Positions 1 through 6,321 of a stretch of DNA of 6,321 nucleotides are shown piece by piece. The stretch lies in IMG/VR virus record IMGVR_UViG_2675903396_000007; one strand, 5' to 3'. Origin of the DNA: a virus. Lineage: Duplodnaviria > Heunggongvirae > Uroviricota > Caudoviricetes. How positions within the stretch are numbered: position 1 is the first letter of the stretch; each line of letters begins with the position of its first letter. The notes beneath the pieces were generated by a model. The model searched no databases. It was not told where the DNA came from and saw only the letters and a program-made list of their open reading frames with translations. Made by a program: the position numbers and the translations under genes.

Positions 1-159
1 ATAGGCCGCCACCGGCGTTTTTCCGGTAATTTTGTCCAGCATCACCTCTTCGGTATGGAAATTCACCGTACGGCGGAAAAACAGCTCCAGAAACAGCGCA
101 CGAAATTTCACTTTTTGTTCGGTATAACCGAGTAACTGGCGGGTCGTAAACAATCCCAT
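1..159 (-). CDS. E: Major capsid protein, lambda gpE-like; N-terminal 53 codons only, gene continues beyond the window start
   Basis: Not in the ORF track (no stop in window). Manual reverse-complement translation from ATG at 159..157 gives MGLFTTRQLLGYTEQKVKFRALFLELFFRRTVNFHTEEVMLDKITGKTPVAAY, which aligns with the recalled lambda gpE N-terminus (MSMYTTAQLLAANEQKFKFDPLFLRLFFRESYPFTTEKVYLSQIPGLVNMAL). AAAGGA Shine-Dalgarno about 8 nt upstream on the minus strand. Gene order D then E matches lambda. Confidence 0.8.
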   Translation of the reverse strand, partial: MGLFTTRQLLGYTEQKVKFRALFLELFFRRTVNFHTEEVMLDKITGKTPVAAY

Positions 160-187
160 AAATCAGTTCCTTTCATTCAGAAATCAG

Positions 188-209
188 TCAGGCCACCGCG
201 GTGGCCTGA
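188..209. other. Perfect 22-bp palindrome (TCAGGCCACCG|CGGTGGCCTGA) in the D-E intergenic spacer; candidate RNA stem-loop
   Basis: Read directly from the sequence; lies between the gpD-like stop (219..217) and the gpE-like start (159..157). Only a weak T-run follows on the transcribed strand (ACTGATTTCTG), so it is not a canonical intrinsic terminator. I recall lambda also carrying a GC hairpin in its D-E spacer. Confidence 0.35.
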
Positions 210-216
210 TAACGTG

Positions 217-564
217 TTACGGCAGCGCCGCGTGACTCAGGGCACTGCCGGCAAAGGCATTTGCCTTTTTGTGTTCATCCACACTTTCAGGCCAGCGGAT
301 TGCCTCCGTCGCAAAGGTCCCCGACTTGTAATAGGTCAGTACCGTCTCTGTGCCTTCAAGCGGCAGTACCAGTATGCCAACTGCACTACCGGCTTTCTGT
401 CCGTCCCAGACCACCAGTTTCCCGGTAGCTTCATCCAGCATCAGGGGCGTCAGTGCCGGTGTTGCCGAGGAAATCCCGCTGCTGCCTGTGGCGGTATGAG
501 CCGGATCATTACCGGCAAAAATACGTACTTCCGCACGCTGTTCAGTGATGTTTTTCGTTACCAT
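217..564 (-). CDS. D: Head decoration protein, lambda gpD-like
   Basis: ORF-track 115 aa (coordinates include the TAA stop). Aligns along its length with recalled lambda gpD, e.g. DPAHTAT, TPLMLD, KLV.WDG, AVGIL, YKSGTF, WPE, AFAG. ATG at 564..562 preceded by AGGAGG about 10 nt upstream on the minus strand. Confidence 0.9.
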   Translation of the reverse strand: MVTKNITEQRAEVRIFAGNDPAHTATGSSGISSATPALTPLMLDEATGKLVVWDGQKAGSAVGILVLPLEGTETVLTYYKSGTFATEAIRWPESVDEHKKANAFAGSALSHAALP

Positions 565-600
565 ATTGTAAAAACCTCCTGTTGATGGTCAGCACTGACT

Positions 601-1203
601 TCATGGCATGGCCATGAGCATTTTCACGTCCGCATCACCGTCTGCTGACGTCTGTGGCACGCCACCCTGTACCGCAGCCGGTGAATGGTTCGCCATGATG
701 CGTTCAAACAGGGCGGTTGTGGATGCAGAGACCGGTTCTGCCTTACCTGATCCCGCAGCCAGCACAGCCCGGGCGCTCTCCACAGTCATTCCCGGGCAGG
801 CAGCCAGCTGTTCAGCCTGCGCCTCAGCCCCTTTTGCCTCATCCAGTGCCATGATCTGATCACGGAGTGAGGGTCCGGCATCCGCCTGCGGTGAAGCAGC
901 CAGGATCGGGCGGGCTTTTTCCACCGTCATCTCCGGCATCGCCGCCAGCGTTGCCGCCAGTTGTTCACGACCGTTCGCTTCTTCACACGCCATAATGCGA
1001 TCGGCTTCACTCTGCGTGGATGCCACCGGCTGCTGCGGTGCCGCCGCAGCCAGAATCGCCCGGGCCTGTTCAACGCTCATGCCCTGTTGTCCTGCCAGCA
1101 TCGTGGCAAGCTGTTCACGTCCTTTCGCTTCCTGGCATGTCAGGATCCCCATCACTCGCTGGTTCTCCTGCGCGGCGGCTTCCGTTGCAGTTAATTGCGG
1201 CAT
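601..1203 (-). CDS. nu3: Nu3-like scaffolding protein from an in-frame internal start within the gpC-like gene (about 200 aa)
   Basis: In-frame ATG at 1203..1201 (Met302 of the gpC-like ORF) is preceded on the minus strand by AGAGGAGGCACT, i.e. AGGAGG plus a 4-nt spacer. The recalled lambda sequence has the same arrangement (AGGAGGGCGA-ATG) at the equivalent GGRM position, where I believe the Nu3 scaffold starts. Inferred by analogy, not demonstrable from sequence alone. Confidence 0.55.
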   Translation of the reverse strand: MPQLTATEAAAQENQRVMGILTCQEAKGREQLATMLAGQQGMSVEQARAILAAAAPQQPVASTQSEADRIMACEEANGREQLAATLAAMPEMTVEKARPILAASPQADAGPSLRDQIMALDEAKGAEAQAEQLAACPGMTVESARAVLAAGSGKAEPVSASTTALFERIMANHSPAAVQGGVPQTSADGDADVKMLMAMP

Positions 1204-2106
1204 AGTGCCTCCTCTGACATTACTGTTCAGCGCCGTGGCCATCACACTGATGGCATCCGACGCATTGACTAATTCATCCGCCAGCCCGGCATCAATGCCG
1301 GACTGACCTTCAAAAACGGCGGCCTCTGTTCCCGTGACGGCATCAACAGACAGACCGGTAAACATCGCCACTTTTTCGGCAAACATCCGGCGCGCCGCAT
1401 CAATGCGCTGCTGCATGTCCTGGCGAACCTCTGCCGGTAAGGCTTCAAACTGATTGCCATCCACCTTGTGCGCCCCTGAGTAAATCAGCGTGATATCCAC
1501 ACCGGCCTGCGCCAGATGACCGGCATAGCTGACATGGCTCATCATCACGCCAATGGAGCCGATACGGGATGTCTGGGTAACCAGCCGTCGGGAGCAGGCC
1601 GACGCCAGCAGCATGGCTGCAGAACAGGCCGTGTCATTGCACAGTGCCCAGACCGGCTTCTGCTGACGGAGGCGGTAAATCATGTCAGCGCAGTCAAACG
1701 CGCCGGCGGCCTGCCCGCCCGGACTGTCAATGTCCAGCAGTACGCCCCGCACCTGGCTATCCGCCATTGCCTGCTGAAGACAGGCGACAATGCCGTCATA
1801 GCCTGTCATTCCGGAAAATGGCCGCATACCCCCCAGCCGGTGCACCAGCGTGCCGGTCACCGGCAGTACAGCAATACCGTTCACCACCCGGTAAACACGG
1901 GCCGGTCGTTTACCTCCGGCCATGTACTCGTCCGTTTCAGCCAGCATTCCGGGAGCATCAAGCTGTACCTGCTGCTGTGGTACCGAAAGACTTGCTGCCC
2001 CCATCTCGCGCCCGAGCGCGCAAAAGAAAACCCGCGCATAGGCGGGCTCCAGAAGCAGCGGTTCATTGAATGCTGCGGCAATAATGTGTGAAAGATTACG
2101 TCTCAC
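601..2106 (-). CDS. C: Head maturation protease / scaffold fusion, lambda gpC-like (S49/ClpP-like peptidase domain, C-terminal scaffold repeats)
   Basis: ORF-track 501 aa. N-terminal two-thirds aligns closely with recalled lambda gpC (AFNEPLLLEPAYARVFFCAL, NGIAVLPV.GTLV, SGMTGY.GI, FDCAD.I.R, KPVWAL, SRRLVTQT, GSIGVMM.H, ITLIYSG.HKVDGN, AGLADELVN). Start is GTG at 2106..2104, as I recall for lambda C. It is 62 aa longer than my recollection of lambda gpC (439 aa), owing to C-terminal repeats. Confidence 0.9.
   Translation of the reverse strand: MRRNLSHIIAAAFNEPLLLEPAYARVFFCALGREMGAASLSVPQQQVQLDAPGMLAETDEYMAGGKRPARVYRVVNGIAVLPVTGTLVHRLGGMRPFSGMTGYDGIVACLQQAMADSQVRGVLLDIDSPGGQAAGAFDCADMIYRLRQQKPVWALCNDTACSAAMLLASACSRRLVTQTSRIGSIGVMMSHVSYAGHLAQAGVDITLIYSGAHKVDGNQFEALPAEVRQDMQQRIDAARRMFAEKVAMFTGLSVDAVTGTEAAVFEGQSGIDAGLADELVNASDAISVMATALNSNVRGGTMPQLTATEAAAQENQRVMGILTCQEAKGREQLATMLAGQQGMSVEQARAILAAAAPQQPVASTQSEADRIMACEEANGREQLAATLAAMPEMTVEKARPILAASPQADAGPSLRDQIMALDEAKGAEAQAEQLAACPGMTVESARAVLAAGSGKAEPVSASTTALFERIMANHSPAAVQGGVPQTSADGDADVKMLMAMP
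690..1160 (-). repeat. Three to four diverged tandem copies of a roughly 150-bp (about 50-codon) coding unit within the scaffold portion of the gpC-like gene
   Basis: Protein-level repeats with anchor Met at residues 319, 372, 419 and 471: RVMGILTCQEAKGREQLATMLAGQQGMSVEQARAILAAA / RIMACEEANGREQLAATLAAMPEMTVEKARPILAAS / QIMALDEAKGAEAQAEQLAACPGMTVESARAVLAAG / ERIMANH. Also visible in DNA, e.g. 961..1002 ctgttcacgaccgttcgcttcttcacacgccataatgcgatc versus 1111..1150 ctgttcacgtcctttcgcttcctggcatgtcaggatcccc. Confidence 0.7.
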
Positions 2107-3688
2107 GGGGTGTTGTCTCCTCTTCCGGCCTGCGACTCTCCGCTATCTGCTGCTGATACGCCTGCGCTATCCACACCGGACGTGAGAGTCCGGCTTTTTG
2201 CCGCTCTGCAGATTCCCTGACCTGCTGGCGGAAAATGTCCTGATAATCCTCGCCCATCAGCGCCAGCTCTTTCTCATACGTGCTCAGTCCGGCCTCAATG
2301 CGCATCACCGATTCCTGAACCTCCTTGAGCCCGTCAATGGCCATTCTTCCGGCTCCAATCCACTCTGCCCGTGACCAGGCTGATCGCGCCTGATAAAAAT
2401 CAAAACGTGCCCGTGGCGGACGAATAATCCCCCGAAGAAGTGCCTCTTCCAGCCAGCAGGAAAACATCTGCGTGGCCAGCCGGGCCGCAATAAATTTTCG
2501 CCGCCCCATAAAATAGCGCCACGACTCATTGGCGGAGGCGCGGGCACTTGAGTAACTGACCTTCGAGTAATCACGGGACAACTGTTCGTAGGAAACGCCA
2601 AGACCGGCGGCGATATACCGCAGCAACGCCTGTTCAAGCGCAGAAAATCCATTGTCTGAATCCTGCGCAGTCTGTAGTTTCAGATCATCACCAGGGAAAA
2701 GGTGCGGAATTTTGACACCGCCCAGTGTCACGTTATTCGTGTCATACCAGCTGGAGAACTTCTCCAGAATATTAATAAGCGGATTATCTTTCTGCTCCTG
2801 TGGCGCGCCGGCGATATATTCAAAGGCCTTTTCGGTATCAAGTTCACTTTCAATCGTCGCTGCATACATCGCCTTCACTATGGCCGACTGAAGCTGTGTT
2901 GCCTGCAGGGAATCGAGCATCTTCAGCCGTTCCATGACGCTGTAAAACTGGTTGGCCCCACGGGTCTGCCCGTCCTCCACCGGCTCGAAAATATGCAGCA
3001 TGGCCGGACGCCCGGTGGGAAGTTCACGCGGGATCCGTTCCCATCGTCCACTCCCGGAGAACGGAAAATCATCCTCACAGATATGGTACGCAACGGCACG
3101 GCCATATCGATCGACCTCCACCCCGGCCCGCAGAAAACGGTTCCCCATACCGTGTCCTGGCGTGTCCACCCGTTTCGGACTCACGGCTTTAAAACGCGTA
3201 CGGAATAACTGCGTGGTTTCCGTATCCCAGACCGGCTGCACAAAGATTTCGCCGTTAAACGCATGAACGCCCACACCTTCACGGATAAATTCCGTGAACG
3301 TGCGTTTTCCTTCCACGTCGATCTCGCCAGACATCCCTTCGGCGTATTCCGACCAGGCCGCCTCCACCTCATCGACAAAGCTTTTTGCTGCGGTCTCCCG
3401 CATCCCCAGCCAGCGCCAGTTCGGACGGTAGCTGATCAGAAACATATGCCCGACAATGTGATCCTTATGCAGAGCCACCGCATTAGCCGCTATTCCGTTA
3501 TTGCGCACCAGATCATCTGCCCGGGCATTCCCCAGACGCAACGCGGGCAGCAGGGCCGCATCGGCACTCTGCGCCGGTGGCAACCACTCAGCCATTTGCC
3601 CGCCAAATCCTGCACCGCCCCCGTTGTAGCTGAGACTCTCACGAAGCGGAACGCCGTTCACATCAATCAGGACAGGCGTTCGTTTCAT
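2096..3688 (-). CDS. B: Portal protein, lambda gpB-like
   Basis: ORF-track 530 aa. Extensive alignment with recalled lambda gpB (GGG.GFGGQ, DAALLP, GNARADDLVRNNG, HAFNGE.FVQ, LFRT.F, VSPKR, IPRELP, F.PVEDGQTRGAN.FYSVME, QSAIVKAMYAATIESELDT, LLRYIAAGLGVSYEQLSR, SARASANESW.YFMGRRKF, GRMAIDGLKEVQE, IEAGLSTYEKE). ATG at 3688..3686 overlaps the gpW-like stop (ATGA). Confidence 0.95.
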   Translation of the reverse strand: MKRTPVLIDVNGVPLRESLSYNGGGAGFGGQMAEWLPPAQSADAALLPALRLGNARADDLVRNNGIAANAVALHKDHIVGHMFLISYRPNWRWLGMRETAAKSFVDEVEAAWSEYAEGMSGEIDVEGKRTFTEFIREGVGVHAFNGEIFVQPVWDTETTQLFRTRFKAVSPKRVDTPGHGMGNRFLRAGVEVDRYGRAVAYHICEDDFPFSGSGRWERIPRELPTGRPAMLHIFEPVEDGQTRGANQFYSVMERLKMLDSLQATQLQSAIVKAMYAATIESELDTEKAFEYIAGAPQEQKDNPLINILEKFSSWYDTNNVTLGGVKIPHLFPGDDLKLQTAQDSDNGFSALEQALLRYIAAGLGVSYEQLSRDYSKVSYSSARASANESWRYFMGRRKFIAARLATQMFSCWLEEALLRGIIRPPRARFDFYQARSAWSRAEWIGAGRMAIDGLKEVQESVMRIEAGLSTYEKELALMGEDYQDIFRQQVRESAERQKAGLSRPVWIAQAYQQQIAESRRPEEETTPRET

Positions 3689-3891
3689 AACCTCACTCCC
3701 AGCGGACGACGGCGACGCCGGGTTGTCCCCAGTACCGACTCCGCATCATTGATCGCCCGGTTAAGCTCATCCAGAGAAGCCGCCGTATATTCAATTCTGC
3801 GACCATCTTTCTGGACAGACACCACCCGTTTACCGGTTAATAAATCAAGGCGCGCCTGACGCAGCGCCTGCAGTTCAGCGACTGTAACCAT
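3685..3891 (-). CDS. W: Head-tail joining / head completion protein, lambda gpW-like
   Basis: ORF-track 68 aa, MVTVAELQALRQARLDLLTGKRVVSVQKDGRRIEYTAASLDEL...RRRRPLG, versus recalled lambda gpW [43 protein letters not shown]...QRRRGPAG. Same length class; GGAGGAG Shine-Dalgarno 5 nt upstream of the ATG at 3891. Confidence 0.9.
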   Translation of the reverse strand: MVTVAELQALRQARLDLLTGKRVVSVQKDGRRIEYTAASLDELNRAINDAESVLGTTRRRRRPLGVRL

Positions 3892-5584
3892 TCACTCCTC
3901 CGGACAGCTTCGCTGCCAGTTCTTTCAGGGTTGGCCGGGTCGTCTCTTCTTCCCGGGATTTTGCCAGTACAGCCAGATCAAGCTGCCAGCGTTGCACGGA
4001 CACACGTAATGCCGCGTAGGCATACACCAGGCAGTCCAGCGCTTCGTTACGCCGCTTTTTGTTATCCCACAGCAGACGCATCTTTCCTTTTTCCCACTTC
4101 TCCACCAGCTCTTCCGCCACCAGTTGCTGCGCCTCTGTCTGCGAAAAAATCTCCGGATCATCAGGAAAACGGATGGCATACGACGTGGCTTCATCCGCAG
4201 GCGTGGGATCGGCTTTCATACGGGCATAGAGAATTTCTTTTGCGGTGTCCGTTCCCACTTCACACAGATACACGCCCCGCTGATTGCGGGTTTTCGGCAT
4301 GGTGATCACCGGCTTGCCATAGACAGACGCGCCTTTTACCGGCAGCACCCGGAAAACACCGTGTTTTTTTGATCTCTGATAAACAATTTCACCATCGATC
4401 CCCCCGGTGTCCCAGCAGACACGGGAAATAGTCATTTCGGTGCCATCCGCATGGCGGTATTTTTTGTTGATCGCCGCATCCACACGTAACAGCGTCTCTT
4501 CCTCATCGGGACGCCCCATAATGATGATTTTATCCACCAGAAAGGCTTCCTCTCCCGGAGCCCATCCCCAGACATACATCTCAAAACGGTTTCGCTGCGA
4601 GTCAATGCCCGCCGTCAGATAAACCACCCGGGAAGGCACCGCAGCCGTGTAACGCACAACCTTATCCATCAGTACCTGGTGATCGAGTTTTTCGCCCACG
4701 GCCTCTTCCCAGGTCTCGCCCAGCGTGGTGTTCACAAAGGTTTTCAGGCCGTTGGGATCTTTCAGTGCATCCAGCCAGTCATAGACAATCTGTACCCAGG
4801 TGGTGAACGGACTGTACGCCGTCCAGATATGGAACGTGATGGAGCGCGGCGGCGGAATTTCATCACCCCGGGCGCTGAAAAACGTCAGACCGTCACGGGT
4901 CCACATGCCCGTGTTTTCACAGATCCACCGCCCGTTGCTCTGGTCCAGTTCAGACTGATGGATCACGCAGCCATGATGTTCACAGAGGTAGAAAACACTT
5001 TCAGGGCTGTCCTTCTCCCATTTAAGCCCAAAAGGCGTGGACTCATCGCCAAATTTCAGATACTGCGCCTCCCCACAGTGCGGGCAGGGCACATAAAAAC
5101 GCATAAAATGCGCCGACTCGTTAGCGGCTTTTTCGATCTGGCAGGTGCCTTTGATTTTAGGCGTCGAGCCGCGAATGGATTTTGGCCACACCGACCCCTC
5201 AATACGCTTATCCCCCAGCAGGGTTGGCGAGCCCTCTTTTTCGACATCCGGCTCGAACGAGGAAAGTTCGTCATAGCAGACCACGTCAACGGATTTTTCA
5301 CGGTAGTTTTTGGCGGCAGCGCCGCCCAGGCACCAGAAACCGACGCCCGATGAAAAGCGTTTCAGCGTGAGAGTATTGTCACGATGTTTACGACCCAGCC
5401 ATGGGGAAAGGTCTTTCAGGCATGGCACGTTCCGAATCGTCGCCTCCACGTGAGACTTCATAAAATCTTCAGCGGCAGAATCCGTGGGCTGAAAAAGCAG
5501 ACTGTTTCGGGATTTATGCTCAATAAAATACCCGACCACCCCCAGCAACATCTTTGTATAGCCAACACGGGCAGATTTAATCAG
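3875..5584 (-). CDS. A: Terminase large subunit, lambda gpA-like; 5' end missing (interrupted by the N-run), C-terminal about 569 codons intact
   Basis: ORF-track 606 aa, but residues upstream of the Ns are a frame artefact. From LIKSARVGYTKMLLGV (Walker A-like region, immediately 3' of the gap) to the stop, the protein is colinear and highly similar to recalled lambda gpA (KSARVGYSKMLLGV, KKHRDNTLT.KRF, GFWCLGG.AAKNYREKSVDV, SPT.LGDKRIEGSVWPKSIRGSTPK, HFMRF.V.CPHCGE.QYLKFGD, FYLCEH, HIWTAYSPFTTWVQIV, FVNTTLGETWE, LTAGIDSQ, VWGWGPGEE, ISR.CWDTGGID, YGKPV, WD.KKRRNEALDC). Confidence 0.95.
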   Translation of the reverse strand: MIKSARVGYTKMLLGVVGYFIEHKSRNSLLFQPTDSAAEDFMKSHVEATIRNVPCLKDLSPWLGRKHRDNTLTLKRFSSGVGFWCLGGAAAKNYREKSVDVVCYDELSSFEPDVEKEGSPTLLGDKRIEGSVWPKSIRGSTPKIKGTCQIEKAANESAHFMRFYVPCPHCGEAQYLKFGDESTPFGLKWEKDSPESVFYLCEHHGCVIHQSELDQSNGRWICENTGMWTRDGLTFFSARGDEIPPPRSITFHIWTAYSPFTTWVQIVYDWLDALKDPNGLKTFVNTTLGETWEEAVGEKLDHQVLMDKVVRYTAAVPSRVVYLTAGIDSQRNRFEMYVWGWAPGEEAFLVDKIIIMGRPDEEETLLRVDAAINKKYRHADGTEMTISRVCWDTGGIDGEIVYQRSKKHGVFRVLPVKGASVYGKPVITMPKTRNQRGVYLCEVGTDTAKEILYARMKADPTPADEATSYAIRFPDDPEIFSQTEAQQLVAEELVEKWEKGKMRLLWDNKKRRNEALDCLVYAYAALRVSVQRWQLDLAVLAKSREEETTRPTLKELAAKLSGGVNGYSR

Positions 5585-5640
5585 NNNNNNNNNNNNNNNN
5601 NNNNNNNNNNNNNNNNNNNNNNNNNNNNNNNNNNNNNNNN
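5585..5640. other. Run of 56 N: assembly or scaffold gap of unknown true size
   Basis: Directly visible. By analogy with lambda the missing stretch should encode the last dozen or so Nu1 codons and roughly 70 N-terminal gpA codons, i.e. considerably more than 56 nt. Confidence 0.95.
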
Positions 5641-5642
5641 AG

Positions 5643-6119
5643 TAAATCCGGTAATTTATCCCCTGCCCGCGCACACTGATTTGCCCCCTTAGCAATAAGG
5701 GTTTTCAGATGGTCAAGATGGCGCGGTGTTAAATCAGGAAACTGTCGCTGCATGGATAAAGGGATGGAATCAAGCGTACTGGATAACGCCATTGCCAGCT
5801 TACTGAGGGCAAAAATACAGAACCCGGTGTCAATAAGTTTTCCTTTTGACACCTCATTTTTTAACTGCTGTGTAACAGCCTGTTCTGCTGTCAGTTCCCA
5901 TCTGGCAATAAGCAATTTCTCCTCATAGTCGTCTTCGCTATCGCCATCAGGCACATCGTTTTTACTTCTCCTCAGATACGATATGTAAAAATCGCGCCAG
6001 GCATCCAGATCCAGTTGCCCTCGCTTATTCGATATCGGGGCACCCGGCAATTTCTGCAATCTGCGAAGCTGGCGATCGGTCAGACTTAAATGCCTGGCAA
6101 CTTCAGTCTGCGTAGCCAC
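5643..6119 (-). CDS. nu1: Terminase small subunit, lambda Nu1-like; 3' end missing (runs into the N-run)
   Basis: ORF-track 180 aa, of which the first 159 residues are real sequence. C-terminal half aligns with recalled lambda Nu1 (TGFCIFALSKLA....LD.IPLSMQRQFPDL..RHLDHLK versus TAFCTFVLSRIA....LDGLPLSVQRRFPELENRHVDFLK). N-terminal region resembles the Nu1 winged-HTH segment. GTG start at 6119 with GAGGTGAGGA immediately upstream and an in-frame stop 1 codon upstream. Sits directly downstream of cos, as in lambda. Confidence 0.88.
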
Positions 6120-6154
6120 TCCTCACCTCGCAAAAACTCTCACCTCACAATCAC

Positions 6155-6270
6155 AACAAAACCGGTCATGTCCGGTTTACATGTCTGTTTTTTGTTCATG
6201 TCCGGTTCACAGAAGACCTGTTTTTATATTTTTCATATAGTTAACTTGAAGAGAAACCGGACATGGATCC
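6155..6270. promoter_or_regulatory. cosB-like terminase small-subunit binding region: three copies of an 11-bp element flanking an AT-rich spacer
   Basis: CATGTCCGGTT at 6167..6177 and 6197..6207 (direct) and its reverse complement AACCGGACATG at 6255..6265 (inverted), with a 47-bp AT-rich spacer (6208..6254) between the second and third copies. This mirrors the lambda cosB layout cosN-R3-I1(IHF)-R2-R1-Nu1. Assignment as R sites is inference. Confidence 0.6.
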
Positions 6271-6302
6271 CGGAAAATTTTCATAAATAGCGAAAACCCG
6301 CG

Positions 6303-6314
6303 AGGTCGCCGCCC
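6303..6314 (-). other. cosN: 12-nt cohesive-end site (GGGCGGCGACCT on the minus strand)
   Basis: Reverse complement of 6270..6321 reads GGTTACGGGGCGGCGACCTCGCGGGTTTTCGCTATTTATGAAAATTTTCCGG, which matches the lambda cos junction as I recall it (right-end ...GGTTACG, then left-end GGGCGGCGACCTCGCGGGTTTTCGCTATTTATGAAAATTTTCCGG). Confidence 0.85.
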
Positions 6315-6321
6315 CGTAACC

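Follow-up and report, generated by a model that had tools for sequence, protein, structure and literature searches.

A triple scaffold module in the protease/scaffold gene of a phage-21-type lambdoid prophage, and its copy number among relatives

Introduction

The Nu3 protein of phage lambda is an essential scaffolding protein that self-associates, interacts with C, B and E, and is removed by the C protease (PMC3224144; PMC10695390). Portal incorporation requires Nu3, which is then listed as degraded by C (PMC3224144, Table 2). In phage 21, the corresponding genes are genes 5 and 6, and the triple repeat treated in this report is already known there; it has been on record for that phage since the early 1990s. 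Accession M81255.1, which we take to be Smith & Feiss 1993, annotates the nested gene 6 (200 aa), a ribosome-binding site (RBS) for gene 6 and three repeat regions, the Tri1 box, the Tri box and the Tri3 box, with the remark "function unknown; putative". The complete phage 21 genome of 2022, OL657228.1 (Feiss et al. 2022), annotates a "capsid protease/scaffolding protein" and a "scaffolding protein".

The gene studied here is a close copy of the phage 21 gene. The two share 98.7% nucleotide identity over the whole gene with 0 indels, and the predicted nested products of 501 and 200 aa and the RBS are as in phage 21. Six amino acids differ in gp5; one stretch, for example, reads ALFERIMA here and AMFEHFMA in phage 21. 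In lambda gpC/gpNu3, a single module follows a linker of ∼48 aa and the scaffold has about 131 aa counted from Met309, whereas here three modules follow a 12-aa lead in a scaffold of 200 aa. Gene order, the module, the C-terminal motif, the Shine-Dalgarno sequence and the position of the internal ATG are all shared with lambda, and the S49 protease domain is 58% identical overall.

Results

The head-gene operon

The DNA analyzed, called the window below, is a stretch of 6,321 nucleotides (IMG/VR record IMGVR_UViG_2675903396_000007). By its sequence it reads as the head-gene operon of a phage-21-type lambdoid prophage that is identical to one in E. coli O157:H7. In the ORF list, all large open reading frames (ORFs) are on the minus strand and follow the order of the lambda head operon, and positions 1-5584 are 96.9% identical to phage 21. 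As in the lambda gpC type, the gpC-like gene has the portal gene on one side and the decoration and major capsid genes on the other. The genes and ORFs are as follows.

5577-6119, minus strand: small terminase subunit (ORF list)
3875 to about 5695, minus strand: large terminase subunit, broken by a run of N at 5585-5640
3685-3891, minus strand: W-like gene (ORF list)
2096-3688, minus strand: portal gene (ORFs and phage 21 annotation)
601-2106, minus strand: homologue of gpC and phage 21 gene 5, a prohead protease with a fused scaffold domain, 501 aa
217-564, minus strand: D/shp-like decoration gene (ORFs and phage 21 annotation)
below position 170, minus strand: major capsid gene, start only (ORFs and phage 21 annotation)
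608-859, 961-1194, 995-1306 and 1020-1205, plus strand: opposite-strand ORFs over the repeat (ORF list)

What lies upstream of the head genes is not related to its phage 21 counterpart. DNA similarity to phage 21 is absent across the small terminase gene and the cosB region (5641-6273) and resumes at cosN (6274-6321), so that a mosaic junction lies at the boundary of the small and large terminase subunits (window 5585-6273). Between the small terminase start and cosN, CATGTCCGG occurs three times, at 6167-6175 and 6197-6205 on the plus strand and at 6257-6265 on the minus strand. These two direct copies and one inverted copy are candidate terminase-binding R boxes, in a cosB unlike that of phage 21. 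The cosN sequence GGGCGGCGACCT stands at 6299-6314 on the minus strand, at the right end of the window. At the other end, a perfect 9-bp stem, TCAGGCCAC-CGCG-GTGGCCTGA, is followed by a T-rich tail (188-209, minus strand) between the decoration and major capsid genes, and mEp237 has an annotated rho-independent terminator at the matching position.

The protease domain and the nested gene 6

The gpC-like gene starts with GTG and overlaps the end of the portal gene by 11 nt. Its product matched Pfam Peptidase_S49 (PF01343) with an E value of 7.2e-35 (120.7 bits, cut-off 24.9), and PHROG 53, head maturation protease, end to end with an E value of 3e-228. Ser162 and Lys214 were invariant in an alignment of eight phages, and Ser162 presumably corresponds to the catalytic Ser166 of lambda. 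The features in this part of the gene are listed below.

1228-1671, minus strand: S49 peptidase domain, aa 146-293 (Pfam)
1208-1214, minus strand: Shine-Dalgarno sequence GAGGAGG, 4 nt upstream of the gene 6 ATG; the M81255 RBS maps to 1210-1214
601-1203, minus strand: gene 6, Nu3 analogue, scaffolding protein of 200 aa, in frame from Met302 (annotated in M81255 and OL657228)

A Shine-Dalgarno sequence and an internal ATG stand at homologous positions in the window (caGAGGAGGcactATG), in lambda (cAGGAGGgcgaATG, Met309) and in Gifsy-1. By these positions, the stretch that a preliminary description of this DNA had flagged would be the C-terminal part common to gene 5 and the predicted nested gene 6 product.

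The lambda record J02459 (locus L003; 1900 vs 2110) annotates nu3 with 201 aa from Met239, which lacks an upstream Shine-Dalgarno sequence. Met309 has AGGAGG upstream, is homologous to the annotated gene 6 start of phage 21 and would give a 131-aa product. Judged by these signals, the old lambda nu3 annotation looks too long. OL657228 also marks two antisense "CII binding sites" inside gene 6, at 951-964 and 1185-1198 on the plus strand. These are matches to the TTGY-N6-TTGY pattern only, and one of them falls within repeat copy 2.

Three modules and a truncated unit

The scaffold part contains three copies of a module of ∼40 residues and a terminal partial unit, with a period of 47-52 codons.

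1045-1167, minus strand: repeat copy 1, aa 314-354, ENQRVMGILTCQEAKGREQLATMLAGQQGMSVEQARAILAA, HMM score 77.5; overlaps the Tri1 box (1033-1136)
1009-1044, minus strand: inter-copy linker 1, aa 355-366, evolving fast and predicted to be poorly ordered; pLDDT drops at gp6 residues 58-62
895-1008, minus strand: repeat copy 2, aa 367-404, EADRIMACEEANGREQLAATLAAMPEMTVEKARPILAA, HMM score 60.4; overlaps the Tri box (886-996)
868-894, minus strand: inter-copy linker 2, aa 405-413 (structure model and divergence comparison)
754-867, minus strand: repeat copy 3, aa 414-451, RDQIMALDEAKGAEAQAEQLAACPGMTVESARAVLAA, HMM score 56.8; overlaps the Tri3 box (742-855)
715-753, minus strand: linker 3, aa 452-464, from copy 3 to the terminal motif; pLDDT below 50 at gp6 residues 153-159
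679-714, minus strand: terminal partial unit / conserved C-terminal motif, aa 465-476, ALFERIMANHSP
604-678, minus strand: scaffold C-terminal tail, aa 477-501, ending in MLMAMP

All three copies fit the conserved scaffold module pattern E-x-x-R-x-x-x-I-L-x-x-x-E-A-x-G-R-E...L-A...M-S/T-V-E-x-A...L-A-A, at 57-78 bits per copy with the module HMM, and PHROG 8399, "head scaffolding protein", was matched in three stretches. Once mapped to the window, the Tri boxes of M81255 coincide with the three HMM-defined modules. Local alignment of unit to unit gave scores of 87-101, compared with about 26 ± 5 for shuffled sequences (z 11.6-15.3), and none of 1000 shuffles reached the observed score.

The fourth element required a different comparison. 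When the "partial copy" ALFERIMA (aa 465-472) was aligned alone to the units, the match was not significant (z below 0). With the linker included, the stretches that follow copies 1 and 3, QPVASTQSEADRIMA and EPVSASTTALFERIMA respectively, matched each other with z 6.1 (2 of 5000 shuffles), which indicates that the array ends in a truncated unit. The F-x-x-x-M...P motif of the terminal unit is present also in single-copy relatives. From the sequence, the array can best be described as one head (ENQRVMGILT) and, after it, three units that each consist of body, linker and x-x-R-I-M-A head; the "partial copy" is the head of the third unit.

Shuffle tests, module HMM and linker-included alignment thus agree on the content given by the preliminary description, three full copies and a partial one in a gpC/Nu3-like gene. 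Its period of about 50 codons lies within the measured range, and the one full module that it gives for lambda gpC was borne out by the HMM, which counts one in lambda and three here.

Tandem Repeats Finder, run on the whole window, reported nothing in the repeat region because the copies are too diverged in DNA. They share 59-67% nucleotide identity, and the longest exact in-register run is 8-9 nt.

Origin of the array

Copies 2 and 3 lack three residues (MGI) at the head/body junction, where they read ADR---IMA-CEEA compared with ENQRVMGILT-CQEA in copy 1. Copy 1 appears from this alignment to be the ancestral-type, full-length module. Single-copy genes have two short heads of the form x-x-R-h-M flanking the module body, as in lambda (ENSRIMGIL ... 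ALDRLMQ), and unequal recombination between two such heads would create new units. The array probably arose in this way. A head-to-head exchange of E-N-x-R-I-M-G-I-L with x-x-R-h-M is expected to give the three-residue shortening seen in copies 2 and 3, and the similarity of the post-copy linkers (z 6.1, above) fits such an origin.

The array is not an assembly product

The preliminary description had left room for a mis-assembly, in which the repeat of a draft sequence would have been wrongly expanded, and the window does contain an N gap (5585-5640). This gap is 4.4 kb from the repeat. It corresponds to 221 bp of ordinary sequence in the closed chromosome of E. coli O157:H7 LSU61 (NZ_CP038336.1), which is collinear on both sides of it and matches the 603-nt gene 6 region of the window at 100%. 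The same region was found at full length in 1863 of 5426 complete E. coli genomes, in up to five copies per genome. Phage 21 gives the same sequence by Sanger/dideoxy and by Illumina sequencing (PMC9119081). With copies so diverged and exact in-register runs of at most 9 nt, an assembler could not have miscounted them. The divergence of the copies, the complete genomes, the two sequencing chemistries and the collinear gap together rule this explanation out, and we leave it practically no probability.

Copy number among relatives

Copies were counted with the module HMM in 160 related loci and in eight reference phage genes. A word-indexed protein search for the 200-aa tail yielded gene fragments for the most part, and the counts were taken from locus retrieval and an exhaustive profile search.

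1 copy: lambda, mEp237/phi80-type, Vibrio HY01, Rhodobacter RcDora, Burkholderia BcepNazgul, chi-like Salmonella SP-030 and almost all other Proteobacterial loci
2 copies: L127, L152, L016
3 copies: phage 21 group (E. coli, Shigella, E. albertii), Gifsy-1 and other Salmonella-type prophages, Trabulsiella, Providencia
4 copies: L140, L142-146, L148, a lineage present in 105 complete E. coli genomes

The exhaustive profile search of 1.84 billion representative proteins gave 392 matches. The best 150 of these 392 included 144 new representatives, 135 of them with one module. In this survey, the scaffold part of S49 protease-scaffold genes from Proteobacterial phages has one strongly conserved element, the module, which normally occurs once, and one copy is both the ancestral and the usual state.

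One of the nearest known relatives is STM2605 of Gifsy-1 in Salmonella. This protein and related enterobacterial proteases have three copies in the same order, a short linker and an internal start. STM2605 is 67% identical to the window protein, and its linkers and C-terminal tail have diverged. Copy 2 of the window is 79% identical to copy 2 of Gifsy-1, compared with 61% to its own neighbours. Throughout the three-copy clade, copies at the same position in different phages are more alike than adjacent copies in one phage. This position-for-position orthology implies that the triplication predates the split of the three-copy lineages.

Among the relatives, copy number varies from 1 to 4, and in-register recombination between copies is what changes it. 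L127, elsewhere about 97-99% identical to the window, has a chimeric copy 1/copy 2 with its junction inside the shared CGTGAACA; the change is an in-frame loss of 150 bp by recombination between copies. Copies 2-4 of the four-copy lineage share 79-94% identity at the protein level and up to 91% at the DNA level, which points to recent amplification or homogenization. L116 has a 19-residue deletion inside copy 2.

L127 and the four-copy lineage speak for another reading, in which the array expanded recently in this strain alone and could change how this prophage assembles. The positional orthology refutes that reading. Each of the three window copies is orthologous to the copy at the same position in Gifsy-1, Trabulsiella and Salmonella-type prophages at about 65-70% protein identity, synonymous sites are saturated between the window copies and these orthologues, and the window sequence is 100% identical to a common O157:H7 prophage. 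The "tandem expansion" of the preliminary description therefore holds in the evolutionary sense, as an old triplication, and not as a recent event in this genome, given the positional orthology with Gifsy-1, Trabulsiella and Providencia. That description had also named a three-copy arrangement universal among related phages as the mark of conserved architecture. Within the clade this is largely what was found, while the relatives taken overall have 1 to 4 copies.

Several loci stood apart in the survey. L125 ends inside copy 3, and L151 (viral_contigs) has a 291-aa ORF only, with no module. These two and L128, truncated or frameshifted loci of the 21 type, are presumably decaying prophages. 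P0140, a stand-alone, unrelated protein of 198 aa, has duplicated the full-length module independently. The single-module relative P0170 has an acidic tandem repeat, DAESNEDED x6, in its linker. The two proteins indicate that linker and module are both expandable in other lineages. L022-L029 are near-identical lambda-type gpC loci in assemblies of organisms that are unrelated, among them Kitasatospora, Shewanella, Oceanobacillus, Leeuwenhoekiella and an Akkermansia MAG. Three of their contigs are about 48.4-48.5 kb long and several have very low coverage, and these loci look like contamination of the assemblies by lambda control DNA.

Selection on the copies and length of the linkers

dN/dS was calculated against Gifsy-1, two Salmonella-type loci, Trabulsiella, Providencia and two E. 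coli/Shigella loci. Where dS was estimable, the three copies together had values of 0.04-0.18, compared with 0.09-0.17 for the protease domain; copy 3 was somewhat more relaxed than copies 1 and 2. By these low values, all three copies are under purifying selection and are kept as functional sequence. In distant comparisons, the inter-copy linkers had 2-4 times the non-synonymous divergence of the copies. Linker 3 has 8-27% amino-acid identity to distant three-copy relatives (Gifsy-1, L133, L147, L014, L015) and 85-92% to close 21-like loci.

The first module follows the end of the protease domain after 17 aa here and after 17-24 aa in every multi-copy protein. In 70 distinct single-copy proteins this distance is 27-72 aa with a median of 56, which upholds the shortened upstream linker of the preliminary description. 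By this comparison, most of the long, low-complexity linker found upstream of the single module in other genes is gone from the multi-copy genes. Measured from the protease end to the last module, two-copy proteins span 105-136 aa (105-113 aa in three of four cases) vs 68-113 aa in single-copy proteins, and proteins with three or four copies span 150-199 aa. Beyond the last module, 41-60 aa follow at any copy number, one truncated ORF excepted. The association between linker and copy number may reflect one or two events, because most multi-copy genes form one clade.

Predicted structure and family searches

AlphaFold2 was run on the 200-aa gene 6 product with an alignment of 23 sequences. It gave three helical modules, with mean pLDDT of about 75-82 in blocks of 10 residues, low-confidence linkers and a poorly predicted C-terminal tail (pTM 0.27). 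In the model, the product would thus be laid out as beads on a string. The preliminary description had suggested a helical prediction for the repeat unit, and helical modules are what AlphaFold2 gives, but the two models put the helix breaks within one module at different places, and no fold is assigned.

Searches with the sequence and the model returned little. Foldseek against the PDB with the 200-aa model gave nothing below an E value of 3.9, fold searches found generic helical matches only, and the PDB sequence search found no match. Pfam has no family for the module, and NCBIfam gave nothing for the tail. The L-A-x-x-P-G-M-T-V-E-x-A-R-x-x-L-A-A half of the module resembles a helix-hairpin-helix in shape only. 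With Pfam HhH (PF00633), copy 3 was best at 18.7 bits (E 0.0016), below the gathering threshold of 24, and copies 1 and 2 had no match; membership of this family was rejected, as no copy reached its threshold.

The scaffolding protein of phage P22 has a C-terminal helix-turn-helix domain that binds coat protein, a short helical hairpin and flexible segments, and it serves here as a functional analogy only. The likeness lies in a helical hairpin near the C-terminus of the scaffold joined through flexible segments. A P22-type coat-binding helix-turn-helix was rejected as an assignment, as no structural match to the solved domain was found. Medina and colleagues reportedly found in 2011 that lambda gpNu3 is intrinsically disordered, and if so, the folded modules may form only on binding.

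Discussion

Taken as a whole, the data are very probably best explained by an old and real triplication of the Tri box, ending in a truncated fourth unit, in the protease/scaffold genes of phage-21-type phages, with a multivalent scaffold as its proposed product. The finding itself is ordinary, since the Tri boxes are annotated in phage 21 and occur in about one third of complete E. coli genomes. As stated in the preliminary description, the triple repeat matters little, since it is known and belongs to an E. coli prophage that is very common. Some modest points come from the survey: a single copy is the ancestral state, the array is ancient and maintained, two- and four-copy alleles come from recombination, and linker length is traded against copy number.

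By analogy with lambda gpC/gpNu3, the gene 6 protein would act as chaperone for the major capsid protein, gp7, as it enters the procapsid. Through the C-terminus that they share, the gp5 protease would be carried into the shell as well, and would then destroy both. The module would be the interaction unit of the scaffold, for self-association and/or for contact with capsid or portal. Three modules on flexible linkers would then make a multivalent, longer-reaching scaffold in place of the lambda-type disordered spacer. That extra copies add scaffold valency or reach is our best guess, drawn from the analogy. The natural two-copy recombinant L127 suggests that three copies may not be strictly required.

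The main rival to the multivalent scaffold is that the extra modules have no binding function and form a structured spacer, which takes the place of the disordered linker and determines how far protease and scaffold reach inside the shell. Linker length is inversely related to copy number, as such a spacer would have it; the two-copy span to the last module is close to or somewhat above the single-copy span; and linkers are elastic in relatives, as the acidic repeat of P0170 illustrates. We nevertheless hold this to be rather unlikely. The motifs E-A-x-G-x-E, L-A, M-T/S-V-E-x-A and L-A-A are conserved in every copy and dN/dS is as low as in the protease domain, which exceeds what a spacer needs, and the spans of three- and four-copy proteins are far above any single-copy span. 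It is more improbable still that the modules, instead of contacting capsid protein or one another, are docking or cleavage units for protease or portal, by which gp5 would recognize gp6 when degrading it or the portal protein gp4 would be recruited. The dual role of lambda Nu3 in portal incorporation and as a substrate of C (Introduction) would agree with this, and the inter-module linkers, exposed in the model, would be natural cleavage sites. Against it, phages whose portals differ widely all conserve the module, and the sequence bears no mark of a cleavage motif.

The multivalent scaffold can be carried one step further, to a proposal that we offer as a tentative possibility. The module, uncatalogued in that it has no Pfam family, would be the S49-linked core unit of the scaffold; its copy number, 1-4, would be driven by recombination and coupled inversely to the disordered linker; and the alleles would show that valency or reach tunes the efficiency or fidelity of procapsid assembly. 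If this is true, the prophage alleles with one, two, three and four copies would be a ready-made series on scaffold valency or reach. Such an allelic series would give a cheap genetic handle on the importance of module number for a T=7 shell.

What the first reader, a model, noticed from the sequence alone, without database searches (positions are those of the whole stretch)
6270..6321. Lambda-identical cosN at the extreme right edge of the window
The 12-nt cohesive end and about 33 bp on its Nu1 side match lambda exactly, plus 7 bp of lambda right-end sequence (GGTTACG) before the window ends. cos is therefore internal to a longer sequence, so this is a prophage, circular or concatemeric form rather than a virion end. 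cosQ and, by lambdoid gene order, the lysis cassette should lie just beyond 6321. Packaging would proceed from 6314 leftwards through nu1, A, W, B, C, D, E.
Basis: partly seen in the sequence, partly recalled or inferred. Interest (0 to 1): 0.5.

Follow-up and report, generated by a model that had tools for sequence, protein, structure and literature searches.

The report
Lambda-type cos site, non-lambda cosB
The right edge of the window really does hold the DNA-cutting site (cosN) of phage lambda, letter for letter, but it belongs to a common E. coli lambdoid prophage whose adjacent recognition site and small terminase are of a different, uncharacterised type, so it is an ordinary feature with a modest twist.

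Summary
Observation confirmed. Window 6270..6321 (minus strand) matches lambda at 52 of 52 bases: GGTTACG, then the 12-nt cohesive end GGGCGGCGACCT (6314..6303), then 33 bp. The match stops abruptly at bp 45 from the nick.

Past that point lies a complete cosB that is neither lambda's nor phage 21's:
- R3, CATGTCCGGTTT, at bp 50-61
- an IHF-like site at bp 72-84
- an inverted R2 at bp 107-118
- a composite R1 at bp 137-156

The positions are canonical. Next comes a Nu1-family small terminase whose N-terminal DNA-binding domain shows no sequence similarity to lambda or 21, then gpA-type TerL and head genes 97% identical to phage 21.

The window is near-identical (4 mismatches in 6265 bases) to a chromosomal prophage of E. 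coli O157:H7 LSU61.

This cos/terS type occurs in about 1130 of 5426 complete E. coli genomes. It also occurs in plaque-forming PhiR12 phages.

In Klebsiella, Salmonella, Enterobacter and Citrobacter relatives, R3-I1-R2 keeps an exact 69-bp geometry. One R-site base covaries with one TerS helix residue.

Verdict: a real, ordinary lambdoid cos. Interest is low, with a minor point in the uncharacterised cosB/TerS specificity.

The parts
6315..6321 (-). Last 7 bp of the right chromosome end (GGTTACG), upstream of the l-strand nick. cosQ would lie beyond the window.
   Evidence: Exact match to lambda. In relatives L003 and L126 the sequence continues ...GGGTCCTTTCCGGCGATCCGACA|GGTTACG.
6303..6314 (-). 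cosN: the 12-nt cohesive-end sequence GGGCGGCGACCT. The nicks fall between 6315|6314 (minus strand) and 6303|6302 (plus strand).
   Evidence: Identical to lambda. The nick positions are inferred from lambda and phage 21 annotation and from PMC9026076.
6270..6302 (-). 33 bp identical to lambda (bp 13-45): the right flank of cosN and the cosN-to-cosB spacer. The mosaic boundary lies at 6270|6269.
   Evidence: The exact run of 52 ends here. These bases are invariant or nearly so in 113 related loci.
6254..6265 (-). R3-type TerS binding site CATGTCCGGTTT (bp 50-61), same orientation as packaging.
   Evidence: Motif search: five matches with at most 2 mismatches lie within 6159..6265 (six in the whole window), against 0.59 expected for the whole window. 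Same position as R3 of phage 21 and lambda, bp 50-65 (PMC9026076). Kept at bp 49-62 in Klebsiella, Salmonella, Enterobacter and Citrobacter relatives.
6231..6243 (-). I1-like IHF site TAACTATATGAAA (bp 72-84), 2 mismatches to YAANNNNTTGATW, the same count as lambda's own I1.
   Evidence: An IHF-like element lies at offset 23 from R3 in 6 of 7 lineages, with 0 mismatches in three of them. Phage 21's I1 is annotated at bp 74-86.
6197..6208 (+). R2-type site (CATGTCCGGTTC on the plus strand, bp 107-118), inverted relative to R3.
   Evidence: Phage 21's R2 is annotated at bp 107-122 in opposite orientation. The R3-to-R2 segment is exactly 69 bp in all 7 lineages.
6159..6178 (.). R1 region: near-palindrome AAACCGGACATGACCGGTTT. 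It is an inverted perfect copy (bp 137-148) overlapping a forward 11/12 copy (bp 145-156). A weaker inverted copy lies at 6180..6191.
   Evidence: The position corresponds to R1 of phage 21 (bp 150-166); from my own recollection, not checked here, lambda's R1 is at about bp 143-158.
5641..6119 (-). Small terminase gene (terS, Nu1 family), GTG start at 6119. The 3' end is hidden by the N run. The full protein in relatives is 169 aa (WP_000235436.1).
   Evidence: Pfam Phage_Nu1, E = 1e-18, matching residues 49-150 only. Residues 64-169 are 40-46% identical to 21 gp1 and lambda Nu1; the N-terminal 60 aa show no similarity. The AF2 model gives strand-helix-helix-wing-helix for residues 1-54.
5585..5640 (.). 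Run of 56 N (mask or assembly gap) in place of 221 bp that hold the terS stop and the terL start in every relative.
3875..5584 (-). Large terminase (terL, gpA type), visible part.
   Evidence: Pfam GpA_ATPase (2e-48) and GpA_nuclease (1e-71). 97% DNA identity to phage 21 gene 2.
217..3891 (-). Head genes in lambda order: W (3685..3891), portal B (2096..3688), S49 protease/scaffold C (601..2106), decoration protein D (217..564). The first 159 nt of the major capsid gene E occupy 1..159.
   Evidence: ORF list. RefSeq annotation of the near-identical LSU61 prophage, mapped onto the window.

Best explanation
This is the packaging-initiation site (cos) of a lambdoid E. coli prophage.

Shown:
- The window holds a cosN identical to lambda's.
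- Beside it lies a complete cosB of canonical R3-I1-R2-R1 geometry, built from a different repeat (CATGTCCGGTTT).
- Next comes a Nu1-family small terminase with a replaced N-terminal DNA-binding domain.
- After that come a gpA-type large terminase and phage-21-like head genes.

Inferred mechanism, from the lambda/21 paradigm:
1. IHF bends the DNA at I1, so that R3 and the inverted R2 face each other.
2. A dimer of TerS winged-helix domains docks on R3 and R2.
3. TerS bound at R3 positions two TerL protomers on cosN.
4. TerL nicks 12 bp apart (between 6315|6314 and 6303|6302). The GGGCGGCGACCT 5' overhang becomes the left end.
5. DNA is then translocated leftwards in window coordinates (terS, terL, W, B, C, D, E ...) until the next cosQ-cosN is met.

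Specificity:
- cosN and the roughly 260 bp to its right are the lambda-type block shared by much of the E. coli lambdoid pool.
- cosB, terS and the first ~75 nt of terL form a separate exchange module. This module sets packaging specificity.
- That specificity is probably distinct from lambda, 21 and N15.
For: - The match to lambda is 52 of 52 bases, with zero chance expectation.
- Five copies of the 12-mer (at most 2 mismatches) cluster within 107 bp, against 0.59 expected in the whole window.
- The copies sit at bp 50, 107 and 137/145. Annotated phage 21 has R3 at 50-65, I1 at 74-86, R2 at 107-122 (inverted) and R1 at 150-166. The order R3-I1-R2-R1 with R2 inverted is the rule for lambda-like phages (PMC9026076).
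- Seven lineages were compared: E. coli twice, Klebsiella, Salmonella twice, Enterobacter and Citrobacter. TerS is 60-80% identical among them. The R3-to-R2 segment is always 69 bp, although the spacers have diverged.
- In 6 of the 7 lineages an IHF-like site lies at offset 23.
- TerS helix ...LRRLQK goes with ATGTCCGGTT. ...LR(D/N)LQK goes with A(T/C)TTCCGGTT. This is what a recognition-helix contact would give.
- TerS matches Pfam Phage_Nu1 and TerL matches GpA_ATPase plus GpA_nuclease.
- The predicted N-terminal fold is strand-helix-helix-wing-helix, with pLDDT about 80. The weak structural neighbours are MerR/excisionase-type winged helices and chain 6hn7_B, from the entry of the paper on PICI redirection of helper-phage packaging.
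- PhiR12_1 to PhiR12_5 carry the same cos/terS at 96% identity. Their deposited hosts are K-12 and E. coli C, so they are propagated phages.
- DNA similarity to phage 21 resumes about 75 nt into terL.
Against: - No physical ends were mapped. Nicking, IHF binding and TerS binding are inferred.
- The window ends 7 bp past the nick, so cosQ and the upstream genes are seen only in relatives.
- The TerS domain matches to solved structures are not significant (best E = 0.49).
- The covariation rests on seven lineages and perhaps two or three independent changes.
- The prophage could be defective elsewhere.
- The terS/terL junction is masked by N.
Confidence: 0.9

Rival explanations
1. The cos belongs to a cryptic, non-inducible prophage remnant, like the Qin or DLP12 cos-nohA regions of K-12. 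It would be intact in sequence but no longer used by its own phage, and at most a target for terminase of a superinfecting phage of the same specificity.
For: K-12 Qin keeps a perfect lambda-type cosQ-cosN-cosB plus nohA next to deleted head genes. EHEC genomes carry up to 8 copies of related regions. A related prophage in O103:H2 12009 has an IS3 element in its late region.
Against: Every ORF visible in the window (terS, terL, W, portal, protease, D) is full length. The whole head-tail module is intact in the near-identical LSU61 prophage. Plaque-forming PhiR12 phages use the same cos/terS.
Confidence: 0.25
2. This is the cos of a phage-inducible chromosomal island (PICI) or another satellite that borrows a lambda-type cosN with its own cosB, in order to hijack helper terminase through Rpp.
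For: PICIs of E. coli carry a cosN like that of lambda-like helpers and a cosB of quite different sequence at the analogous position (PMC9026076; PMC6739421).
Against: The site is followed directly by its own terS, terL, portal, protease and decoration genes. The repeat motif also covaries with the adjacent TerS across genera. A satellite would lack these genes.
Confidence: 0.02
3. The match is cosmid or lambda-vector contamination, or a chance match at the edge of the window.
For: Lambda cos is a common vector element, and the match lies at the very edge of the window.
Against: Identity to lambda stops at bp 45. Cosmid cos fragments carry lambda cosB and nu1. The junction cosN/non-lambda cosB is reproduced exactly in hundreds of complete E. 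coli chromosomes and in 113 IMG/VR loci. Chance expectation is 0.
Confidence: 0.01

Closest known systems
Bacteriophage lambda cos (cosQ-cosN-cosB) with Nu1/gpA terminase
   Same: - The cosN cohesive end, 7 bp to its left and 33 bp to its right are identical.
- In relatives, about 260 bp of right-end sequence including cosQ is lambda-like.
- The R3-I1-R2-R1 layout is the same.
- TerS residues 73-164 are 46% identical to Nu1.
- The gene order nu1-A-W-B-C-D-E is the same.
   Different: - The R sequences are CATGTCCGGTTT, not CGTTTCC(G/T)TTCT.
- There is no DNA similarity from bp 46 to about bp 760.
- The TerS N-terminal domain has no detectable sequence similarity to Nu1, and Pfam Phage_Nu1 does not cover it.
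- The head genes are only about 70% identical to lambda at the DNA level.
Bacteriophage 21 cos and terminase (gp1/gp2)
   Same: - The head genes from terL onward are 97% identical.
- R3 and R2 start at the same base positions (50 and 107).
- The 21 R core (CGTGTCGG / CATGTCGG) resembles CATGTCCGG.
   Different: - The cosN flank of 21 differs from lambda and from the window at several bases.
- The R core differs by one inserted base and in its flanks.
- gp1 residues 1-80 show no similarity to this TerS.
- DNA similarity begins only about 75 nt into terL.
Phage N15 / Monarch packaging specificity
   Same: This is another Nu1-family TerS with a swapped DNA-binding domain on a conserved C-terminal body. 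Some database proteins (P0060, P0069, P0083) join the N15-type domain to this family's body. One relative (L142) has the N15 cohesive end GGGCGGCGTCCG.
   Different: cosB of N15 has a single R3 and no IHF site (PMC9026076, PMC4669245). Its R3 sequence and recognition helix are unrelated to those found here.
Escherichia phages PhiR12_1 to PhiR12_5 (PV340549-PV340554) and the prophages of EHEC O157, O145 and O103
   Same: They have the same cosN, cosB repeats and TerS. DNA identity is 96% to the PhiR12 phages and 100% over 681 bp to many EHEC chromosomes.
   Different: None of substance. In those records the cos subsites are not annotated, and a spurious 'hypothetical protein' is called across cosB.

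Membership tests
Lambda-type cohesive-end site (cos) of lambdoid phages | cosN: a 12-nt 5' cohesive-end sequence with partly symmetric flanks | tested here: met
   GGGCGGCGACCT with flanks, 52/52 identical to lambda.
Lambda-type cohesive-end site (cos) of lambdoid phages | cosB: three R repeats and an IHF site in the order R3-I1-R2-R1, with R2 inverted and R3 near bp 50 | tested here: met
   Repeats lie at bp 50-61 (forward), 107-118 (inverted) and 137-156. An IHF-like site lies at bp 72-84. The geometry is conserved in 7 lineages. Actual binding was not tested.
Lambda-type cohesive-end site (cos) of lambdoid phages | cosQ (GGGTCCT) about 30 bp upstream of the nick, needed for termination | not testable with these tools
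   It lies beyond window position 6321. It is present in L003, L126 and PhiR12_1, and is invariant in 113 IMG/VR loci that carry the same cosB.
Lambda-type cohesive-end site (cos) of lambdoid phages | Adjacent genes for a Nu1-family TerS and a gpA-family TerL | tested here: met
   Pfam PF07471, PF05876 and PF20454.
Lambda-type cohesive-end site (cos) of lambdoid phages | Virion DNA ends with 12-nt 5' overhangs at this site | not testable with these tools
   This needs end mapping of virion DNA.
Lambda packaging specificity (cosB-lambda / Nu1 DNA-binding domain) | R sequences of lambda type (CGTTTCC(G/T)TTCT) at R3, R2 and R1 | tested here: not met
   No similarity beyond bp 45 in an ungapped comparison or in blastn.
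Lambda packaging specificity (cosB-lambda / Nu1 DNA-binding domain) | TerS N-terminal winged-helix domain homologous to Nu1 residues 1-68 | tested here: not met
   BLASTP aligns residues 73-164 only. The Pfam Nu1 profile matches from profile position 62 onward. A search of PDB sequences finds no Nu1 domain. The predicted fold class is similar, but the structural matches are not significant.
Phage 21 packaging specificity | R sequences of 21 and the gp1 DNA-binding domain | tested here: not met
   The 21 R sites (AATCGTGTCGGTACTT and others) differ. gp1 aligns only from residue 83.
PICI / satellite cos | cos without adjacent terminase and head genes, and the presence of rpp | tested here: not met
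   A full terS-terL-W-B-C-D module follows the site.

The most novel reading that the evidence does not exclude
The cosB-terS-(terL 5' end) module defines a further lambdoid packaging specificity. It would not cross-react with lambda, 21 or N15. It is widespread in EHEC and other enterobacterial prophages. Within it, a single recognition-helix residue (TerS Arg22 versus Asp/Asn) reads one base pair of the R repeat (ATGTCC versus ATTTCC/ACTTCC), which splits the family into sub-specificities. Because cosN is shared with lambda, these prophages could exchange cohesive-end-compatible DNA while keeping packaging private.
Probability: 0.55. Interest if true: 0.3.

Novelty: new member of a known kind. 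Interest (0 to 1): 0.2.

Why it matters
The cosN itself adds nothing new. It is lambda's site in one of the commonest prophage families of E. coli. It is still useful for annotation:
- It fixes the virion ends and the packaging direction of this prophage type.
- It shows that the 'hypothetical protein' called across cosB in deposited records is probably spurious.

The modest scientific point is that a very common cosB/TerS pair appears not to have been characterised. It occurs in about a fifth of complete E. coli genomes, including O157, O145 and O103 EHEC. It provides a natural series for studying how TerS winged-helix domains read R sites, and which co-resident prophages and satellites can be packaged by which terminase.

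Tried and rejected
- A scan of genome contigs for a 27-mer spanning the cosN/cosB junction found nothing. The source contig was therefore not identified, and the window could not be extended directly.
- The search for related loci on genome contigs gave only 6 loci. They were not used.
- Three literature searches were run: for PhiR12 and its accession numbers, for ECOR/lambdoid recombinant phages, and for cosB in O157 prophages. They found no description of this cosB type.
- The strict IHF consensus WATCAANNNNTTR with at most 1 mismatch finds nothing in the window. The I1 candidate has 2 mismatches, as lambda's I1 does.
- A sequence search of the PDB with TerS found nothing relevant.
- The Foldseek search of the AF2 model gave only non-significant matches to winged helices.
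- NCBIfam has no model for this TerS.
- I checked whether K-12 Qin nohA is of this type, because some database names suggest it. It is not; it is lambda-type.
- An apparent 165-bp 'deletion' at the terS/terL junction turned out to be a run of N in the window.

Full report
**1. The observation**

Read on the minus strand from the window end, 6321..6270 is GGTTACG GGGCGGCGACCT CGCGGGTTTTCGCTATTTATGAAAATTTTCCGG. Laid against a lambda record (PV340536.1, L002), the exact run from the window end is 52 bases. After it the two sequences are unrelated. The 52-mer occurs once in the window with no mismatch, and never in 200 shuffles. Megablast finds the same 52 bases at 100% in lambda, DE3 (annotated 'cos site'), HK629, HK630 and dozens of other lambdoid records.

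**2. What lies next to it**

After bp 45 the window holds a full cosB, but not lambda's. The 12-mer CATGTCCGGTTT occurs five times within 107 bp (at most 2 mismatches), against 0.59 expected for the whole window. The copies are:
- forward at bp 50-61 (window 6254..6265)
- inverted at bp 107-118 (6197..6208)
- a weak inverted copy at bp 124-135
- an inverted perfect copy at bp 137-148, overlapping a forward 11/12 copy at bp 145-156 (together 6159..6178, a near-palindrome)

Between the first two copies lies TAACTATATGAAA (bp 72-84, window 6231..6243). It departs from the IHF consensus at two positions, exactly as lambda's proven I1 does.

The annotated phage 21 genome places R3 at 50-65, I1 at 74-86, R2 at 107-122 (inverted) and R1 at 150-166. 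The review by Murialdo and Feiss states that R3-I1-R2-R1 with R2 inverted is the general layout of lambda-like cosB sites (PMC9026076). The anatomy is therefore canonical and only the repeat sequence differs.

**3. The genes**

The ORF starting with GTG at 6119 is the small terminase.
- Pfam Phage_Nu1 matches only residues 49-150.
- BLASTP against lambda Nu1 and 21 gp1 aligns only the C-terminal two thirds, at 46% and 40% identity.
- The first ~60 residues match nothing in Pfam above threshold and no PDB sequence.
- An AlphaFold model from a 26-sequence alignment (A1) gives strand, helix 4-10, helix 15-22, a loop/wing and helix 38-54. pLDDT is about 80 for this domain.
- Foldseek neighbours are weak (E >= 0.5). 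They are consistently MerR/excisionase-type winged helices, plus chain 6hn7_B from the paper on PICI redirection of helper packaging.
- I take the domain to be a winged helix-turn-helix analogous to that of Nu1. That is an inference.

Downstream are a gpA-type TerL, W, portal, S49 protease/scaffold, the decoration protein and the first 159 nt of the major capsid gene. All of these are about 97% identical in DNA to phage 21.

A run of 56 N (5585..5640) hides the terS stop and the terL start. Every relative has 221 bp there.

**4. Where it comes from and what lies beyond 6321**

- Reverse-complement bases 1-681 of the window are 100% identical to chromosomal prophages of many EHEC strains, for example O103:H2 12009.
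- The whole window differs at 4 of 6265 bases from a prophage of E. coli O157:H7 LSU61.
- In LSU61 the sequence upstream of the nick is about 260 bp of lambda-like right end, including cosQ GGGTCCT. Further upstream are a YlcI/YnfO gene, a PerC-family gene, an Rz-type lysis gene, lysozyme, holin and a SASA-family esterase.
- O103:H2 12009 and phage PhiR12_1 show the same order with different inserts.
- Among 113 IMG/VR loci with the same cosB and enough upstream sequence, cosQ is invariant and cos is always internal.
- About 1130 of 5426 complete E. coli genomes hold at least 80% of the cos-terS query.
- In the phage collection this TerS domain occurs at 100% identity only in PhiR12_1 to PhiR12_5, whose deposited hosts are K-12 and E. 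coli C. Phages with this cos are therefore viable.

They cannot be tested in the window itself.

**5. Comparative test of cosB**

Contigs encoding TerS relatives of 60-80% identity were fetched. The source names of the proteins are Klebsiella pneumoniae, Salmonella enterica (twice), Enterobacter kobei, Citrobacter amalonaticus and a second E. coli type.
- In all of them a forward ...TCCGGTT... repeat and an inverted copy bound a segment of exactly 69 bp, although the spacer sequences have diverged.
- In 6 of the 7 lineages an IHF-like site lies at offset 23, with a perfect consensus in three.
- Where the cosN nick could be placed (all lineages but L140, where my search did not find it), the forward repeat starts at bp 49-52.
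- The repeat covaries with the protein. TerS ...LRRLQK goes with ATGTCCGGTT (window, L131, L141, L142). ...LR(D/N)LQK goes with ATTTCCGGTT or ACTTCCGGTT (L127, L129, L140).
- This is what a recognition-helix contact (Arg to G) would give. The sample is small and not corrected for phylogeny.
- The cohesive-end sequence itself varies among these relatives, and one has the N15 type. The lambda-identical cosN is therefore a property of the E. coli lambdoid pool, not of this TerS family.

**6. Mosaic structure**

Blastn was run on the nearest relative against lambda, 21 and N15.
- Similarity to lambda covers bases 1-52 only, and returns at about 70% from base 767.
- Similarity to 21 covers cosN (95% over 41 bases) and resumes at base 758, about 75 nt into terL.
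- cosB, terS and the terL 5' end thus form one exchange module.
- This fits established knowledge from lambda/21 hybrids: the TerS N-terminus reads cosB, and the TerS C-terminus binds the TerL N-terminus.

**7. Mechanism**

The shown and inferred steps are set out under Best explanation. The sequence anatomy and its conservation are shown. IHF bending, TerS docking on R3/R2, TerL nicking 12 bp apart and leftward translocation are inferred from the lambda paradigm (PMC9026076, PMC4669245).

**8. Rivals**

- A cryptic remnant is possible but not favoured, because the ORFs are intact and viable PhiR12 phages exist.
- A PICI cos is excluded by the adjacent terminase and head genes.
- Vector contamination and chance are excluded by the abrupt end of lambda identity at bp 45 and by the exact recurrence of the junction in hundreds of chromosomes.

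**9. Verdict**

This is a real, ordinary lambdoid cos. The recognition half of the site and the small terminase belong to a different type that is common and, as far as my searches show, not experimentally described. Interest is low (0.2). In kind, it is a new member of a known family.

Noticed in passing
window 5585..5640: A run of 56 N replaces 221 bp that every relative has here (the terS 3' end and the terL 5' end). It makes ORF listing report a false 180-aa terS and a false 606-aa terL.
   Followed up: yes
window 1..160 (start of the major capsid gene); Aeromonas phage AP1 MT713136.1 250152-250311: A 254-kb Aeromonas jumbo-phage record holds a 160-bp stretch 98.8% identical to this E. coli lambdoid capsid gene, near the end of the record. 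This is probably contamination or misassembly in that record (H50).
   Followed up: no
window 6090..6290 (+): A 66-aa ORF lies across cosB and the R sites. The equivalent is annotated as 'hypothetical protein' in PhiR12_1 and other phage records. It is probably not a gene.
   Followed up: partly
alignment A1 (P0060, P0069, P0083): Some TerS proteins join an N15-type N-terminal DNA-binding domain (MAFLLNKSDMASSIGIS...) to the C-terminal body of this family. The domain is therefore exchanged as a module.
   Followed up: no
L142, L129, L141, L131 (upstream of terS): Relatives with the same TerS family have different cohesive-end sequences: GGGCGGCGTCCG (as in N15), GGGCGGCAGCGT, GGGCGACGCGCT and GGGCGCTAACCC. 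cosN and cosB evolve independently.
   Followed up: partly
L003 2005..3218 (E. coli O103:H2 12009): In this otherwise identical cos context, an IS3-family element interrupts a Rha-family regulator gene between the lysis genes and cos.
   Followed up: no
E. coli genome search with window 5500..6321: 38 of the 8620 matching places are on plasmids. They could be phage-plasmids or cos-bearing constructs.
   Followed up: no
L126 285..2135 (E. coli O157:H7 LSU61): The nearest relative has a SASA-family carbohydrate esterase gene just upstream of the holin. From general knowledge, not tested here, this arrangement is typical of Stx-phage-like late regions.
   Followed up: no

Follow-up and report, generated by a model that had tools for sequence, protein, structure and literature searches.

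The cos regions of phages lambda and 21 are the closest described counterparts of the locus reported here. In both, R3 lies a short distance from the cohesive end, an inverted R2 follows with an I1 element between the two, and R1, in the same orientation as R3, precedes the gene for the small terminase subunit (TerS) (Table 1). The pairing between the small subunit and cosB decides which DNA a cos phage packages, and a residue 20/24 code separates lambda from phage 21. In Gifsy-1 (NC_010392), the cos is likewise of the lambda kind and holds three copies of R, with the middle one inverted. A further element of lambda, I2, is found at about bp 18–50 (PMC4856287). The number of R sequences varies between phages, N15 having a single R3 and Monarch three R sequences (PMC4669245).

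Sequence context

The window, which is the whole stretch of DNA that was analysed (6,321 nt), shows the left end of a lambda-like phage in reverse complement. Its - strand encodes, in order, the small terminase subunit, the large subunit, gpW, the portal protein and an S49 protease. Window positions were converted to phage coordinates by setting phage bp n to window position 6315-n, with bp 1 at the cohesive end. The 12 bases of the cohesive end (GGGCGGCGACCT) are the same as the annotated nicking subsite of phage 21 (OL657228), and the identity between lambda and the window extends through bp 45, beyond which the two diverge. A prophage of Escherichia coli O157:H7 LSU61 is 99.9 % identical to the whole window.

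The small-subunit gene starts at a GTG at position 6119 (phage bp 196). Just upstream of this start there is a 12 bp direct repeat (6122–6133 and 6139–6150, 17 bp apart), the copies of which read TTGCGAGGTGAG and TTGTGAGGTGAG on the - strand and each include a Shine-Dalgarno-like GAGGTGAG. L002 and L003, both close relatives, also have this repeat. At 5585–5640, a run of 56 N breaks both terminase genes, that of the small subunit at its 3′ end and that of the large subunit at its 5′ end. Between the same flanks, matching genomes are 165 bp longer, so the run stands for about 221 bp, and the listed ORFs at 5577–6119 and 3875–5695 are artefacts of reading through it. The full TerS sequence of 169 aa was taken from an E. 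coli O145 RM9872 prophage that is 100 % identical over the matched stretch.

Table 1. Features of the cos region in the window, annotated sites of lambda and phage 21, and simple sites in distant relatives
Feature	Sequence	Position	Strand	Phage bp	Remarks
cosN cohesive end	GGGCGGCGACCT	6303–6314	-	1–12	identical to lambda bp 1–12
A+T-rich segment between cosN and cosB	contains TTATGAAAATTTTC	6266–6297	-	18–49	lambda I2 equivalent
R3 equivalent	CATGTCCGGTT	6255–6265	-	50–60	forward in phage orientation; core TCCGGTT at bp 54–60
I1 equivalent, IHF-like core	TTTCATATAGTTA (bp 72–84, TAACTATATGAAA)	6231–6243	+	72–84	two mismatches to the consensus
A/T tract adjoining the IHF-like core		6221–6230			
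R2 equivalent	CATGTCCGGTT	6197–6207	+	108–118	inverted relative to R3
Degenerate copy	CATGTCTGTTT	6180–6190	+	125–135	2 mismatches
Third exact copy	CATGTCCGGTT	6167–6177	+	138–148	R2 orientation
One-mismatch copy	CATGACCGGTT	6160–6170	-	145–155	R3 orientation; overlaps the third exact copy
TerS N-terminal DNA-binding domain		5955–6119	-		residues 1–55; presumed reader of the repeats
Remaining part of the TerS gene within the window		5641–5954	-		3′ end lost in the N-run 5585–5640
Lambda sites				R3 50–65; I1 74–86; R2 109–124; R1 151–166	R2 inverted; small-subunit start at 191
Phage 21 sites (OL657228, annotated)				R3 50–65; I1 74–86; R2 107–122; R1 150–166	R2 inverted; start at 189
Aeromonas phiARM81ld simple cosB	CATTTCCGGTTCCGGTT	L025 1–79			
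Pseudomonas LPPA33 simple cosB	GTTTCCGGTTCCGGTT	L026 100–165			
E. coli vB_EcoM-705R4 simple cosB	TATTTCCGGTTCCGGTG	L027 560–601			
Azospirillum MAG, degenerate related motif	GGTTCCGGTTCC	L006 1140–1165			upstream of gene

Repeats downstream of cosN

The original prediction described three copies of an 11 bp motif, with the inverted one nearest cosN. Three exact copies of CATGTCCGGTT were indeed found (Table 1), and none elsewhere in the 6,321 bases of the window. The 47 bp stretch that it called AT-rich, between the two exact copies nearest cosN (6208–6254), has 72 % A+T against 45 % for the whole window. Two further copies had been missed, one with a single mismatch and one with two.

When placed in phage coordinates, the first two exact copies fall at the positions of R3 and R2 in lambda and phage 21, and the third falls roughly at that of R1. 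The assignment of the repeats to cosB thus agrees with their position. As in lambda, an R element begins at about bp 50 next to a lambda-type cosN, and an inverted R2 is found about 58 bp downstream, within the expected spacing of about 57–59 bp. Lambda and the window also share an IHF-like core sequence between R3 and R2 (lambda bp 74–86, window bp 72–84) and a small-subunit gene start about 190–196 bp from the end. However, the R sequences differ (CATGTCCGGTT in the window, CTGTCGTTTCC in lambda), and the marks of lambda specificity (CGTTTCC, with T and C at bp 56 and 59, respectively) are not found in the window. The original prediction had noted the difference from lambda cosB, and it extends to the R sequences of phage 21, Gifsy-1 and the N15 type.

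The third site is the point at which the window departs from lambda and phage 21. Their R1 is in R3 orientation, whereas the third exact copy in the window is in R2 orientation, and no exact copy constitutes an R1-type element, that is, one in R3 orientation before the small-subunit gene. The one-mismatch copy is in R3 orientation and within about 6 bp of lambda and phage 21 R1 (bp 150–166). Of the relatives, only L002 and L003, which belong to the close E. coli group, retain it. The degenerate copy is not conserved even in these two, which are 93–97 % identical, and is probably non-functional. Together, the third exact copy and the one-mismatch copy make up a near-palindrome (AAACCGGACATGACCGGTTT, 6159–6178) with a 7 bp stem and a 6 nt loop, followed by TGTTGTG. 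This palindrome is limited to the E. coli group.

The small terminase subunit and its domain classes

The Pfam Phage_Nu1 match on the window TerS covers residues 49–150 only, leaving residues 1–48 outside it. A Pfam search with the N-terminal 64 residues and a PDB sequence search with TerS found nothing significant for the DNA-binding domain. By structural alignment, the predicted fold of this domain is that of the gpNu1 winged helix-turn-helix, with 16 % identity, and the domain in the window is about 15 residues shorter than that of lambda gpNu1. The putative recognition helix spans residues 15–22 (DRQLRRLQ).

An alignment of TerS homologues revealed three N-terminal domain classes attached to a shared central and C-terminal part. 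Class A is that of the window, class B is N15-like, and class C includes lambda, phage 21 and Gifsy-1. In the mosaic TerS of L004, L022, L024 and L032, the three DNA-binding domains look unrelated, with a junction near residue 60–65. All class-A TerS loci carry xxxxTCCGGTT. At the same positions, class C has CGTTTCC (lambda), CATGTCGG (phage 21) or CAGATCC (Gifsy-1), and class B has GGTTGTTGTT, found in an N15-type Salmonella prophage. The N15-type R is read by a different N-terminal domain (MAVLLNKSDMASSIGIS...). The N15/Monarch R GAGGTTGTTGTT was present in the class-B control loci L022 and L023 but not in the window. Since the controls of other classes carry other repeats at the same positions, the repeat tracks the DNA-binding domain. 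The original prediction had paired a distinct packaging specificity with a divergent Nu1-like protein, and the change of repeat type with N-terminal domain class points the same way. On these comparisons the packaging specificity of the window would be distinct from those of lambda, phage 21, Gifsy-1 and N15/Monarch.

Gifsy-1 was suspected of belonging to class A because the cohesive end of L019 agrees with the differences published for Gifsy-1, and was rejected when its TerS proved to be lambda-type and its R to be CAGATCC. The Salmonella class-A locus L019/L020 has, at bp 1–12, the cohesive end GGGCGGCAGCGT, which is identical to that of Gifsy-1, and comparison of L019/L020 with Gifsy-1 indicates that cosN variants and cosB/TerS classes occur in differing combinations.

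Conservation in class A

The class-A cos regions compared have 60–80 % TerS identity and come from Klebsiella, Salmonella, Citrobacter, Enterobacter, other E. coli and metagenomic contigs. A search for the motif upstream of related small-subunit genes found the core in all those examined, which were 14 enterobacterial lineages and three distant phages. Cos regions of phages with related small subunits do carry the motif, as the original prediction required. In the enterobacterial lineages, the core TCCGGTT is invariant at bp 54/55 in the forward orientation (14 of 14) and the inverted core AACCGGA is invariant at bp 108/109 (14 of 14), although these lineages share descent and the counts do not represent independent events. 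Across nine lineages the majority fraction was 1.00 for both cores, 0.48–0.59 for the flanks and 0.79 for the IHF-like element, and it reached 0.95 at bp 28–42 of the I2-like segment.

The third copy was found at bp 138 in the window group and in L015 (Enterobacter) and L029. In L007 (Klebsiella) it was at bp 151, and its orientation was that of R2 in every case. It was absent from eight lineages (L009, L011, L013, L017, L019, L021, L028 and L030). By analogy with R1 the third copy is likely to be an accessory site, though this role is tentative because the copy is R2-oriented and missing in these eight lineages.

In the distant class-A phages (Aeromonas phiARM81ld, Pseudomonas LPPA33 and E. 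coli 705R4), the site is simple. It consists of ATTTCCGGTTCCGGT at about bp 52–68, which is about 10–20 bp ahead of the gene, and neither an inverted partner nor an IHF-like site accompanies it. Class A therefore occurs in a complex form (R3-I1-R2, with or without the third copy) and a simple form with a single R3, which parallels Monarch and N15, respectively. A scan of genome contigs with a class-A N-terminal profile found one locus, in an Azospirillum MAG. The class extends from prophages of enterohaemorrhagic E. coli (EHEC) to the Aeromonas and Pseudomonas phages and probably to the Azospirillum prophage, where the motif is degenerate (GGTTCCGGTTCC).

Within class A, the fourth position of the motif varies together with residue 20 of TerS. 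Where residue 20 is Arg, as in the helix RQLRRLQK, motif position 4 is G (ATGTCCGGTT), and where it is Asp or Asn, position 4 is T (TTCCGGTT). This pairing held in 17 of 17 lineages, three of which were checked as predictions, but the pattern may represent one evolutionary event because the Arg/G group is probably a single clade. It may be taken as a lead, short of a demonstration. The residue 20/24 code of lambda and phage 21 offers a parallel.

An IHF-like element in the spacer

An IHF-type bend in the spacer had also been proposed, and a putative site was found at the position homologous to I1. Its core (TAACTATATGAAA) has two mismatches to the consensus WATCAANNNNTTR, a level of match that is common in A+T-rich DNA. 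The I1 core of lambda (TAACTTAATGTTT, bp 74–86) also has two. In the other class-A lineages, the consensus YAANNNNTTGATW is matched at bp 72–84 with no mismatches in L007, L009, L019 and L021 and with one in L011, L013, L017, L028, L029 and L030, compared with two in the window group. In L015 the best match was found outside bp 72–84. An IHF-like site is present at bp 72–84 in 13 of the 14 enterobacterial class-A lineages. This suggests that IHF may bind here.

What the repeats may bind

Taken together, positions 6155–6270 very probably constitute cosB, the docking site for TerS of a lambda-like cos phage in E. coli. The cosB appears to be of the known R3-I1-R2 design, because this layout is conserved in class A and the other classes carry other repeats. 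We infer binding of TerS to the R copies from these comparisons. The TCCGGTT core is short and GC-rich, and could also be recognised by other helix-turn-helix proteins. It is nonetheless highly unlikely that the repeats bind another protein, for example a phage regulator or host factor, in place of TerS, as the repeat switches with the TerS domain class and homology is maintained in cosN, the I2-like segment, TerL and the remainder of TerS. In addition, the repeats are at positions annotated as TerS sites in phage 21, and immediately upstream of the TerS start the three distant phages share no sequence other than the motif.

The inverted copies could alternatively act as a nucleic-acid structure, either a terminator or attenuator of the late transcript or a cruciform, with 6159–6178 as an intrinsic terminator. 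A terminator-like scan did find AAACCGGACATGACCGGTTT and then TGTTGTGATT on the - strand (6178–6159), as well as a second weak hairpin at 6273–6257, and single-strand folding paired R3 with R2 (z = -3.3). However, it is the sequence of the cores that is conserved, and no compensatory changes were seen. Within a lineage, motif positions 1 and 3 vary independently between R3 and R2 (GATG versus CATG, CATT versus CACT), which would break pairs. The hairpin at 6159–6178 is absent from L029, L015 and L007, where there is only a single copy, and its T-tail (TGTTGTG) is poor. Late transcription also has to pass through cos into the head genes. A structural role is accordingly very improbable.

The initial guess that the element is simply the cosB of phage 21, with a specificity already characterised, was rejected by direct comparison with phage 21 records. 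K-12 prophages were considered as stand-ins for phage 21 and were unsuitable, as the cos at Qin nohA is of the lambda type and XL10-Gold carries a truncated DLP12 copy. The window and phage 21 have the same architecture and spacing, their 12-base cohesive ends are identical and bp 1–45 are 91 % identical. The phage 21 R sequences (AATCGTGTCGGTACTT, TTTCATGTCGGACCTT and TTTCATGTCGGGCCTT, with the specificity motif TCATGTCGGnCCTT) also have the string CATGTC..GG in common with CATGTCCGGTT. Over bp 46–190, however, the ungapped identity is 24 %, which is the random level, and the window motif has one extra C and is 3 bp nearer cosN. The window, phage 21 and lambda carry C, G and T, respectively, at bp 56 (for phage 21, 'GC bp 56 of R3-21', PMC4669245), and at bp 59 the window has T and phage 21 has G. 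The N-terminal domain of phage 21 gp1 is lambda-type, whereas the window protein has MATQTEVARHLSLTDRQLRRLQK and begins MATQTEVARHLSLTDRQLRRLQKLPGAP, and the recognition helices differ (RTIERWQSQ at residues 17–25 of gp1, RQLRRLQKL at residues 16–24 in the window). The window R CATGTCCGG (6255–6265) resembles the phage 21 CATGTCGG (L032 53–60, 107–122 and 150–166) despite the differing DNA-binding domains. This likeness may be convergent, because the ancestral class-A form of the motif is CATTTCCGGTT / CATTTCCGG. Identity with phage 21 cosB is thus extremely unlikely.

Although defective lambdoid prophages are numerous in E. coli and A+T-rich spacers give rise to short repeats by chance, it is scarcely credible that the repeats are fortuitous or inert relics of a dead prophage, as three copies of any 11-mer arose in only 2 of 20,000 shuffles of the non-coding stretch 6120–6302, which with the conservation of the cores across genera while flanks drift excludes chance, the downstream terminase, portal and protease ORFs are intact, and the PhiR12 phages carry the same cos.

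Discussion

The assignment of this stretch to cosB draws on its anatomy, its positional homology with the lambda and phage 21 sites, its conservation, the co-occurrence of repeat and domain class, and the predicted fold of the TerS DNA-binding domain. A mechanism can be proposed by analogy with lambda. The winged helix-turn-helix domains of a TerS dimer would bind the R3 equivalent (bp 50–60) and the inverted R2 equivalent (bp 108–118), and IHF would bend the A+T-rich spacer at the I1 equivalent (bp 72–84) so that the R3 and R2 sites face each other. The resulting complex would anchor the large subunit about 50 bp away at cosN for the staggered nicks, with the third copy (bp 138–148) serving as an accessory site.

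The cosB stretch was found in 1142 of 5426 complete E. coli genomes (about 21 %), with up to four per genome, and was never annotated. Near-identical copies are found in prophages of O157:H7, O145 and O103 strains. A cos 97 % identical to this one is present in the PhiR12 phages, for which GenBank gives E. coli K-12 and C as hosts, and this suggests propagation on these strains. A literature search for the PhiR12 phages returned nothing relevant, and one for the motif string returned unrelated primer and sequence matches only. Neither the R sequence nor the diverged DNA-binding domain was described in the literature searched, which is not proof of their absence from the literature.

It is possible, though we lean slightly against it, that the class-A domain (MATQxEVAxHLxLTxRxLRxLQK) and the TCCGGTT R represent a separate, experimentally uncharacterised family that has two sub-specificities via one contact. 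If this is true, it would predict cross-packaging, namely which lambdoid prophages of one EHEC genome are able to package DNA of the others or cos-bearing islands. EHEC strains have up to four copies of this cosB beside lambda-type cos sites, and the specificity class decides which prophages, defective prophages and cos-bearing islands each terminase can mobilise in them. The invariant 7 bp core and the pattern of Arg20 with G and Asp or Asn20 with T also lead to simple recognition predictions.

The accepted picture of lambda-like packaging is unchanged by this locus. The third site of the locus differs from the lambda and phage 21 plan both in its orientation and in being dispensable. Gifsy-1 shares with it a lambda-like cos and three R copies of which the second is inverted, but differs in its R (CAGATCC(G/T)TTC), its lambda-type TerS N-terminal domain and its cohesive end. 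Compared with these systems, the element is of an ordinary kind but apparently belongs to an undescribed specificity class. Its layout is the classic lambda one, whereas the recognition sequence is its own and the associated DNA-binding domain has diverged greatly.
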